Assembly (NCBI GenBank): GCA_028865035.1
Contig: JAGWLB010000001.1
Location: 6,673-70,672, forward strand
From: Patescibacteria group bacterium
GTDB taxonomy: Bacteria; Patescibacteriota; Minisyncoccia; Phycocordibacterales; UBA9973
DNA length: 64,000 nt
Direction: 5' to 3'
In this document: positions 1 through 64,000 of the stretch, piece after piece
How the letters are laid out: each line of letters starts with the position of its first letter
Numbering within the stretch: position 1 is the first letter of the stretch
The notes under the pieces: generated by a model
The model's database searches: none
What the model was told of the DNA's origin: nothing
Seen by the model: only the letters and a program-made list of their open reading frames with translations
Made by a program: the position numbers and the translations under genes

Positions 1-416
1 AGATTGCTGTATATTCAAATGATGAACACATTGACCCTGTAGGATCTTGCGTAGGACAGAAAGGTATTCGTGTCGTGACTGTTATGAGTGAATTAAATGG
101 AGAAAAAATAGATATTATTCCTTGGTCTTCAGATATAACTGAATACATATCTAGTTCTTTATCTCCAGCTCACGTTCTTGATATTCAAATTATGGAAGAA
201 GAGCACAAAGCTATTGTTGAAGTTGCTACTGATCAACTTTCTCTTGCTATAGGTAAAGGTGGTCAAAATGTACGTTTAGCTGCAAAGCTTACAGGCTGGA
301 GGATCGACATCAAGGGAACTACTGGCGAAATTATCGCAAACGAAAATGATATAATAAAAGATAACGAAGCTGTATCTCTAGATGAAGGTCTAGTTGATGA
401 TGGCACTGATAAATAA
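1..416 (+). CDS. nusA: Transcription termination/antitermination factor NusA, C-terminal part (5'-truncated by window edge)
   Basis: Reading frame is open from position 3. Translation IAVYSNDEHIDPVGSCVGQKGIRV...KLTGWRIDIKG is the NusA KH-domain region. Confidence 0.8.
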   Translation, partial: IAVYSNDEHIDPVGSCVGQKGIRVVTVMSELNGEKIDIIPWSSDITEYISSSLSPAHVLDIQIMEEEHKAIVEVATDQLSLAIGKGGQNVRLAAKLTGWRIDIKGTTGEIIANENDIIKDNEAVSLDEGLVDDGTDK

Positions 417-438
417 TTAATAGTTAATTAAATTTTTT

Positions 439-1026
439 ATGGCAAATATAAACCACAAACCATCTAAATATATGTTGAATTTGTTGCACGTACTTCCTCC
501 TTTTTCTGATGAAAGTAACAAAGTTGCAAATGTAATTATTGAAAATAATGCTGGATCAAGAAATAAATATGAAATCATTACTGAAAGTGGGCAATTAAAG
601 CTTGACCGAGTAGGATACTCACCTCTTGTTTATCCTTTTGCCTATGGAGCCATCCCTATGACTTGGGACGAAGATAACGACCCTCTTGATATCGTTGTGG
701 CAAATGTAACTGAGGCTTTTGTTCCTGGATCGTTAGTTGAGATTCGTATCATTGGTGTTATGAAATTTATAGATTCTGGAGAAGTAGATGATAAAGTCAT
801 AGGTGTTGTCAACGATGATAAAAAGAACGATCACATAAAGACTATTGAAGACCTTGGCGAATATTTTAAAATCGAAACAAAATACTTCTGGGAAAAATAT
901 AAAGAATTAAAAAAACCAGGAACTGGTGAGGTTAAAGAATTCTTTGGTGCCGATGAAGCTGTGAAAATCATAAATGAATGCAAAGAGAGGTACCAAAAAG
1001 AATACGCACCAAAATTAGAAGAATAA
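439..1026 (+). CDS. ppa: Inorganic pyrophosphatase (family I)
   Basis: NKYEI...LDRV...YPFAYGAIPMTWDEDNDPLDIVV pattern typical of soluble PPase. Confidence 0.85.
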   Translation: MANINHKPSKYMLNLLHVLPPFSDESNKVANVIIENNAGSRNKYEIITESGQLKLDRVGYSPLVYPFAYGAIPMTWDEDNDPLDIVVANVTEAFVPGSLVEIRIIGVMKFIDSGEVDDKVIGVVNDDKKNDHIKTIEDLGEYFKIETKYFWEKYKELKKPGTGEVKEFFGADEAVKIINECKERYQKEYAPKLEE

Positions 1027-1039
1027 GAGAATATAATTT

Positions 1040-2113
1040 ATGAAAACAACAATAAAAAAACTCGATAAAAGTGAGGTTGAGATTTCAAGTGTATTACCTA
1101 GTGAAGAATTTAAAAAATATGAAAGTAAGGCTATATCTCATATAGGAGAAAGGCTTGAATTACCAGGCTTTCGTAAAGGTAAAGCTCCAGAAAATGTAGT
1201 CCGAGAGCATGCGACCGAAATGATGATTCTAGAAGAGATGGCTGAACTTGCGATTCAAGATATTTACCCAAAAATAATCGAAGAGGAAAAGATAGATGCT
1301 ATTGGCCGTCCTCAAGTATCTATTACTAAAATTGCAAAAGGAGAAGATCTAGAATTCAAAATTATAACTGCAATCATACCAGAAATGGCATTGCCAGATT
1401 ACAAAAAACTAGCTAATAGAGTTAAGAAAGAAAACCCGGAAGTAAAAGTAGAAGTTGATGAAGCAGAAGTAGACAAAACAATTCTTGAACTTCGTAAAAT
1501 GCGTGCCGAGCAATCACGTAACGCAAATCACGAAGGTCATGAAGATATGAGCGCAGAAGAACATGCAAAAGCTCATCCAGAAATAAAAGAGAGCGACTAT
1601 CCCCCATTTGATGATGATTTCGCGAAATCATTTGGTGATTTCGAGAACGCTGAAGCTTTCAAAAATAAAATTCGTGAAAATATGAAAATTGAAAAAGAGA
1701 CCATCGAGAAAGATAAACTTCGTATGAAAATAGTTGAGGAACTTTTAAAAGAGACCTCTGGAGAAATACCAGAAATCTTTATTCAAACAGAAATCGATAA
1801 AATACTTTACAGACTTCAAGCAGATATCACAAACGCTGGGTTAAAATTTGAAGATTATTTGGTCCAAATCAAAAAAACAGAAGAAGATTTACGCAATGAA
1901 TGGCGAGATGATGCAGAAAAGCGTGCTAAACTTCAAATAGTTATTCACAATATTTCTGAAAAAGAGAATATTAAACCTACCGAAGAAGAAATAACAAAAG
2001 AAGTAGACAATATTATGACTATGTACAAAGACGCCGATCCCGCTCGTGCTCGAGCATATATAGAAAATATGCTTGAAAATGAAAAAGTTTTCACTTTTCT
2101 AGAAAACCAATAA
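1040..2113 (+). CDS. tig: Trigger factor (short form)
   Basis: N-terminal LPGFRKGKAP ribosome-binding signature; 357 aa, shorter than the usual ~430 aa. Confidence 0.8.
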   Translation: MKTTIKKLDKSEVEISSVLPSEEFKKYESKAISHIGERLELPGFRKGKAPENVVREHATEMMILEEMAELAIQDIYPKIIEEEKIDAIGRPQVSITKIAKGEDLEFKIITAIIPEMALPDYKKLANRVKKENPEVKVEVDEAEVDKTILELRKMRAEQSRNANHEGHEDMSAEEHAKAHPEIKESDYPPFDDDFAKSFGDFENAEAFKNKIRENMKIEKETIEKDKLRMKIVEELLKETSGEIPEIFIQTEIDKILYRLQADITNAGLKFEDYLVQIKKTEEDLRNEWRDDAEKRAKLQIVIHNISEKENIKPTEEEITKEVDNIMTMYKDADPARARAYIENMLENEKVFTFLENQ

Positions 2114-2155
2114 AAACACTCTGGCAGATTATAATTATTTTGCTATACTACTAGT

Positions 2156-2749
2156 ATGCTTATACCAACAGTTATAGAAAAATCACAATTTGGAGAACGA
2201 GCTTATGATATATACTCTCGCCTTTTAAATGAGCGTATTATATTCTTGGGCGGGCCTATAGATGACCACGTTGCAAACCTAATTATTGCTCAGCTTCTTT
2301 ATCTTGACCATACAGATTCAAAAAAAGATATTCATCTTTATATTAACTCCCCTGGCGGTTCAGTTACTGCAGGGCTTGCAATACTAGATACGATGAATTT
2401 TGTTAAAGCAGATGTATCCACTATATGTGTCGGAATTGCTGCTTCTATGGGTGCCGTACTTCTCTCTGGTGGTACAAAAGGCAAGAGATTTGCTTTACCG
2501 AATTCAGAGGTTATGATTCACCAAGTTATGGGTGGAGCTGAAGGTCAAGCTTCAGATATTGCTATCAATGCAAAGCATATTCTCCGCACAAAAGAAACAC
2601 TGAACAAATTACTTGCCAAGAACACTAATCGCAGTGTGGCACAAGTAGAAAAAGATTCAGACCGTGATTACTATATGACGGCTGATGAGGCAAAGAAATA
2701 CGGTATCATCGATGATATTGTTTCAAAACCAAAAGCTGATAAAAAATAA
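2156..2749 (+). CDS. clpP: ATP-dependent Clp protease proteolytic subunit
   Basis: [12 protein letters not shown]...[14 protein letters not shown]...SMGAVLL active-site region. Confidence 0.9.
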
Positions 2750-2795
2750 GACAGCATTTTCTAAAACTATCTAAATAATTTAAGAATATTAAAAT

Positions 2796-3548
2796 ATGCA
2801 AATAATTTTGGCCATTATCTTAGTAATAATTTTGATCTATTTTATAAAAAAAGAAATAGATGCAAAAAATATGGCAGAGGAATCTTTTATTTCTATTGTG
2901 AACCATACTTTTCGAACTCCTTTAACTAACATAAAGTGGATGAGTGAAGCTCTAAGTAAAGGTATGTCACCAGAAGAGCAAAAGCAGATGTCCCAAAACT
3001 TAGAGAATTCTACGAATAGACTTCTTGGTATTATAGATACTTTAGCTGGTATCAAAGATATACATAACTCTGCCGCCTACGAGCTTAAAGCAGTGTCTAT
3101 AAATGAATTAGTAGTTGACTCTATCAGGAGGTATCGCATCCCTCTGAATGAAAAAAAGATTAATCTATCATTACCAACACTAAAAGACATTCCACTTTTG
3201 AGTATTGATACAAAGAAAATTTCATTTGTTATTCAAGTTATTTTAGAAAACGCTATTCTTTATTCTAAAGAGAATGGTAGTGTTATGATTTATACTGAAA
3301 TTTATAAGAACAGTCTAATACTGTCTATTGAAGATAATGGTATCGGCTTATCACATAAAGATAAGAGAAACATTTTCAAACGTTTTTATCGTGGTGAGAT
3401 TGCCAAGAAGATGAACACAGATGGTATGGGTTTGGGTTTATATATGTCTAAAGAAATAATACGTAGACATAAAGGCCGTATTAAGGCTTTCTCAAAGGGT
3501 GTTGATCAAGGCACTACTTTTTATATTATATTACCAATTAAGAAATAG
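2796..3548 (+). CDS. Sensor histidine kinase (one N-terminal TM helix, HisKA + HATPase_c)
   Basis: SHTFRTPL H-box; DNGIGL and GMGLGL ATP-lid motifs; no response regulator adjacent. Confidence 0.7.
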   Translation: MQIILAIILVIILIYFIKKEIDAKNMAEESFISIVNHTFRTPLTNIKWMSEALSKGMSPEEQKQMSQNLENSTNRLLGIIDTLAGIKDIHNSAAYELKAVSINELVVDSIRRYRIPLNEKKINLSLPTLKDIPLLSIDTKKISFVIQVILENAILYSKENGSVMIYTEIYKNSLILSIEDNGIGLSHKDKRNIFKRFYRGEIAKKMNTDGMGLGLYMSKEIIRRHKGRIKAFSKGVDQGTTFYIILPIKK

Positions 3549-3773
3549 CCTTGCGTTAGAATCTCGACAAATATCATCTTTTGCGGTATTATGAGCATAT
3601 CGAATTTTAACAGTTAGTAAATGTTTTCTTTTAAAATACGGTTTATCTCTGGTATAAATTACGAAATTATTTTATGTATAAAAGTTTTATCTCGACAGCG
3701 TTTTTAAGAATATCCATGATATAACTCGACCATAATAGGCCTTGTGTATTTTTTAAGTGACATTATCACTTAT

Positions 3774-5300
3774 ATGAATTTAATAGCAATAATCATTTCC
3801 GCTTTAACGCTTTTGCTAGGTGTTGGAGTTGGATACTATTTGCGCCTCATTATCTCGCTTGGGAAAAAAGGTTCTATGGAACTTGAAATAAAGCAGATAA
3901 TGCTAGGAGCAAAAGAAGAAGCACAAAGAGTTCTCGATGAAGCAAAGAAAAAGGCTGAGGAACGCATCGACCAATCTCAAACTGAATTAAAAAAGAAAGA
4001 GGATGAATTAAAACAAACAGAACATCGTTTAATAAAAAAAGAAGAACTCATAGATGCTCGCCAAGTTGAAAACGATCGCGAGGTTGAAAATATAAAAATA
4101 AAAATTGAAGAAGTAAAAAAGATAAAAGAGAGATTAGAAGGCGTAGAATCAGAAAAGGAAAAGGAACTTGAAAAAGTTGCTCAATTATCCAAGGAAGAAG
4201 CTCGCGAAAATCTATTAAAAACTATAGAGACTAGGTACGAGGAAGACTTGCTGGTTCGTATGCAAAAAATGGAAACAGCAAATACTGAAAAGCTTGACCG
4301 AAGAGCGAAAGATATATTGGCAGCTAGTATAAATAGACTAGCATCTTCCACAGCAAGTGAAATGATGACTACTTCTGTCGAAATTCCAAACGATGATATA
4401 AAAGGTAAGATTATTGGTAAAGAAGGTAGAAATATTCGCGCCTTTGAAAAATCCTCTGGTGTAGAATTAATTATCGACGAGACCCCAGGGGCTATAGTTA
4501 TCTCTTCTTTTGATCCTGTACGCCGCCAGGTTGCAAGGCTTGCTCTTGAGAACTTAATTCTCGACGGCCGTATCCAGCCAGCGAAGATAGAAGAAGTTGT
4601 CGCAAAAGCAGCGGAAGATATAAATAAAATTATTAAAGATAAAGGAGACCAAGCAGTATACGAGTGTGGCATATTTAATCTTGATCCACGTATCGTAGCT
4701 ATAGTCGGACGTTTATACTTCCGTACCTCATATGGCCAGAATGTTTTACAGCACTCCATCGAGATGGCGCATATTGCCGGTATGCTCGCCGAAGAACTTG
4801 GGGCTGATATTCAAGTAGCTAAAGCCGGTGCTCTTGTGCATGATATAGGTAAGGCTCTTGATCACGAAGTTCAAGGTACTCACATCGATATTGGTATTCG
4901 TATTTTACAGAAATTTGGAGCAGACCCTCGAATTATTACTGCAATGAAGAGTCATCATGATGATTGTCCTCACGAGTCGATTGAAGCCGTTATCGTTCAG
5001 ACAGCTGATATGATATCTGGCGGCAGGCCTGGTGCACGTCGTGACTCCGTAGAGAACTATATCAAGCGTTTACAAGATCTAGAAGCAATTACTAAAACAT
5101 TTGAAGGAGTCGAGAAATCTTACGCTCTTGCTGCAGGCCGTGAAATTCGTATTTTCGTCACTCCAGAGAAAGTAAATGATATCGAAGCTAAAGATATGGC
5201 CCGTGCTATCGCTCTGAAGATAGAACAAGAACTTAAATATCCTGGTGAAATCAAAGTCACGATGATCCGAGAGAATCGCATTGTCGAATACGCAAGATAA
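3774..5300 (+). CDS. rny: Ribonuclease Y
   Basis: N-terminal TM helix, coiled-coil, KH domain (IIGKEGRNIRAFE), HD domain (HSIEMAHIAG...VHDIGKA). Start taken at MNLIAIII rather than the upstream in-frame ATG. Confidence 0.85.
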   Translation: MNLIAIIISALTLLLGVGVGYYLRLIISLGKKGSMELEIKQIMLGAKEEAQRVLDEAKKKAEERIDQSQTELKKKEDELKQTEHRLIKKEELIDARQVENDREVENIKIKIEEVKKIKERLEGVESEKEKELEKVAQLSKEEARENLLKTIETRYEEDLLVRMQKMETANTEKLDRRAKDILAASINRLASSTASEMMTTSVEIPNDDIKGKIIGKEGRNIRAFEKSSGVELIIDETPGAIVISSFDPVRRQVARLALENLILDGRIQPAKIEEVVAKAAEDINKIIKDKGDQAVYECGIFNLDPRIVAIVGRLYFRTSYGQNVLQHSIEMAHIAGMLAEELGADIQVAKAGALVHDIGKALDHEVQGTHIDIGIRILQKFGADPRIITAMKSHHDDCPHESIEAVIVQTADMISGGRPGARRDSVENYIKRLQDLEAITKTFEGVEKSYALAAGREIRIFVTPEKVNDIEAKDMARAIALKIEQELKYPGEIKVTMIRENRIVEYAR

Positions 5301-5316
5301 AAAAGTTAAGATTATT

Positions 5317-5345
5317 AAAAACACCACATCGATGTGGTGTTTTTA
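5317..5345. terminator. Bidirectional rho-independent terminator
   Basis: Perfect 10-bp stem acaccacatc/gatgtggtgt flanked by an A-tract and a T-tract, between convergent rny and the small acidic ORF. Confidence 0.6.
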
Positions 5346-5350
5346 ATTTA

Positions 5351-5482
5351 TTATTCTTTAGAATCATCTTTATAAGCACTAGGGTCCTCATCAGGAAGAT
5401 TGTCTAGATCTATATCAATATCATCCATATTAAATGGATCATTTTTAGGCTCTTTGTCTGTTGAACTAGCTTCTTCTGTCAT
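5351..5482 (-). CDS. Small highly acidic protein (43 aa), paralog of the ORF at 50482..50643
   Basis: MTEEASSTDKEPKNDPFNMDDIDIDLDNLPDEDPSAYKDDSKE; shares an EPK-x-D-x-F ... DD-x-D ... EDP pattern with the second acidic ORF. Confidence 0.3.
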   Translation of the reverse strand: MTEEASSTDKEPKNDPFNMDDIDIDLDNLPDEDPSAYKDDSKE

Positions 5483-5631
5483 AAAATTAATATAATTAAA
5501 GCTAATAATAGTAATACTCTTAGTATACCACAATATATTAGACGACTGTGCAAGGATATAATGTTTATATTTATTTATAAACTATATAAATTATAAAATA
5601 TAATGCTCATCAGTCAATCCATCAAAAAAGC

Positions 5632-5659
5632 TTGCGGGAAAAATCCCTTAGTATATAAT
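5632..5659 (+). promoter_or_regulatory. Candidate sigma70-type promoter for hup (TTGCGG-16-TATAAT)
   Basis: Hexamers read directly; followed by a perfect 12-bp palindrome cgtttgcaaacg (5685..5696) in the predicted 5'UTR. Confidence 0.3.
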
Positions 5660-5759
5660 AGTATTACTCCTGTTTATCAGGGATCGTTTGCAAACGGTCG
5701 AATATTATTCAGATAGCGTTCTTATATTTTTTGAAAGAAAGGTGTAAGAAAAGAAATAA

Positions 5760-6032
5760 ATGAATAAACAAGCATTAGTAGAATTAGTTCATGAAAAAAT
5801 CGGTGGTACAAAAGTACAAGCCGAAGAAGTTGTGAACGGAATGTTTGATGCTATCGTTGCTACTTTGAAAAAAGGCGGCGAAGTATCAATTGCAGGAATT
5901 GGAATCTTCTCAGTTAAAGATCGCGCAGCACGTATGGCTCGTAATCCAAAGACAGGAGAACAGGTCAAAGTTGCTGCTACCAAAGTGCCAAAATTCAGAG
6001 CCGCAAAAGCTCTGAAAGATGCTGTAAAATAA
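5760..6032 (+). CDS. hup: DNA-binding protein HU
   Basis: 90 aa; GFGxF-like IAGIGIFSV...RNPKTGE...KVPKF arm motifs. Confidence 0.85.
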   Translation: MNKQALVELVHEKIGGTKVQAEEVVNGMFDAIVATLKKGGEVSIAGIGIFSVKDRAARMARNPKTGEQVKVAATKVPKFRAAKALKDAVK

Positions 6033-6072
6033 TATCTACCTGCTTAAACGCAGACATACTTATATACAGATT

Positions 6073-6108
6073 AAAAAACCACTCTATTCTATCTACGAGT
6101 GGTTTTTT
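6073..6108. terminator. Rho-independent terminator (bidirectional)
   Basis: aaaaaaccactc...gagtggtttttt stem-loop with a T-run after hup and facing the convergent ZIP gene. Confidence 0.6.
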
Positions 6109-6134
6109 AATATCTGACTGTTTTGTGAAATCTA

Positions 6135-6857
6135 TTATATAAATCTGGTAATAATAAAAATAAATATTATACCTAGTGTTGTCATTGCCACTGTTTTCAT
6201 AGAAGAATTTTTACTGTGCGCCTCAGGCAAGATATCAGATACTCCTATGTAAAGCAAAAATCCAGCAAAAAATCCAAGATACATAAGTAATGTTTTTTCA
6301 GATAAAGTAAAGAAGAATGTTGAGAAACCTCCAACTACAGGAGCAAAAGCATCTACAAATAGGAATTGTAAGGCCTTTTTGTCAGTATTCTTATGACGAA
6401 GCATCAGAGATACAGTATTTAAACCATCAGCAAAATCATGCGCAATTACAGCTAACGCTATGAATATACCTATCGTACTAGATATCTGAAAACCCAAACC
6501 AATACCAACACCATCTAAGAATGAGTGACCAGCTAAAGCAAGTGCCTGAAACTTCCCTATTGTCGGATGAGTATGAGGACCATAATTATCCTCGTGTCCA
6601 TGATGTACTAATAATAACTTTTCAGCAACGTGAAAAACCATAAACCCAACAACTAAAGCAATCATCGGGTATGTTGAATTTACACCAAGTGTTCCAGTAA
6701 GCTTGATAATTTCTGGAAAAATATCAAAAGATATTACACCAAGGATTATGCCAGCAGTTAAACCAAGGATAAGGTGCATTTTGTCTTTATACTTCAAGCC
6801 AAAAAGACCACCGAGAAATGTTGACACAAATGTGAATGAAATGAATAAGAATTGCAT
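6135..6857 (-). CDS. ZIP family metal transporter (ZupT-like)
   Basis: Polytopic protein; HHGHEDNYGPHTHP histidine-rich loop; HSFLDGVGIG and HDFADG ZIP signatures. Confidence 0.7.
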   Translation of the reverse strand: MQFLFISFTFVSTFLGGLFGLKYKDKMHLILGLTAGIILGVISFDIFPEIIKLTGTLGVNSTYPMIALVVGFMVFHVAEKLLLVHHGHEDNYGPHTHPTIGKFQALALAGHSFLDGVGIGLGFQISSTIGIFIALAVIAHDFADGLNTVSLMLRHKNTDKKALQFLFVDAFAPVVGGFSTFFFTLSEKTLLMYLGFFAGFLLYIGVSDILPEAHSKNSSMKTVAMTTLGIIFIFIITRFI

Positions 6858-6860
6858 ATG

Positions 6861-6933
6861 TCGGGGTGCCGGGATTCGAACCCGGAGTCGCCTGTTCCCA
6901 AAACAGGAATGTTAGCCGTTACACCACACCCCG
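6861..6933 (-). tRNA. tRNA-Pro (anticodon TGG)
   Basis: Reverse complement CGGGGTG...CCTGTTTTGGGAACAGG...GGTTCGAATCC...CACCCCGA forms a cloverleaf; anticodon loop TTTGGGA; no encoded CCA. Confidence 0.8.
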
Positions 6934-7050
6934 AAATCTAATTATAACCTTCTTATAGTAGCATATTTTCTATTAAAAACAATTATGCTTTATATTGCTA
7001 TGAGTAGGTTTGTTTTTTTGTTAAATTTTGTTATATTAAAGCGTAGCTTT

Positions 7051-7121
7051 GCGGGATTAGTTTAGTGGTAGAACTGCAGTTTTCCAAACTGCTGGCAAGA
7101 GTTCGATTCTCTTATCCCGCA
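7051..7121 (+). tRNA. tRNA-Trp (anticodon CCA)
   Basis: GCGGGAT...CAGTTTTCCAAACTG...GAGTTCGATTCTC...ATCCCGCA; anticodon loop TTCCAAA; no encoded CCA. Confidence 0.8.
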
Positions 7122-7129
7122 CAATAATA

Positions 7130-7534
7130 TTAAAGTATGACATTTTCTATTGTCTTTACTCTGGCTAATCTATTTTTAATATCAAGATATACCAGAAGAA
7201 GATCAAACTGCCATGGTGTATTCCCTATTCGTTTATGAATCAGATACGTTTGAATTGTCCGTGAAAGTCGTTTCATTTTCCAAGGATGCATATTTTCTTC
7301 CGGTCTTTTAGTAAATAGATTGTCTTTTTTAAAATCTGGTAATGTTTCGCATGAAACAGATTTAACTTCCACAAAATATATTTTTGAGTCTTTTTCGGCA
7401 ATAATATCAATTTCTCCCCATTTCTTTGTATAATTTCTTTCTTTAACACTATAACCGTGTTTCATGAGAAACTTACAGGCAATATCTTCTCCTAGTTTTC
7501 CAATTATTTGAGAATTTGAAGTAAATTTTTTCAT
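7130..7534 (-). CDS. YraN/UPF0102 family endonuclease-like protein
   Basis: 134 aa; GEDIACKFLMKHGYSVKERNY...GEIDIIAEKDSKIYFVEVK matches the UPF0102 pattern. Confidence 0.55.
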   Translation of the reverse strand: MKKFTSNSQIIGKLGEDIACKFLMKHGYSVKERNYTKKWGEIDIIAEKDSKIYFVEVKSVSCETLPDFKKDNLFTKRPEENMHPWKMKRLSRTIQTYLIHKRIGNTPWQFDLLLVYLDIKNRLARVKTIENVIL

Positions 7535-7857
7535 ATAGTTTCACGTGAAACATATTTATTTTTATTGGACAATATTGAGTTAAAATAAATTGTCTTTCTA
7601 AAAAAATCCTTATATTATATGTATAAAATAATTATTTATGAAATTTAATTAAATATTCGTTGTATCTTAATAGTGTCTTTTATTAACAATGCACACACAC
7701 TTATCCACATATATACTAATTTTAAAGGAGATTTTCTGTGTATAAAAGACTAATAAAGGTCAGGATTATTTTCTTATTATTTACATTTATTTTTATATTC
7801 ATTCTAATTTTTTATATAATTTCGGAGTAAAAAATTAACAAAATAATTTATTATTTG

Positions 7858-7929
7858 TGCACCCAGAGGGATTCGAACCCCCAATAACGGTTCCGAAGAC
7901 CGTCGTGATATCCATTTCACCATGGGTGC
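7858..7929 (-). tRNA. tRNA-Arg (anticodon TCG)
   Basis: Reverse complement GCACCCA...ACGGTCTTCGGAACCGT...GGTTCGAATCC...TGGGTGCA; anticodon loop CTTCGGA. Confidence 0.75.
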
Positions 7930-8054
7930 TTTTAGCTATTTAATTATACATTAATAATACATATTTACAATTAATATATAAATTAAGATATTTAGAGAAT
8001 AAATTGCTTTTTATACATAAAAATACTATAATCTATGCCAGTTATAAATAATAT

Positions 8055-8125
8055 GCGGGATTGGTTTAGTGGTAGAACACGTCCTTGCCAAGGATGAGAC
8101 AGGAGTTCGATTCTCCTATCCCGCA
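8055..8125 (+). tRNA. tRNA-Gly (anticodon GCC)
   Basis: GCGGGAT...CGTCCTTGCCAAGGATG...GAGTTCGATTCTCC...ATCCCGCA; anticodon loop TTGCCAA; acceptor and T arms are almost identical to tRNA-Trp. Confidence 0.8.
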
Positions 8126-8137
8126 CACAATAACTTT

Positions 8138-9661
8138 ATGGCAAAAATGCCAATAGATAACTCAAAAATACCATCGTATGTTACACATGTAACAAATATA
8201 CTAGAAGCTTCAGGTTTCGAGTCATTTCTAGTTGGCGGATGTGTCCGTGATCTAATTATAGATAGAGAGCCAAAAGATTGGGATATCACCACAAATGCCA
8301 AACCAGAAGAACTAATGAAAATGTTTGAAAAGACTATATATGAGAACAATTACGGAACAGTAGCAGTTTGTATACCTATAGACAATAAAGTTACACATGA
8401 AACAACAGATTTAAATGTTACACAAGAAACACCAAAATATAACATTATAGAAGTAACTCCATATAGAATTGAAGCAAAATATAGCGATTTTAGACACCCA
8501 GACGCAGTTAAATTCAGCAACAATATAGAAGATGATCTTAAAAGACGTGATTTTACTATAAATGCTTTAGCTTATAATCAGAATAAAGGACAAATAATTG
8601 ATCTGTATAAAGGACAAGAAGATATAAAGGACAAAGTTATAAGAGCCGTGGGTGATCCATCAGATAGGTTTAATGAAGATGCTCTAAGAATGCTCCGAGC
8701 TGTTAGATTTTCCTCAGAATTAAATTTTGCGATTTCATATGACACGATGGAAGCAATTGTGGATAACTCTAAACTTTTGCAAAATATTTCATCAGAAAGA
8801 ATTCGTGATGAATTTACAAAAATCATTGAAAGCAAAAACCCGACCCAAGGTATTGTTCTACTTCAAAAATTAGGATTATTAAAATATATAATTCCGGAAT
8901 TAGAAGAGGGAATTGGTTGCGAGCAAGGTGGTGCACATATTTATGATGTGTTTACACACCTACTTGGAGCATTAGGCCATGCCGCAGAAAAAGGATACTC
9001 GACTGAGATACGACTTGCTGCATTGTTCCATGATATCGGTAAACCAAGAAGCAGAAGAACAGGCACAAAAAAAGAATACACATTTTATGGACACGAAGTT
9101 ATAGGTGCACGTATGGCACACATAATTATGGAAAGACTAAAGTATCCCAAAAAAACAATCGACTTAGTAGTATCGTTAGTGCGTAACCATATGTTTTTCT
9201 CCGACACTGAACAGATATCATTATCTGCTGTTCGTAGAATTGTTCAGAAAGTTGGCAAAGATCATATCTGGGAATTAATGGAAATACGAGAATGTGATCG
9301 TGTGGGTATGAAAAAACTAGAAGCTCCATATCGTCTGCGTAAATACCACGCTATGATAGACGAAGTTCTTCGTGACCCACTTTCTGTTGGTCAACTTGCT
9401 ATTGATGGGGAAGTACTAATAAAAGAGTTGGGAATGAAACCATCACGCAGAATGGGTTGGATTCTTCATGCACTACTGGAAGAAGTATTGGATGACCCTA
9501 AAAAAAATACTGTGGAATATTTAAAAGGTGAAGCACTCGTGCTCGATAAATATGAAGATAATAAACTTAGAGAACTTGGTGAAAAAGCAAAAGACTTAAA
9601 AGAAAAGTTAGAAAAAGAAGAAATCGCTAAAGTCCACGCCAAGCATAATGTGAAAAAATAA
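8138..9661 (+). CDS. cca: CCA-adding tRNA nucleotidyltransferase with HD domain
   Basis: GGCVRDLII...DWDITT polymerase-beta head and LAALFHDIGKP HD motif. Start placed at MAKM because the longer ORF in the track begins inside tRNA-Gly. Confidence 0.8.
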   Translation: MAKMPIDNSKIPSYVTHVTNILEASGFESFLVGGCVRDLIIDREPKDWDITTNAKPEELMKMFEKTIYENNYGTVAVCIPIDNKVTHETTDLNVTQETPKYNIIEVTPYRIEAKYSDFRHPDAVKFSNNIEDDLKRRDFTINALAYNQNKGQIIDLYKGQEDIKDKVIRAVGDPSDRFNEDALRMLRAVRFSSELNFAISYDTMEAIVDNSKLLQNISSERIRDEFTKIIESKNPTQGIVLLQKLGLLKYIIPELEEGIGCEQGGAHIYDVFTHLLGALGHAAEKGYSTEIRLAALFHDIGKPRSRRTGTKKEYTFYGHEVIGARMAHIIMERLKYPKKTIDLVVSLVRNHMFFSDTEQISLSAVRRIVQKVGKDHIWELMEIRECDRVGMKKLEAPYRLRKYHAMIDEVLRDPLSVGQLAIDGEVLIKELGMKPSRRMGWILHALLEEVLDDPKKNTVEYLKGEALVLDKYEDNKLRELGEKAKDLKEKLEKEEIAKVHAKHNVKK

Positions 9662-9696
9662 AAAGAAGAAATTAAATTTAATCTCTTCTTTTTTCT
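9662..9696 (+). terminator. Candidate terminator after cca
   Basis: agaagaaat...atctcttct stem (one mismatch) followed by tttttt. Confidence 0.4.
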
Positions 9697-9854
9697 GATT
9701 TTGTAAAAATTACTACGTACAGTATGTATAACCAGATTGCAGCACCAAAGATAATACATACTACTCCGAATAAATGATTACTCATACTATTTAGTTTAAA
9801 AATGAAAATACTAGATTGATATATATAATATCATAAATATGTTTTGTGTAATAT

Positions 9855-9896
9855 GAAATAAAATTATCCTAATATATATTAGGATAATTTTATTTC
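9855..9896. repeat. Perfect 42-bp palindrome (21-bp arms, no spacer) covering the xth stop codon
   Basis: gaaataaaattatcctaatat / atattaggataattttatttc are exact reverse complements. Confidence 0.8.
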
Positions 9897-10652
9897 AAGA
9901 AGTATTGGACAATGATCTGAACCACTGTAATCTGAAAGTACAGTGCTTTTTTTTAAATTTTTTACAAGGCTAGGAGAAACAAAAAAGTAATCTATTCGCC
10001 AACCGACATTCCTATCTCTGGCACGCGTCTTTTGATCCCAATATGTGTAGACATCTTTTTTTGTCGGATAGAAATGACGGAAAGTATCCACATAACCGTG
10101 AGCTATGACTTCGTCTAACCACTCTCGTTCTACTGGTAAAAAACCAGTGTTTTCTGAGTTCTCTTTTGGTCTCGCTAAATCTATTTCTTCGTGAGCTGTG
10201 TTTACATCGCCACAGAAAATAATTTTATATTTATTTTTACGAAGCTTTTCAATAAATTTTAAAAAAGCATCATAGAAATCTAATTTGTATTTTAGTCTCT
10301 CTGGCCCTCCACCACCATTAGGGAAGTAACAATTTATTAATACAAAATCTTTATAGTAAGCAACAAGTGTTCGACCCTCATCATCAAATTTAGTTATTCC
10401 TAAGCCAGTGACTTTTTTTGGTTTTATTTTTGAATATATTGCAACACCACTATAACCTTTTTTATTTTTTGAATGAGAAAAATAAGAATTATATCCTTTT
10501 AGATTTCTGGTATTTTCATCAAGTTGATCTGGTTCACATTTAGTTTCTTGAAGACACACAATATCCGGATTGTTAAAAGCAAACAAAGGAATAAAATTCC
10601 CTTGTTTGACTGTTGCCCGAAGACCATTTGTATTCCAAGAAATAATTTTCAT
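9879..10652 (-). CDS. xth: Exodeoxyribonuclease III
   Basis: MKIISWNTNGLRA...DIVCLQETK...GYSGVAIYSK...GSDHCPILLE. Confidence 0.85.
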   Translation of the reverse strand: MKIISWNTNGLRATVKQGNFIPLFAFNNPDIVCLQETKCEPDQLDENTRNLKGYNSYFSHSKNKKGYSGVAIYSKIKPKKVTGLGITKFDDEGRTLVAYYKDFVLINCYFPNGGGGPERLKYKLDFYDAFLKFIEKLRKNKYKIIFCGDVNTAHEEIDLARPKENSENTGFLPVEREWLDEVIAHGYVDTFRHFYPTKKDVYTYWDQKTRARDRNVGWRIDYFFVSPSLVKNLKKSTVLSDYSGSDHCPILLEIKLS

Positions 10653-10666
10653 AAAATAATTATATA

Positions 10667-11608
10667 TTACTTTCCTTTACTGTGAAACTTTTTATGGACA
10701 TCGTGAAGTTGCTTATCAGTAACGTGAGTGTATATCTGTGTTGTTGCAATATTTGCATGTCCAAGCATCACCTGTACCGAACGTATGTCAGCTCCATTTG
10801 ATAGTAAATCAGTTGCGAATGAATGGCGAATAACGTGTGGTGTAACTTTTTTTGATATACCTGCCTTAATCGCATAATATTTTACAATTCTTTCTATTGA
10901 GCGTGGTGTTAGTCGGTTATTTTTAGAACCGTTACTAGAATATTGTATGAATAACGGTTCATCTAAATCTTTTCTTTCTTTTAAATATTTATGAATAACA
11001 TCTTTGGCTCGATCTGAAAGAAAAACTACTCTTACTTTTTCTCCTTTACCTCTTATTGAAAATTCATTTTTAGAAAGATCAATATCCCTATCTATAGAAC
11101 AAAGTTCTGACAGACGTAAACCAGTTGAGAAAAATAATTCTAATACAGCTTTATCACGTAGACCCTTCTTGGTGTTTACATCCGGTGCTTCAAGTAGTCT
11201 ATAAAGTTCTTCGGGTGATATAAGATCGATGGTACGCTCTTTGATCTTTGCGAGCTCTATACGATCTGGTGGTAAAGATTTGACTTCCCGTTTCATTAAA
11301 TATTTTAAGAATGAACGAAGAGCAATAAGATGATAATTCTGTGTATTTTTTTTAAGAGTGCCAACTTGTTGTCCGCGAATTTTTATGCCTGGTTGACGAT
11401 TTAAAAATAAACGGAATTCTCGAATTTTATCGTCTGTTATTTCTTTTGGTTCTGAAATTTTGGCAAACTCAAAAAAACGAGATAGGTAGTAATCATAGTT
11501 ACTGACTGTTTTTAAACTGTTGCCTTTTTCAATCTCAACATGTTCAAGAAATTCTCTTTTTAATTGATCAAGTTTAGTGGTCATAATGTCGTACAATAAT
11601 TGTATCAT
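10667..11608 (-). CDS. xerC: Tyrosine site-specific recombinase, XerC/XerD family
   Basis: C-terminal HVIRHSFATDLLSNGADIRSVQVMLGHANIATTQIYTHV catalytic region with R..HxxR..Y; true start may be at MTTKLDQL (11584). Confidence 0.8.
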   Translation of the reverse strand: MIQLLYDIMTTKLDQLKREFLEHVEIEKGNSLKTVSNYDYYLSRFFEFAKISEPKEITDDKIREFRLFLNRQPGIKIRGQQVGTLKKNTQNYHLIALRSFLKYLMKREVKSLPPDRIELAKIKERTIDLISPEELYRLLEAPDVNTKKGLRDKAVLELFFSTGLRLSELCSIDRDIDLSKNEFSIRGKGEKVRVVFLSDRAKDVIHKYLKERKDLDEPLFIQYSSNGSKNNRLTPRSIERIVKYYAIKAGISKKVTPHVIRHSFATDLLSNGADIRSVQVMLGHANIATTQIYTHVTDKQLHDVHKKFHSKGK

Positions 11609-11644
11609 ACAAATACAGTCTTTAATTCGAGCTAGGTGTTATAC

Positions 11645-11673
11645 TTGCATTTTTTTACAATATGTGCTAGTAT
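11645..11673 (+). promoter_or_regulatory. Candidate promoter for rpsO (TTGCAT-17-TAGTAT)
   Basis: Hexamers read directly, 10 nt upstream of the rpsO ATG. Confidence 0.3.
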
Positions 11674-11682
11674 ACATAAGCA

Positions 11683-11946
11683 ATGTTAACAACGAAAAAA
11701 AAGCAAAATATTATAAAGAAAAACCAGCTTCACGATAAAGACACTGGTAGTCCTGAAGTTCAGATTGCAATCTTAAGTAAAAGAATTGATGAACTCGCGA
11801 GTCACTTAAAAGAACACAAAAAAGATAATCACTCTCGTAGAGGACTTATCAAAATGGTGGCAGATCGAAGAAGTCACTTAAAACACCTTGAGAAGACAGA
11901 TAAAGAAAGGTTCATGACTCAAACAAAAATACTAAAAGAAGCATAG
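11683..11946 (+). CDS. rpsO: 30S ribosomal protein S15
   Basis: 87 aa; [15 protein letters not shown]...[19 protein letters not shown]. Confidence 0.85.
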
Positions 11947-11947
11947 T

Positions 11948-11978
11948 AAAATGTCCCGATATATATCGGGACATTTTA
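11948..11978 (+). terminator. Rho-independent terminator after rpsO
   Basis: aatgtcccgatatatatcgggacatttt, an 11-bp perfect stem plus T-run. Confidence 0.65.
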
Positions 11979-12025
11979 CTTCAGTAGTCAAAAATTATAA
12001 AAGTAGTACTATATAAAGATAGAGT

Positions 12026-12529
12026 ATGATAATAAAACACAAAGAACAAAGAGTTGGAGTATTTATAGATACTTCAAATTTATACCACAGCGCTAAAAAT
12101 TTATATAAACGAAAAGTTAATTTTGGTGCTGTATTAAAGGATGCTGTTGCAGGAAGAAAACTTGTAAGAGCTATAGCATATGTTATCACCAGTGAAGGAG
12201 GTGAAGAGAAAAACTTTTTTGATGCATTAACCAAACTTGGAATTGAAACCAAGACAAAAGAATTACAAATTTTCTCTGGTGGTTCAAAGAAAGGCGATTG
12301 GGATGTTGGTATAGCAGTCGATGCTATGAAGATGGCTCCGAAACTAGATGCAATAGTTTTAGTTGCAGGTGATGGAGATTTTGTACCACTTGTAGAATAT
12401 TTGCAAAGTACTTCTGGTATACAAGTTGAAGTTGTATCATTTGGTAAATCGTCTTCGATTAAACTTAAAGAAGCTGCCGATGATTTCCTTGATCTATCAG
12501 AAAATCCCAGAAAATATCTAATCTACTAA
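12026..12529 (+). CDS. NYN-domain (LabA-like) predicted RNA nuclease
   Basis: VGVFIDTSNLY...AIVLVAGDGDFVPLV pattern of NYN/LabA PIN-like proteins. Confidence 0.65.
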   Translation: MIIKHKEQRVGVFIDTSNLYHSAKNLYKRKVNFGAVLKDAVAGRKLVRAIAYVITSEGGEEKNFFDALTKLGIETKTKELQIFSGGSKKGDWDVGIAVDAMKMAPKLDAIVLVAGDGDFVPLVEYLQSTSGIQVEVVSFGKSSSIKLKEAADDFLDLSENPRKYLIY

Positions 12530-12553
12530 ATAGCAAATTTAAATAAATTAAAC

Positions 12554-12585
12554 AAAAATATCTATTTGTCAAAATAGATATTTTT
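12554..12585 (+). terminator. 14-bp perfect hairpin with T-run between the NYN gene and pnp (terminator or processing site)
   Basis: aaaaatatctattt-gtca-aaatagatattttt. Confidence 0.45.
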
Positions 12586-12687
12586 GTTATAGTTATATTA
12601 TTAATAGATAACAATCAGTTATTCTCCAGACAGTTAGAATTGAAACAGCGTTTCAAGCCTAGAGTCTGTAGAATAGCTCATATATAT

Positions 12688-14823
12688 ATGCATAGTAAAA
12701 AATACGAAGTTGAAATTGGTGGTAAAAAAATTACCGCTATTTTCAGTGATTTAGCTGATCAAGCGAACGGCTCAGTTATTCTCGAATGCGATGGTACTGT
12801 TATAATGGCTACCGCCGTTATATCAAAAGATGGTGATAAAAATCCTGGATTTTTTAATTTAACAGTTGAATATTTAGAGAAATTTTACGCCGCTGGAAAA
12901 ATTCTTGGTAGCCAATTCTCACACAGAGAAGGGAGGCCATCTGATCAAGCAATACTTGCTGCACGTATGACAGATCGGACTATTCGTCCACTTTTCGATC
13001 ATCATATTAAAAATGCAGTTCAGGTTATTGTGACAGTTATTGCGATAGGTAAGGCTGACCCTAAAACTCTTGCCGTAAACGCAGCTTCAATAGCACTTCA
13101 TATATCAGATATACCATGGAAAGGACCAGTCGGAGCTGTTCATATAAGTAAAGAGAAGGATTCTGAAAATGAAAAAAATGATATTAAAATAAATAATTAT
13201 ATTCCAAACGCCGATGAACCTGTCTACTCTCTTGATCTACTCGTGTGTGGTAAAGATCAAACGATAAATATGATTGAAGCAATGGCTTTCGAAGAAGAAG
13301 AATCTGAGATGGGTAAATGTTTTGATCTAGCCATTGTTGAGATTACCAAATGGGAAGATTTTCAAAACAAACTACGAAGTGAACTTGGTAAAGAAAAACT
13401 TTCATTCCCCAAGATTGAAACACCTGCTGATGTCATAGAATTATTTAACGAAAGAGTTAAGCCTATGCTAGAAGAAGGATTATTCAGTAAAGATAGCAAG
13501 AAGATAATAAATGAATCTGAAACTATTTGGAAAAGTATCATAGATGAGAAATATCCTACTTATGATGATAAAGATAAGTATGTAGCACACGATTATATGC
13601 ATCATTACTTAGATCATGCTTTTCATAACGCTGCTTTAACAAAAAATATGAGAGCGGATGGACGAGCCTTGGATGAAATACGTTCATTATACGCTCAAGC
13701 TGGTGGATTATCTTCAACCCTACACGGTTCTGGTATATTTTACAGAGGAGAGACTCACGTATTATCAGTGTTAACCTTAGCTGGACCTGAAAGTATGCAT
13801 ACAATTGACGGCATAGAATTCTCAGCAAAAAAAAGGTTTATGCACCATTATAATTTTCCTCCATATTCAAGTGGCGAAACTGGTCGCGTCGGTGGTCTTA
13901 ACAGGAGAGAAATGGGTCATGGATTTTTGGCCGAAAAAGCACTTACTCCAGTTATTCCAGATAAGATAGATTTTCCATATACAATAAGAGTTGTCTCAGA
14001 ATCAGTGGCATCGAACGGCTCAACCTCGCAAGCTTCGATATGTGCCTCAACAATAGCATTAATGGATGGAGGTGTACCTATAAAAACTCCTGTAGCTGGT
14101 ATATCTATTGGAGCTATGATTGACTTAGAAGATAAAAGTAAGTACGTCCTCCTATCTGATATTCAAGGCCCAGAAGATCACTATGGTGATATGGATTTTA
14201 AAGTTGCTGGTACGAAAGATGGTATTACTGCAATACAACTTGATGTAAAAGTTGATGGTATAAAGGCAGATATTTTAAAAGAAGGGCTAATTCGTGCAAA
14301 AACTGCACGTTTAAAAATCATAGAAACAATTGAGAGCCAGATTGCTTCTCCTCGTAAAGAGATATCTGAAAATGCGCCCAAAATACTAGTAACTAAAATA
14401 AAAAAAGATCAGATAGGTATGGTTATCGGCCCTGGGGGGAAGAATATAAATGCAATTCGTGAAGAAACAGGAGCAGAGATAACAATAGAAGAAGATGGAA
14501 CTGTGTTTGTAACAGGTAGGAATGGTGGAGCAGAAAAGGCAAAAAAGATTATTGAGGAAATGACGCACGAATATGCAATAGGAGATATAGCAGAAGGTGA
14601 AGTTGTAAAACTTATGGATTTCGGAGCCTTTGTTAGAATTTCCAGTGGTACAGAAGGGCTTGTTCATATTTCTGAAATAGCACCATTCCGTGTAGAGAAA
14701 GTTTCTGATATCCTTAAAGAAGGAGATGAGGTTCCAGTAAAAATAATTAAGATAGATGAAAGAGGACGCCTAAATTTATCTATAAAAGATGCTAATAGTG
14801 AATTCTTCCAACCAAAGAAATAA
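12688..14823 (+). CDS. pnp: Polynucleotide phosphorylase
   Basis: Two RNase PH domains, a KH domain (IGMVIGPGGKNINAIREETG) and a C-terminal S1 domain. Start placed at the ATG (MHSKKYEVEIGG) rather than the upstream TTG. Confidence 0.9.
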   Translation: MHSKKYEVEIGGKKITAIFSDLADQANGSVILECDGTVIMATAVISKDGDKNPGFFNLTVEYLEKFYAAGKILGSQFSHREGRPSDQAILAARMTDRTIRPLFDHHIKNAVQVIVTVIAIGKADPKTLAVNAASIALHISDIPWKGPVGAVHISKEKDSENEKNDIKINNYIPNADEPVYSLDLLVCGKDQTINMIEAMAFEEEESEMGKCFDLAIVEITKWEDFQNKLRSELGKEKLSFPKIETPADVIELFNERVKPMLEEGLFSKDSKKIINESETIWKSIIDEKYPTYDDKDKYVAHDYMHHYLDHAFHNAALTKNMRADGRALDEIRSLYAQAGGLSSTLHGSGIFYRGETHVLSVLTLAGPESMHTIDGIEFSAKKRFMHHYNFPPYSSGETGRVGGLNRREMGHGFLAEKALTPVIPDKIDFPYTIRVVSESVASNGSTSQASICASTIALMDGGVPIKTPVAGISIGAMIDLEDKSKYVLLSDIQGPEDHYGDMDFKVAGTKDGITAIQLDVKVDGIKADILKEGLIRAKTARLKIIETIESQIASPRKEISENAPKILVTKIKKDQIGMVIGPGGKNINAIREETGAEITIEEDGTVFVTGRNGGAEKAKKIIEEMTHEYAIGDIAEGEVVKLMDFGAFVRISSGTEGLVHISEIAPFRVEKVSDILKEGDEVPVKIIKIDERGRLNLSIKDANSEFFQPKK

Positions 14824-14840
14824 AAGTTTCTAGTAACAAA

Positions 14841-15764
14841 ATGGATGAAAATAAAAAACAATTTAATATTGATCGAGATAGCGATATAAAAAACATCCGC
14901 ACGTATACATCAGATATGGCTGAAGCTATTCGTGAAAACGAAACATCTGTAATTAAAATAGCTTTAGCTGAAAAAGACAGAAGAGAGAGGGAAGAAATGT
15001 ATAAAAAGGCGAGTGGTACAAAAGCTTCAAAGATATTATTATTGTTGGGAGGTATAGTGCTTATTATTGGAGCTATTGTAGGATCATATTTGTTGTATAA
15101 AAAGAACAAAGTAATTAACGCGCCACAAGTTATAAAAGTAGAGAATAAAGATATTATTTCTTATGATGATAAAGTTTTTGTGGATGTGATGGGTGATACT
15201 AATCAAAGTGATCTTTTCAGTTCAATAAAGAATGACATTGTCACACCTGGAAAACCAGGGTCTATTAAAGCTATATTCTTAACTCAAAAAGTTGGAGGTA
15301 TAGATCAAACGCTTTCAATTGATAACTTTATGTCACTAATGAATACCGAAGCTCCTGCACCACTTTTAAGAACATTAGATAAATCATATATGATTGGAAC
15401 TTATACTGATACAGACCAGTCGACATATAACACACCACTTAAAACTCATCTATTCCTAATATTGACGATTAAAGATTATAACCAAGCCTATGCTTCAATG
15501 CTAGAATGGGAAAAGACAATGCTAAATGATCTATTTATATTATTTAATATAGACATAAGTGGTAATCGTAGTAATCTTTTAGATAAGCAATGGAAAGATA
15601 TTATTGTAAATAATAAAAACGCTCGCATATTATATGACACATATGGTAACGATGTACTATATTATATGTTTACCAACACAAACAATATTATTATTACAGA
15701 TAGCCAAAGCACAATTAATGAGATAAATTCTAGGTTATTAAATAATAATACTAAGCCACTGTAA
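14841..15764 (+). CDS. Hypothetical bitopic membrane protein
   Basis: Long ORF; single TM helix ILLLLGGIVLIIGAIVGSYLL; no recognised domain. Confidence 0.5.
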   Translation: MDENKKQFNIDRDSDIKNIRTYTSDMAEAIRENETSVIKIALAEKDRREREEMYKKASGTKASKILLLLGGIVLIIGAIVGSYLLYKKNKVINAPQVIKVENKDIISYDDKVFVDVMGDTNQSDLFSSIKNDIVTPGKPGSIKAIFLTQKVGGIDQTLSIDNFMSLMNTEAPAPLLRTLDKSYMIGTYTDTDQSTYNTPLKTHLFLILTIKDYNQAYASMLEWEKTMLNDLFILFNIDISGNRSNLLDKQWKDIIVNNKNARILYDTYGNDVLYYMFTNTNNIIITDSQSTINEINSRLLNNNTKPL

Positions 15765-15801
15765 TATTGCCATTTATTGCAATAATGCTAATATTGGAAG
15801 T

Positions 15802-16155
15802 ATGAATACAGAAATTTTTAAAACGAAATTAGAAGAAGAAAAAAAGCTTATTGAAGAAGAGCTTGGCGATATCGGGCGTATTGATACATCAACAGGTGAG
15901 TGGGAAGCAACTCCAGAATCACAATCTAGCCCAGAAGCTGATACAAACGATCTTTCTGATCGTACTGAAGATTATGAAGAGCGTTCAGCAACTATGTCCA
16001 CACTAAATAGTCGCCTTGAAGACGTTGACTTGGCTTTAGATAAAATTAAAAATGGTAATTATGGTATCTGTGAATCTTGCGGTAAAGAGATTGAAGAAGA
16101 ACGCCTTAAAGCAAACGCAAGTGCTAGAACATGCACTGAGTGTATGAATAAATAA
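15802..16155 (+). CDS. DksA/TraR family C4-type zinc-finger protein
   Basis: CESCGKEIEEERLKANASARTCTECMN (CxxC-17-CxxC) at the C-terminus. Confidence 0.65.
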   Translation: MNTEIFKTKLEEEKKLIEEELGDIGRIDTSTGEWEATPESQSSPEADTNDLSDRTEDYEERSATMSTLNSRLEDVDLALDKIKNGNYGICESCGKEIEEERLKANASARTCTECMNK

Positions 16156-16180
16156 AAATGTACAAATATAATTAAAATTT

Positions 16181-17761
16181 ATGTCATTTGCAAGAGTATA
16201 TTCTGCGCAAACACATTTACTAAAAGGTAAAATTGTAACTGTCGAAGTAGATATTACAAAAAACACCTTGCATGCATTTACCCTAGTTGGGCTACCAGAT
16301 AAAGCTGTCGATGAATCAAAAGATAGAATGAGCTCGGCGTTAAAAAATTCTGGATTTGCTTCTCCTAAAAACCAAAATCAAAAAATAGTTATTTCTTTAT
16401 CTCCAGCCGATTTAAAAAAGGAAGGTCCATATTTCGACTTGGCTATTGCCCTTGCTTATTTACTTTCAGCAGAAGAAATAGATTTTGATACAGAAGAAAG
16501 AATATTCCTTGGAGAATTATCTCTTAACGGCGACCTACAACCAATCAAAGGAGCTTTACCCCTTGCAGAAATTGCTAAACTCTCAGGTTATAAAGAAATA
16601 TTTTTGCCTGAACAAAATGCAAAAGAAGCAGCTTTAGTAGATGGTATTACTGTTTACGGAGCGCGTACACTAAAAGAAGTTATTGATCATATAAGAAAAA
16701 TAAAGAAAGATAAAAACGGTAAATCTCTTGAAGAAGAGAAGCCAAAAATTAAAGCAACTCCGAAAACTATAATTATTAATAGTGTTAAAGAACATCTAAC
16801 AGATTTCTCGGATATTCGTGGCCAAGAAGGAGCAAAAAGAGGAATAGAAATAGCTGCCGCTGGTGGGCACAATATTGCAATGTCTGGACCACCTGGCACT
16901 GGTAAAACAATGCTCGCACGTGTTTTCTCTCATATACTCCCAGATTTAAAAACAGAAGAAGTTTTAGAAATTACAGGCATACATTCTGTCGTCGGATTGC
17001 TAGAAAATGAATTAGTTACGCTGCCACCATTCCGTGCACCACACCATACAGCCAGTTATGTTTCGATGATTGGTGGTGGAGCAAATCCGAAACCTGGTGA
17101 AGTTACTCTTGCACATAGAGGAGTATTATTCTTGGACGAATTTCCAGAATTTGAAAAAAGGGTACTCGAATCACTCCGTCAACCACTTGAGGATAATGTT
17201 GTTTCCATTTCACGAGCTCGTGGTTCAGCTATATTCCCATCAAACTTTATCCTTGTGGCAGCAATGAATCCTTGCCCTTGTGGCAACAAGGGGAGCAAGC
17301 AAAAACAATGTATCTGTAAGCCTAGCGATCTTGATAGGTACGCTAGGAAATTATCTGGTCCAATTATGGATCGTATAGACATCTGGGTAACCGTTGGAGC
17401 AGTTGATTATGATAAACTTTCAAGCAATAACCAAAGTGGAGATAAAACAATCACCATAAAAGAACGAGTGGAAAGAGCTCGTAATATTCAAACAAAAAGA
17501 TTTGGATCAGCAAATACAAATAGATTGGCTAGAAAAATAAATACTAATAGCGAAATGAATGTGAAAGATTTAGCTATTTACGCTCCTCTAACAACAGAAA
17601 TAAAAGATTTATTAAACAAAAGCGCTGAAAGATTACAGCTTTCAGCACGTGCATATCATCGTATTATTAAACTAGCTCGTACTATAGCTGACTTGGAAGG
17701 AAGTGAATCTATATTATCTGCGCATATTCTTGAAGCACTTCAGTATAGACCTAGGAATTAA
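16181..17761 (+). CDS. comM: YifB/ComM family Mg-chelatase-like AAA+ ATPase
   Basis: Lon-protease-like N-terminal domain; GPPGTGKTMLARV Walker A; VLFLDEFPEF Walker B. Confidence 0.85.
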   Translation: MSFARVYSAQTHLLKGKIVTVEVDITKNTLHAFTLVGLPDKAVDESKDRMSSALKNSGFASPKNQNQKIVISLSPADLKKEGPYFDLAIALAYLLSAEEIDFDTEERIFLGELSLNGDLQPIKGALPLAEIAKLSGYKEIFLPEQNAKEAALVDGITVYGARTLKEVIDHIRKIKKDKNGKSLEEEKPKIKATPKTIIINSVKEHLTDFSDIRGQEGAKRGIEIAAAGGHNIAMSGPPGTGKTMLARVFSHILPDLKTEEVLEITGIHSVVGLLENELVTLPPFRAPHHTASYVSMIGGGANPKPGEVTLAHRGVLFLDEFPEFEKRVLESLRQPLEDNVVSISRARGSAIFPSNFILVAAMNPCPCGNKGSKQKQCICKPSDLDRYARKLSGPIMDRIDIWVTVGAVDYDKLSSNNQSGDKTITIKERVERARNIQTKRFGSANTNRLARKINTNSEMNVKDLAIYAPLTTEIKDLLNKSAERLQLSARAYHRIIKLARTIADLEGSESILSAHILEALQYRPRN

Positions 17762-17764
17762 TTA

Positions 17765-18832
17765 TTACATTCCAGTGCTATTAACTCTCAATTTAGTGTA
17801 AGGATTACCGAGATCTCCGTGGAATCCTATGTGAACGTGTGGTCCGGTTGATAAACCAGTCGAACCGACGTATCCTATAATATCACCTTGCTTCACAACT
17901 TCTCCTACTCTAGCAGCGACTTTATTCATATGACCAAAGATTGCTTGACGTCCGTCAGTGAAATCTACAACAACGTACCTTCCATAGCCACCATTATAAC
18001 CAGTTGGGTGAACGATAAGAACAGTCCCATCGTGTACCGCAAATATTGGAGTATTCTTTGGGGCAGCAAAATCATAAGCATCATCAGCGTGTAAACCTTG
18101 AGATACACGTCCAATACCTGCTGGGAACGGCCATATGTAACCTTCACTTTCTTTTGGACTTGTTGTTTGACTTGATTGTGTATTATCTTGTGTTTGTTGA
18201 TCATTAGTATTATCTGCAACCTGTTCATTGCCCACAAATTTATTTGGCGTTGGGATTATTATCTCTGCTTTTTTCTTAACAATAGTTTTTTGTTTTGGCT
18301 TACTAGGAGTACTAGTTTCACTATTTTTTGATTCTATAGAAAGGATCGTTAGAGTTTGTCCTATTTGAAGCAAATCATTTTTGCTTAAATCTGCATTTGA
18401 AAGCAAAATAGTACTGACGGGGACATTTAACTTATTACTAATACCACTTAGAGTATCTCCCTTTTGAACAGTATAAGTGAAAATTTTACTAGTGGAAACA
18501 TATTTCTCTAAATCTGAATCGACACCCAGGGCTCCATCATTAGACAGAAAGGTTATATCATTCTTAGAAGAGGGTGAAGTGTCGTCTTTAATATCTTTAA
18601 AATCTGGATTAACAGAAGATTCTAGTAATGGCACATTTTGAGAATTATAAGTAATACCTTGATTTGGGACAGTTATTTCTGCGGCTTGAGTTTGTTTACC
18701 TAGAACTTTTGTTATTAAATCAGTAAAAAATCCAGCATTTGCATGGTTTGGTTGGTTTAATATATATATAAATATAAACATCAATAAACCCACCTTTACG
18801 ATAAAAGGTTTGATAAATAAGGGTATTTTCAT
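17765..18832 (-). CDS. LysM-domain M23 family peptidoglycan endopeptidase
   Basis: Signal/TM N-terminus; LysM (YTVQKGDTLSGISNKLNV); M23 motifs HADDAYDF ... GSTGLSTGPHVH. Confidence 0.8.
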   Translation of the reverse strand: MKIPLFIKPFIVKVGLLMFIFIYILNQPNHANAGFFTDLITKVLGKQTQAAEITVPNQGITYNSQNVPLLESSVNPDFKDIKDDTSPSSKNDITFLSNDGALGVDSDLEKYVSTSKIFTYTVQKGDTLSGISNKLNVPVSTILLSNADLSKNDLLQIGQTLTILSIESKNSETSTPSKPKQKTIVKKKAEIIIPTPNKFVGNEQVADNTNDQQTQDNTQSSQTTSPKESEGYIWPFPAGIGRVSQGLHADDAYDFAAPKNTPIFAVHDGTVLIVHPTGYNGGYGRYVVVDFTDGRQAIFGHMNKVAARVGEVVKQGDIIGYVGSTGLSTGPHVHIGFHGDLGNPYTKLRVNSTGM

Positions 18833-19170
18833 CGAACGGTCTCTTTTGCTTGGAGGTTGACCGTCGGAATCTTTTTTTATGGGTTTAATAAGCCTAATTT
18901 ATTAATTACACTCTGATTACCCCATTCTGGGAATTACAGTACGACCGCAAAAGCGAAAGCTGTAATTATATATATAATACAAAGGTAATTGTTACAATCG
19001 TCCAGAAATGCTTGCAAAATAAAGCTTTATTTCTATTCAGTATCTAGAGACTCCATATATTTGTCTCTGTATATAAGCCTATCCCATATAATAGACATAG
19101 TCAACGAAGTAATGCACAGGTGCATTTTGTTCCCAATTTTGAGTATATTTAACAAGTATATCTAGTGTTT

Positions 19171-19200
19171 TTGACGTATTTAACGAATATGTTGTATAAT
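19171..19200 (+). promoter_or_regulatory. Candidate promoter TTGACG-18-TATAAT, placing the transcript start at or next to the ATG (leaderless)
   Basis: -10 hexamer ends 7 nt before the ATG at 19207. Confidence 0.35.
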
Positions 19201-19206
19201 TTAACT

Positions 19207-21483
19207 ATGGAAATTAAGGATTTTTTCTCAAATCAGAAAGATAATCAAAACACAGATACTATAAACGTAGTTGGCAAAAACAGAGACGTTAAAGACAATA
19301 AATCACTAAAAAGGATTTGGGGTAAGACGATAAATAGCAATTTTAATCAAAAAACTTATAAATCTTTTGATGGTCTTAGGAAAGATTTTAAAATTAAAAA
19401 AGATGATAATAGCAAGAAATTGATGAATAATATTGCTGAAAACTCGTTTAATGTGAGCCGGGAGAAATTTGAATCGAATTTTAATAAAAAATTCTCTAAA
19501 GATAAATATCCTGAATATAGCGAGGAGACGAAAAAAAACATATTAGCAAAAAAGATAGAAAAGATGAGATATGAGTTCGAAAATAAACCAGACAGAAGGT
19601 ATGAAGACACACTAATACCATTGAATGCAAAATCTTTAATAAAAGACAATAAAAATGCAACTGATAATGATATAATAAATTCATCATCTATGCCTGAGAA
19701 AAATGAACCTAAAATAGAATCTCCTGAAAAAAGTACTCTGAGTGCTGAGGATTTGAAGTTGCAGCAAGATTTATTTGTATCAGCCCAAAAATATGGAACT
19801 GCTTTGCGTGATAAATTAAATACAAATAGAAAAAACCCAAGATTTAAAAATGATTTAGAAATTTTTAATAAAAGCCCTTATGAATCACTGGGAATAGAGC
19901 TTAACAGACTAATAGATAACGGAGTGAATGCCTTAGAGAAAACTAAAAGTAAAGAAGAAAAAGAAATAATACTAAATAGAATAGTAGAAAATAAAATAAC
20001 ATTAAATAGCTTAAAATTAGCAATTAATAAGAATATAACTTTAAAGCAGGTAGAGGTATTATTTAAAGAAAAAGAAAAATCCATACAAGATGAACGTAAC
20101 GAAATTATTACAAAAATTGGTCAGATGCTAAGACAGGGTGTAGATAAAGTTGTAATACATGGACAAACAATTGAAAATGGAGATGAAGTAGAAATTAAAC
20201 CTGAATTTGGTGAAAATATTGATACAGATACACGAGGAGCTTTGTACTTCCTTAGCCTTTCTAAGGGAGTTAAATACAAAGAAGGATCTTATACACAGCT
20301 TGGTTTTAAAGGATCGAAAGTTGATAACGAAGAACCAATCATATCTAACGATCGAAAACAAGACAAAGTTGACACCACTCTTTATATCGATACTTCTGGA
20401 GAAAACCTATCATATAAAATTGGTATTGATGGTAAAGAAATATTTATCGATCATCATCATAAATATGACAACGCGAATTATACATCGGCGACAGAGCTTA
20501 TGTACGAAGTACTTACGAAGAATAAAATGATAAAGTCAGAACCATGGATGAAAAATATGGTTGATTTCGTTACAAATATAGATAATTTATCATACGCAAA
20601 TGACAAAAGATATAACTTAGAATTCTTAAAAAATAAATGGCCCGAGTCTATCATTGGAATTTATAAAAATGTACCATTTAGCAAAATAACTCAATGGTTC
20701 AAAGAAGGCAGGGATCCATTCAAACCAGAATTTACCGAAGCAGATTTAAATGAGGTGCTACCAAAAGTTGAATTAAGTAAAGACGCTGAAGGTAATACAA
20801 TAAAAAAGATAGGAGAAACAAAGCTGTTAGATATAATAAACGACAAAAGAAGAGAGATAGGGGCTGATATAAGTAATGCAAAATTAGCAATCGAACTTAT
20901 GAAAGCGAAGGGTATAAAATTAGAAAATGAACGATTGGGTAAAGTTTTGTATAATTTACAAGATAGACAACAAGAAATAAAAGATATGGGGACTGGAAGA
21001 AACCCAGTAAACAAAATCTATAATGGGTTTCTTGTTACAAAAGCACTAGGTTTAGATAGCTATGTTACATATCAAAATAAATACAATAGATTTTTGATTA
21101 ATACAAATAACCATAATTTAAGACCTATCTATGAAGAAATTAAGAAAATAGTACCGGAAACTGTGTTGGTTAGAGGTGTAATGTTAATGCAACCGCAAGG
21201 GCTATCTAAAAGAAAAGAAATGACAGAAGATAAATTCTTAAATTTGTTAGGATTAAAAAATGAAGTAGAAAAAAGAGATATGCCGACTGAACAAATTACT
21301 GATTTTGAAAAATTAATGAAAGAAATTAAATTAAAAAAAGAAAAAGTAGAGGAAATGAAAGCTAAAGAGGAAGAAATTAAAAATTATTTGAAAAAAATAG
21401 AGGATGCAAAATTAGATAATCAAAATAAAATAACACAAAATAGATTAACTGAGTATATAGATTTTGAAGATATAAAAAACTGA
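19207..21483 (+). CDS. Large Lys/Asn-rich protein with a central DHH-family (NrnA-like) phosphoesterase domain
   Basis: Motifs align with NrnA: DTDTRGALYFL (DxD...G-S/A), LYIDTSG (motif II), IFIDHHH (DHH), SATELMYEVL, VTNIDNLSYAND. No DHHA1 GGGH motif seen. N-terminal ~330 aa and C-terminal ~300 aa extensions are low-complexity or unassigned. Confidence 0.6.
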   Translation: MEIKDFFSNQKDNQNTDTINVVGKNRDVKDNKSLKRIWGKTINSNFNQKTYKSFDGLRKDFKIKKDDNSKKLMNNIAENSFNVSREKFESNFNKKFSKDKYPEYSEETKKNILAKKIEKMRYEFENKPDRRYEDTLIPLNAKSLIKDNKNATDNDIINSSSMPEKNEPKIESPEKSTLSAEDLKLQQDLFVSAQKYGTALRDKLNTNRKNPRFKNDLEIFNKSPYESLGIELNRLIDNGVNALEKTKSKEEKEIILNRIVENKITLNSLKLAINKNITLKQVEVLFKEKEKSIQDERNEIITKIGQMLRQGVDKVVIHGQTIENGDEVEIKPEFGENIDTDTRGALYFLSLSKGVKYKEGSYTQLGFKGSKVDNEEPIISNDRKQDKVDTTLYIDTSGENLSYKIGIDGKEIFIDHHHKYDNANYTSATELMYEVLTKNKMIKSEPWMKNMVDFVTNIDNLSYANDKRYNLEFLKNKWPESIIGIYKNVPFSKITQWFKEGRDPFKPEFTEADLNEVLPKVELSKDAEGNTIKKIGETKLLDIINDKRREIGADISNAKLAIELMKAKGIKLENERLGKVLYNLQDRQQEIKDMGTGRNPVNKIYNGFLVTKALGLDSYVTYQNKYNRFLINTNNHNLRPIYEEIKKIVPETVLVRGVMLMQPQGLSKRKEMTEDKFLNLLGLKNEVEKRDMPTEQITDFEKLMKEIKLKKEKVEEMKAKEEEIKNYLKKIEDAKLDNQNKITQNRLTEYIDFEDIKN

Positions 21484-21496
21484 TAGACTAAATATT

Positions 21497-23551
21497 ATGT
21501 CAGAAAATACAGAACAAAAAAATAAAGAAATAGAAGAAATGGAGAAAGAACTTAGAGAGCTAGAAGCTTCTAAGATTATTGAAGCAGAGGAGCTTAAAAA
21601 AATGGAGATAGATGCCATTAAAAAAGCGAAAGAATTGGGTAAATCTCGGGAAGAATTAATTGCAGAAAATTTTAATGAATCTGATATTGATGAAGTCTAT
21701 GGCTTAAAAGATAGTACCAACCCAGGAAAAACTCAAAAAGCGAATGAGGGCATCAATCAACAAGATGCAGAAGTCAGTACGGCTGATAATAATGATGGGA
21801 ACGAGAAAAATAAAGCCGAAGAAGCCTTATTAGAAAAAGAAGTAGAAGATACTCGTGAAGCATATATAAAAGAATATTTTAACTGTAAAAAAGAGGCGGA
21901 AAGAGAATTTAAAATAGAGAAAACGCGTATAGCCACTTATAATATATTATCTGGAATTAATAATACTTTCTCAAATAACAAATTAAAAAAAGATAAATTT
22001 AGAGAAGAAGATTATTTTAAAGGAAAATATAAAGAATTAAAGAAAGCATATGATCAGGCTGTTACAGATATGGGGAACTATCTCTATAATAAGAAAGTAT
22101 CAGAACTAAAATCGAAAGGTATCTCTGATCAAGAACTAGAAGAAAAGCTTAATAAATATCAAGCAACGGAAATCTTGGTAAAAACAGTTATAAATGAGCA
22201 GAAAAAATTGATCGATGCTAAAAAAAGTAGAGCACCGATAGATCCAACTCTGTGGAAGAAATTAACTGATGGTTATCATAATATAAAACCAGAATGGAGA
22301 AGAGTAGCTCTAAGTACATTACTAGTACTTATGCCAAACGCTACAGTTGATAACATAAAAGAACTACCGCATAGCGATAATGTAAATAAAACCACTATTT
22401 CTAAGGAACATATTTTTAAAGATACTACCAAGAATACTCATATACTGAATAATAAATCTGAAGATATAAATAAAAGTAATAATGTTGCTAATAGTGATAG
22501 CAGTATTAATAAAGTACCGACTCAAGTTAATCCAGAAACAGATACAGTTATAAACACTCCTCATATTAATGATACGGTGGATGACAAAGTACCGACTCAA
22601 GTTAATCCAGAAACAGGTTTAGTGACAAATACTCCTCATATTAAAAATACAGCTGAATTAAAAACTGAGTCCAATAATGTTCCTGAAACAAACAATAAAA
22701 ACTTAGATGGGAATCAGGTTACTCGATCTAATAACAATATCTATAGTACACATAGAGAAGATAATGTTTACCCAAATGGGCAAACATATATGAGCACAAA
22801 TGGAATAGAAGAAGAGCGGATGCGTGAAGTAGAACAAATGAGAAATCTTGATCGAGCTCAAAACAGAATCGATCGTTATGGTATCAATATTGCTTCTGAC
22901 CCTAGACACTTAGAAACTACTGCTGATGTAAGACGTGCCTTTGGTGGTGAAAACGTTATTATAGATAGGCCAGAAAGTAATACTATAAATAACATTAGAT
23001 ACGAGGACTGGAATCGAGCAGCAGAGCATACTTTTGAGCAAAAGGGGGTTCGTTTTGCCTCGTATGCTGAATATGAAAAAGAGATTCAACTTCAGGAACT
23101 TTTTGGCTATGGTGAAGTAGGGGTGGAATACGTGTCTTCTCTTGGTAGGAATGTCAATGTGATAAAAATGAGTTATTTCCGTCAGACACCAGGATGGTCA
23201 ATTATAAGGAAGATTCCCGCTAGAGATTTTTTCAGCTTTGATAGAAATACATTAAGCAATCACGAAATAAAAGAACTTGTTAAAACTGGGTTTTTAAAAG
23301 ATAGAATCATAAATCTTGGACAGCATAGTTACTCTTTTGTTCAACAAGGAGAATTAGAAAGACTGGCTGATTTTTTCTCAAAGATAGATCCATTTAATGC
23401 AGGTCCAATAGGTGATGAAAATATTGAAAACTATATTAGTCGTCTAACAAAGCATATACACCAGACAGAAGATGGAACACTGTTTTTATTCAGAAAAGGT
23501 GGAAGCATTAATGACGAAATTATTAATAATGGTATGGTTAGAAGACCATAA
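21497..23551 (+). CDS. Hypothetical protein: N-terminal coiled-coil, internal tandem 23-aa repeat, unassigned ~300-aa C-terminal domain
   Basis: 684-aa ORF; repeat KVPTQVNPET(D/G)xVxNTPHI x2; no recognisable catalytic motif. Confidence 0.55.
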   Translation: MSENTEQKNKEIEEMEKELRELEASKIIEAEELKKMEIDAIKKAKELGKSREELIAENFNESDIDEVYGLKDSTNPGKTQKANEGINQQDAEVSTADNNDGNEKNKAEEALLEKEVEDTREAYIKEYFNCKKEAEREFKIEKTRIATYNILSGINNTFSNNKLKKDKFREEDYFKGKYKELKKAYDQAVTDMGNYLYNKKVSELKSKGISDQELEEKLNKYQATEILVKTVINEQKKLIDAKKSRAPIDPTLWKKLTDGYHNIKPEWRRVALSTLLVLMPNATVDNIKELPHSDNVNKTTISKEHIFKDTTKNTHILNNKSEDINKSNNVANSDSSINKVPTQVNPETDTVINTPHINDTVDDKVPTQVNPETGLVTNTPHIKNTAELKTESNNVPETNNKNLDGNQVTRSNNNIYSTHREDNVYPNGQTYMSTNGIEEERMREVEQMRNLDRAQNRIDRYGINIASDPRHLETTADVRRAFGGENVIIDRPESNTINNIRYEDWNRAAEHTFEQKGVRFASYAEYEKEIQLQELFGYGEVGVEYVSSLGRNVNVIKMSYFRQTPGWSIIRKIPARDFFSFDRNTLSNHEIKELVKTGFLKDRIINLGQHSYSFVQQGELERLADFFSKIDPFNAGPIGDENIENYISRLTKHIHQTEDGTLFLFRKGGSINDEIINNGMVRRP
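22515..22652 (+). repeat. 2 x 69-bp tandem direct repeat inside the CDS
   Basis: gtaccgactcaagttaatccagaaacag...actcctcatatta repeated with a few substitutions. Confidence 0.7.
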
Positions 23552-23564
23552 AAATACTAGTAAT

Positions 23565-23873
23565 ATGTTAGACAACATAGACAACAAAATAATAGAGATA
23601 TTGGGCATTAATAAACTTTCAGAAAATGAACGAAAGGAAGTGGTAGAAAAATTGGGAGCCCTAATATACCAAGGAGTGATGCTTCGTGCCTTAGATATTA
23701 TGGATGAAGAAGATAGAGACACTTTTGAGAAGCTCATTTCAGAAAATTCTGATCCGGAAGTAATTTTTACTTTTGTTGCTGAAAAAATACCAGACATTAA
23801 TGAAATAATCTCAGAAGAAACTGAAAAACTTAAAGATTATGTTACTGATATTATGAGCGGAATCGGGAAATAG
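23565..23873 (+). CDS. Small acidic hypothetical protein (~102 aa)
   Basis: Start placed at MLDNIDNK, just after the stop of the upstream gene; no domain recognised. Confidence 0.4.
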   Translation: MLDNIDNKIIEILGINKLSENERKEVVEKLGALIYQGVMLRALDIMDEEDRDTFEKLISENSDPEVIFTFVAEKIPDINEIISEETEKLKDYVTDIMSGIGK

Positions 23874-23894
23874 AAACAAAAATGATACAATGTA

Positions 23895-25829
23895 GTGCTC
23901 ATGAATTATTTAGAATCTTTAAATGACAAACAAAAAGAGGCTGTTCTGTATACAGAAGGCCCTCTTTTAATTGTCGCGGGTGCGGGTGCGGGCAAAACAA
24001 AGACTATTACTCATCGTATTATTCATCTTATACATCAAGGAATAAACCCTGAAGCAATATTAGCTGTAACTTTTACGAATAAGGCAGCAAAAGAAATGCG
24101 AGACAGAGTGATGACCTTGCTAGAGAATCCAAATAATGGCAACCAAATTTATCCGGTAGATGGAATACCTTTTGTTTCAACTTTTCACTCATTGGGGGTT
24201 CGTATTATCAAAGAACGCGCACATCTGATAGGGTTAACCAAGCATTTCGCTATTATCGATGAGCACGATGCTCTTGTAATCATAAAAGACGCTATGAAGG
24301 CTGCTGATATCGATCCAAAACAATACGAACCTCGTAAAATCAAAAGTATAATATCAAAAGCAAAAGGAGATTTTATTACTTCAGAGACATACGAGAGAAA
24401 CGCAGCAAGTAGCCTCCAGAGTATTGTCGCTCGAATTTGGCGAGATTATGAGAGAACATTAAAAAAAGAAAAAGCACTGGACTTTGATGATTTGCTACTT
24501 GAAACTGTTTTAATTCTCAAAAAATATCCAGAAATAAAAAAAGAATATCAGGACAGATGGAAATATATTCACATAGATGAATATCAGGATACTAACGAAG
24601 TTCAATATGAACTCGTAAAGTTATTAGTTGGTAAAGAAGAAAATATTTGCGTAGTTGGTGATACTGACCAGAATATTTATAGCTGGCGTGGGGCAAATAT
24701 TAAAAATATGCTAAATTTTGAAAAAGATTATCCAAACGCAAAAATCATAATGCTTGAACAGAATTATCGTTCAACTAAAAATATTATTGAAGCAGCGAAT
24801 AATGTCATAAAGAAAAATCAGTACCGTGTAGATAAAACACTTTTCACAGACAACCAAAAAGGTGAGGTAATAAGTGTGTATGAGGCTTACGACGAAGTAC
24901 ACGAAGGAGAATTCGTAGCTAAAGAAATAGAAAAATTATTACAAACCAACGACCCTGAAGATATCGCTGTCTTGTATCGGGCAAATTTTCAATCAAGAGT
25001 ACTTGAGGAATCCTTACTTAGTAGACAGATACCTTATCAAGTTTTAGGTGTAAAATTCTTTGAACGAAAAGAAATAAAAGATTTATTATCTTATATCCGT
25101 GCTGCATACAACAGAGAAAGCTTGTCTGATATAAAAAGAATTATAAATACACCATCTCGTGGTATTGGTAAAGTTACTTTACTTAAAATTTTCTCTAATC
25201 AGATTGAGAATTTACCAGCTGGGATGCAGTTGAAAATAAGTTTGTTCTACAAACTACTAGATAATATAAAAGAATATGCTTCTACTCACACACCTTCGGA
25301 ATCTATAAAATACGTTATCAAAGAAAGTGGACTTGAAGAGCAGTTATCGAATGGTCCTAGCGATGAACAAGAGCGTCTGGAGAATATGAAAGAGTTGGTC
25401 ACACTCGCAACTAAGTATGACACTTTACCTCAAGAGATCGGCCTCGATAAATTACTTGAGGATGCTTCACTTGCAAGTGACCAAGATACATTGATGCATA
25501 AAGGTAAGGGAGTCAAACTTATGACAGTTCATGCTTCCAAAGGTCTTGAATTTAAATACGTATTTGTCACTGGACTTGAACAAGATCTTTTTCCTCACAC
25601 AAGAAACGGTAGCAAATCAAAAGAAGACGCTGAAGAAGAGCGCAGACTTTTCTATGTGGCACTAACTAGAGCCGAACAGAAATTATATCTGTCCTATGCG
25701 TCAATGCGCACTATATTCGGTAGTAAACAAATAAATACACCCAGTGAATTCATTTATGACATACCAGAGAATCTTACAGAATTTGAACAAGGAAAATTTG
25801 GGAATGGAGAAAAGGTAGTTTATTTATAA
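23895..25829 (+). CDS. pcrA: ATP-dependent DNA helicase PcrA/UvrD family
   Basis: AGAGAGKTKTITHRI Walker A, DEYQDTN, VGDTDQNIYSWRGA, NYRST; superfamily 1A helicase motifs. Confidence 0.85.
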   Translation: MLMNYLESLNDKQKEAVLYTEGPLLIVAGAGAGKTKTITHRIIHLIHQGINPEAILAVTFTNKAAKEMRDRVMTLLENPNNGNQIYPVDGIPFVSTFHSLGVRIIKERAHLIGLTKHFAIIDEHDALVIIKDAMKAADIDPKQYEPRKIKSIISKAKGDFITSETYERNAASSLQSIVARIWRDYERTLKKEKALDFDDLLLETVLILKKYPEIKKEYQDRWKYIHIDEYQDTNEVQYELVKLLVGKEENICVVGDTDQNIYSWRGANIKNMLNFEKDYPNAKIIMLEQNYRSTKNIIEAANNVIKKNQYRVDKTLFTDNQKGEVISVYEAYDEVHEGEFVAKEIEKLLQTNDPEDIAVLYRANFQSRVLEESLLSRQIPYQVLGVKFFERKEIKDLLSYIRAAYNRESLSDIKRIINTPSRGIGKVTLLKIFSNQIENLPAGMQLKISLFYKLLDNIKEYASTHTPSESIKYVIKESGLEEQLSNGPSDEQERLENMKELVTLATKYDTLPQEIGLDKLLEDASLASDQDTLMHKGKGVKLMTVHASKGLEFKYVFVTGLEQDLFPHTRNGSKSKEDAEEERRLFYVALTRAEQKLYLSYASMRTIFGSKQINTPSEFIYDIPENLTEFEQGKFGNGEKVVYL

Positions 25830-25968
25830 TAAAATTTTGCAATTATATACAAAATAAAATATTCACGAGAGAACCCTTGCGCAGGCTGCCGAGCCGAGCA
25901 GAGAAAATTTTCAGTAGAAAATTATTCGTGGTGAATCCGAGAATATTTTATTAAGTATATATGCTATT

Positions 25969-26778
25969 ATGATAATCATGATTCATCGCGCGAAGAAATC
26001 TTTAGGCCAAAACTTTCTTAAGTCTATACCAGCATTGAATATGATGTGTGAAGCGGGTAATGTCAGTATCGCAGATACGATACTTGAGATAGGTCCTGGT
26101 AAAGGTGCTCTAACGGAAAAACTTTTAGAAAAAGCAGGTCATGTAATAGCCATAGAAAAAGACCACGAACTTCTTGCGTTTCTAAAAGAAAAGTTTCAGG
26201 AAGAGATAGGGGATAAAAAATTAGAATTAATATATGGAGATATATTAGATTTTGATCCAAGTTCTATTGGGCTAAAAGAGTCAGAGTATAAAATCATTAG
26301 CAATATCCCTTACAATATTACAGGATCAATATTTAAGAAATTTCTTTCGGAAACTATTCAACCTTCGTTAATGATTCTACTTGTACAAAAAGAGGTTGCT
26401 GAGCGTATTGTGGCTCGGGACAGCAAAGAGAGTATTCTATCATTGAGTGTAAAAGCTTACGGTAATCCTAAATATATGATGAAAGTGGGTAAACGTTTCT
26501 TTTCTCCAAGCCCAAAAGTTGACTCGGCTATTATAGCAATTACAGATATTTCAAAGAAAAATTTTAATAACAATAAAAATCTAGAAGTAAAATTCTTTGA
26601 AATTATAAAAGCTTCTTTTGCCCACAAACGTAAGGTTCTGAGGAAAAATTTAGAATCTTTAACTTCAGCTGAAAAAATACACGGGTTGTTTAGTCTCCTT
26701 AATATTAATCCTCAGGCAAGGGCTGAGGATTTACATTTCTCTGTGTGGCTAAAAATAGCCAACTTTTTGAATGAATAA
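25969..26778 (+). CDS. rsmA: 16S rRNA (adenine1518/1519-N6)-dimethyltransferase
   Basis: SLGQNFL, EIGPGKGALT, NIPYNIT motifs; likely start at MIHRAKK (25978). Confidence 0.85.
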   Translation: MIIMIHRAKKSLGQNFLKSIPALNMMCEAGNVSIADTILEIGPGKGALTEKLLEKAGHVIAIEKDHELLAFLKEKFQEEIGDKKLELIYGDILDFDPSSIGLKESEYKIISNIPYNITGSIFKKFLSETIQPSLMILLVQKEVAERIVARDSKESILSLSVKAYGNPKYMMKVGKRFFSPSPKVDSAIIAITDISKKNFNNNKNLEVKFFEIIKASFAHKRKVLRKNLESLTSAEKIHGLFSLLNINPQARAEDLHFSVWLKIANFLNE

Positions 26779-26860
26779 CTAGGTTATTCGCAATAAAATA
26801 TAGTATAATATTCTCATATGAGGCATATTTTTAATACTTATTTGTATATATCTAGTAAAA

Positions 26861-27739
26861 ATGAATAAGTACTTACCAAGCAGACAATTCATAATTAGAG
26901 TCATAGTGATTGCCATAATTATTTCGGTTGCCTTTGGTATCTATAAATTAGTAATTTATTTTAAAAATAAAACAAGCCAAAAAACTTCATTGAAAGTTTT
27001 AGTTAAAGATTTAGTCCAGAAAGATACAAATAATAATGGTATTCCAGATTGGGAAGAATCACTTTGGGGTCTTGATCCGACTACAAATGGCCCTGCAAAC
27101 AAAGAATTTATATTAGCCAAGAGAGCAGCTCTTGCAAAAGATACTACTGTCCCAAAACTTTCTGACGGTATAACTCCATCCAAAGAAAACGAAGCTTTAT
27201 CTCAAGAATTCTTTGCTGTCATTATGTCTCTCCAACAGACTGGCAACTTAGATAGTGCTTCAATGCAATCAGTTGCTGATGCTATAAGTAAAAAAGTAGT
27301 TGCTACACCAATACCTGACATATATACCAAAGATATGGCAGTTATTGAAGACGATGGCACATTACCAATGATAGAATACTATACTGCTTACTTAAATCTA
27401 AATAATAAATATTATAAAGATGATGGTATCGGTACGGAGCTTTCTTTAATTGCCGTAGCATTAAGAGATAAAGACCAAGGAGCCTTAGACCAGGTAGGGA
27501 AAATAGGTGAGGCTTACAAAGCAATGGGTAAAGATCTTATGAAGATACCCGTACCGACAACATTTTTAGCGAATCATTTAGATTTAGCGAATAACTATGA
27601 AAAAATAGGAGAGTCTATCGACGATATGACGAAGATGCTTTCCGATCCAATGGTGGGTATGAGAGCATTTATAAATTACAACAAATACAGCGATGCATTA
27701 GCTAACGATATCAGTTTTCTTTCAGACAATTATAAATAA
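26861..27739 (+). CDS. Hypothetical bitopic membrane protein with a calcium-binding-loop-like motif; first gene of the T4SS-like cluster
   Basis: N-terminal TM; DTNNNGIPDWEE resembles DxDxDGxxDxxE loops. Confidence 0.5.
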   Translation: MNKYLPSRQFIIRVIVIAIIISVAFGIYKLVIYFKNKTSQKTSLKVLVKDLVQKDTNNNGIPDWEESLWGLDPTTNGPANKEFILAKRAALAKDTTVPKLSDGITPSKENEALSQEFFAVIMSLQQTGNLDSASMQSVADAISKKVVATPIPDIYTKDMAVIEDDGTLPMIEYYTAYLNLNNKYYKDDGIGTELSLIAVALRDKDQGALDQVGKIGEAYKAMGKDLMKIPVPTTFLANHLDLANNYEKIGESIDDMTKMLSDPMVGMRAFINYNKYSDALANDISFLSDNYK

Positions 27740-27765
27740 AAATGATATAATATTATTGACTATCT

Positions 27766-29934
27766 ATGAAGGGATTTACTAGAAAAAGAATATTATCGAT
27801 AGTGATAATTACAGCTATGCTTTCTACGCAAGTTGTTTTGCCTTTGCAAGCCAACGCTGGCACATTCTTAAACTATCATAATACAAACCCTTTCCCTGTT
27901 CCTAAATTATCATTAAGAGCCATAACTCCAGGGTTGCTTACATCAGTAGTAAGTTGTACTGGCATTACAAATAAAGCTGCATCAAAATTAATACAATTAC
28001 ACGATGCAATAAAAAAAGAAACCGACAAGCTACTAACTGGCATAAAAACTGATATTAAAAACCTTTTAATGAGTAACGCAAAAAAAATAGCACTTGAGAA
28101 ACAAGTTGCCGCAGTAAAAAGAAAAGCATTAGAAGCACTTGCAGCAACAAATGCAGGAGCGGGTGGCTCTATTTTAGGAGTTAAGGTAGGCGATGTAGTA
28201 CCATCTCTTGTTAATATAGGTATAGACGATTTATCAAAAGCACAAACTATAAACGTAAATGACAATGGTACCCATACAGCTGTTAGTAACACACAAACTA
28301 ATGCTGTGAATATAGCGAGTGCAGCTGATTCTCAACAACAATCAAAAGACTGTTTAAACGGTATTGCAAATGCTCTTATTAAAAGTCAGTTACAAAATAT
28401 GACAGAGCAAACAATGAACTGGGTGAATAGCGGATTTGGTGGCGACCCTATGTATGTGACAGATGTTAACTCGTTTATGAACGGTATAACTGATCAAATT
28501 CTATTGAAAGAAACAAGTTTGTTTAAGAACCCACTAACTAACGGCGACTATCCATACGGTCGCAACTTTGCACAAGGAGCAATTAACGGCAACCAGGCAT
28601 TGAATAATTTCCAGGATTCAATGAAGCAAGATCTTACAAGCTATCTTACTCCTGGGTCTACTCCCCAGACTTTCGCTACTGATTTCTCTCAAGGTGGATG
28701 GGATGGGTGGCTAGCTTTAACACAACATCCACAGAATAACCCGCTAGGTTTTACAATTAATGAAACACAACACATAGCTGATTTACAAAATACTCAGGTA
28801 AAAAATACAACTGATGAGATAAACCGCAACAGTGGCTACCTTGATCAAAAGAAATGTGTCCAGTGGGAGAATCTTGATAAAAGTGGAGAGGGTATACAAA
28901 CCACATCTGACACTGGTAAAAACCAAGATGGAGTCTTAAGGCCTGGCGATGTGACACAGACTGACTTGTGTATCAAATGGCAGACAATAACTCCAGGAAG
29001 TAATATAAAAACTAAAATTGATACTTATGTAAACACTCCTGAGCGTCAGATTGAACTCGCAAGAACTATGGATGATGCTTTGAATGCACTTTTTACAGCT
29101 CTTTTGGGTCAATTCCAAAAACAAGGTTTATACGGATTACAGTCTACTGATAATGCTGGTGTTAATAATGCCAATGGCGGTGGATTTGGTGTTAATCAGG
29201 TTTTTGATAGTAACGGTAACAGTCTGACTCCTATACGAACTTTTAGCGGAAATAGTGGTTTCACTTCTGGAGATGGATTCTTTGACCTCACAAAAGACTT
29301 AGGTAACACTTATAATCCTTTATCTACAACAAGTAATTGGATAATAGATAGCAAAGGCGTCCTACAAATTCAGTACGATTACCTAAACTTATTAAACAAA
29401 TCAAAGACAATTATGGATCAAGTTATGCCTGCTTTAGGAAAGCTTGATTACTGTATCCCAGGACCAAATCCAGATTGGAATAATATTTCTCAAGATGCAA
29501 TAAGTGCTTATATTGACTCAGTGAGTACAGGAACAACAACGCCACCTATCGACTTGGGTACTCTAGATAAAACTCTAGCAGATTACGGAACGCAAATAGA
29601 TAATACATATGGTCCTAATAGTCCTATGCAAAGCGGTGGCACTGGTAATACAAATTATCTAAAAATGTCATCTGAGGGTCTTAATATTACAAAAGATATG
29701 GGAACATATGCTGACACAATATCATCAGCAGAAGGCGACTTCAGTAGCTCACTTGCGGAAGCAAATTCAAATATTGCAAAGCTAAATATTATAAAAGATA
29801 AAGTAAATGCGATAATCATTGCTGCTCAGAAACGCCGTGCTGCTAAGAGAATACAGAGTGGCCTACCAAACGTATCGTCGGCTTGTTTAATATCAGAAAG
29901 AGTAACATATCTGGATAACGGTGTAATTAAATAA
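27766..29934 (+). CDS. Large secreted hypothetical protein (722 aa)
   Basis: Signal peptide MKGFTRKRILSIVIITAMLSTQVVLPLQANA; Gly/Asn/Thr-rich; no known domain. Confidence 0.55.
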   Translation: MKGFTRKRILSIVIITAMLSTQVVLPLQANAGTFLNYHNTNPFPVPKLSLRAITPGLLTSVVSCTGITNKAASKLIQLHDAIKKETDKLLTGIKTDIKNLLMSNAKKIALEKQVAAVKRKALEALAATNAGAGGSILGVKVGDVVPSLVNIGIDDLSKAQTINVNDNGTHTAVSNTQTNAVNIASAADSQQQSKDCLNGIANALIKSQLQNMTEQTMNWVNSGFGGDPMYVTDVNSFMNGITDQILLKETSLFKNPLTNGDYPYGRNFAQGAINGNQALNNFQDSMKQDLTSYLTPGSTPQTFATDFSQGGWDGWLALTQHPQNNPLGFTINETQHIADLQNTQVKNTTDEINRNSGYLDQKKCVQWENLDKSGEGIQTTSDTGKNQDGVLRPGDVTQTDLCIKWQTITPGSNIKTKIDTYVNTPERQIELARTMDDALNALFTALLGQFQKQGLYGLQSTDNAGVNNANGGGFGVNQVFDSNGNSLTPIRTFSGNSGFTSGDGFFDLTKDLGNTYNPLSTTSNWIIDSKGVLQIQYDYLNLLNKSKTIMDQVMPALGKLDYCIPGPNPDWNNISQDAISAYIDSVSTGTTTPPIDLGTLDKTLADYGTQIDNTYGPNSPMQSGGTGNTNYLKMSSEGLNITKDMGTYADTISSAEGDFSSSLAEANSNIAKLNIIKDKVNAIIIAAQKRRAAKRIQSGLPNVSSACLISERVTYLDNGVIK

Positions 29935-29938
29935 TTAT

Positions 29939-30874
29939 ATGGAACATAATAAACCTAAAAAAAGCAAAGCATTCATTATAACTTTTATAGCAGTTATGAT
30001 TCTTCTGCTGGTAGGATATTTTATTTTCTTAAATAGTAATAAACTTTTTGGAACAAAAAATTCGACAAGTATTAGCAAGATTTTTGCACCGCTACTAGGT
30101 ACTTCAAAACAAAAAACACTAAATACTATCGATAATAGTGGTAATACTTCACAAAATTCAAATTCTGCTAACACAAACAATGGTAATACTAATCCGACTA
30201 CTAGTACAAATGGGAATAGTAACACCAACCCAGTAACTGGAATAAGTGACGGTAATACAAATACTAGTAATCAAACTCTTGATGCAAACGGGAATCCTAT
30301 ATCTGTTGGTGGATTAAATGGGTCCAACAATATTGGGTCAGGAAGTCCAGGGAGTATTGATGGTTCTATCGGAGCAAACGGAAATATAAATAACAGCACA
30401 CTTAACTCTACTCCATCATTAAATCCTTTACCTACGCCAGGGAGTAATCCAGCATTAGCTAGCTCGACACCATCTCCGATCTCAACATCTATACCTAGCT
30501 CTACACCTAGTGTTGCATCAGCAACAATATCAACAACAAACGGCAATCTTTGCCCTGTAGATGATCCTTTAGTTTTTACAGATTCAGAGAAAGCTCAGCT
30601 AGATGAATTACTAAAAGAATATTATCTTATCTCTCCTACACTAAAAACTGCTGACGATATATCAGTGTTACAGGATGATATATCTACAAACCAAGCATTA
30701 GTAGATCAAGCAAATCAACTTACAAATGAATGCCAAGCAGAGAAATCGGACCCTAGTTATACTGGCCCTCAGGTTACGAAGAACAATCCTTACTACAGCG
30801 ACCCAAGTAACACTGGAGCTACGCCCTATATACCAACCTACAGTCAACTAGAACAGTTATTTAATATTTGGTAA
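29939..30874 (+). CDS. Bitopic membrane protein with N/T/S/P-rich linker and Cys-containing C-terminal domain
   Basis: TM FIITFIAVMILLLVGYFIFL; ~150-aa low-complexity linker. Confidence 0.5.
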   Translation: MEHNKPKKSKAFIITFIAVMILLLVGYFIFLNSNKLFGTKNSTSISKIFAPLLGTSKQKTLNTIDNSGNTSQNSNSANTNNGNTNPTTSTNGNSNTNPVTGISDGNTNTSNQTLDANGNPISVGGLNGSNNIGSGSPGSIDGSIGANGNINNSTLNSTPSLNPLPTPGSNPALASSTPSPISTSIPSSTPSVASATISTTNGNLCPVDDPLVFTDSEKAQLDELLKEYYLISPTLKTADDISVLQDDISTNQALVDQANQLTNECQAEKSDPSYTGPQVTKNNPYYSDPSNTGATPYIPTYSQLEQLFNIW

Positions 30875-30886
30875 TTATTTATTATT

Positions 30887-33571
30887 GTGAAAAAATTTCT
30901 TCCCACTATATTCATACTTCTAATTATTGCGAATCTTTTCGCTCCTTTTAGTGTGAGTGTTGATAAAAATAATACACCAGTTGTAAAAGCATCTGTAGCT
31001 GAAGCAACGGACACAGTGGGTATTAAAATAAGCGGCCATATTTCTCATACCGATACTAATATAACTCCTTGGTTAACAGTGGTATGGTATTTGGGTGCTG
31101 ATAATAGTAAAGCTTCAGTATTATTACAAAAAGTTGGTTCAACTGATATAACAAAAGCAGATATAGATATGAAGACAGATGATGCTGCTACGCAGGCTTA
31201 TGATGCTAGCCACAACGGAGATCCATTACCTTATACAGTACAAACAGGTAATATTCCTTTATCAGTATTACCAAACACAACATATAATGTAACATTAGTT
31301 GCAACTCAAAATCTTACATTTTGGGGTCATCCTCTTTCGACTGTTTATAATGGTCTAACAGCTGGAAGTAATCACGATGCTGCATATTTATTGTTTACAA
31401 TCACTACCAATAATCAAGGAGATATAACAAAAGTAGACAGTGGTTTAAAAAATAGTTTAAGCATAGATGCGTACATGCCACCATGTAGTATTGTAGGTGG
31501 AAATGGAACAATAGCTGGTTGTGCAGCGCAACTTTTATATTACGTATTGTTTATTCCTACTTCTTACATATTTGCTCTAACAGGGCAAATGTTTGATTTT
31601 ACATTTTTCTATTCTGTAAAAGATACTTCATATCAATCTCCTTTTGTGTTAAATGGTTGGGGGATAATTCGTGATTTCTGTAATATGTTCTTTATATTCG
31701 TATTGTTGTATATCGCTTTTGCTACAATATTAGATATTCACGGATTTAAAACTAAAGAGATGATAATCAATGTAATTATTATTGGTTTACTCATAAACTT
31801 TAGCCTCTTCGCTGCTCAGCTTATTATTGATTCTTCAAATATTCTGGCTAGAGTATTCTACTCTGATCAAAGTGTTAAAATTACTCAAGGTGGGGCAAAT
31901 GGAGTAACAAACAATACCCCAAAATTGAAAGTTGGGCCAAATGGTGAACTACCATTATCTGCTGCGATAGTAAACAAAGTTAATCCTCAAAATTTAATAA
32001 TAAACGGAGTAAATAACGTAGGGGTAGACGATCCTGTTAGTAACAGCAACAGCATAAGTAACACAACCATAGGTGGAAGCAGTTTAAATGCTGGGGGATT
32101 CATTTTAATAGTGTTACTTGCGGTTGCGGTGAACGTGGTGGGAATAATAGTATTCGTATCTGTAAGTATGATATTTATAACAAGAGTAATTGGATTATGG
32201 ATGGCTATGGTATTTGCGCCCCTTGCATTCTTCTCTTATGCGGTACCAAAAATGAAAAGCATAGATATGATTGGTTGGGAAAAATGGTGGCCTGAGACTA
32301 TTAAGCTTGCGTTCCTTGCTCCAGTGTTTATGTTCTTCTTGTATCTCATTATTCAATTCTTAGATACAGGACTTAGCCTTATTAATATACAAGGTCAAAA
32401 CAACATAGCTTTTATAGTAGCAACGGTTGTTCCTTTTGCTTTTATTATGATATTACTCTGGAAAGCAAAAAGTATTGCTAGTGAGATGTCTGGTAAACTC
32501 GGCCAGACCATTACTGGAGGTATTGCAACAATTGGAGGACTTGCACTTGGCGGAGCAGCATTAGGTGTTGCCTTTTCAGGAAGAAAAATTATTGGGGAAA
32601 GAATAGCCGCTAGATCAAGGACAGCAGATTCTATTCATTACGGTAAAGAAAAAATTGCATTTAATAAAAAACTGGAGGATTGGGAAAAGAATGGTAAAAA
32701 AGGAGATAAACCTAAATGGAAAGATCATGCAAAAGCAAATAATGTTAAAACTAATCTTCTCACTAAACTTGGTGGTAATTTAAATGCAAAACAAACAAAA
32801 ATAAATGAGGTGGATCATGCTCGACATGAAATTGATACTATAAAAGATAAGGCGGGATTAAAAGGTGTTAATGACGATAATCTTTCAGGTGTAGATAAAC
32901 AAAAACTAGCTACAACATTTGCAAAAGAAAAGAAGACAGAAATAGAATCTGAAATAAGAAGAGGTACTAAACCTTTATTAGATGAAAATGGTAAAGAAGT
33001 TAAAGATGCAAACAATGAAGTTATAACGGGAGGTGAAAGTGGTTTCAAAGCTGCAAATAGAGATAGGGTCACAAAAGAAATCAGAGATGCAAGTAGTGAT
33101 AATATTCATACTGATGGAGGACTTACGGACGCAGCAAAGAAAAAAGTTGAAGATCAATTAAATGTACAATTTAATGCTATATTAAAAACTTCTACAGACA
33201 AAGAAACGGAAAAAAGATTTAATCATCTACAAGAAGAGTCTAAACAAAAAGTTGGTGGATTTGATAGAGTCTTTGCTCAATCAAATAAAGGTAGTTATGA
33301 TGTCAGAAATCTATCTCAAACAAAAGTAGATAAAAGAGAGAGAGCATTCACAAAGATGAGTGCTGGCTTAATAGCTGGTATTGCTATGGGGGTAAGAACT
33401 GGGCTTAAGCATAGTAATGTTAACCACGGATCTGGCCAAGGTGACTTCTTAAAAGATATAGGGAATACAATAACAGAGGCTCTTAAGAGTACAAAACTAA
33501 AAGTAGAAATTGAAAAAAGTCATGGAACTAGTGGTGGGGATGCTCATACCACAGGTGGTGGACATCATTAA
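30887..33571 (+). CDS. Giant polytopic membrane protein, VirB6/TrbL/PrgH-like (GTG start)
   Basis: Signal peptide, ~230-aa extracytoplasmic domain, at least 6 TM helices, and a ~330-aa charged cytoplasmic tail. The call rests on architecture and synteny next to PrgI/VirB4 homologs, not on motifs. Confidence 0.45.
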   Translation: MKKFLPTIFILLIIANLFAPFSVSVDKNNTPVVKASVAEATDTVGIKISGHISHTDTNITPWLTVVWYLGADNSKASVLLQKVGSTDITKADIDMKTDDAATQAYDASHNGDPLPYTVQTGNIPLSVLPNTTYNVTLVATQNLTFWGHPLSTVYNGLTAGSNHDAAYLLFTITTNNQGDITKVDSGLKNSLSIDAYMPPCSIVGGNGTIAGCAAQLLYYVLFIPTSYIFALTGQMFDFTFFYSVKDTSYQSPFVLNGWGIIRDFCNMFFIFVLLYIAFATILDIHGFKTKEMIINVIIIGLLINFSLFAAQLIIDSSNILARVFYSDQSVKITQGGANGVTNNTPKLKVGPNGELPLSAAIVNKVNPQNLIINGVNNVGVDDPVSNSNSISNTTIGGSSLNAGGFILIVLLAVAVNVVGIIVFVSVSMIFITRVIGLWMAMVFAPLAFFSYAVPKMKSIDMIGWEKWWPETIKLAFLAPVFMFFLYLIIQFLDTGLSLINIQGQNNIAFIVATVVPFAFIMILLWKAKSIASEMSGKLGQTITGGIATIGGLALGGAALGVAFSGRKIIGERIAARSRTADSIHYGKEKIAFNKKLEDWEKNGKKGDKPKWKDHAKANNVKTNLLTKLGGNLNAKQTKINEVDHARHEIDTIKDKAGLKGVNDDNLSGVDKQKLATTFAKEKKTEIESEIRRGTKPLLDENGKEVKDANNEVITGGESGFKAANRDRVTKEIRDASSDNIHTDGGLTDAAKKKVEDQLNVQFNAILKTSTDKETEKRFNHLQEESKQKVGGFDRVFAQSNKGSYDVRNLSQTKVDKRERAFTKMSAGLIAGIAMGVRTGLKHSNVNHGSGQGDFLKDIGNTITEALKSTKLKVEIEKSHGTSGGDAHTTGGGHH

Positions 33572-33581
33572 TATATAAATT

Positions 33582-34601
33582 ATGGATCAAACACAATTAC
33601 AACAGCAAATATCCTTATATTTCTCAAAGTTACCAACAAATGTTCAACAAGTATTTTCTAGTATGACTTGGATGGAAACCTTGAAAGAAATTAGTATTAA
33701 GTTCGGTCTTAATAATGATCAGATAGAAACACTAGGCACAGAGACGACTTTAGTACTACTTGGAATTGTTAGCATAACAGACTATGAACAGACTCTTGCT
33801 AAAGAAATAAATATGCCGCATATAACTTTAGAGAAAATGTTTATGGAAATAAACAATTCAATATTAAAGCCTATTAGCTCATCTCTAGATCAAACTTATA
33901 ATGAACATGTTGAGTCATTGATTGAAGAAAAGTATGGTGGTTTAGAAAAGCTTGATGAACGTTTCACTAAGCTTCCCAAAGAAGTTCAAGAAGCTATTAC
34001 TGAATCAGATTATCAATCTACTCTATATAGTATAGGAAGCAAATATAAACTTTCTGTTAGTCAGATGGGAGATCTAGAAGAGGTTACCAATGGTGTGCTT
34101 CTAGGTATTATTCATCCAGATAAATACGAAGATGAAATCAAATCAAAGTTAAGCTTGCCAGCAGATAAAACGACTGAGCTTGTAAATGAAATAAATGAAA
34201 ATATTCTTAAAAATATCCGTGAAATATTAAAGTCTCACTGGGGCAAACAAGAAGAGAATTTAAGTAATACAGACGATGAAGTTCCATTACCACCATACGC
34301 TAAAAGCGATATTGTAAAAGAAAGTTCCACGCCTGTTAGTATAACTACACCGATAAAAGAATCTATACCGGTTCCATCGCCTAATACGCAGGTGGAAATA
34401 AGCAAAGATGAAAGTACTGTGGATAAAGGGAAAATAGAAAAAGATATTTTTAGTAGTAAGTTAAGTGGCCCGACAGTAAGCAGGCCTGTTATTAGCGACC
34501 ATTCTTTACCTGAAAACAGTATTAAAAAAACGATAACTTCTTCGGGGAAAACAGATTTGGACAAACCAAGACCCGACCCTTATCACGAACCTATAGAATA
34601 G
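33582..34601 (+). CDS. Soluble protein with two tandem ~85-aa repeats and a disordered S/P/T-rich tail
   Basis: Repeat 1 starts LPTNVQQVF...VLLGIVSITDYEQ...EINNSILKPI; repeat 2 starts LPKEVQEAI...VLLGIIHPDKYED...EINENILKNI. Confidence 0.5.
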   Translation: MDQTQLQQQISLYFSKLPTNVQQVFSSMTWMETLKEISIKFGLNNDQIETLGTETTLVLLGIVSITDYEQTLAKEINMPHITLEKMFMEINNSILKPISSSLDQTYNEHVESLIEEKYGGLEKLDERFTKLPKEVQEAITESDYQSTLYSIGSKYKLSVSQMGDLEEVTNGVLLGIIHPDKYEDEIKSKLSLPADKTTELVNEINENILKNIREILKSHWGKQEENLSNTDDEVPLPPYAKSDIVKESSTPVSITTPIKESIPVPSPNTQVEISKDESTVDKGKIEKDIFSSKLSGPTVSRPVISDHSLPENSIKKTITSSGKTDLDKPRPDPYHEPIE

Positions 34602-34620
34602 TTTGTGATACAATATAAGT

Positions 34621-35028
34621 ATGCAATTTAAAGTCCCACAATTTATCGACATTGAAGATAAACTCTTTGGACCTTTTACTTTTCGTCAGTTTGCATATAT
34701 GGCAGGGGGAGTAAGTATGATATTTGTTATTTATAAATTATTACCACTTTGGATCGGTATTTTTCTAATAATACCAGTTGGAATCCTAACTGGCCTCTTA
34801 ACCTTTTATAAGATAAATGATAAACCATTTATCTATTACTTACAGGCTGCTGTAAATTATGCTATATCAAGCAAGCTTTATATCTGGAAGCAGCGCTTAG
34901 TAAAACCAAGCGATAAAAAGGATGGTGCAGAAACAGCTCCTGAAACAACTTCGATTGTACCTATGACATCGACAAGTACTTTAAAAGATTTGGCTTGGAG
35001 TCTGGATGTACAAGAGAAAGAACAGTAA
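34621..35028 (+). CDS. PrgI/VirB3-like small T4SS membrane protein
   Basis: KVPQFIDIEDKLFGPFTFRQFAYMAGG followed by two TM helices, as in PrgI and Tn916 Orf17-type proteins; sits immediately upstream of VirB4. Confidence 0.55.
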   Translation: MQFKVPQFIDIEDKLFGPFTFRQFAYMAGGVSMIFVIYKLLPLWIGIFLIIPVGILTGLLTFYKINDKPFIYYLQAAVNYAISSKLYIWKQRLVKPSDKKDGAETAPETTSIVPMTSTSTLKDLAWSLDVQEKEQ

Positions 35029-35133
35029 TTAGGAATTAATAATTACGAATAAAAGAAGAAAATGCTATAATTTGAGTATAATTATTTAATTACGTTATCT
35101 GATTAATAATTATTAACTCATAATTAATTTCAT

Positions 35134-35787
35134 ATGGCTATAAATGCTCGCGCTGCACAAGATTTTGTGCCAATAAAAGAAGTTCGTAATGGTGTCATCA
35201 TTCTTAAAGATGGTGGTCTTCGAGCTGTTCTTATAGCTTCGTCTATAAACCTGTCATTGAAGTCTTCTGAGGAGCAAACTGCTATTATTAATCAGTTTCA
35301 AGCATTTTTAAATGGCTTAGATTTCTCTACACAGATTGTTGTGCAATCTCGTAGGCTCGATATCAGGCCGTATCTTTTAATGCTTGAAGCTCGAGAAAAA
35401 GAACAAACGGAAAAACTACTTAAAATACAAACAAGGGAGTATATGGAATTCATACGTTCTTTTACAGATGAAGTGAATATTATGACTAAGACATTTTTTG
35501 TTGTTGTGCCTTATAGTCAGACAATCTTAAAATCAAATAATGGAATGATAGATAAATTACTAGGATCTACAACACCTAAAAAGCAAATAGAGAACACCAA
35601 AAAGGCTATGGATATGGCAGATTTTGAAGAAAAACGTAGTCAGTTAGATGAGCGTGTAAGCGTTATTATTTCAGGACTTGGTGGTCTCGGTATACGTAGC
35701 TCTCAATTAAAAACAGAAGAAGTGGTTGAACTTTTTTATAAAACATTTAATCCTGGTGATATCAGTCAGGGGATTAAACTACAATAA
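35134..35787 (+). CDS. VirB4/TraC-family N-terminal domain, encoded as a separate ORF
   Basis: FVPIKEVRNGVIILKDGGLRAVLIASSINLSLKSSEEQTAIINQFQAFLN resembles the N-terminus of Gram-positive VirB4 proteins; stop codon lies 1 nt before the next ATG. Confidence 0.6.
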   Translation: MAINARAAQDFVPIKEVRNGVIILKDGGLRAVLIASSINLSLKSSEEQTAIINQFQAFLNGLDFSTQIVVQSRRLDIRPYLLMLEAREKEQTEKLLKIQTREYMEFIRSFTDEVNIMTKTFFVVVPYSQTILKSNNGMIDKLLGSTTPKKQIENTKKAMDMADFEEKRSQLDERVSVIISGLGGLGIRSSQLKTEEVVELFYKTFNPGDISQGIKLQ

Positions 35788-35788
35788 T

Positions 35789-37651
35789 ATGGGAATTATT
35801 TCATCAATATTTGGTAGTAAGGGAGATAAGAATAGTACTAATCCAAAAAGTACAGTTATGCCTGTGATTCCTACGGAGATTTATAGAGCAGCAACTCTAG
35901 AACTTCAAGATATTATCGCACCTTCTGCTTTACAAATAACTCCGAAAGGTTTAAATCTTGGTGATAAAATTGTTAGAACTTTTTTTGTTATATCTTACCC
36001 TAGATATCTGACAGACAATTGGTTTTCTCCAATTATTAATCTGGATAAAGTTTTTGATGTATCAATTTTTATACATCCGATAGATACTTCTGAAATACTT
36101 CGTTCATTCCAGAAAAAAGTTGCTGAGGTTCAGAGTCAGATTTCTATTCGTGAATCTAAAGGGTTAGTTCGTGATCCAATGCTAGATACCGCTTATCGTG
36201 ATCTTGAAAGTTTGCGTGATAATTTAATGCAGGCTCAAGAGAAAATGTTTGATGTTGGTTTATATATTACAATCTATGCTGATAATGAAAACGATCTGTT
36301 TAAAATTGAAAGTGAAATAAAGTCTCTTCTTGAGTCTAAGCTTATCTATTTAAAACCAGCATTGTTCCAGCAAGACGAAGCTTTTAAGAGTGTTATTCCT
36401 CTTGGGACAGATATATTAGCCGTTCACCAGAAGCTCAACACTGAACCTCTTTCAAGTCTTTTCCCATTTGTATCGTTTGATCTCACGTCGGATAAAGGTA
36501 TTTTGTATGGTGTTAATCGTCACAACTCAAGTCTTATCATCTTTGATAGATTTTCATTACCAAACTATAATTCTATAACTTTTGCGACTTCTGGTGCTGG
36601 TAAATCTTACGCGACTAAACTTGAGATTATACGTACTTTGATGTTTGATACTGAAGTAATAGTCATAGACCCTGAAAGGGAATATGAATATTTGTCCGAA
36701 GCTGTAGGTGGGAGATATTTTAATATTGCACTTTCTTCAGATCACCATATTAATCCTTTTGATTTACCAATACCAACATCAGACGAAACTCCTGCTGATG
36801 TTTTGCGCGCCAATACTATAAACCTGGTTGGATTATTCCGTATAATGCTCGGCGGTCTTACTCCGGAAGAAGATTCTATAATAGACAGAGCAATAACCGA
36901 AACTTATGCTTTGAAAGATATTACTGCTGAGTCAAACTTTGCAAATATAGAACCTCCTCTTCTAATGGATTTTGAAATGGTTTTAGTTGGAATGGATGGA
37001 AGTGAGTCTCTGATTCAACGCTTAGCTAAGTTCACTCACGGTTCTTGGGCTTCTTTCTTGAATCAACCATCAAACGTAGATATTAACCGTAAATTCGTTG
37101 TCTTTTCTGTGCGTGATATGGAAGATGAATTAAAACCAGTAGCAATGTACATAGTCACTCATTATATATGGAATGCAATTCGTAAAAACATAAAAAAACG
37201 TTTACTTGTTGTCGATGAAGCTTGGTGGATGATGAAATCAGAAGACACTGCTTCTTTCTTATATTCTATAGCGAAACGTGGACGAAAATACTATTTAGGT
37301 CTTGCCACTATCACTCAAGATGTCGGAGACTTTATGAAAAGTCCATATGGTGTGCCGATAGTTACAAACTCATCTATCCAGTTATTATTAAAGCAATCTC
37401 CTTCGACTATAGATATTCTACAGAAAACCTTTAATCTTACCGATGAAGAAAAATACTTACTCTTAGAAGCTAATGTGGGCGAGGGAATCTTCTTTGCGGG
37501 ACTCAAACACGTGGCCGTCAAAACCATAGCTTCATATACAGAGGATCAAATAATTACTTCTGACCCATCTCAGATTTTAGCTATTAAAAAAGCAAAGGAT
37601 GATTTAGTAGAACAAGAAGCCAATCAAGATAAAAATCAGGCTAGTATTTAG
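35789..37651 (+). CDS. VirB4-like T4SS ATPase (ATPase domain)
   Basis: Walker A FATSGAGKSYATKLEI; Walker B LLVVDEAWWMM; TraC/VirB4 family organisation. Confidence 0.8.
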   Translation: MGIISSIFGSKGDKNSTNPKSTVMPVIPTEIYRAATLELQDIIAPSALQITPKGLNLGDKIVRTFFVISYPRYLTDNWFSPIINLDKVFDVSIFIHPIDTSEILRSFQKKVAEVQSQISIRESKGLVRDPMLDTAYRDLESLRDNLMQAQEKMFDVGLYITIYADNENDLFKIESEIKSLLESKLIYLKPALFQQDEAFKSVIPLGTDILAVHQKLNTEPLSSLFPFVSFDLTSDKGILYGVNRHNSSLIIFDRFSLPNYNSITFATSGAGKSYATKLEIIRTLMFDTEVIVIDPEREYEYLSEAVGGRYFNIALSSDHHINPFDLPIPTSDETPADVLRANTINLVGLFRIMLGGLTPEEDSIIDRAITETYALKDITAESNFANIEPPLLMDFEMVLVGMDGSESLIQRLAKFTHGSWASFLNQPSNVDINRKFVVFSVRDMEDELKPVAMYIVTHYIWNAIRKNIKKRLLVVDEAWWMMKSEDTASFLYSIAKRGRKYYLGLATITQDVGDFMKSPYGVPIVTNSSIQLLLKQSPSTIDILQKTFNLTDEEKYLLLEANVGEGIFFAGLKHVAVKTIASYTEDQIITSDPSQILAIKKAKDDLVEQEANQDKNQASI

Positions 37652-37690
37652 GTTGGCAAGCTCTTGTAGTTATCATATAATATATAGGTA

Positions 37691-38680
37691 ATGCATTCTC
37701 ATAAAAAATTTCTTTTTGGAATATTGTTAATACTTTGTATCGTTTCTATACCTAGTTATAGTAAGGCTATCGACGGTATTGGTTTGCAGGAATCTGACAT
37801 TACAGCAAGCACACAGCCAGAAAACCCTGAGCCTTATCAAGATGTAACCATAAGTCTTGTTAGTTATGCTACAGACCTAAACAAAGCCACTATCGAGTGG
37901 CGCAGTGGATCAAAAGTTTTACTATCGGGTATTGGTCGTACAAACTTCTCTATAAAAGCTCCGGGCCCAAATGTGACGGCAGTTTATACTGCTACAATAA
38001 CTCCAGTAGGAGACACAAACAGTATTACAAAACAAATTATAATTAGTCCATCAGACATAGAAGTGTTATGGGAATCTGTAGACGGGTACACCCCTCCTTT
38101 TTATAAAGGTAAATCTTTTGCATCACCAGAAAGCCTTATAAAAGTTGTAGCTATACCTGACACAAGCGCTGTGAAATCTAGTAGTAATCTAGTATATACT
38201 TGGAAAAATAATGGTAAAACAATACAAAGTGCTTCTGGTTATGGTAAGGACTCTTATATATTTGCAAATAATGAATTAAACAGAAGTGAAGAGATTACGG
38301 TATCTGCCTCAACAGTAGATGGATCATATAATGCAACAAAGACAATAAACATACCGATAATTGATCCAAAAATTGTTTTTTATAAAAGATCACCTACCGA
38401 TGGAGTTTTGTACAATAGTGCATTAGTAAATGATGTATTTATGTCTGGGGACGAGTTTACCATTGTTGCCACACCATACTTTCTTGCTACTTTAGGTAAT
38501 GAGGATAAATTTACTTATAGCTGGCAAATAAATGGTAATAGTATAAGTACTCCTTCAAAGAAAACAGAGTTAACGGTCCGACCAAGCTCTCGTGGAGGAT
38601 ATGCAACAATAGGCGTTACAATGGAAAACTTAAACACATTTTTCCAAAAAGTTACTGGCCAATTAAAAATAAACTTATAA
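37691..38680 (+). CDS. Secreted hypothetical protein (beta-rich)
   Basis: Signal peptide MHSHKKFLFGILLILCIVSIPSYSKA. Confidence 0.5.
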   Translation: MHSHKKFLFGILLILCIVSIPSYSKAIDGIGLQESDITASTQPENPEPYQDVTISLVSYATDLNKATIEWRSGSKVLLSGIGRTNFSIKAPGPNVTAVYTATITPVGDTNSITKQIIISPSDIEVLWESVDGYTPPFYKGKSFASPESLIKVVAIPDTSAVKSSSNLVYTWKNNGKTIQSASGYGKDSYIFANNELNRSEEITVSASTVDGSYNATKTINIPIIDPKIVFYKRSPTDGVLYNSALVNDVFMSGDEFTIVATPYFLATLGNEDKFTYSWQINGNSISTPSKKTELTVRPSSRGGYATIGVTMENLNTFFQKVTGQLKINL

Positions 38681-38681
38681 T

Positions 38682-39977
38682 ATGAAAAAAACTTTATCTA
38701 TCTTTATATTAATAACTACATTGCTTTCATTTAGTAGTAAGGTTTCAGCTGATAACTCTATCACTTTGTATGTTTCTCAAAGTGATTCAACTGCTACAAT
38801 TACAGCTAAATATTTAGGCGCAGATAACTGTAGTGGAGATATTCTTGTTACCGACAACAAAAATCCGCCAATTTATAGTAAACTTTCTCCTATTTCATTT
38901 ACTGCTGGTACCCAATCTGCTACAGTTGAATTAACAGGTCTTACTAAAGGAGAAACATATAACGCTATGGCTAATTGTTCAGGTTCATTAGCAAAAGCCA
39001 CGTCTCAAGTATCTACTTTTACTTTCGGCTCTATATCACCTGATAACAACGCTCCATACGACGTAAGCCCACAAAAATATGACAATTCTGTTGATACTTA
39101 TAATCTTTTAGCTCCTATAGGTGGTTTAAAAAGTATCACAACAAATGGTGGGACTTGCCCAATAGACCCTAAAATGGCAGGTGGTATTGGTTGTTATCTT
39201 AATATTATTTTCAAAATTGGTATTGGTCTTGCTGGAGCGTTATCTGTCATAATGATTGTTATAGGTGGTGTGCAATATATGGGTAATGAATCAATTTTTG
39301 GTAAAAATGAGGCAAAAAGTAAAATAATGTCAGCAATTTTAGGCCTCCTTATAGCTCTTGGTGCTTTTGCCCTCTTAAATACTATTAATCCTGATCTGAC
39401 GGGGGCGAAAGGGGTACAAATAGATCAGGTCAGCGCAGAGATAGATGAAGCACCAATACTATCAGATGCAAATACTTCAGTGCCGTCGGGAACAACAAAC
39501 AGTTTTGCGGATTGCCCAGGTGGAGTAAGAAAAGTAGGTACTACTGGTGGAAATTTTATATTCTGCTCAGCTTATGCAAGTAAATTACAACAAATGTTTT
39601 CAGATGCATATCATGCTAATCCTAGTATATTTTTATCTGGAGGAGGATTTAGGACTCATGATTCACAAATAGCATTGAGAAATAAAAATTGTCCCGATCC
39701 AAAGTTAACAGTTCCTTCATCGTCTTGCCATCCACCAACAGCAAGACCAGGAACGTCAAATCATGAACAAGGTCTTGCTGTTGATTTGACTTGTGATGGT
39801 GAATTAATAAATTGGCAAACAAACAAAAGTGCTCATGATTACCAACCTAAATTTCCGATTAATCAAAAAACAAAAAAGTGTTTTGACTGGTTAGCGTCTA
39901 ATGCTGGTAATTATGGATTTAAAAATTTATCATCAGAAAATTGGCATTGGTCAACAGGTCCTAATGCTGGTAGATAA
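38682..39977 (+). CDS. Secreted protein with VirB2/TrbC-pilin-like hydrophobic hairpin fused to a VanY/LAS-type zinc peptidase domain
   Basis: Signal peptide; paired hydrophobic helices IGIGLAGALSVIMIVIGGVQYM...IMSAILGLLIALGAFALL; C-terminal SNHEQGLAVD (SxHxxGxAxD) and ENWH (ExxH) motifs of VanY/M15 peptidases. Confidence 0.6.
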   Translation: MKKTLSIFILITTLLSFSSKVSADNSITLYVSQSDSTATITAKYLGADNCSGDILVTDNKNPPIYSKLSPISFTAGTQSATVELTGLTKGETYNAMANCSGSLAKATSQVSTFTFGSISPDNNAPYDVSPQKYDNSVDTYNLLAPIGGLKSITTNGGTCPIDPKMAGGIGCYLNIIFKIGIGLAGALSVIMIVIGGVQYMGNESIFGKNEAKSKIMSAILGLLIALGAFALLNTINPDLTGAKGVQIDQVSAEIDEAPILSDANTSVPSGTTNSFADCPGGVRKVGTTGGNFIFCSAYASKLQQMFSDAYHANPSIFLSGGGFRTHDSQIALRNKNCPDPKLTVPSSSCHPPTARPGTSNHEQGLAVDLTCDGELINWQTNKSAHDYQPKFPINQKTKKCFDWLASNAGNYGFKNLSSENWHWSTGPNAGR

Positions 39978-39982
39978 TATTT

Positions 39983-41302
39983 ATGCCTAAAAAAACAAAA
40001 ATCATTTTCATAATTGTATTTATACTAGTTGGATCTATTATGCTTGGTTTTTATTTCTATGTTAGTAAAAAAAATACATCTGGTACAAACAGTGGCTCAA
40101 ATAATGCATACCAACCTTTCTTAGGAGGGAACACAACACCACAAGGAGGAAATGGTAATAGTACTAGTAGTAATAATACGAGTGGTACGCAAACAAATAC
40201 CCCTATCGATAGCCAGGTTGCTCCACAAGCTTCTAAATTCCATCAGATAACAAATATATCAGTTGCAGGGGCGGCTTACTTGGAGGACACTCGTAAAGTG
40301 CAGACAACAGGGGTCGCTTTACCTGGTGGTTTAACCCAACCAACAAGTACCACGAAAACAACAACTAAAGTAGCAGCACCGAGAGTCGAAACTGTTCCTT
40401 CTGTAAGATATGTTGAGCGTGCTACTGGATACATAGATGAAATGTATTTAGATACAAAAGTTTCAGGAGAAATATCGAACTCTACAATACCTAGTATATA
40501 TAGAGCATTTTTTGGTAATGATGCAAATAGTGTTATTTATCAGTATCTTTCACCGGACACGGGTGATACAATAAACAGCTTTATGGCAACCCTTGGTGGT
40601 AGCAAAGGAGAATTTCTTCCATCTAATGTTATAAACATTAGTCTTTCTCCTGATAAAAGTAAGTTTTTTTATCTTGTAAAAACTTCAAGTGGTGTGAATG
40701 GTATAGTGAGGTCATTTGGTGATACTAAAGCTTCACAAGTTTTCAGTTCTCGTTATAGTGAATGGCTATCTCAGTGGGTAACAAAAGATAAAGTATTTTT
40801 AACAACAAAAGCTTCGTCTGCTGTAGATGGTAGTGTATTTAGTTTGAATATTATAAGCGGTATATCGACTAAAATATTTGGTAGTGTGAAAGGTTTAACA
40901 ACTTTAGCAAACAATGACGGATCTCTTATTTTGTATAGTACTTCAGATTCGTCAGTTCCTCAATTAAAAATATTCAACACAAAAAACCGTACGACCTTTG
41001 ATTTAAATACACCAGGATTAGCAGAGAAATGTATTTGGAGTGCAGATAATATAAACATTTATTGTGCTATACCAAGTAATATAATAGGTGGAGACTATCC
41101 GGATTCTTGGTATCAAGGATTAGTATCTTTTAATGATCGTTTTGCAAAAATAAACTCAATCACTGGTGATCAGATAGATATTGCAGATTCTACAAATGAA
41201 ATAGCTGTAGATGCTACTAAATTATTCTTAAACAAAGATGAGAGTCAGCTATTTTTCATAAACAAAAAGGACTCCACGCTATGGAGTCTAGACTTGAACT
41301 AA
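39983..41302 (+). CDS. Bitopic membrane protein with predicted beta-propeller-like ectodomain
   Basis: N-terminal TM, N/T/S/G-rich linker, beta-strand-rich C-terminal 300 aa; last gene of the cluster. Confidence 0.5.
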   Translation: MPKKTKIIFIIVFILVGSIMLGFYFYVSKKNTSGTNSGSNNAYQPFLGGNTTPQGGNGNSTSSNNTSGTQTNTPIDSQVAPQASKFHQITNISVAGAAYLEDTRKVQTTGVALPGGLTQPTSTTKTTTKVAAPRVETVPSVRYVERATGYIDEMYLDTKVSGEISNSTIPSIYRAFFGNDANSVIYQYLSPDTGDTINSFMATLGGSKGEFLPSNVINISLSPDKSKFFYLVKTSSGVNGIVRSFGDTKASQVFSSRYSEWLSQWVTKDKVFLTTKASSAVDGSVFSLNIISGISTKIFGSVKGLTTLANNDGSLILYSTSDSSVPQLKIFNTKNRTTFDLNTPGLAEKCIWSADNINIYCAIPSNIIGGDYPDSWYQGLVSFNDRFAKINSITGDQIDIADSTNEIAVDATKLFLNKDESQLFFINKKDSTLWSLDLN

Positions 41303-41303
41303 A

Positions 41304-41762
41304 CTATTCTGCTATATATTTTATAACAACCCTCCTGTTTTGTCCGTATCCTTCGGATTCTGTTTTAATATCTGGAGCGTTTTCTAAGAACATATGTACA
41401 ATGCGTCGTTCGTAGGCTGGCATAGGGTCTATCTCTATATTACTCTTGAAGTAACGAGCTCTCTCAGCCATCATATGTGCGATGGTTTTTAAATTATTAA
41501 AGCGCTTTTTTTGATAACCATTCACATCAATAAAAATATTTTTAGTTTCTTCTTCGGCTGTATCTTTTTCAATCATTTTGTGGACTAGGTGGTTTAGGGA
41601 ACGCAATGTTTCACCGTCGCGTCCAATAATAAACCTAGAATCGGGTGTATCTATCATACACCAAAGATAATTACCGTCTGAAGAAAATTCGCATTTTGAA
41701 ATAGTGCAGTTAAGATGTTTGAAAATATCTTCTATTATTTTTTTTATTTGGTCTTCTTTCAT
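41304..41762 (-). CDS. jag: Jag/KhpB RNA-binding protein (KH + R3H)
   Basis: RFIIGRDGETLRSLNHLV KH segment; C-terminal R3H-like ERRIVHMFLEN; conserved position after yidC. Confidence 0.75.
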   Translation of the reverse strand: MKEDQIKKIIEDIFKHLNCTISKCEFSSDGNYLWCMIDTPDSRFIIGRDGETLRSLNHLVHKMIEKDTAEEETKNIFIDVNGYQKKRFNNLKTIAHMMAERARYFKSNIEIDPMPAYERRIVHMFLENAPDIKTESEGYGQNRRVVIKYIAE

Positions 41763-41767
41763 AATTT

Positions 41768-42526
41768 TTATATAACATTGTCTTTCAAGGCTTTTCTAAC
41801 ATACCACTCTTGGATTATAGTAAAAACGTTACTTGTGATCCAGTATAATGCGACAGCTGCTGATATTTTATAAGCTATGAATACTATAAATATGGGTAAT
41901 ATGTATTTTACATTCATTTGCATACTATCAGAAAGCTGATCTTGGAAATTTTTAGTATTATTTTCTGGCATTTCTTTCACTACTTCTACTTTCGGCTTGA
42001 TTGGTGAAGCTAAGTATCCTTGAATAAATTGTGAAATACCAGCTAATACCGCAAGTACTATACTTTTGCTATGAACTTCTATTAGTCCTAAGAAATTAGT
42101 GTGAAGGTAAGCTGGTGCTTTTATAAAAGAATATAGTGGCCCTGTGTCTAAAGATAATCCTTTATAGAAAACATAATAAAGAGCAAAAATAAAAGGAAGT
42201 TGTAGTAACACAACTAAACAACCAGAAAAAGGATTGACCCCGTATTTTTTATACAATTCGAAAGTTTTCTTTGCTTGTTCTTCTTTGTTTGGAATTTCTT
42301 TCTTAATACGCTTAAGCTCAGGCTCAACACGCTTCATAAGAATCTGGCTTTTAATAGATTTCTTAGTTAGAGGGAACAGGGCTAGTTTAACAATGATAGT
42401 TAAAAGAATAATACCGAAACCAACGTCACCAAAAGTTATAGTTTTTATTAATAAGATGAGCGCGTTGTAAATTGGTTGATAGAAAATTGTGTTCCAAATT
42501 GCATACATTGGTCTATTGTAGCTCAA
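41768..42526 (-). CDS. yidC: Membrane protein insertase YidC (short form)
   Basis: Polytopic 252 aa; synteny rpmH-rnpA-yidD-yidC-jag. Confidence 0.8.
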   Translation of the reverse strand: MSYNRPMYAIWNTIFYQPIYNALILLIKTITFGDVGFGIILLTIIVKLALFPLTKKSIKSQILMKRVEPELKRIKKEIPNKEEQAKKTFELYKKYGVNPFSGCLVVLLQLPFIFALYYVFYKGLSLDTGPLYSFIKAPAYLHTNFLGLIEVHSKSIVLAVLAGISQFIQGYLASPIKPKVEVVKEMPENNTKNFQDQLSDSMQMNVKYILPIFIVFIAYKISAAVALYWITSNVFTIIQEWYVRKALKDNVI

Positions 42527-42574
42527 AAAGACTTAAAACCAAAATTCTATTAATATACTTAATATTTTTATTGA

Positions 42575-42781
42575 TTAACGAAGGGGGTCGTAATGATTTT
42601 TCTGCCAAGGGTGGCATCTAGTTATCCTTATAAAACCAAGATAGACACCTTTAGCTGGGCCATATTTAGTAATAGCTTCTTTGGTATATTCTGAACAGGT
42701 AGGAATAAAAACACAAGATGAATGTGATCTTAGTGGCGTCTTCTGATATGTATTTATAAGCCAAATTAATATTTTACCCAT
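42575..42781 (-). CDS. yidD: Membrane protein insertion efficiency factor YidD
   Basis: PTCSEY...RITRCHPW cysteine motif. Confidence 0.8.
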   Translation of the reverse strand: MGKILIWLINTYQKTPLRSHSSCVFIPTCSEYTKEAITKYGPAKGVYLGFIRITRCHPWQKNHYDPLR

Positions 42782-42787
42782 ATATTA

Positions 42788-43141
42788 TTAGCTAATTTTG
42801 CTTAATATTGTCTTTGTTGAATCTTTTATTTCCTTAAAACTAGCTTTTCCAGACCCTTTTTTATAGAAAAATATACCCATAACACAAGGTAGTTGTTTGT
42901 ATTGTTTTAAAGCGTTGTAGCCTTGGCGTCTTAGTTTATTCCTTAAAACTGCTTGTTTTGCAACGGTTTTTGGGGCAACAAATGCGTATTTTGGAGAATA
43001 TTCCTTGTTATTTATGGTTAAATAACGAAAAATAAAGAGCGGACTTGAGAGAATCTTCCCGTTTTTCATAATACTAAGGAATGTCTCTTTTGTAATCCGC
43101 TCTTTTTTAGGAAGCATATCGCTATTTCTTAATAGAAACAT
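42788..43141 (-). CDS. rnpA: RNase P protein component
   Basis: 117 aa basic protein; [12 protein letters not shown]; synteny. Confidence 0.75.
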
Positions 43142-43262
43142 TTGCTCGTCCTTTACGTCTACGAGCTTGTGTTACCTTTTTACCACCTGGTGATTTTGTT
43201 CTAACTAAGAAGCCGTGTGTTTTGGCCCTCTTTCTTCTGTTGGGTTGATATGTTTGAGACAT
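43122..43262 (-). CDS. rpmH: 50S ribosomal protein L34
   Basis: [46 protein letters not shown]; start set at the conserved M, not the longer ORF in the track. Confidence 0.8.
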
Positions 43263-43316
43263 ATGAAAAATATATACTATAATTCTGTATAATGCAATGT
43301 TTATAATACCATAAAC

Positions 43317-43325
43317 ATATCCACA
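43317..43325. promoter_or_regulatory. DnaA box (8/9 match) upstream of dnaA, with a TATAAT at 43381..43386
   Basis: atatccaca compared with TTATCCACA. Confidence 0.4.
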
Positions 43326-43393
43326 CATTATTAACAGGTTAATTAAGGTATGTGATTATTTGTGTGTTTTGAAAAAGTAGTATAATACGCACT

Positions 43394-44746
43394 ATGGATA
43401 TTAAAGAGCTTTGGGTTAATTGCTTATCAGAAATTGAGTTAGGTATATCGAAAGCCAACTTTACTACTTGGTTTAAAAATACTTCAATTATTAAAGAAGA
43501 TGCTGGGACGCTTTATATTGGTGTTCCTAATGAGTTTGTAAGGGATTGGTTATATAACAAATTCAACAAACTTATCTTAAAAACCCTTATTAGTCATGAG
43601 GAAAGTATTCGAAGTGTAGAATATGTAATACAAAAACATGAAAATGTTAATAAAAACAATGACAGTGAAGTAATCAAACAAATAACTAATATTAATAAAG
43701 AATTACCTTTAAATGATCTTTATATAAATAGGGACGATAATTTAAATCCTAAATATAACTTTAATTCTTTTGTTGTTGGACCTTTTAATGAGTTAGCTTA
43801 TGCTGTTGCTCAGGCTATTATTACAAACCCTGGTAAAAACTATAATCCGTTTTTTGTTTACGGTGGTACTGGCTTAGGGAAAACACATATGATCCAAGCA
43901 ATAGGTAATATTATTAAAACAAACTATCCTAACAAAAAGGTTTATTATGTTAGTCTTGAGAGATTTGCTATTGATTATATAAATTCTATTCAAAATAAAA
44001 ATCCTAATTCTTTTAAAGAAAAATATAGAAAATATGATGTAATTATTATGGATGATATTCAATTTATTTCTGGTAAAGATAAAACTCAGGAAGAATTATT
44101 CCATTTATTTAATACTTTATACGAAAACAATAAACAGATTATATTCTCCTCCGACAAACACCCAAACTTCATTCAAGGTTTAGAAGATAGATTGCAATCT
44201 AGATTTGCTTCTGGGATGACAGTACAGATAGTTGAACCTGATTACGAATCACGTGTCGCTATTATAAAGGCTAAATTCGAACAAACAAACTGTATTGTAA
44301 GCGATGATGTGGTTTCTTATTTAGCTTCTGCTTTAGAAGGTAATATACGAGAACTTGAAGGTAGTTTAAACACTATAATTTGCCAATCTCAACTTAAAAA
44401 CAAGTCTTTGGGTTTGGTTGAAGTAAAAACACTTATAAAAAACAACATCAAACCCAAGAAAAATGTTGCTATTAAAGATATTGTTAAAATAATTGCTGAC
44501 CAATACGGTATTTCTGAGGAAATAATATACGAAAAAACTAGAAGAAAAGAAATCGTACGAGCTCGCCAAGTAGCTATGTATATTCTGCGTGAAGATTTTA
44601 ATATATCTTATCCTTTAATCGGTCAGAAACTCGGGGGGAGAGACCACACAACAGTTATTCACTCACATTTAAAAATAAAAGATGATTTAAAAACAGACCC
44701 GTCGTTATTACAAGAGATAGAAAAAATAAGAATTATGTTTAAGTAA
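43394..44746 (+). CDS. dnaA: Chromosomal replication initiator DnaA
   Basis: GGTGLGKTHMIQAIGN Walker A; C-terminal DNA-binding domain. Confidence 0.9.
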   Translation: MDIKELWVNCLSEIELGISKANFTTWFKNTSIIKEDAGTLYIGVPNEFVRDWLYNKFNKLILKTLISHEESIRSVEYVIQKHENVNKNNDSEVIKQITNINKELPLNDLYINRDDNLNPKYNFNSFVVGPFNELAYAVAQAIITNPGKNYNPFFVYGGTGLGKTHMIQAIGNIIKTNYPNKKVYYVSLERFAIDYINSIQNKNPNSFKEKYRKYDVIIMDDIQFISGKDKTQEELFHLFNTLYENNKQIIFSSDKHPNFIQGLEDRLQSRFASGMTVQIVEPDYESRVAIIKAKFEQTNCIVSDDVVSYLASALEGNIRELEGSLNTIICQSQLKNKSLGLVEVKTLIKNNIKPKKNVAIKDIVKIIADQYGISEEIIYEKTRRKEIVRARQVAMYILREDFNISYPLIGQKLGGRDHTTVIHSHLKIKDDLKTDPSLLQEIEKIRIMFK

Positions 44747-44954
44747 AAAGTTGTGGATAAGGTGTGTTTATAGAAATACAAAATTGTGGAAAACTTTCAG
44801 AAAAATAAAATTTATAAATTAATTAACATATTATAAATAATTTTATTTTTCAAAAAACAAAATAGTATATATTTTATATATATAAAAAAGTAATCCACAT
44901 ATCCACAGTGCTAATAGTAGTAATAGTTTATTAATAGATAGTTATAAAAATAAT
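44747..44954. other. Predicted oriC: four DnaA boxes plus an AT-rich unwinding region in the dnaA-dnaN spacer
   Basis: tgtggataa (44752..44760, perfect reverse-complement box), tgtggaaaa (44786..44794), taatccaca (44891..44899), atatccaca (44899..44907); more than 90% AT between the boxes. Confidence 0.6.
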
Positions 44955-46052
44955 ATGAAACTCGAATGCTCAATAAATAAAATAAAAAATTCACTAATCA
45001 CTGTAGATAGGATCACTGGTAAGAATTTAACACTACCTGTCTTGAATTCTATTCTATGGGTTGCAAGTGGTAAAGTTCTTAAATTAAGATCAACAAACTT
45101 AAATATTGGTATCGAAGTAAGTATTCCAGCTAAAATAGAAAAAGAAGGAGTTGTTGCTATACGTGGAGATATATTATCATCATTATTTTCAGTACTTTCT
45201 GGAGATGGAGAAATTACTTTCGAACTAATAGATAATAATTTATCAGTAAAAACAAAATCTAATAGTATTCTACTTAAAAGCACTCCACACGAAGATTTTC
45301 CTACAATCCCTGTTGTATCTGGAGAAAACCTTACTGTACCAGCCAAAAAGTTTATAAACGGTATTAAGTCTGTATATTACAGTGCTGCTATTTCAGAAAT
45401 CAAACCAGAAATAGGTAGTGTTTATATATACCCCGAGAATGACCTACTTGTTTTTGTGTCTACAGATTCATTTCGATTAGCTGAGAAAAAAATAAAAATT
45501 AAACAAAACCTGTCTTTTGATGGTATTTTAATACCGTTTAAAAATGCTACGGAAATAATTAAAGTTTTTGATTCCCTTGATGAAGATATAAAAATTACCT
45601 TACAAAAAAACCAAATATCATTCCTAACAAAAGACATATATCTTACTTCTAGGGTTGTTGATGGTAATTTTCCTGACTACAAGCAAATCATTCCTAAAAC
45701 TTCTACAACCGAAGCAGTTGTTCTAAAACAAGATTTTATTTCATCTTTAAAAATATCAAATATTTTTTCTGATAAATTTAACCAAATAACTTTAAACATA
45801 AAACCACACGAAAAGGTTTTTGAAATTAATTCTAAAAACATAGACGTAGGTGAAAATACTACTAATATACCTGGAGCACTATCAGGGGAAGCTGTGTCAG
45901 CTAATTTTAACTATAAATATATATTAGACTGTTTTCAGTCTATAGACTCAGACAGTCTTAATCTACAATTAAACGACAATAACAAACCAATGATTATACA
46001 CCCCGTAGGTGACCCTTCCTTTATGTATTTAGTGATGCCTATGAATAAGTAA
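44955..46052 (+). CDS. dnaN: DNA polymerase III beta sliding clamp
   Basis: 365 aa; three-domain clamp organisation; position after dnaA. Confidence 0.85.
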   Translation: MKLECSINKIKNSLITVDRITGKNLTLPVLNSILWVASGKVLKLRSTNLNIGIEVSIPAKIEKEGVVAIRGDILSSLFSVLSGDGEITFELIDNNLSVKTKSNSILLKSTPHEDFPTIPVVSGENLTVPAKKFINGIKSVYYSAAISEIKPEIGSVYIYPENDLLVFVSTDSFRLAEKKIKIKQNLSFDGILIPFKNATEIIKVFDSLDEDIKITLQKNQISFLTKDIYLTSRVVDGNFPDYKQIIPKTSTTEAVVLKQDFISSLKISNIFSDKFNQITLNIKPHEKVFEINSKNIDVGENTTNIPGALSGEAVSANFNYKYILDCFQSIDSDSLNLQLNDNNKPMIIHPVGDPSFMYLVMPMNK

Positions 46053-46053
46053 T

Positions 46054-46317
46054 ATGGATTATAATCACATATCAAATTTTTTAGATAAATTTAAAAAAAC
46101 ACTTTTTAAAAACGAAGAATATAATAATATTATTTCTACAACAATAACTCACCACATATCATTATCTATTGATCCAAGAACAATAAAAACAAAAGGAACC
46201 ATTATTTATATTAAAGGTTCCCCAATTTTAAAAAGCGAGATTTTGATACACAAAAATAATATAATCAATGATCTCTCTAAGATTATATTAGATAGAAAAT
46301 TTACAGATATTCGTTAG
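46054..46317 (+). CDS. DUF721/DciA-like protein (putative helicase-loading factor)
   Basis: KTKGTIIYIKGSPILKSEILIHKNNIINDL fits the DUF721 core; typical position just after dnaN. Confidence 0.45.
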   Translation: MDYNHISNFLDKFKKTLFKNEEYNNIISTTITHHISLSIDPRTIKTKGTIIYIKGSPILKSEILIHKNNIINDLSKIILDRKFTDIR

Positions 46318-48878
46318 TAACCATCTACTGTGAAAGGAACAGTAGTCTCGCCGCTATTTCCATTAACATCATAACCAATAACACGGACAATGTTTTCTTT
46401 TTTAATACTATTTATCTGACTAGGTGTAAATGAAACATTATAAGGGTAAGATTTTAAAGATATAAGGTAGGTGTTGTTTACATAAACATCAACTTTCTTG
46501 ATTTGATCCTGGTTAGTTGGTTCTATTGAAAGCGATATTAATTGGTCTTTATTATAAGATGTTTGATCAAGACCATTTATTTGAAAACTTGGTTTAGATA
46601 ATGTTGTGTGAACATTATCATTACTTTGAGGTACATTAGCTTCTGTTACTACTTTATAATCCGTCTTATGACTATCCCACCATTTTTGCACACTATATTC
46701 CCAGTTAGGATATTGTGGATCTTTTTGTGGACTAACTGGTTCAGGGCCTAATATATTATTCTTATCTATCCAATACAGAATACTGTGAACATTCGTAATC
46801 GATATTTCTTTCTTTGTATTGTCTGGTGTATATTCTGTTGCAAGTCCTCCAGATACAGCATCAATTGTGAATGTTTTTCCACCTTGCCAAAAACCTCTAA
46901 GTATAGGTGGTAGTGATGGGTCTATAGGATCTGGTTTATCAAAAGTCTCTACAGGAAGTGTTTTTAATGCTTCAGACATAACATCGTGCCAAATCGGACC
47001 AGCCAAAGATGAACCACCTCGCTTCATTGGCGTGTTGTCATTATTACCAACCCAAACACCAACAGCAACCGATGGAGTATAACCTATAGTCCAAGCATCC
47101 TTGTCGTCGTTTGTTGTACCAGTCTTAACAGCCACATCGCGTCCTGGTATGACTAAAACAGAGTTCGGACCGAAGGTAGGTGTACGAGCTTTATTATCAG
47201 ACAAAGAGTCAGAAATCATTCTTGTAACATTTGGATCAAGAACCTGGTATGACTTGTCTGTGTATTGTTCTAGCATATTACCGGAACTATCCTCAACAGA
47301 AAGAATTCCTTGAGGAGGATTACGGACACCTTTGTTTGCAAAAACACTATAGACAGACGTCATATCAAGAAGAGTAGTCTCTCCTCCACCTATAACAAGA
47401 GATAAACCATAACGAGTCGGGTCATTCAAAGTACTAATTCCGAGATCGTGTGCCATTTTAATAGCATTATCAACACCAACTAAATACAAAAGTTTTACAG
47501 CAACTATATTTACAGACTGAGCCAAAGCATCTTTTAAAGTCATCGGTCCACGGAAATTGTTATCAAAATCACTAGGAGAATAACAATTAGTGGTACTGTG
47601 CCCCGGTAATGGTTTGCCTGTCGGACCACAAGATGCATTAAACTCTGTTTTCACATCAAAAAGGTTTGTGTTCTCTGTATAACCATCTTTAAATGCAAGA
47701 GCATAGACTATCGGCTTAAAAGAAGACCCTGGTTGACGAGCAGCCGTAGCGACATTAAAGTTTCCATCTACAGATTTATCAAAGTAATCCCTTGACCCTA
47801 CCATTGCAAGTATTTGACCAGTCTTAGGGTCTATAACAACAATAGCAGTGTTCTTACCATTCGAGCTCTTTTCATTCTCCTTTGCTCTTTCTAAGGCGAT
47901 CTGTTCAGCCTTCATTTGAAGATTATAATCTAGAGTCGTAATAACTTTTAAACCACCATCATCGAGAATGTTAGGCCCATATTTCTTTTCTAAGTAATCT
48001 TTAATATAGAATACAAAGTGAGGTGCCGCTATATGCATAGGTTGAGCAGGTAAAAATGTAACTTTCTCATTTATGGCCTTGTCATAGTCAGCTTGAGTAA
48101 TGAATTTCAAATCAAGCATTCTTTTTAATACTAGATTTTTACGCGCGTCTAAATCTTTTTTATATTTACCATAAGGAGAGTAGTGGGTTGGAGCATTTGG
48201 TATCGCCGCCAAATACGCTGATTCAGCTAAAGTCATATCTATAGGCTCTTTTCCAAAGAAGGCTTTTGACGCTTCTTCAACTCCATAAATATTACCTCCA
48301 TAAGGAGCTTCATTTAAGTAAAGAGCCAGAATTTGTTCTTTACTCATAATTTTTTCTAGCTTAAGTGCTAGAATCCACTCTTTGATTTTACGAGTTATTG
48401 TACGGTTTTGATTTAAAAGCGTGTTCTTAATTAATTGTTGAGTAATTGTTGATCCACCCTGAACTTTCTTACCAGTTAGCTTTGCCCAGATAGTTGCTCT
48501 GATTATAGAGCTTATTCTTATGCCATTATGTTGGTAAAAGCTTGAATCTTCAATAGCGACAGTGGCATTTTTAATATTTACACCCATATCTTCATAAGGG
48601 ATAACAGTACGCTTAATATCTTGGTGGACATCATAGAGTAATATATTACCGGTACGGTCATATATTTTAGTTGAACTTTGTATTTTATTCTCGTTAAATG
48701 ATTTAAAATCTGGTATTTCCAGCGAGCTAACCCAGAGCATTATAATGCCAAGTAAAACAATCCCAACCCCAAAAATAAACATCATCCAATGCTTAAATGA
48801 ATGCTTTTTTATAAACTTTTTCAACCCTCTGGCAATTTTTTTAAGGTATTTCTCTATAGGCTGCATATATGTATACAT
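46314..48878 (-). CDS. Class A penicillin-binding protein (glycosyltransferase + transpeptidase) with C-terminal Ig-like extension
   Basis: GT51 motifs EDSSFYQHNGI, GGSTITQQL; transpeptidase motifs PGSSFKP, SVN, KTGTT. Confidence 0.85.
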   Translation of the reverse strand: MYTYMQPIEKYLKKIARGLKKFIKKHSFKHWMMFIFGVGIVLLGIIMLWVSSLEIPDFKSFNENKIQSSTKIYDRTGNILLYDVHQDIKRTVIPYEDMGVNIKNATVAIEDSSFYQHNGIRISSIIRATIWAKLTGKKVQGGSTITQQLIKNTLLNQNRTITRKIKEWILALKLEKIMSKEQILALYLNEAPYGGNIYGVEEASKAFFGKEPIDMTLAESAYLAAIPNAPTHYSPYGKYKKDLDARKNLVLKRMLDLKFITQADYDKAINEKVTFLPAQPMHIAAPHFVFYIKDYLEKKYGPNILDDGGLKVITTLDYNLQMKAEQIALERAKENEKSSNGKNTAIVVIDPKTGQILAMVGSRDYFDKSVDGNFNVATAARQPGSSFKPIVYALAFKDGYTENTNLFDVKTEFNASCGPTGKPLPGHSTTNCYSPSDFDNNFRGPMTLKDALAQSVNIVAVKLLYLVGVDNAIKMAHDLGISTLNDPTRYGLSLVIGGGETTLLDMTSVYSVFANKGVRNPPQGILSVEDSSGNMLEQYTDKSYQVLDPNVTRMISDSLSDNKARTPTFGPNSVLVIPGRDVAVKTGTTNDDKDAWTIGYTPSVAVGVWVGNNDNTPMKRGGSSLAGPIWHDVMSEALKTLPVETFDKPDPIDPSLPPILRGFWQGGKTFTIDAVSGGLATEYTPDNTKKEISITNVHSILYWIDKNNILGPEPVSPQKDPQYPNWEYSVQKWWDSHKTDYKVVTEANVPQSNDNVHTTLSKPSFQINGLDQTSYNKDQLISLSIEPTNQDQIKKVDVYVNNTYLISLKSYPYNVSFTPSQINSIKKENIVRVIGYDVNGNSGETTVPFTVDGY

Positions 48879-48968
48879 ATCATATCATAATTTATAACCA
48901 TTTATAGGTAATTATCTAAAACAAAACTAATTTTTAAAATTTTCTATAGAATGCTATAATGCCATTTT

Positions 48969-50438
48969 ATGAAGGAAATTTCAAATAAGCAGAAATTAGA
49001 CGAACTATTGTCACGCGGAGTAGGTGAGTTTATAGACCCTGATGGAGCTTTTCGTAAAAAACTCGAAACGGCACCTGAAAAAATAGTAATAAAATTCGGC
49101 ATCGACCCAACTAGACCAGACATACATATAGGTCATGCTGTAGTTTTGCGCAAACTTAGACAATTCCAAGATTTAGGATGCAAGGTTATATTCCTTGTAG
49201 GAGATTTTACCGCCTTAATTGGAGACCCGACAGGAAAAAGTAAAGTACGACCAGAAATTGAACAAAAAGAAATAAGTTTAATTATGGAGACATTTGTACG
49301 ACAAATACCAAAAATTTTGAAAATTGAACCAGTATCTGAAGAAGATAAAAAAAGAGCAGAAATTGGCGGTTTAACAAGGGATTCTAATAATTTTATTGTC
49401 GAAAGCCCTTGGTTTAGCTGGATGCGTAATTCAGATTGGTTTTTTAATGTTACTGACATTGATCCAACAGGAGCTAGTCAGCAATCCCTTGTGGTTAATG
49501 ACGAAAATGGAAAAGTTTTAAACATAAAAATCCCTAAAAATTCATTCTTCGAAAAAGCTGTAGTATTTGAAAATACTAGAATGCAAAAACTTCTTAAAAG
49601 AAAGGAGATTAAAACAGTTTCTTTTGTAAACTTTCTTGCGTATTTAAGATTATTATCTCATTCGCAGTTAATAGAAAGAGATATGTTCCAACAACGGATC
49701 AATAAAGGCGAACCACTTTTTATGCATGAAATGATGTACCCCGTAGCACAAGGTATAGATTCAAATATAATAAGCGATATCTATGGTTCATGCGACTTAG
49801 AAGTCGGCGGAACAGATCAAACCTTTAATATGCTTATGGGTAGGACCTTAATGAAGTTTAGCAAAAAAGAACCCCAAGCTATTTTAGCTTTTGAAATTCT
49901 TGAAGGATTAGACGGTAAAGAAAAAATGTCAAAGAGTTTAGATAATTACATTGGTATCAATGAAGATCCAAATGAAATGTTCGGGAAAATAATGTCAATC
50001 CCTGACAATCTTATTACGAAATATTTCTTACTTTGCACAGATACATCAAAAGATATCATTGATGGTTATGCTCGCGATATGGATACTGGCAAAGTTAATC
50101 CACGTGATTTGAAAATGTTACTCGGTAAAGAGTTGGTCACCATGTACCACAGTAAAGAAGAAGCTGAGAAAGCAGAAGAGAACTTTATAGCAACATTTCA
50201 GAAAAAAGAAATACCCAAAGATATAACTGAAATCAAAGCAGATAAGAATGACTTGCTCGTAGATATTTTTCTTAAGAACAATATTGTCTCATCCAAAACA
50301 GAATTCCGTAGACTTATAGACGAAAATGCTATCACTTACTTAGACACCAATGAAAAAATAACTGAACATACAGTCAAAGTTTCCCAGGGCGTTTATCGTA
50401 TCGGCAAAAAAAGATTTTGTAAAATATCTTTAAAATAA
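48969..50438 (+). CDS. tyrS: Tyrosyl-tRNA synthetase with ~90-aa internal insertion
   Basis: HIGH (DIHIGHAV), FQ...LVGDFTALIGDPTGKS, KMSKS, and a C-terminal S4-like domain. Confidence 0.85.
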   Translation: MKEISNKQKLDELLSRGVGEFIDPDGAFRKKLETAPEKIVIKFGIDPTRPDIHIGHAVVLRKLRQFQDLGCKVIFLVGDFTALIGDPTGKSKVRPEIEQKEISLIMETFVRQIPKILKIEPVSEEDKKRAEIGGLTRDSNNFIVESPWFSWMRNSDWFFNVTDIDPTGASQQSLVVNDENGKVLNIKIPKNSFFEKAVVFENTRMQKLLKRKEIKTVSFVNFLAYLRLLSHSQLIERDMFQQRINKGEPLFMHEMMYPVAQGIDSNIISDIYGSCDLEVGGTDQTFNMLMGRTLMKFSKKEPQAILAFEILEGLDGKEKMSKSLDNYIGINEDPNEMFGKIMSIPDNLITKYFLLCTDTSKDIIDGYARDMDTGKVNPRDLKMLLGKELVTMYHSKEEAEKAEENFIATFQKKEIPKDITEIKADKNDLLVDIFLKNNIVSSKTEFRRLIDENAITYLDTNEKITEHTVKVSQGVYRIGKKRFCKISLK

Positions 50439-50449
50439 ATATCACATAA

Positions 50450-50481
50450 TAAAAACCCCAGACTAAATCCTGGGGTTTTTA
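50450..50481. terminator. Bidirectional rho-independent terminator
   Basis: aaaaaccccag-loop-ctggggttttt between convergent tyrS and the small acidic ORF. Confidence 0.65.
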
Positions 50482-50643
50482 TTAATACATAGAACCATCT
50501 AAATCAGCAACTTCATCTGGTTCATCGTAATCACCAGACAGCAGATCATCGCTTTGTGGATCTTCAGAATCTGATCCAAAATCAAGATCGTCATCGTCTT
50601 CAAAATCACTAAACTTTGGTTCCTCTTCGTCGTTATAACTCAT
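50482..50643 (-). CDS. Small extremely acidic protein (53 aa), not in the ORF track
   Basis: Reverse-strand translation MSYNDEEEPKFSDFEDDDDLDFGSDSEDPQSDDLLSGDYDEPDEVADLDGSMY; paralog of the ORF at 5351..5482. Confidence 0.35.
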   Translation of the reverse strand: MSYNDEEEPKFSDFEDDDDLDFGSDSEDPQSDDLLSGDYDEPDEVADLDGSMY

Positions 50644-50757
50644 ATATTTATTGAAATGAATTTAAACAAAAATTATAATAGACTATTTGTATCAAAATAA
50701 TTTATGCTTTGCAATAGCTGTTTGCCTGTGGAAAACTAGTTTAAGCACAAAATTATT

Positions 50758-51258
50758 TTACCCTTTATCTAATTGGTCTAAAATCAACTTTTCACAAGCC
50801 AGACAAGTCAGGCCAATCGCTATAGCATCTAATTCATCATCTGAGTTGGTTACAGTTTTCATCTCGATAAGTTTGGGGACCATTCTTATAACCATATCTT
50901 TACTCGCTTTACCATAACCTGTCACTGCTAACTTTATACTAGGAGGAGTGTATTCGAAAATAGAAAGATTTTTTGATGATGCACAGTACATAATAACACC
51001 ACGAGCTTCAGCCACATTCATTACAGTTTTTTGGTTTGTAGTAAAATATAATTTCTCTATCGCTAATGCTTTTGGATTATATTTTTTTATTAAACGATTA
51101 ACTTCCTCACCGATAAACGCTAGCCGTTGATGAAAGGGAATATCTGCACTTGTTTTGAAACAGTTCGAATACACCAAAACATCTTTTCCTTTTATGTGAT
51201 GTTCTATGATTGCAGTTCCAACTCTTTCAAACCCAGGATCAATTGCTAGTATTTTCAT
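50758..51258 (-). CDS. ruvC: Holliday junction resolvase RuvC
   Basis: MKILAIDPGFERVGTAI; 166 aa RNase H-fold resolvase. Confidence 0.85.
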   Translation of the reverse strand: MKILAIDPGFERVGTAIIEHHIKGKDVLVYSNCFKTSADIPFHQRLAFIGEEVNRLIKKYNPKALAIEKLYFTTNQKTVMNVAEARGVIMYCASSKNLSIFEYTPPSIKLAVTGYGKASKDMVIRMVPKLIEMKTVTNSDDELDAIAIGLTCLACEKLILDQLDKG

Positions 51259-52237
51259 AATCGTATCCTAAATGCTCATAACCCTTTTTAGTAACAACTC
51301 TTCCTCTTGTTGTTCGATCAAGTAGACCAAGCTGTATTAAATATGGTTCAACAACTTCTTCTATCGTAGCTTCTTCTTCTGAAGTTGCAGCAGCAATTGT
51401 CTTTAGACCTACAGGACCACCGGAGAATTTACTTATGATTGTTTCCATTATACGTCTATCAGATGAAGATAAACCTAGTTCATCAATCTCAAGCAACCCC
51501 AAAGCTCTTTTTACAGAGTCCTTTGATATCGGAACTTTATTCACCTGAGCGTAATCACGACATCTTTTCAGTAGATAATTTGCAGTACGTGGTGTAAAAC
51601 GTGCCCGTTTTGCGATTTCATCAAGAGCATCGTCGGATAATTCTATATCAAGAATATTCCCCGAACGTGTTAGTATTTTTTTAATTTCATCGTGAGCATA
51701 GAATTCAAGTCGGAAGACTCCACCAGAGAAGCGAGAGCGTAGTGGTGATGACAGTAAAGCAATACGTGTAGTTGCTGCTATTAAAGTGAAGGGCGGTAGT
51801 TCGAGTTGTATAGTACGTGCCGATGGACCTTTACCGATAATTATATCAAGTACACCAGATTCCATAGCAGGGTAGAGAACTTCCTCAACCATTTTATTTA
51901 GTCGATGAATCTCGTCTATAAAAACAATATCCCCTGGAGTTAGGTTTGTTAATATAGAAGCTAGATCTCCAACTTTCTCTATAGCTGGACCTGAAGTTAT
52001 TTTTATCTGTCTCTTTGTTTCTTTTGCTATCAGATGGGCCAAAGTTGTTTTACCAAGACCTGGTGGACCGTAAAAAAGAATATGTTCTGCTGGATGAGAC
52101 CTTTCTTCGGCCGCAGTTAAAAGTATTTTTAGATTGGCTTTTATGTTTTCTTGACCTATATAATCAACCCAGACATTTGGTCGGAGTGTTTGATCTAAAA
52201 ACCCTTCATCTTTAGCTGTTTTATCTTTACTTGACAT
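51239..52237 (-). CDS. ruvB: Holliday junction branch-migration helicase RuvB
   Basis: GPPGLGKTTLAHLIA Walker A; VFIDEIHRL. Confidence 0.9.
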   Translation of the reverse strand: MSSKDKTAKDEGFLDQTLRPNVWVDYIGQENIKANLKILLTAAEERSHPAEHILFYGPPGLGKTTLAHLIAKETKRQIKITSGPAIEKVGDLASILTNLTPGDIVFIDEIHRLNKMVEEVLYPAMESGVLDIIIGKGPSARTIQLELPPFTLIAATTRIALLSSPLRSRFSGGVFRLEFYAHDEIKKILTRSGNILDIELSDDALDEIAKRARFTPRTANYLLKRCRDYAQVNKVPISKDSVKRALGLLEIDELGLSSSDRRIMETIISKFSGGPVGLKTIAAATSEEEATIEEVVEPYLIQLGLLDRTTRGRVVTKKGYEHLGYDYENTSN

Positions 52238-52299
52238 TATATTTTTAATATGCTATACTCCCTTTAGAAATTTAGTAAGCATTTACTAGTTGATTATAG

Positions 52300-52470
52300 C
52301 ATTTTAGTGAAAACGACATAAATCTCTAAGCAATCGGCCACGTGCTCTATGTATGTGAGTAGGACATTCTGGTTATATTTATATTTACTGGGGTTATCCT
52401 GCGATCATACGTTACTTTGGAAGCTATACGTTATCAAAGGATTGTTTAGAGATTTATGTTTTTTTCTTTT
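52300..52470. ncRNA. Candidate structured RNA element (unclassified)
   Basis: 17-nt long-range inverted repeat cataaatctctaagcaa (52319..52335) / ttgtttagagatttatg (52442..52458), 16/17 complementary, enclosing ~105 nt with local GC-rich stems; followed by a strong terminator. Confidence 0.25.
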
Positions 52471-52503
52471 AAATAAACCCCCGCAGTATGCGGGGGTTTA
52501 TTT
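52471..52503. terminator. Bidirectional rho-independent terminator
   Basis: aaataaacccccgca-gta-tgcgggggtttattt, an 8-bp GC stem flanked by A and T tracts, immediately after the pilB-like stop. Confidence 0.65.
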
Positions 52504-54271
52504 ATTCTTCGTAGAAGTCCACAACACTTCCAACTTCGGCATAAGAAGTAATACCTTTCAAGACTTTTACTATCCCATCTTCTTTCATATTGAGTGATCC
52601 TTGGTTAGCGGCAATATTTTTTATTTCTCTTTCACTTGGATTATTCGGAATAATTGCTTCTATTGCTGCGTCATTATGAATCGCTTCAAATATCCCCAAT
52701 CTGCCTTTATAGCCAGTGTTGTTGCATAGAGGACAGCCAACAGCTTCATATATTTTTATAGGAGCATCCATATCGACTCCGTAATTATTGAAATCTTTAT
52801 TATGAGCTTTAGCTTCATCGCTAATCTTTTTTATTATTCTCATTTCTTCATCTGAAATAACTTTTTCTTTTTTACAACTTGAGCAAAGTTTACGAACCAA
52901 ACGCTGAGCTATAGATAAAGATAGGGCAGACACTAGTATTTTAGGGTTTACATCAAGGTCGATCAGACGAGGTATCACTCCAGCAGCATTGTTTGTGTGA
53001 AGAGTTGAAAAGACAAGGTGACCAGTAAGTGCTGATTCAACAGCAATCTTTGCTGTTTCGCTATCTCGGATTTCTCCAACCATTATCACATCTGGGTCTT
53101 GGCGCAAAGCTGAACGTAGGCCCTCAAGGAATGTATAACCTTTTTCATTATCAGTCTGAGTTTGAGTAATTCCAGGTAAGTGGTATTCAATAGGGTCTTC
53201 AATAGTAATTATCTTTATTTCTGTTGAGTATATTTTTTGTAAAAAAGAGTAAAGAGTCGTTGTCTTACCTGAACCTGTAGGACCAGTAAGCAAGATCATA
53301 CCATTTGGCTTTTTGATTTCACGCATAAATATCTCATATAATTTCGGTTCAATCCCCATATCTTCAAGTTTAACTTGAATAGATTTTGGGTTTAATATAC
53401 GCATAACGATAGACTCGCCGTAAGCTCCTGGAATAAGTGATACACGAAGACTAATCTCGTCTTGATCCAAGAATATACTGAAGCGCCCATCTTGAGCAAT
53501 CGCGGAAGAAGTAATTTTTAAGCCAGCTAGAAGTTTAATTCTAGAATTAATAAATTTATGAACATCTGGCGATATATCCATTACCGTGTGAAGCACACCA
53601 TCCAAACGAAAACGCAAACGCACAGTATCTTGCTCAGGTTCAAAGTGTAGGTCAGAAGCGTTAATCGCTATCGCTCCTGCTAATGCAATCTCAAGTATAT
53701 GAGAAGTCATATGAGATTTATCCTTTTCAGTTTCTAAGATTGCCTTTTTAATATCATCTATAGTTTTAATACCAAACATTATTTTCTTCAAGGCATCACC
53801 TGATATTGCGATACTTCCAGCCTTAGATTCTGAAGCGTAAGATATCTCGCCATAGCGCTCCCAAGCTTTATTTAAGCTAGCAAGCGAAGCCATATAGAAG
53901 TGAGGAATAAAACCATGACTTTCAAAATATTCGGTTAAATGTTTTAAATGATCTTCTCTTGGAGAACGTACCGCAATATGAAGATCTTTACCTAGAACCT
54001 TAAAAGGTGCGATTTCTTCAGTAATAGCATCTTTTTCAGGTATAGAACGGAGAGCATCGTTATCAATAGGCATACCTGCCAAGTTCACTGGGGGGACACC
54101 ATATTTTGATTCTGCTAAAGCCTGTATTAAATCTTCTTCTTCTTGCTTACGCAGATCAGATAAGTTTCTTTCTTCTTTGTCGTCATCGAATTGAATAGCC
54201 ATAATATGCTTATTATATCGTATAAAATCACTAAATAGATACTTGACAAACATATGATAATATGACATCAT
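52502..54271 (-). CDS. pilB: Type IV pilus/type II secretion assembly ATPase (PilB/GspE family)
   Basis: N-terminal GSPII_E_N-like domain; LLTGPTGSGKTTTLYS Walker A; MVGEIRD; tetracysteine CPLC...C motif. Confidence 0.85.
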   Translation of the reverse strand: MMSYYHMFVKYLFSDFIRYNKHIMAIQFDDDKEERNLSDLRKQEEEDLIQALAESKYGVPPVNLAGMPIDNDALRSIPEKDAITEEIAPFKVLGKDLHIAVRSPREDHLKHLTEYFESHGFIPHFYMASLASLNKAWERYGEISYASESKAGSIAISGDALKKIMFGIKTIDDIKKAILETEKDKSHMTSHILEIALAGAIAINASDLHFEPEQDTVRLRFRLDGVLHTVMDISPDVHKFINSRIKLLAGLKITSSAIAQDGRFSIFLDQDEISLRVSLIPGAYGESIVMRILNPKSIQVKLEDMGIEPKLYEIFMREIKKPNGMILLTGPTGSGKTTTLYSFLQKIYSTEIKIITIEDPIEYHLPGITQTQTDNEKGYTFLEGLRSALRQDPDVIMVGEIRDSETAKIAVESALTGHLVFSTLHTNNAAGVIPRLIDLDVNPKILVSALSLSIAQRLVRKLCSSCKKEKVISDEEMRIIKKISDEAKAHNKDFNNYGVDMDAPIKIYEAVGCPLCNNTGYKGRLGIFEAIHNDAAIEAIIPNNPSEREIKNIAANQGSLNMKEDGIVKVLKGITSYAEVGSVVDFYEE

Positions 54272-54352
54272 GTGGCTAAATGTATTAGTTTTAATTGTTT
54301 TACTTGCTTTTCAATCTTTGGACAGTAAATAAAACAATTAAAACTAGTAAAA

Positions 54353-54862
54353 ATGAAAAATAAAAATTTAATATTAATAGCTATTATATTAATAGCTATT
54401 ACGGATGTTGGTTGCGTGACTACAAAACCAGCCCAGCAACTTCCTCAATTAACTCAGGTTGCACCACAAGAAGCCAATAAGCCTATACTGTGGATGCAAC
54501 AGTATTTTACGAATTTTCCGCTGAAACTTATAAAAGATACAATCTCTTTATATCCAACGGATACCGTAAAATTCCGCGGGCCGTCACAGTTTGCTTTTGT
54601 TGGCGGGCATGTGCAACAAGTTGACACTATAGTTATAGTAAATCCTATGACCCCGGGGAAAATTGTCGGAAACCCCAAATATGCAGGGAATAGGGTTGTT
54701 GGTTTCGATGTCTTGTTCGAGAAAAATTCACCATTTCCAGTTCCGTTTATTGTGAACCAGGATGCATCCTTCAGTCCTGAAGGATTTCCTTTAGTTAAGC
54801 TCGTGTGGTACTTGGAAAGATTTAGCGTAACCCGAACTTTATCGGGGAACGAGGTAAATTAG
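54353..54862 (+). CDS. Secreted/lipoprotein-like hypothetical protein
   Basis: Signal peptide with Cys at position 21; no domain recognised. Confidence 0.5.
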   Translation: MKNKNLILIAIILIAITDVGCVTTKPAQQLPQLTQVAPQEANKPILWMQQYFTNFPLKLIKDTISLYPTDTVKFRGPSQFAFVGGHVQQVDTIVIVNPMTPGKIVGNPKYAGNRVVGFDVLFEKNSPFPVPFIVNQDASFSPEGFPLVKLVWYLERFSVTRTLSGNEVN

Positions 54863-54887
54863 AAAAAATTAATTTTTAAAAATGTTA

Positions 54888-54920
54888 AAGAGACCTATTG
54901 CTTTGCTTAGGTCTTTTTTT
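54888..54920 (+). terminator. Rho-independent terminator
   Basis: aagagacct...aggtctttttttt. Confidence 0.5.
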
Positions 54921-55020
54921 ATTAATAAAACAACAATATTTTTAGCAGTTGATTTTTTACCTATAAAAAAGTAATATCTTTTGAAACTATACGGCATATA
55001 TATTGAGTAACTGTGTCGTA

Positions 55021-55049
55021 TTGACAATTCCATCATATTATGATATGAT
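55021..55049 (+). promoter_or_regulatory. Near-consensus sigma70 promoter TTGACA-17-TATGAT
   Basis: Read directly; about 80 nt upstream of the ATG at 55130. Confidence 0.4.
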
Positions 55050-55073
55050 GCACGCAAATATGAGATTCTAGCT

Positions 55074-55116
55074 TAGTTACATTTGTGGCCTAAAGTTTAG
55101 GCAATAAGTGTAACTA
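55074..55116 (+). promoter_or_regulatory. Nested perfect hairpin in the predicted 5'UTR
   Basis: tagttaca-tttgtg-gcctaaa-g-tttaggc-aataag-tgtaacta: outer 8-bp and inner 7-bp perfect stems. Confidence 0.4.
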
Positions 55117-55129
55117 AACTAGAAATCAA

Positions 55130-55978
55130 ATGAAAAAGATCATTGTAATCTTGTCTGCGATCCTATTCATAGGATTTCAGGCTAAAGCCCAACAGTATTT
55201 GCACTGGATTCAGTGGGTTAATGAACCCAACCATGTGGCAACTGCATCAGAACTTGGTGATATTGCTTATGCATTAAATGCAGGCAGTATTAATCCTAAA
55301 AATACATACAGGTTAAGCACAGGAGTTCTCTACAGAATTCCAAAACCGAACATGTACTTGGAATATTTGGTTAAGGTCTATCAAAAGATTGACCCTTCAA
55401 CAACCGCTTCAAATTTATATTTGAAAATAAAAAATGATGACGAAACAAATTGGGATAATAATCTCAATATGACCGTCAAAAACTATTATTTTTCAAGTGT
55501 TCATCACGAGGTTCGGTTTATATCGAACTACTCTGGGGTAAGCACACAGTGTCCTGTGTTGTTGCACAATGGGTATCCGACAATCAAAAGAGATTGCGGA
55601 AATCCACTTGAGAGTTACGGTACAGTTGGGTTAGAAACAACCACAGCCCCTGCACAAGTAGCTACAGAAAATAAGTACATACCTGTGGAAAATTACAACC
55701 CAGTTTTGCCTCAACAAAAGTATACTTTCACCAACCCAGTTTTGCCTCAACAAAAGGTAAAACACAAAAAATGGTGGATACTACCTTTAGTTGCAGTTGT
55801 TGTCGGTACTGGAACTTATATTGCTCTAACCGGAGGAAAATCTACAGCCAGTGGTAACCCCGGCGGAGCACCCTCAACAACTGGGAACAATGACCCCAGA
55901 GGGCCAGGCGGTGCACCCAGTACAACTGGAGTGCATGGATTTAGACCAAGCATAGTTGGTTTTAGAATCAGTTTTTAA
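55130..55978 (+). CDS. Secreted, C-terminally anchored hypothetical protein with short tandem repeats
   Basis: Signal peptide; NPVLPQQK x2 and GGAPSTTG x2 repeats; TM near the C-terminus. Confidence 0.5.
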   Translation: MKKIIVILSAILFIGFQAKAQQYLHWIQWVNEPNHVATASELGDIAYALNAGSINPKNTYRLSTGVLYRIPKPNMYLEYLVKVYQKIDPSTTASNLYLKIKNDDETNWDNNLNMTVKNYYFSSVHHEVRFISNYSGVSTQCPVLLHNGYPTIKRDCGNPLESYGTVGLETTTAPAQVATENKYIPVENYNPVLPQQKYTFTNPVLPQQKVKHKKWWILPLVAVVVGTGTYIALTGGKSTASGNPGGAPSTTGNNDPRGPGGAPSTTGVHGFRPSIVGFRISF

Positions 55979-56098
55979 AGAAATAATTAGGAGATGAAAA
56001 AATATTATTAACAAATAATACACATCTCCTACTTTTTTAAGTCTTTAACTTGTCGAAAGGTTGAAGGTTTAAAATTGTAAAGTTAATTATTAATCAGT

Positions 56099-58642
56099 AT
56101 GAAAAATTATATGAAAAAAATAATTGTCGGAATTTTTGCTTTTGCTTTACTTTTCGTATCGCAAAGCGCATTTGCTGCTGTTACTTGGAATACAGCATCA
56201 AATGATTGTAATAGTATTAGCATTATAAATGCTACAACAAGCCAAGGGTATCAGAATCCATGTTGGCCTCTTTCAACGGTCCAAGCCGATGCGAATGATA
56301 TGATCAACGTGCGAATTTATTATCATAATACAGGAGATCAGACTGCGACTAATACTCGTATTGTTCTAAGTGCTCCTACAGGTAGTTCTTCTACTACAAA
56401 ATCTTTCACAGGAAGAATTGTCTCAGATCAAGGCAGTTTGTCTTTTGGTCCAGTGACTGCAAACCTTTCGACTTCACAATCGATAAGTTTCTATTCAGCA
56501 AAATGGTATACGAATAATACCAGCCAGACACTAACACCGTTACTCGATGGTCAAAGTGGAAACGAAGTTCTCAACAGTAGTGGCTTGTCTATAGGTTCTA
56601 TCGCTCCAGGTTGGAGTACTCAAGGATCTGTTGTCATTGCTTTCAAGGTGAGTTCAACTTCTACAGTGCAAACTTGCCAAGACCCAAATGCTACAAACTA
56701 CGGAGGATCATTACCTTGTACTTATCCTCAAACATACTGTACAATTTCAAACTTCAACGCTAGTCCAGCTTCTATTACTTCAGGAGCAAGCTCAACTTTA
56801 ACTTGGAATACTAACAACTGTAATAATGTAAGTATCGCAAACATTGGTAGTGTAAATACTTCAGGTTCACAAATAGTTTACCCAAGTCAAACAACAACTT
56901 ATGTCTTAACCGCGTACGGAACAGGTGGTACTCAGAAAACACAAAGCACTACAGTCTATGTCCAACAGCCAACACAAAGTTGTTCGATAACAAACTTTAC
57001 TGCAAGTCCTACATATGTAAGTACTGGTGGTACTTCTACTCTAACTTGGAATACAACAGGTTGTACAACAGCGACTATTTCAAATCTAGGTTACAATGTT
57101 CCGGTTTCAGGTTCACAAGTTATTTACCCAACTCAGACAACGACTTACATTTTAACTGCGTATGGAACAAATGGCACTCAGCAAACACAAAGCGTGACTG
57201 TAAGTGTTAACCCTATCAACAACTGTTACATCAATAACTTCACTGCAAGTCCTACTTATGTTAACAATGGTGGTACTTCCACTTTAAACTGGAACACAAC
57301 AGGTTGTACAACGGTTACTATTTCAAACCTCGGTTACAATGTCCCAGTTTCAGGTTCACAAGTTATCTACCCAACTCAGACAACAACTTATACTTTAACC
57401 GCGTACGGAACAAGTGGTACCCAGCAAACACAAAGTGTGACGGTGAGTGTTAATCCTATCATCAACAACTGTTACATCAGTAACTTCACTGCTAATGGTT
57501 CATCTACTGCTCAGATAAATTCTGGTAGTGCTGTGAACATTGCTTGGAACACAACTGGTTGTACAACAGCCACTGTCTCAGGACCTGGTATGTACAGTAG
57601 TCTATTAAGTGGTTACCAAACAATTTATCCAACTTCTTCAGGAACTTACACCTTAACTGCTTATGGTTATAATAGTGGTACTCAGACACAGACTGTCTAT
57701 GTGAATGTAAATTCTGTTATTGTTCCACCACCTATCATTTACAACAATACTTGTGCTGTTACAACTGTTGCGACAAACGTAACAAAATACTCAGCTCAAC
57801 TTAATGGTCTTATCACCAACAACGGTCAAAATTCAAATGCATACTTCGAGTACGGTACAACCATTAATATGGGATCACGCTCACAAGGAGTCTTAGCAAA
57901 CGGACAGTTCAATGAAACAGTTTCTGGCCTTACTCCAGATACTATCTACTACTTCCGCGCTGTATCACAATGCCAGAACAGTACATCTTATGGAAAAATA
58001 GAAATATTTAACACACAAGATAATCAGATAGTAATACCAACACGACCTATCATAGTCCAAGGTACAACTGTCGTCGGTACACAATCACCAATAATGCTCA
58101 AGATTGAAGATCGTTACCAAGCAATCGGTGTCGGAGATACTGTAGACTACACTGTGTATTATAAAAATATTAGTAAGCTGCTATTAAGTAATCCCGTTGT
58201 CCAAGTCATAGTTCCTAAAGGTATCATTATCACTAATGCATCCGCTGGAACATATTCGAACGATACGAACACTCTGACAGTCCCATTGAATGATTTGCAT
58301 CCAGGACAAGACGGTGTTATCTATCTACAAGGACAAGTTGAATCTATTTCTTCAAATGTCGCACAGATAGTAACTACAGCAATCCTTGTCTACACTACTC
58401 CAAACGGAGCACAAGAAAATGCAATCGCTTATGTTCTAAATACTCCTAAAAATATTGTGAACGCTCTTGGAGCATCTGCATTCTGGTCAGGTTTCTGGGG
58501 TATGGGTATTATCGGATGGTTACTGCTTATAATATTAATTCTTCTTATTATTCTTATAACTCGAAGATACTATAATAATAAGTCAGTAGTTCATACAACA
58601 ACTCCATCAGGAACTCACACCACTACAACAACAAATTATTAA
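56099..58642 (+). CDS. Cell-surface protein with four tandem Ig-like (~95-aa) repeats, a DUF11-like domain and a C-terminal TM anchor
   Basis: Signal peptide; repeats of form SNFxASPxxVxxGGTSTLxWNTxGCTTxTISNLG...QxIYPTQTTTYxLTAYGTxGTQQTQSVTV; C-terminal LLLIILILLIILITRRYY. Confidence 0.65.
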   Translation: MKNYMKKIIVGIFAFALLFVSQSAFAAVTWNTASNDCNSISIINATTSQGYQNPCWPLSTVQADANDMINVRIYYHNTGDQTATNTRIVLSAPTGSSSTTKSFTGRIVSDQGSLSFGPVTANLSTSQSISFYSAKWYTNNTSQTLTPLLDGQSGNEVLNSSGLSIGSIAPGWSTQGSVVIAFKVSSTSTVQTCQDPNATNYGGSLPCTYPQTYCTISNFNASPASITSGASSTLTWNTNNCNNVSIANIGSVNTSGSQIVYPSQTTTYVLTAYGTGGTQKTQSTTVYVQQPTQSCSITNFTASPTYVSTGGTSTLTWNTTGCTTATISNLGYNVPVSGSQVIYPTQTTTYILTAYGTNGTQQTQSVTVSVNPINNCYINNFTASPTYVNNGGTSTLNWNTTGCTTVTISNLGYNVPVSGSQVIYPTQTTTYTLTAYGTSGTQQTQSVTVSVNPIINNCYISNFTANGSSTAQINSGSAVNIAWNTTGCTTATVSGPGMYSSLLSGYQTIYPTSSGTYTLTAYGYNSGTQTQTVYVNVNSVIVPPPIIYNNTCAVTTVATNVTKYSAQLNGLITNNGQNSNAYFEYGTTINMGSRSQGVLANGQFNETVSGLTPDTIYYFRAVSQCQNSTSYGKIEIFNTQDNQIVIPTRPIIVQGTTVVGTQSPIMLKIEDRYQAIGVGDTVDYTVYYKNISKLLLSNPVVQVIVPKGIIITNASAGTYSNDTNTLTVPLNDLHPGQDGVIYLQGQVESISSNVAQIVTTAILVYTTPNGAQENAIAYVLNTPKNIVNALGASAFWSGFWGMGIIGWLLLIILILLIILITRRYYNNKSVVHTTTPSGTHTTTTTNY
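56741..57719 (+). repeat. Four tandem ~290-bp intragenic repeats (repeats 2 and 3 near-identical at DNA level)
   Basis: Direct comparison of the 56990..57230 and 57230..57470 segments. Confidence 0.6.
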
Positions 58643-58649
58643 TAGAAGT

Positions 58650-58677
58650 AAAACACCCCGCTAGTCGGGGTGTTTTA
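58650..58677 (+). terminator. Rho-independent terminator
   Basis: aaacaccccg-ctagt-cggggtgtttt. Confidence 0.65.
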
Positions 58678-58692
58678 TGTTAATATGTCTCT

Positions 58693-59130
58693 ATGGAAAT
58701 TATAGTGACCAAGAAGCAATTACCGAAAGTTGCACAAGATATTATTAAAAAAATTCACAAAATAAAAAGTGAAACGGCTACAGTTATCGCTCTTAAAGGG
58801 GATCTTGGAAGCGGTAAAACAACTCTAACTCAAGTGATTGCTCAGAAGCTTGGAGTCAAAGAAAACACTATCTCACCAACTTTCGTTATAATGAAGAAAT
58901 ACAAAATACTAGATAAGCAATTCGAAAATCTAATCCATATTGATGCTTATCGACTAAAAGAAAGCAGCGAGTTGCTTAACTTAGGTTGGCAGAAGCTCCT
59001 TGCGGACAAAAGTAATCTAATTATCATTGAGTGGCCTGAGCGAGTGCCAGAATGTATACCAGAGGGTGCCTATACGATAGAGCTTCATCATAAAGAAGAA
59101 AACACTAGACTACTGAAATCCAAGGATTGA
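58693..59130 (+). CDS. tsaE: tRNA threonylcarbamoyladenosine biosynthesis protein TsaE
   Basis: ALKGDLGSGKTTLTQVIAQKLGV...SPTF. Confidence 0.8.
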   Translation: MEIIVTKKQLPKVAQDIIKKIHKIKSETATVIALKGDLGSGKTTLTQVIAQKLGVKENTISPTFVIMKKYKILDKQFENLIHIDAYRLKESSELLNLGWQKLLADKSNLIIIEWPERVPECIPEGAYTIELHHKEENTRLLKSKD

Positions 59131-59204
59131 TTTTTTGTGAATTTGTGGTATTCTTTGTTTAAAGAATTAAGCAATATTGCACATCAAAATTAAAAGGAAA
59201 TCTC

Positions 59205-60305
59205 ATGTATCTATTAAGAAATAAGATATCAATAGGGATTATCCTCTATTTGATACCTCTTGGTTTTAATATTTTAGTCTTCAGATTTGCTTCTTGGTTG
59301 ATACAACCAGCATACAGTGTTAAGAATGGTTTAATAGCATACGGAATATTCAGTTTACTAATATGCATATCATTTATCAGCGGTTATCTGGTTGCCAAAC
59401 GCGGAGGAGTACAAAGATGGTGGATTAAATTTTCATTTGCTGTAATTGTATTTATACAATTTTTGCCAATACTATTATTGCTCGCGCCAATAGGAGCTTT
59501 AATTATTGAAATCAACAATCAGTTGTCAAAAATTAGTTCTAGTGTCAAAAACTCTAAAGTAGGATGCACTATTACATCAATTATTGCCGCAGTCTCTGCA
59601 TTCTCTGGATTACTTTTTATAGTAGAAAAAGGAAATGTAAAAACTGCAAAGCGTATAGGCAAAGCAGTTTTTGTAGCAACCCATTGGGGTTCTGGAGACT
59701 ATTTTGTCGCAGCTCTGCTTGCCATTTTCAGGAATTGGAGAGTTATGATTGGCGCCAATTTATGGAAATATTGGATATTTCATTGGTTTTTTAATGCTGT
59801 CGGCATTCCTATTGAAAGAGATGAAACAGCCGTTAGGGAACGAGTGAAAGCTATAATTAAAGCAAAAGCTTTTTTAGCAAAAATTAAAAAAGCAATATTA
59901 ATTGTGTTTATACAAGGAACACGAGAAAGGCATCCAGAGAACGGAGTTCATGATTCTAGAATAGGGGCATTCAAAATTGCTTGTGATCTAGGTGTTCCTG
60001 TTGTGCCAATAGTTATATTTAATACCAATAAATGGAGAAAGCCGGGTGAGCAAGATACAACTTCATACCTTAATGGGGATAAAAAAATAAGTAATATTAA
60101 AATTTTATTTAATATCTTACACCAATTTTTCAAAACAGGTATAAATCCCACAATTGTAAAGGTTGTATACGGTAATCCTATTTCTACAATCGGGAAAACG
60201 CCAGAACAAGTAAAAGTGGAAGTTGAATTTGTAATGAATAAAATTTATTTCCAAAAAAAGTCTAAAAAAAGACAATTATCAAGAAGTCAAACGGAGCTAT
60301 CATAG
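59205..60305 (+). CDS. Membrane-bound lysophospholipid acyltransferase (PlsC-like) family protein
   Basis: N-terminal multi-TM region; HWGSGD (HX4D) and FIQGTRER (FPEGTR-like) acyltransferase motifs. Confidence 0.6.
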   Translation: MYLLRNKISIGIILYLIPLGFNILVFRFASWLIQPAYSVKNGLIAYGIFSLLICISFISGYLVAKRGGVQRWWIKFSFAVIVFIQFLPILLLLAPIGALIIEINNQLSKISSSVKNSKVGCTITSIIAAVSAFSGLLFIVEKGNVKTAKRIGKAVFVATHWGSGDYFVAALLAIFRNWRVMIGANLWKYWIFHWFFNAVGIPIERDETAVRERVKAIIKAKAFLAKIKKAILIVFIQGTRERHPENGVHDSRIGAFKIACDLGVPVVPIVIFNTNKWRKPGEQDTTSYLNGDKKISNIKILFNILHQFFKTGINPTIVKVVYGNPISTIGKTPEQVKVEVEFVMNKIYFQKKSKKRQLSRSQTELS

Positions 60306-60318
60306 GCTCCGTTTTTTC
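60290..60318 (+). terminator. Rho-independent terminator overlapping the stop codon
   Basis: acggagc-tatcatag-gctccgtttttt. Confidence 0.6.
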
Positions 60319-60343
60319 ATATTCAAAATGCTATAATCTTAGT

Positions 60344-62755
60344 ATGGCTAAGACTAAAAATACTAATAAAAGACTTGTTTTGCTTGATACTCACGCGATT
60401 ATTCATAGGGCTTATCATGCCTTGCCAGAGTTCACAAGCTCCAAAGGCGAACCAACAGGAGCTATTTATGGGTTGGCGACTATGCTTTTTAAGATTATCA
60501 CCGAGCTCAAACCCGACTACATAGTCGCTTGCTATGATCTACCAAAGAAAACTTTTCGACATGAAGCCTATGACAACTACAAAGCCGGTAGAGCCAAAAC
60601 TGACGGCGCGCTGGTGGCTCAGCTTATCCGTTCTCGTGATTTCTTCAGGGCATTATCTATACCGATGTATGAGTGCGAAGGATTTGAAGCCGATGATTTA
60701 CTTGGCACAATTACTGAGCATTTAAAAAAACAAAAAGATGTAGATATTATTATCGCTTCCGGTGATATGGATACCCTTCAACTTGTTGATGATAAGAAAG
60801 TTCAAGTCTACACCCTCAAGAAAGGTATCAATGACACAATTCTATACGATGAAGATAAAGTCAAAGAGCGATTTGGTTTTGACCCCAAATATTTACCAGA
60901 CTACAAAGGTTTGCGCGGTGACCCATCGGATAATATTATCGGCATCAAAGGTATCGGAGAGAAAACTGCTACAACCCTTATCTCAGAGTATGGCACGATA
61001 GAGAAAATGTATACCGCCATAAAGAAGACCCCAGAGAAAGTCAGAGATCTGGGTGTGACCGAGAGAGTTTTTAACCTACTTAAAGACGGCGAAGATGAAG
61101 CAATGTTTTCTAAAACCTTGGCTACTATCAGGCGTGATGCTCCTATCGACTTCAAGTTACCGAAAGATACTTGGCAGGAAGAAGTAAAGAATGAGAATGT
61201 CCTCGCATTTTTCCGAGAAATGGAATTTAAAAGTTTACAGAACCGATTTATAAATATTTTTCAAAAAGACGGAGAGGAAAATATCCAAAAGGATGTTGCT
61301 AGCGGTATAGACGAATCATCTATTGATCAAGAACAGTTGGCTCGTGCCAAGATCGCCCTCTGGCTTTTGAATTCCGAGAAGACAGACCCACACCTCGAAG
61401 ATGTACTAAACTATAAGAATAGTAAAACTTTCGAAGAGGCGTTGTCGCTTCTTGAATCAGATATTAAAAAAGAGAAACTCGACTATGTTTACCATAATAT
61501 CGAGATACCCATCATCCACACCATAGAGAATATGGAAAAAATAGGTATTAAAGTCGATGTTGCATATTTAAAGAAATTATCTAAAAACTACCATAAAGAA
61601 CTTTCTGAGATAGAGAAGAATATCTGGGAGATGGCCGGACGAGAATTCAATATAAATTCACCAAAGCAACTTGGCGAAATACTTTTTGATGAATTGAAAA
61701 TCCAAGAGATGGGGGACAAGAGTGCAAGGACAAGCGTAAAGAAAACAGCCGGAGGCGCAAGATCAACTCGCGAAAGTGAGCTAGAGAAACTCAAAGACAA
61801 GCATCCGATAATAGATGAGATATTAAAATATCGCGAACTACAAAAGCTACTTGGGACTTATATTGATACTATTCCAGAACAAGTAGCTAAAGACGGACGT
61901 CTACACGCTCACTTTATACAAGCAGGTACAACCACCGGACGATTCTCTTCGAACAATCCAAATCTTCAGAATATTCCTATCAAAACTGAGAAAGGGAAAA
62001 ACATTCGTAAAGGTTTTGTCGCCGAAGACGGCTATGTCTTAGTATCATTTGATTACTCGCAGATTGAGTTACGAATAGCGGCCCTGCTTTCTCAAGATCC
62101 ATACTTTATCAAAGCCTTCCAAGACGGCAAAGATATTCACCAAGCTGTGGCTATGAAAGTTTTCGGTGTCGATGAGAACAGTGTTACTTATGATATGCGC
62201 CGTCGGGCAAAGATTATTAACTTCGGAATGCTCTACGGTATGGGGGTAAATGCTCTTCGCCAGAACATCGGTACCGATCGCAAAGAAGCTCAGATTTTCT
62301 ACGATAATTACTTTGCTCAATTCCCGAACATTGTTGCTTATCTGGAAAGTATTAAAAATTTTGCTAAGAAGAATGGATACACTGAGACACTTTTCGGTCG
62401 CAAGCGTTACTTCCCAGGCATCCGTTCATCGATACCATTCATCCGAGCTATGGCCGAGCGCATGGCTATCAATGCCCCGATCCAAGGCACAGCGACTGCT
62501 GATGTCATAAAGATTGGTATGAAAAAAGCTGAAGATGAATTACAAAAAGCTGGTATTCTAGAGGATACAAGGCTTGTCCTACAAGTCCACGATGAGCTCG
62601 TTTATGAAATAAAGAAAAGCAAAGTAAATCAAGCTATGGGTATTATAGAGAATGCTATGAAGCAAGCCATACCTGGCGAATTCTTAGTTGGTTTAACCCC
62701 TGTGCCACTTGAAGTCTCATCAAACCAAGGCCTGACTTGGGGTGATTTGAAATAG
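60344..62755 (+). CDS. polA: DNA polymerase I (5'-3' exonuclease + polymerase; no evident 3'-5' exonuclease domain)
   Basis: LLDTHAIIHRAYHAL 5'-nuclease; motif A DYSQIELR, motif B RRRAKIINFGMLYG, motif C QVHDELVYE. Confidence 0.9.
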   Translation: MAKTKNTNKRLVLLDTHAIIHRAYHALPEFTSSKGEPTGAIYGLATMLFKIITELKPDYIVACYDLPKKTFRHEAYDNYKAGRAKTDGALVAQLIRSRDFFRALSIPMYECEGFEADDLLGTITEHLKKQKDVDIIIASGDMDTLQLVDDKKVQVYTLKKGINDTILYDEDKVKERFGFDPKYLPDYKGLRGDPSDNIIGIKGIGEKTATTLISEYGTIEKMYTAIKKTPEKVRDLGVTERVFNLLKDGEDEAMFSKTLATIRRDAPIDFKLPKDTWQEEVKNENVLAFFREMEFKSLQNRFINIFQKDGEENIQKDVASGIDESSIDQEQLARAKIALWLLNSEKTDPHLEDVLNYKNSKTFEEALSLLESDIKKEKLDYVYHNIEIPIIHTIENMEKIGIKVDVAYLKKLSKNYHKELSEIEKNIWEMAGREFNINSPKQLGEILFDELKIQEMGDKSARTSVKKTAGGARSTRESELEKLKDKHPIIDEILKYRELQKLLGTYIDTIPEQVAKDGRLHAHFIQAGTTTGRFSSNNPNLQNIPIKTEKGKNIRKGFVAEDGYVLVSFDYSQIELRIAALLSQDPYFIKAFQDGKDIHQAVAMKVFGVDENSVTYDMRRRAKIINFGMLYGMGVNALRQNIGTDRKEAQIFYDNYFAQFPNIVAYLESIKNFAKKNGYTETLFGRKRYFPGIRSSIPFIRAMAERMAINAPIQGTATADVIKIGMKKAEDELQKAGILEDTRLVLQVHDELVYEIKKSKVNQAMGIIENAMKQAIPGEFLVGLTPVPLEVSSNQGLTWGDLK

Positions 62756-62767
62756 TAGCCATAATGA

Positions 62768-63301
62768 ATGTTCGGTGGTAGGATTAATTATATGGAGAAT
62801 AATATAGATACAAATACAGAAAATAAGAATGAAGAATTACACGAAGAGGGTATGGTTCACCTTATTCTTTCTCATTCATATACTACATTCCTACTCGCCG
62901 TTGTCATCGGTCTTATCTTAGATATAGTTATTCCTATAAATATTCTTCACGGAAACGTTTATGGGTACGTCGGAGCGGTGATGATTATCCTGGGGTCACT
63001 CATTATATATTGGGCCCAGTCGACATCGAGTACTACAAAAAAAGAAATGGAAGTAGAGAAGACAACTCGCAACTTTGCTGCTGGACCATACAAGTACACT
63101 CGCAATCCGACTCACGTCGGTCTGACTATTATGACTCTAGGTTTAGGTTTTCTTATTAACTCTATCTCTCTAATTGTTTTTGTCATCATTGCTTCCTTTA
63201 TTACAAAAGATATTTTCTTAAGAAAAGAAGAAGCTTTGCTAGAGAAAAAGTATGGCCAGCCATACACTGATTATAAAAAGAAAGTTCGCATTTGGATATG
63301 A
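62768..63301 (+). CDS. Isoprenylcysteine carboxyl methyltransferase / phospholipid methyltransferase family membrane protein
   Basis: NFAAGPYKYTRNPTHVG ... EEALLEKKYGQPYTDY resembles the RHPxY...EE...FG..Y core of the ICMT/PEMT family. Confidence 0.55.
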   Translation: MFGGRINYMENNIDTNTENKNEELHEEGMVHLILSHSYTTFLLAVVIGLILDIVIPINILHGNVYGYVGAVMIILGSLIIYWAQSTSSTTKKEMEVEKTTRNFAAGPYKYTRNPTHVGLTIMTLGLGFLINSISLIVFVIIASFITKDIFLRKEEALLEKKYGQPYTDYKKKVRIWI

Positions 63302-63936
63302 TCTATATACTTGTCGGTAACGATAATAAAAAAAAGAACGCACATATAAGAACACTTGATAAAGAAGGGGACATCACTTCTCTGTCTGACGGTGAAGTCT
63401 CGAGAGAAGTGCTAGAGAACTATGCTCAAGGTGTCAGTATGTTCGGCAAGCCACTGATTATCGTTACAGAAAATACTATTTCTAATGAAGAAATAAATCT
63501 AACGAAAGAAGATCTGAGCAGGCTAAAAGATTCTTTAAATATCTTTATTTTCAAAGAAGATAAGTTGTTGGCTGCCGAGCAGACCAAGCTTAAGAAATTC
63601 GCGGAGATTATCCGCTTTGAAACTAAAGAGAAAGCCAAACCTAAGCCAGATACTTTTGCTATTGCCAATGCTTTCGGTAGACACGACAAAGTAAATACTT
63701 GGGTCCTTTACCGGCAGGCCATAGAGTCGGGGGTCAGCCCTGAGGCAATATCGGGTATTCTTTTCTGGAAAGTTAAAACAATGCTACTGAATGGCATTAC
63801 CGGATCTAAAGGTTCAACCATCGATGATCTGAAAAAACAATCTGGAGAACTTGTCTCGCTATACCATCGGGCCCATCGAGGTGAGTGCGACCTTTCTATC
63901 GGCCTTGAGCAATTCATCTTATCTGCTCTATCTTAA
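63298..63936 (+). CDS. holA: DNA polymerase III delta subunit-like protein (HolA N-terminal region)
   Basis: MIYILVGND resembles the HolA start AYLLLGND; MFGKPLIIV resembles LFASRQTLLL; product shorter than typical HolA. Confidence 0.4.
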   Translation: MIYILVGNDNKKKNAHIRTLDKEGDITSLSDGEVSREVLENYAQGVSMFGKPLIIVTENTISNEEINLTKEDLSRLKDSLNIFIFKEDKLLAAEQTKLKKFAEIIRFETKEKAKPKPDTFAIANAFGRHDKVNTWVLYRQAIESGVSPEAISGILFWKVKTMLLNGITGSKGSTIDDLKKQSGELVSLYHRAHRGECDLSIGLEQFILSALS

Positions 63937-64000
63937 TAGGAATAAGAAAAGGCCTAAGAGTTAATCATCTATTCATAAACTGAATAAATAAGTAGCTCTT

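Follow-up and report, generated by a model that had tools for sequence, protein, structure and literature searches.

A VirB2-type pilin hairpin fused to a predicted cell-wall peptidase in the type IV secretion operon of Paceibacteria

Pilins and wall hydrolases of type IV secretion systems

Wall hydrolases of type IV secretion systems (T4SSs), such as VirB1 of Agrobacterium, PrgK of pCF10, TraG of pIP501, CwlT of ICEBs1 and TcpG of pCW3, are encoded within T4SS gene clusters and tethered to the membrane by a single N-terminal helix, and SLT, NlpC/P60 and amidase domains form the canonical catalytic set of these enzymes. Pilins of the VirB2, TrbC and TraA type are small proteins of about 70–150 aa, in which a signal peptide precedes two long hydrophobic helices with a short basic loop between them. 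A two-helix pilin-like protein also belongs to the monoderm-type T4SS of a Mycoplasma ICE, where the Mbov_0395 protein, encoded with the VirB4 protein Mbov_0397, is an 80-aa stand-alone hairpin in organisms that have neither a wall nor a fused enzyme. Conserved delivery modules carrying interchangeable peptidoglycan-active domains are further known from phage virion-associated lysins, the T6SS effectors Tae, Tge and Tlde1, and Xanthomonas X-Tfe; the exchangeable domains of these modular weapons comprise NlpC/P60, lysozyme/SLT, amidase, M15 and the YkuD fold, and they are subject to rapid cassette exchange.

A substantial part of bacterial diversity belongs to the Patescibacteria, which grow attached to other microbes. 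T4SSs of this group are of the monoderm type, and published surveys have counted VirB2-like pilins beside virB4 and noted that VirB1 is mostly missing, i.e., not detectable (PMC12102498). The T4SS is essential in Southlakia, the single species in which this has been examined (PMC10633639), and the CPR T4SS has been described as essential for epibiotic growth, its role being called 'completely unknown' (PMC10633639, PMC11665869). In Saccharimonadia, PF18895 pilins are encoded together with VirB4 and PrgI (Southlakia SEML1_0014-0019; PMC10633639, PMC12102498) as stand-alone arrays of 2–11 genes. Here, we describe a locus of the Paceibacteria, the largest patescibacterial class, in which the pilin-like gene and a wall enzyme are one protein, with the enzyme as a hypervariable cassette. 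No account of a VanY/VirB2-type fusion was found in the searchable literature, including full texts and the supplements of PMC12102498.

Genomic context of the fusion gene

The window, i.e., the whole 64-kb stretch of DNA analysed, carries the fusion gene on the forward strand at 38682..39977 as an open reading frame with an ATG start encoding 431 aa plus the stop codon. The initial annotation had described this frame as a pilin-like membrane hairpin joined to a VanY/M15 zinc peptidase, and both the frame and the four strings quoted from its translation are present in the open reading frame list as claimed (IGIGLAGALSVIMIVIGGVQYM at residues 179–200, IMSAILGLLIALGAFALL at 215–232, SNHEQGLAVD at 359–368 and ENWH at 419–422). 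The NCBI model of the gene (P0001) places the start at M96; the homologues P0009 and P0011 are full-length and cover 100% of the fusion protein. The order of domains is a Sec signal peptide, an Ig-like ectodomain, a YxLLAPIG motif, a two-helix hairpin, a linker of ~40 aa and a VanY/M15B peptidase. A gene-fusion or assembly artefact is ruled out, as the architecture is common to more than 1000 homologues and the VanY form occurs in 21 species-level genomes. All homologues with a named source are from Patescibacteria, and in public databases they are annotated as 'D-alanyl-D-alanine carboxypeptidase family protein' or 'M15 family metallopeptidase'.

The hairpin gene occupies the same slot of an oriC-proximal T4SS operon across 80 species-level genomes. 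The slot order is conserved as PrgI, VirB4-N, VirB4, p329, the hairpin gene, p439, jag, yidC and rnpA, with identical gene order in the window and in loci L001, L003, L005 and L006. Of the species loci whose flanks were long enough, 69/69 have VirB4 upstream, and jag/yidC follow downstream in 70/70. The neighbours described below all lie on the forward strand of the window. An 894-aa polytopic membrane protein (30887..33571; open reading frame list) without a Pfam or NCBIfam match may be VirB6-like, as suggested by its position and by the Southlakia annotation (PMC10633639 Table S2); it was recovered where the flank reached it, in 17 of the 80 scanned loci (6-kb flank) and in four loci with a 10-kb flank. 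It is followed by a small membrane protein of the PrgI family, which is VirB3-like (34621..35028; Pfam PrgI PF12666, E = 5e-9; syntenic in 67 related loci), and by VirB4 in two parts. The N-terminal part is a separate, TrsD/TraC-like open reading frame of 217 aa (35134..35787; NCBIfam VirB4_plasma 1.3e-10 and TrsD 7.8e-8) with orthologues matching PF26593 TraC-like, while the 620-aa VirB4-type T4SS ATPase (35789..37651, with the ATG at 35789 read off the sequence) matches NCBIfam conju_CD1110 above the cut-off (5e-111) and Pfam P-loop_TraG (1.8e-24). Both VirB4 halves of the window match the corresponding Mycoplasma VirB4 model.

Two further genes are the fixed neighbours of the fusion gene. 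Upstream, p329 (37691..38680; open reading frame list) encodes a secreted protein with no significant Pfam or NCBIfam match, has an orthologue in 77/80 loci, and stops 1 nt ahead of the ATG of the fusion gene. The fusion gene had been placed next to VirB4; it does belong to the same T4SS operon, but p329 separates the two. Downstream, p439 (39983..41302; open reading frame list) begins 5 nt past the fusion gene, has an orthologue in 74/80 loci, and encodes an N-terminally anchored protein that is probably a beta-propeller; the L001 orthologue contains PG_binding_1, and faint beta-propeller matches come from the orthologue in L004. A class A PBP gene also lies nearby. Pfam and NCBIfam searches of the T4SS locus found no other recognisable wall enzyme.

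The pilin-like hairpin

Hydropathy analysis of the fusion protein gives only three hydrophobic stretches, namely the signal peptide (residues 5–23) and two closely spaced segments at 169–201 and 213–237. The latter pair, as initially annotated, is modelled by AlphaFold2 as two long helices (169–201 and 205–234, pLDDT 88–95), and two separate, conserved and confidently modelled helices rule out a single re-entrant signal anchor. Hydrophobic helix 1 (aa 169–201, 39186..39284; pLDDT about 90) is predicted to run out-to-in and carries the PF18895/TrbC match; the cytoplasmic loop NESIFGKNEAK (aa 202–212, 39285..39317) is conserved more strongly than any other segment, with K208 and K212 nearly invariant; and hydrophobic helix 2 (aa 213–234, 39318..39383) would return in-to-out. 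The hairpin module also includes a pre-helix part with the YxLLAPIG motif (aa 138–168, 39093..39185), recognised by its invariant columns in a 118-sequence alignment, where Y140 and L143 do not vary. In P0121 and P0222, which contain several hairpins, each repeat has the same motif upstream; tandem proteins with 2, 4 and 17 hairpins are present among the homologues.

The resemblance to VirB2/TrbC pilins proposed in the initial annotation holds for the orthologues, whereas the fusion sequence itself stays below threshold. Against PF18895 (T4SS_pilin), the whole protein reaches 15.2 bits and the isolated hairpin segment 18.5 bits (E = 0.002), both under the threshold of 26.6, and the match of the hairpin to the NCBIfam model 'Mbov_0395 pilin-like conjugal transfer protein' (NF045849; E = 1.5e-4) is likewise below the cut-off. 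Among orthologous hairpins, PF18895 is matched by 15/15 (best 6.9e-10) and TrbC/VirB2 PF04956 by 13/15 (best 7.9e-5), and PF18895 is present in 81 of the 104 representatives with the closest hairpins (53.6 bits in P0121). A hairpin profile search retrieved 7763 cluster representatives at E<=1e-10. By these profile matches, the hairpin is a member of the T4SS_pilin/TrbC (VirB2) families. Structural comparison was less specific, as helical hairpins are generic: Foldseek with the hairpin model returned nothing at E<1, with the conjugative pilin 8dft at rank 12 (E = 2.6), and the hairpin profile found no solved relatives among PDB sequences.

Like the VirB2, TrbC and TraA pilins, the protein thus combines a signal peptide, two long hydrophobic helices with a short basic loop (hydropathy, AlphaFold2) and family matches to PF18895/PF04956, and like the Saccharimonadia pilins, it is encoded with VirB4 and PrgI. 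Unlike classical pilins, it is 431 aa long and has folded domains at both termini, with an Ig-like domain before the hairpin and a 154-aa enzyme after it. It is also present as a single copy per locus, in contrast to the arrays of Saccharimonadia: a broadened profile found no pilin-like open reading frame besides the hairpin gene in 82/86 loci or in the window, where a search with the narrow HMM gave none either.

Within the family, pairwise identity is 69% in helix 1, 78% in the loop and 70% in helix 2, compared with 47% in the enzyme and about 20% in the N-domain; the junction behind helix 2 reaches 66% and the linker 28%. In addition, hairpin-only proteins occupy the slot in four species (L026 was left out of these cases, its apparent enzyme loss being an N-masked artefact). 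The constant core is the hairpin and not the enzyme, and both observations argue that the hairpin is more than an anchor.

Extracytoplasmic domains and the peptidase

The Sec signal peptide (aa 1–23, MKKTLSIFILITTLLSFSSKVSA / DN, 38682..38750) was correctly recognised in the initial annotation; it is predicted from a hydrophobic stretch at 5–23 followed by V-S-A, with the cleavage site placed from the sequence. After Sec export and signal-peptide cleavage, two membrane helices with a cytoplasmic loop between them leave both terminal domains outside the cell, so the Ig-like domain and the VanY/M15B domain are directly predicted to be extracellular and the basic loop cytoplasmic. The distribution of the ten cysteines follows this topology: nine belong to regions predicted to lie outside the cell, and the remaining one, C171, is located where helix 1 begins on the outer side. 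The ten divide as 2 + 2 + 6 over the Ig-like domain, the region before and at the start of helix 1 (where C159 pairs by count with C171) and the enzyme, and these even numbers would be compatible with disulfide pairs.

The ectodomain of ~170 aa first proposed exists as a region but is composite, consisting of an Ig-like sandwich (~24–116), a disordered spacer and the YxLLAPIG part of the hairpin module. The variable Ig/Fn3-like beta-sandwich (aa 24–116, C50 and C99, 38751..39029) was assigned from AlphaFold2 strands at 26–114 and from Foldseek matches to Ig/Fn3-like domains (E about 2e-4). A Foldseek search with the full AlphaFold2 model against PDB and viral structures returned N-terminal Ig/Fn3-like matches only, with none for the enzyme or the hairpin. 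In the homologues, this ectodomain ranges from 10 to 469 aa, unrelated domains substitute for it in close relatives, and TIG/Ig-like N-domains also occur. On the other side of the hairpin, the post-helix junction INPDLTG..GVQIDQVSAEI and a flexible linker (together aa 235–277, 39384..39512; pLDDT 59–67) lead to the enzyme.

The VanY/M15B (LAS) zinc peptidase domain (aa 278–431, 39513..39974) was modelled with a pLDDT of 92–98, and its assignment in the initial annotation was borne out by a homology far above chance: Pfam VanY PF02557 matches residues 298–424 with 39.0 bits against a gathering score of 25 (E = 8.2e-10). The SxHxxGxAxD and ExxH residues S359, H361, G364, A366, D368, E419 and H422, as well as R324, are invariant across 118 aligned homologues. 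These include the Zn ligands H361 (39762-39764), D368 (39783-39785) and H422 (39945-39947) and the catalytic E419 (39936-39938), all encoded on the forward strand, and with every catalytic residue in place the domain is predicted to be catalytically competent. When the family profile was compared with PDB sequences, the best matches were VanY-type VanY-B (5hnm/5zhf, 2.8e-13), YodJ/LdcB (4ox3, 1.7e-12) and LdcB (4ox5, 3.8e-9), whereas the lytic endopeptidase Ply500 (2vo9) matched more weakly (3.6e-4). The closest solved relatives are therefore carboxypeptidases (VanY, LdcB), i.e., stem-peptide trimmers and not hole openers. The domain shares with VanY and LdcB (DacB, YodJ) of M15B both signature motifs, the conserved Arg, the Zn triad and the catalytic Glu, and differs from them in its six conserved Cys, its fusion behind a pilin hairpin and its setting in a T4SS operon.

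Exchange of terminal domains

The VanY domain is one of several C-terminal types found on the hairpin in this slot, the others being NlpC/P60, SLT, SLT_2, Amidase_2, CHAP, M15_4, YkuD or a domain of no assigned family, and at least 10 non-homologous C-terminal groups were distinguished. Exchange affects the domains at both termini and takes place even among genomes that share 87–93% identity in the neighbouring gene. For example, L023 and L038 have p329 proteins with 92.9% identity and hairpins with 84%, yet unrelated N- and C-domains, and P0065 and P0075 share 76% identity over 380 aa before continuing into M15_4 and Amidase_2, respectively. Homology between such domain-swapped relatives stops at the post-helix junction/linker. 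Domain type is nearly uncorrelated with relatedness, the same-type fraction being 0.13–0.26 compared with a chance expectation of about 0.17. Some genomes have two different hairpin-enzyme genes, and in one locus hairpin-NlpC/P60 stands beside 4x hairpin-SLT, bringing together both activities of CwlT/PrgK-type enzymes. The C-terminal enzyme is a swappable cassette, which is a new observation here.

A conserved delivery part with interchangeable non-homologous C-terminal domains is a trait of polymorphic toxins. A classical polymorphic toxin is nevertheless ruled out by the missing co-varying immunity gene; a cognate immunity gene was not found downstream, where the p439 orthologue lies in 74/80 loci irrespective of the type of enzyme. 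Among the unassigned C-terminal groups, the profiles of A5 and A6 matched nothing in PDB sequences. C-terminal group 2 has a LAS-like H..G....D/HxH motif, making it a candidate lead.

Possible functions of the fusion protein

We give about an even chance to the reading that the protein is a VirB2-family subunit of the Paceibacteria T4SS that brings its own wall enzyme and replaces a separate VirB1/PrgK-type hydrolase. In this mechanism, the hairpin would dock into or assemble with the T4SS (the PrgI/VirB3-like, VirB4 and VirB6-like proteins), thereby keeping the predicted stem-peptide peptidase where the system crosses the wall. The enzyme would then trim or cut peptidoglycan peptides locally, which elsewhere is the job of a VirB1/PrgK/CwlT-type hydrolase, and its type would be replaceable, unlike the hairpin. 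By analogy, the comparative data support the VirB1/PrgK-like role, since the gene keeps its place in the T4SS operon and, in other species, hairpins of this slot carry SLT, NlpC/P60 or amidase domains. Like VirB1, PrgK, TraG, CwlT and TcpG, the fusion is encoded in a T4SS cluster and is predicted to be extracytoplasmic, membrane-tethered and peptidoglycan-directed, and the slot proteins of sister species share SLT, NlpC/P60 or CHAP domains with them. It departs from them in having a VanY/M15B domain only, which lies outside their canonical set, in being tethered by a VirB2-type hairpin, and in an enzyme module that is exchanged between close relatives and sometimes absent. With VanY on the fusion and SLT, NlpC/P60, CHAP or Amidase_2 on its slot-mates, the relation to T4SS hydrolases would be one of functional analogy and not homology. 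On this reading, the protein offers a defined, predicted extracellular T4SS part with a testable biochemical activity and a precedent for cargo domains on VirB2-type pilins.

Several observations argue against such a VirB1-like subunit. The nearest solved relatives are DD-/LD-carboxypeptidases, which alone do not open the sacculus; the YkuD variants, with an L,D-transpeptidase fold, are not classical hydrolases; the enzyme is dispensed with in four species; and structural matches between the hairpin and solved conjugative pilins are non-specific. The exchange of terminal domains among close relatives, with domain type uncorrelated with kinship, is also unexpected for a housekeeping function on the cell's own wall, and, given how fast ectodomains are exchanged, a role directed at the host or otherwise exposed at the surface has to be taken seriously beside self-wall remodelling.

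A more tentative reading, somewhat unlikely in our estimate, is host-directed, with the hairpin polymerising into or capping a T4SS pilus or conduit, and the Ig-like adhesin and the enzyme attacking the wall of the host or prey. The opened wall would admit T4SS cargo, and exchangeable heads would follow host wall chemistry or dodge host defences, which likens the protein to phage tail lysins and peptidoglycan-targeting interbacterial effectors. In F-type pilus structures, VirB2-type pilins turn their two termini to the exterior of the pilus, and outward-facing termini would suit such a design. It would also fit the rapid swapping of ectodomains on near-identical hairpins and flanking genes (L023/L038, P0065/P0075), the number of non-homologous C-terminal groups in a single slot, the TIG/Ig-like N-domains, the genomes with two different hairpin-enzyme genes, the hairpin gene being the only pilin-like gene of the locus, and the need for the CPR T4SS in epibiotic growth (PMC10633639, PMC11665869). 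It could thus be speculated, with the same reserve, that the hairpin is a building block or tip of the T4SS conduit, with the Ig-like binder and the enzyme forming a cassette-switchable 'drill head' for the host wall; if so, a T4SS pilin would be its own adhesin and lysin, and its mechanism would have more in common with the tip of a phage tail than with described T4SSs. However, unlike lysins, T6SS effectors and X-Tfe, the fusion has no adjacent immunity gene, let alone one that co-varies with the enzyme, as p439 is conserved throughout, and its putative delivery module is a membrane pilin hairpin in place of a secretion signal or tail protein. A load of ~30 kDa per subunit would probably be sterically hard to accommodate in a VirB2-type helical filament, the commonest head is VanY-like and nearest to non-lytic carboxypeptidases, and no pilus is known from any Paceibacteria T4SS. 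Phages or antagonists recognising any exposed protein could equally drive diversifying selection. More than ten head types on one conserved hairpin constitute a natural experiment that could settle whether the cell's own wall or the host wall is the target.

It is improbable, though worth weighing, that the protein is a polyprotein precursor, cleaved at the junction after helix 2 into a small mature pilin and a free wall enzyme, with the fusion serving co-expression and co-localisation only. TrbC and VirB2 pilins undergo C-terminal processing, and the junction LNTINPDL.G..G..IDQVSAEI, which may resemble the TrbC processing site, marks both the end of homology in swapped variants and the end of the hairpin-only proteins; the proteins with 2, 4 or 17 hairpins in tandem also resemble concatenated pilins. 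On the other hand, the T4SS locus shows no protease gene, and beyond 'QV' the junction motif is not kept across all partner types.

Finally, a housekeeping membrane-anchored DD-/LD-carboxypeptidase lying near the T4SS by chance, with the hairpin as a generic double-pass anchor, would agree with the public annotation as D-alanyl-D-alanine carboxypeptidase or M15 family metallopeptidase, the nearby class A PBP gene and the closest solved relatives VanY and LdcB, but is highly improbable and, in view of synteny and domain swapping, already refuted for the most part, as the slot is fixed within the T4SS operon (69/69 loci), the best-conserved part is a hairpin of pilin families, and, incompatibly with a specific carboxypeptidase, the enzyme is lost or replaced by non-homologous enzymes while the hairpin stays.

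Architecture and enzyme domain of the fusion protein

The open reading frame at 38682-39977 on the forward strand encodes 431 aa as described in the initial annotation, and every peptide string quoted there was found at its position. An alignment with 117 homologues, together with an AlphaFold2 model (mean pLDDT 82), delineates a signal peptide (aa 1-23), an Ig/Fn3-like beta-sandwich (aa ~24-116; Foldseek E ~2e-4 to Ig-like domains), a disordered spacer and a conserved YxLLAPIG motif, in which Y140 and L143 are invariant. These are followed by two hydrophobic helices (aa 169-201 and 205-234) connected by the loop NESIFGKNEAK with nearly invariant K208 and K212, a conserved junction (LNTINPDL.G..G..IDQV), a linker of ~40 residues with low model confidence, and a compact C-terminal domain (aa 278-431) modelled with very high confidence. 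As a cleaved signal peptide precedes two membrane passes, both folded domains are predicted to be extracellular and the short basic loop cytoplasmic, as in VirB2-type prepilins. The ten cysteines form groups of 2 + 2 + 6; all but one fall in segments with a predicted extracellular location, the exception being C171 at the outer end of helix 1. NCBI's public model of the gene is shorter (336 aa): it begins at M96 and omits the signal peptide together with most of the Ig-like domain (38682-38966); the signal peptide and homologues covering 100% of the 431-aa form support the longer one.

The proposed VanY/M15 peptidase was recovered by profile search, as residues 298-424 match Pfam VanY (PF02557) with 39 bits against a threshold of 25. 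S359, H361, G364, A366, D368, E419, H422 and R324 are invariant in the alignment, as are six cysteines. Among solved structures, the family profile matches VanY-B (2.8e-13) and YodJ/LdcB (1.7e-12 to 3.8e-9); its match to the Listeria phage endopeptidase Ply500 is weaker (3.6e-4). The fusion protein genuinely belongs to VanY/M15B, and both its domain identities and the catalytic competence of its enzyme are established at the sequence level.

Family-level membership of the hairpin in T4SS_pilin

The resemblance of the two helices to VirB2/TrbC pilins stands for orthologous hairpins, while the window sequence itself falls below curated thresholds. Residues 173-234 match T4SS_pilin (PF18895) weakly, with 15 bits against a threshold of 26.6, and residues 168-235 give a sub-threshold match (E=1.5e-4) to the NCBIfam Mycoplasma ICE 'pilin-like conjugal transfer protein'. 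When orthologous hairpin segments were isolated, 15/15 matched PF18895 (best 6.9e-10) and 13/15 matched TrbC/VirB2 (PF04956). Fold comparison with solved conjugative pilins gave no informative match, as a helical hairpin resembles many things. At the family level, the hairpin is a T4SS_pilin member, carried by a protein far larger than a pilin. It is also the best-conserved part of the family, with pairwise identities of 0.69, 0.78 and 0.70 for helix 1, loop and helix 2, whereas the enzyme reaches 0.47, the linker 0.28 and the N-terminal region 0.20. This argues that it is more than a passive anchor, which would not be so conserved.

With the hairpin profile, a search of 1.84 billion proteins yielded 23,667 cluster representatives at E<=1e-3, of which 7,763 pass E<=1e-10. 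Some relatives carry hairpins in tandem, each repeat preceded by a Y/F-x-L-(L/E)-x-P-L motif: P0122 (1775 aa) has 17 in a row, P0222 (L004 1361-3217) four followed by SLT, and P0121 two followed by a lysozyme-like domain. Such tandem proteins may be polytopic or may serve as polyprotein precursors.

Distribution and operon context

Whole-protein homologues number more than 1000 at E<=1e-3, and all those with a named source are from Patescibacteria (Paceibacterota, Nomurabacteria and similar). They are named 'D-alanyl-D-alanine carboxypeptidase family protein', 'M15 family metallopeptidase' or, at JGI, 'VirB2 component (pilin)'. In the window, the fusion gene belongs to an operon-like run of forward-strand genes (26861-41302), bounded upstream by uvrD/pcrA and ksgA and followed on the opposite strand by jag, yidC, yidD and rnpA, and then by dnaA, dnaN and a class A PBP gene. 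It starts 1 nt past the stop of the upstream neighbour p329 (37691-38680) and ends 5 nt before the downstream neighbour p439 (39983-41302), and is thus translationally packed into the operon. Profile matches upstream identify a PrgI-family (VirB3-like) protein, a TrsD/TraC-like VirB4 N part (35134-35787, 217 aa) and a CD1110-type VirB4 ATPase (35789-37651, 620 aa, 372 bits). The fusion gene had been placed next to VirB4; the two do share a T4SS operon, but the gene for p329, a secreted protein with no significant Pfam/NCBIfam match, intervenes.

The same gene order is repeated on four long contigs. When one genome per species was scanned with the hairpin profile, at least 271 relatives were recovered. 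The 80 best loci, all from different genomes, have the order PrgI, VirB4-N, VirB4, p329, hairpin gene and p439, then jag, yidC and rnpA on the opposite strand. All 69 loci whose upstream flank reaches at least 3.2 kb have VirB4 there, and all 70 with a sufficient downstream flank have jag/yidC on that side. The fusion gene remains the only pilin-like ORF of the 64-kb window when the profile is widened with very divergent hairpin repeats; with this wider profile, 82 of 86 loci contain one such ORF and the remaining four contain two. These counts show that the hairpin gene is an obligatory member of the T4SS operon and the sole pilin-like gene of its locus. In Pfam/NCBIfam profiles, the rest of the window's T4SS locus contains no match to a wall-enzyme family.

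Enzyme domains are exchanged as cassettes

The enzyme joined to the hairpin varies widely. In the 104 cluster representatives whose hairpins are closest, the partners are SLT (14), NlpC/P60 (13), VanY (11), YkuD (10), Amidase_2 (4), SLT_2 (3), M15_4 (2), Amidase_5 (1) and CHAP (1), and TIG domains occur at some N-termini. The 80 species loci contain 84 hairpin ORFs, 21 of them with VanY. A Pfam scan of the 56 non-VanY ORFs whose C-terminal domain spans 100 aa or more found NlpC/P60 in 10, SLT/SLT_2/SLT_3 in 6/5/2 (counts that may overlap), Amidase_5 in 5 (overlapping NlpC/P60), YkuD in 4, and Amidase_2 and M15_4 in 2 each. Roughly 25 of the 56 have no Pfam match, several of them showing SLT-like ESGG...GLFQ motifs by eye. 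All-against-all BLAST separates at least 10 unrelated C-terminal groups, two of which, groups 2 and 4, have no relative in Pfam or PDB sequences. Group 2 (9 species; e.g., L014 6394-6807) is Cys-rich with invariant H..G....D and H-x-H, motifs reminiscent of LAS peptidases; in group 4 (6 species; e.g., L024 6379-6882), RTNNPGNIGN is invariant.

Exchange has occurred recently, as seen from swaps between close relatives. P0065 (M15_4) and P0075 (Amidase_2) are 76% identical across their first 380 residues and unrelated beyond. Likewise, loci L023 and L038 share 92.9% identity in p329 and 84% in the hairpin, yet L023 encodes TIG and VanY, while L038 encodes a Cys-rich N-domain and NlpC/P60. Genome pairs below 90% p329 identity have the same C-terminal group at a frequency of 0.13-0.26, near the random expectation of ~0.17. 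One contig carries a hairpin-NlpC/P60 protein followed by one with four tandem hairpins and SLT. In four species, the operon position of the fusion gene is taken by hairpin-only proteins of 174-311 aa (L063 5542-6477, L070 5911-6564, L072 5869-6393 and L078 5818-6399), with the p439 orthologue directly after. Peptidoglycan-active domains are therefore exchanged modularly: the hairpin stays constant, and the enzyme is an accessory found in nearly every case.

Homology of domain-swapped relatives ends at the junction INPDLTG..GVQIDQVSAEI (39384-39431, aa 235-250), where the hairpin-only proteins likewise stop. The junction may serve as a joint for recombination or as a site of processing; its 'SAEI' may resemble the C-terminal processing site of RP4 TrbC.

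Possible function and relation to known systems

The hairpin may engage the T4SS by docking or polymerising, which would place the tethered enzyme where the apparatus crosses peptidoglycan. A VirB1/PrgK-like action on the cell's own wall, as first suggested, is plausible and is the most likely single mechanism, with about an even chance of being correct. It is favoured because the alternative enzyme domains are canonical T4SS hydrolase domains, the organism builds a wall of its own (class A PBP gene nearby) and a separate VirB1 is not detectable. The relation of the protein to VirB1/PrgK/CwlT is one of analogy rather than homology. The main alternative, possible if rather doubtful, is that a pilus or conduit exposes the ectodomains, which would then act on a host wall. 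The fast swapping of both ectodomains between near-identical operons suggests selection acting from outside the cell and would not be expected of a housekeeping function; however, no immunity gene co-varies with the enzyme, a VirB2-type filament would bear a steric load, and the commonest enzyme is carboxypeptidase-like. Processing of the fusion as a polyprotein seems improbable and is compatible with action on either wall. A housekeeping carboxypeptidase unrelated to the T4SS is essentially excluded. The earlier reading of the architecture and its T4SS linkage is supported by profile matches and operon synteny.

Patescibacteria T4SSs are related to monoderm MPF-FATA conjugation systems, often lie near dnaA and have VirB2-like pilins, with VirB1 homologues rarely linked to virB4 (PMC12102498). 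According to a 2025 review, they are the only monoderm T4SSs with VirB2-like subunits (PMC12857230). In Southlakia epibionticum, where the T4SS is essential (PMC10633639), PF18895 pilins are small stand-alone proteins in an array, unlike the fused form in the window, and lysozyme-like and M15B/M23-like proteins have genes of their own (PMC10633639 and its Table S2). A pilin-hydrolase fusion, VanY or M15 in a Patescibacteria T4SS context is not mentioned in these three papers or other searchable open-access text. Taken singly, the domains are unremarkable, and databases contain many members of the family; the novelty is a T4SS wall enzyme tethered by the system's own pilin module, with enzyme domains exchanged like cassettes. 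The fusion is of interest as the sole pilin-like component of a widespread, probably essential machine, and its hypervariable wall enzymes offer a concrete experimental handle on what the T4SS does.

Other features of the operon

The G+C content of the window is 29-40%. The VirB4 halves (window 35134-35787 and 35789-37651; L001 6056-8827) are separate ORFs, 1 nt apart in the window, a split also found in 68/80 scanned loci and all four long contigs examined; in L001/L002, an 84-aa GIY-YIG gene is inserted between them. Across 76 species (loci L007-L086), the VirB4 ATPase has a median identity of 88.6% to the window copy, compared with ~70% for YidC and Jag and 47% for RnpA, so that the secretion ATPase is better conserved than proteins of core housekeeping. 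Some related T4SS operons, in L001 (5121-5471) and L005 (5412-5804), contain a small inserted PF05635 (23S_rRNA_IVP) gene between the p339 orthologue and PrgI, which the window lacks. Finally, p439 has an N-terminal anchor and probably a beta-propeller, with PG_binding_1 in at least one orthologue (L001 11257-12768), and L005 encodes a PG_binding_1 protein upstream as well, which suggests further wall-binding parts in this T4SS.
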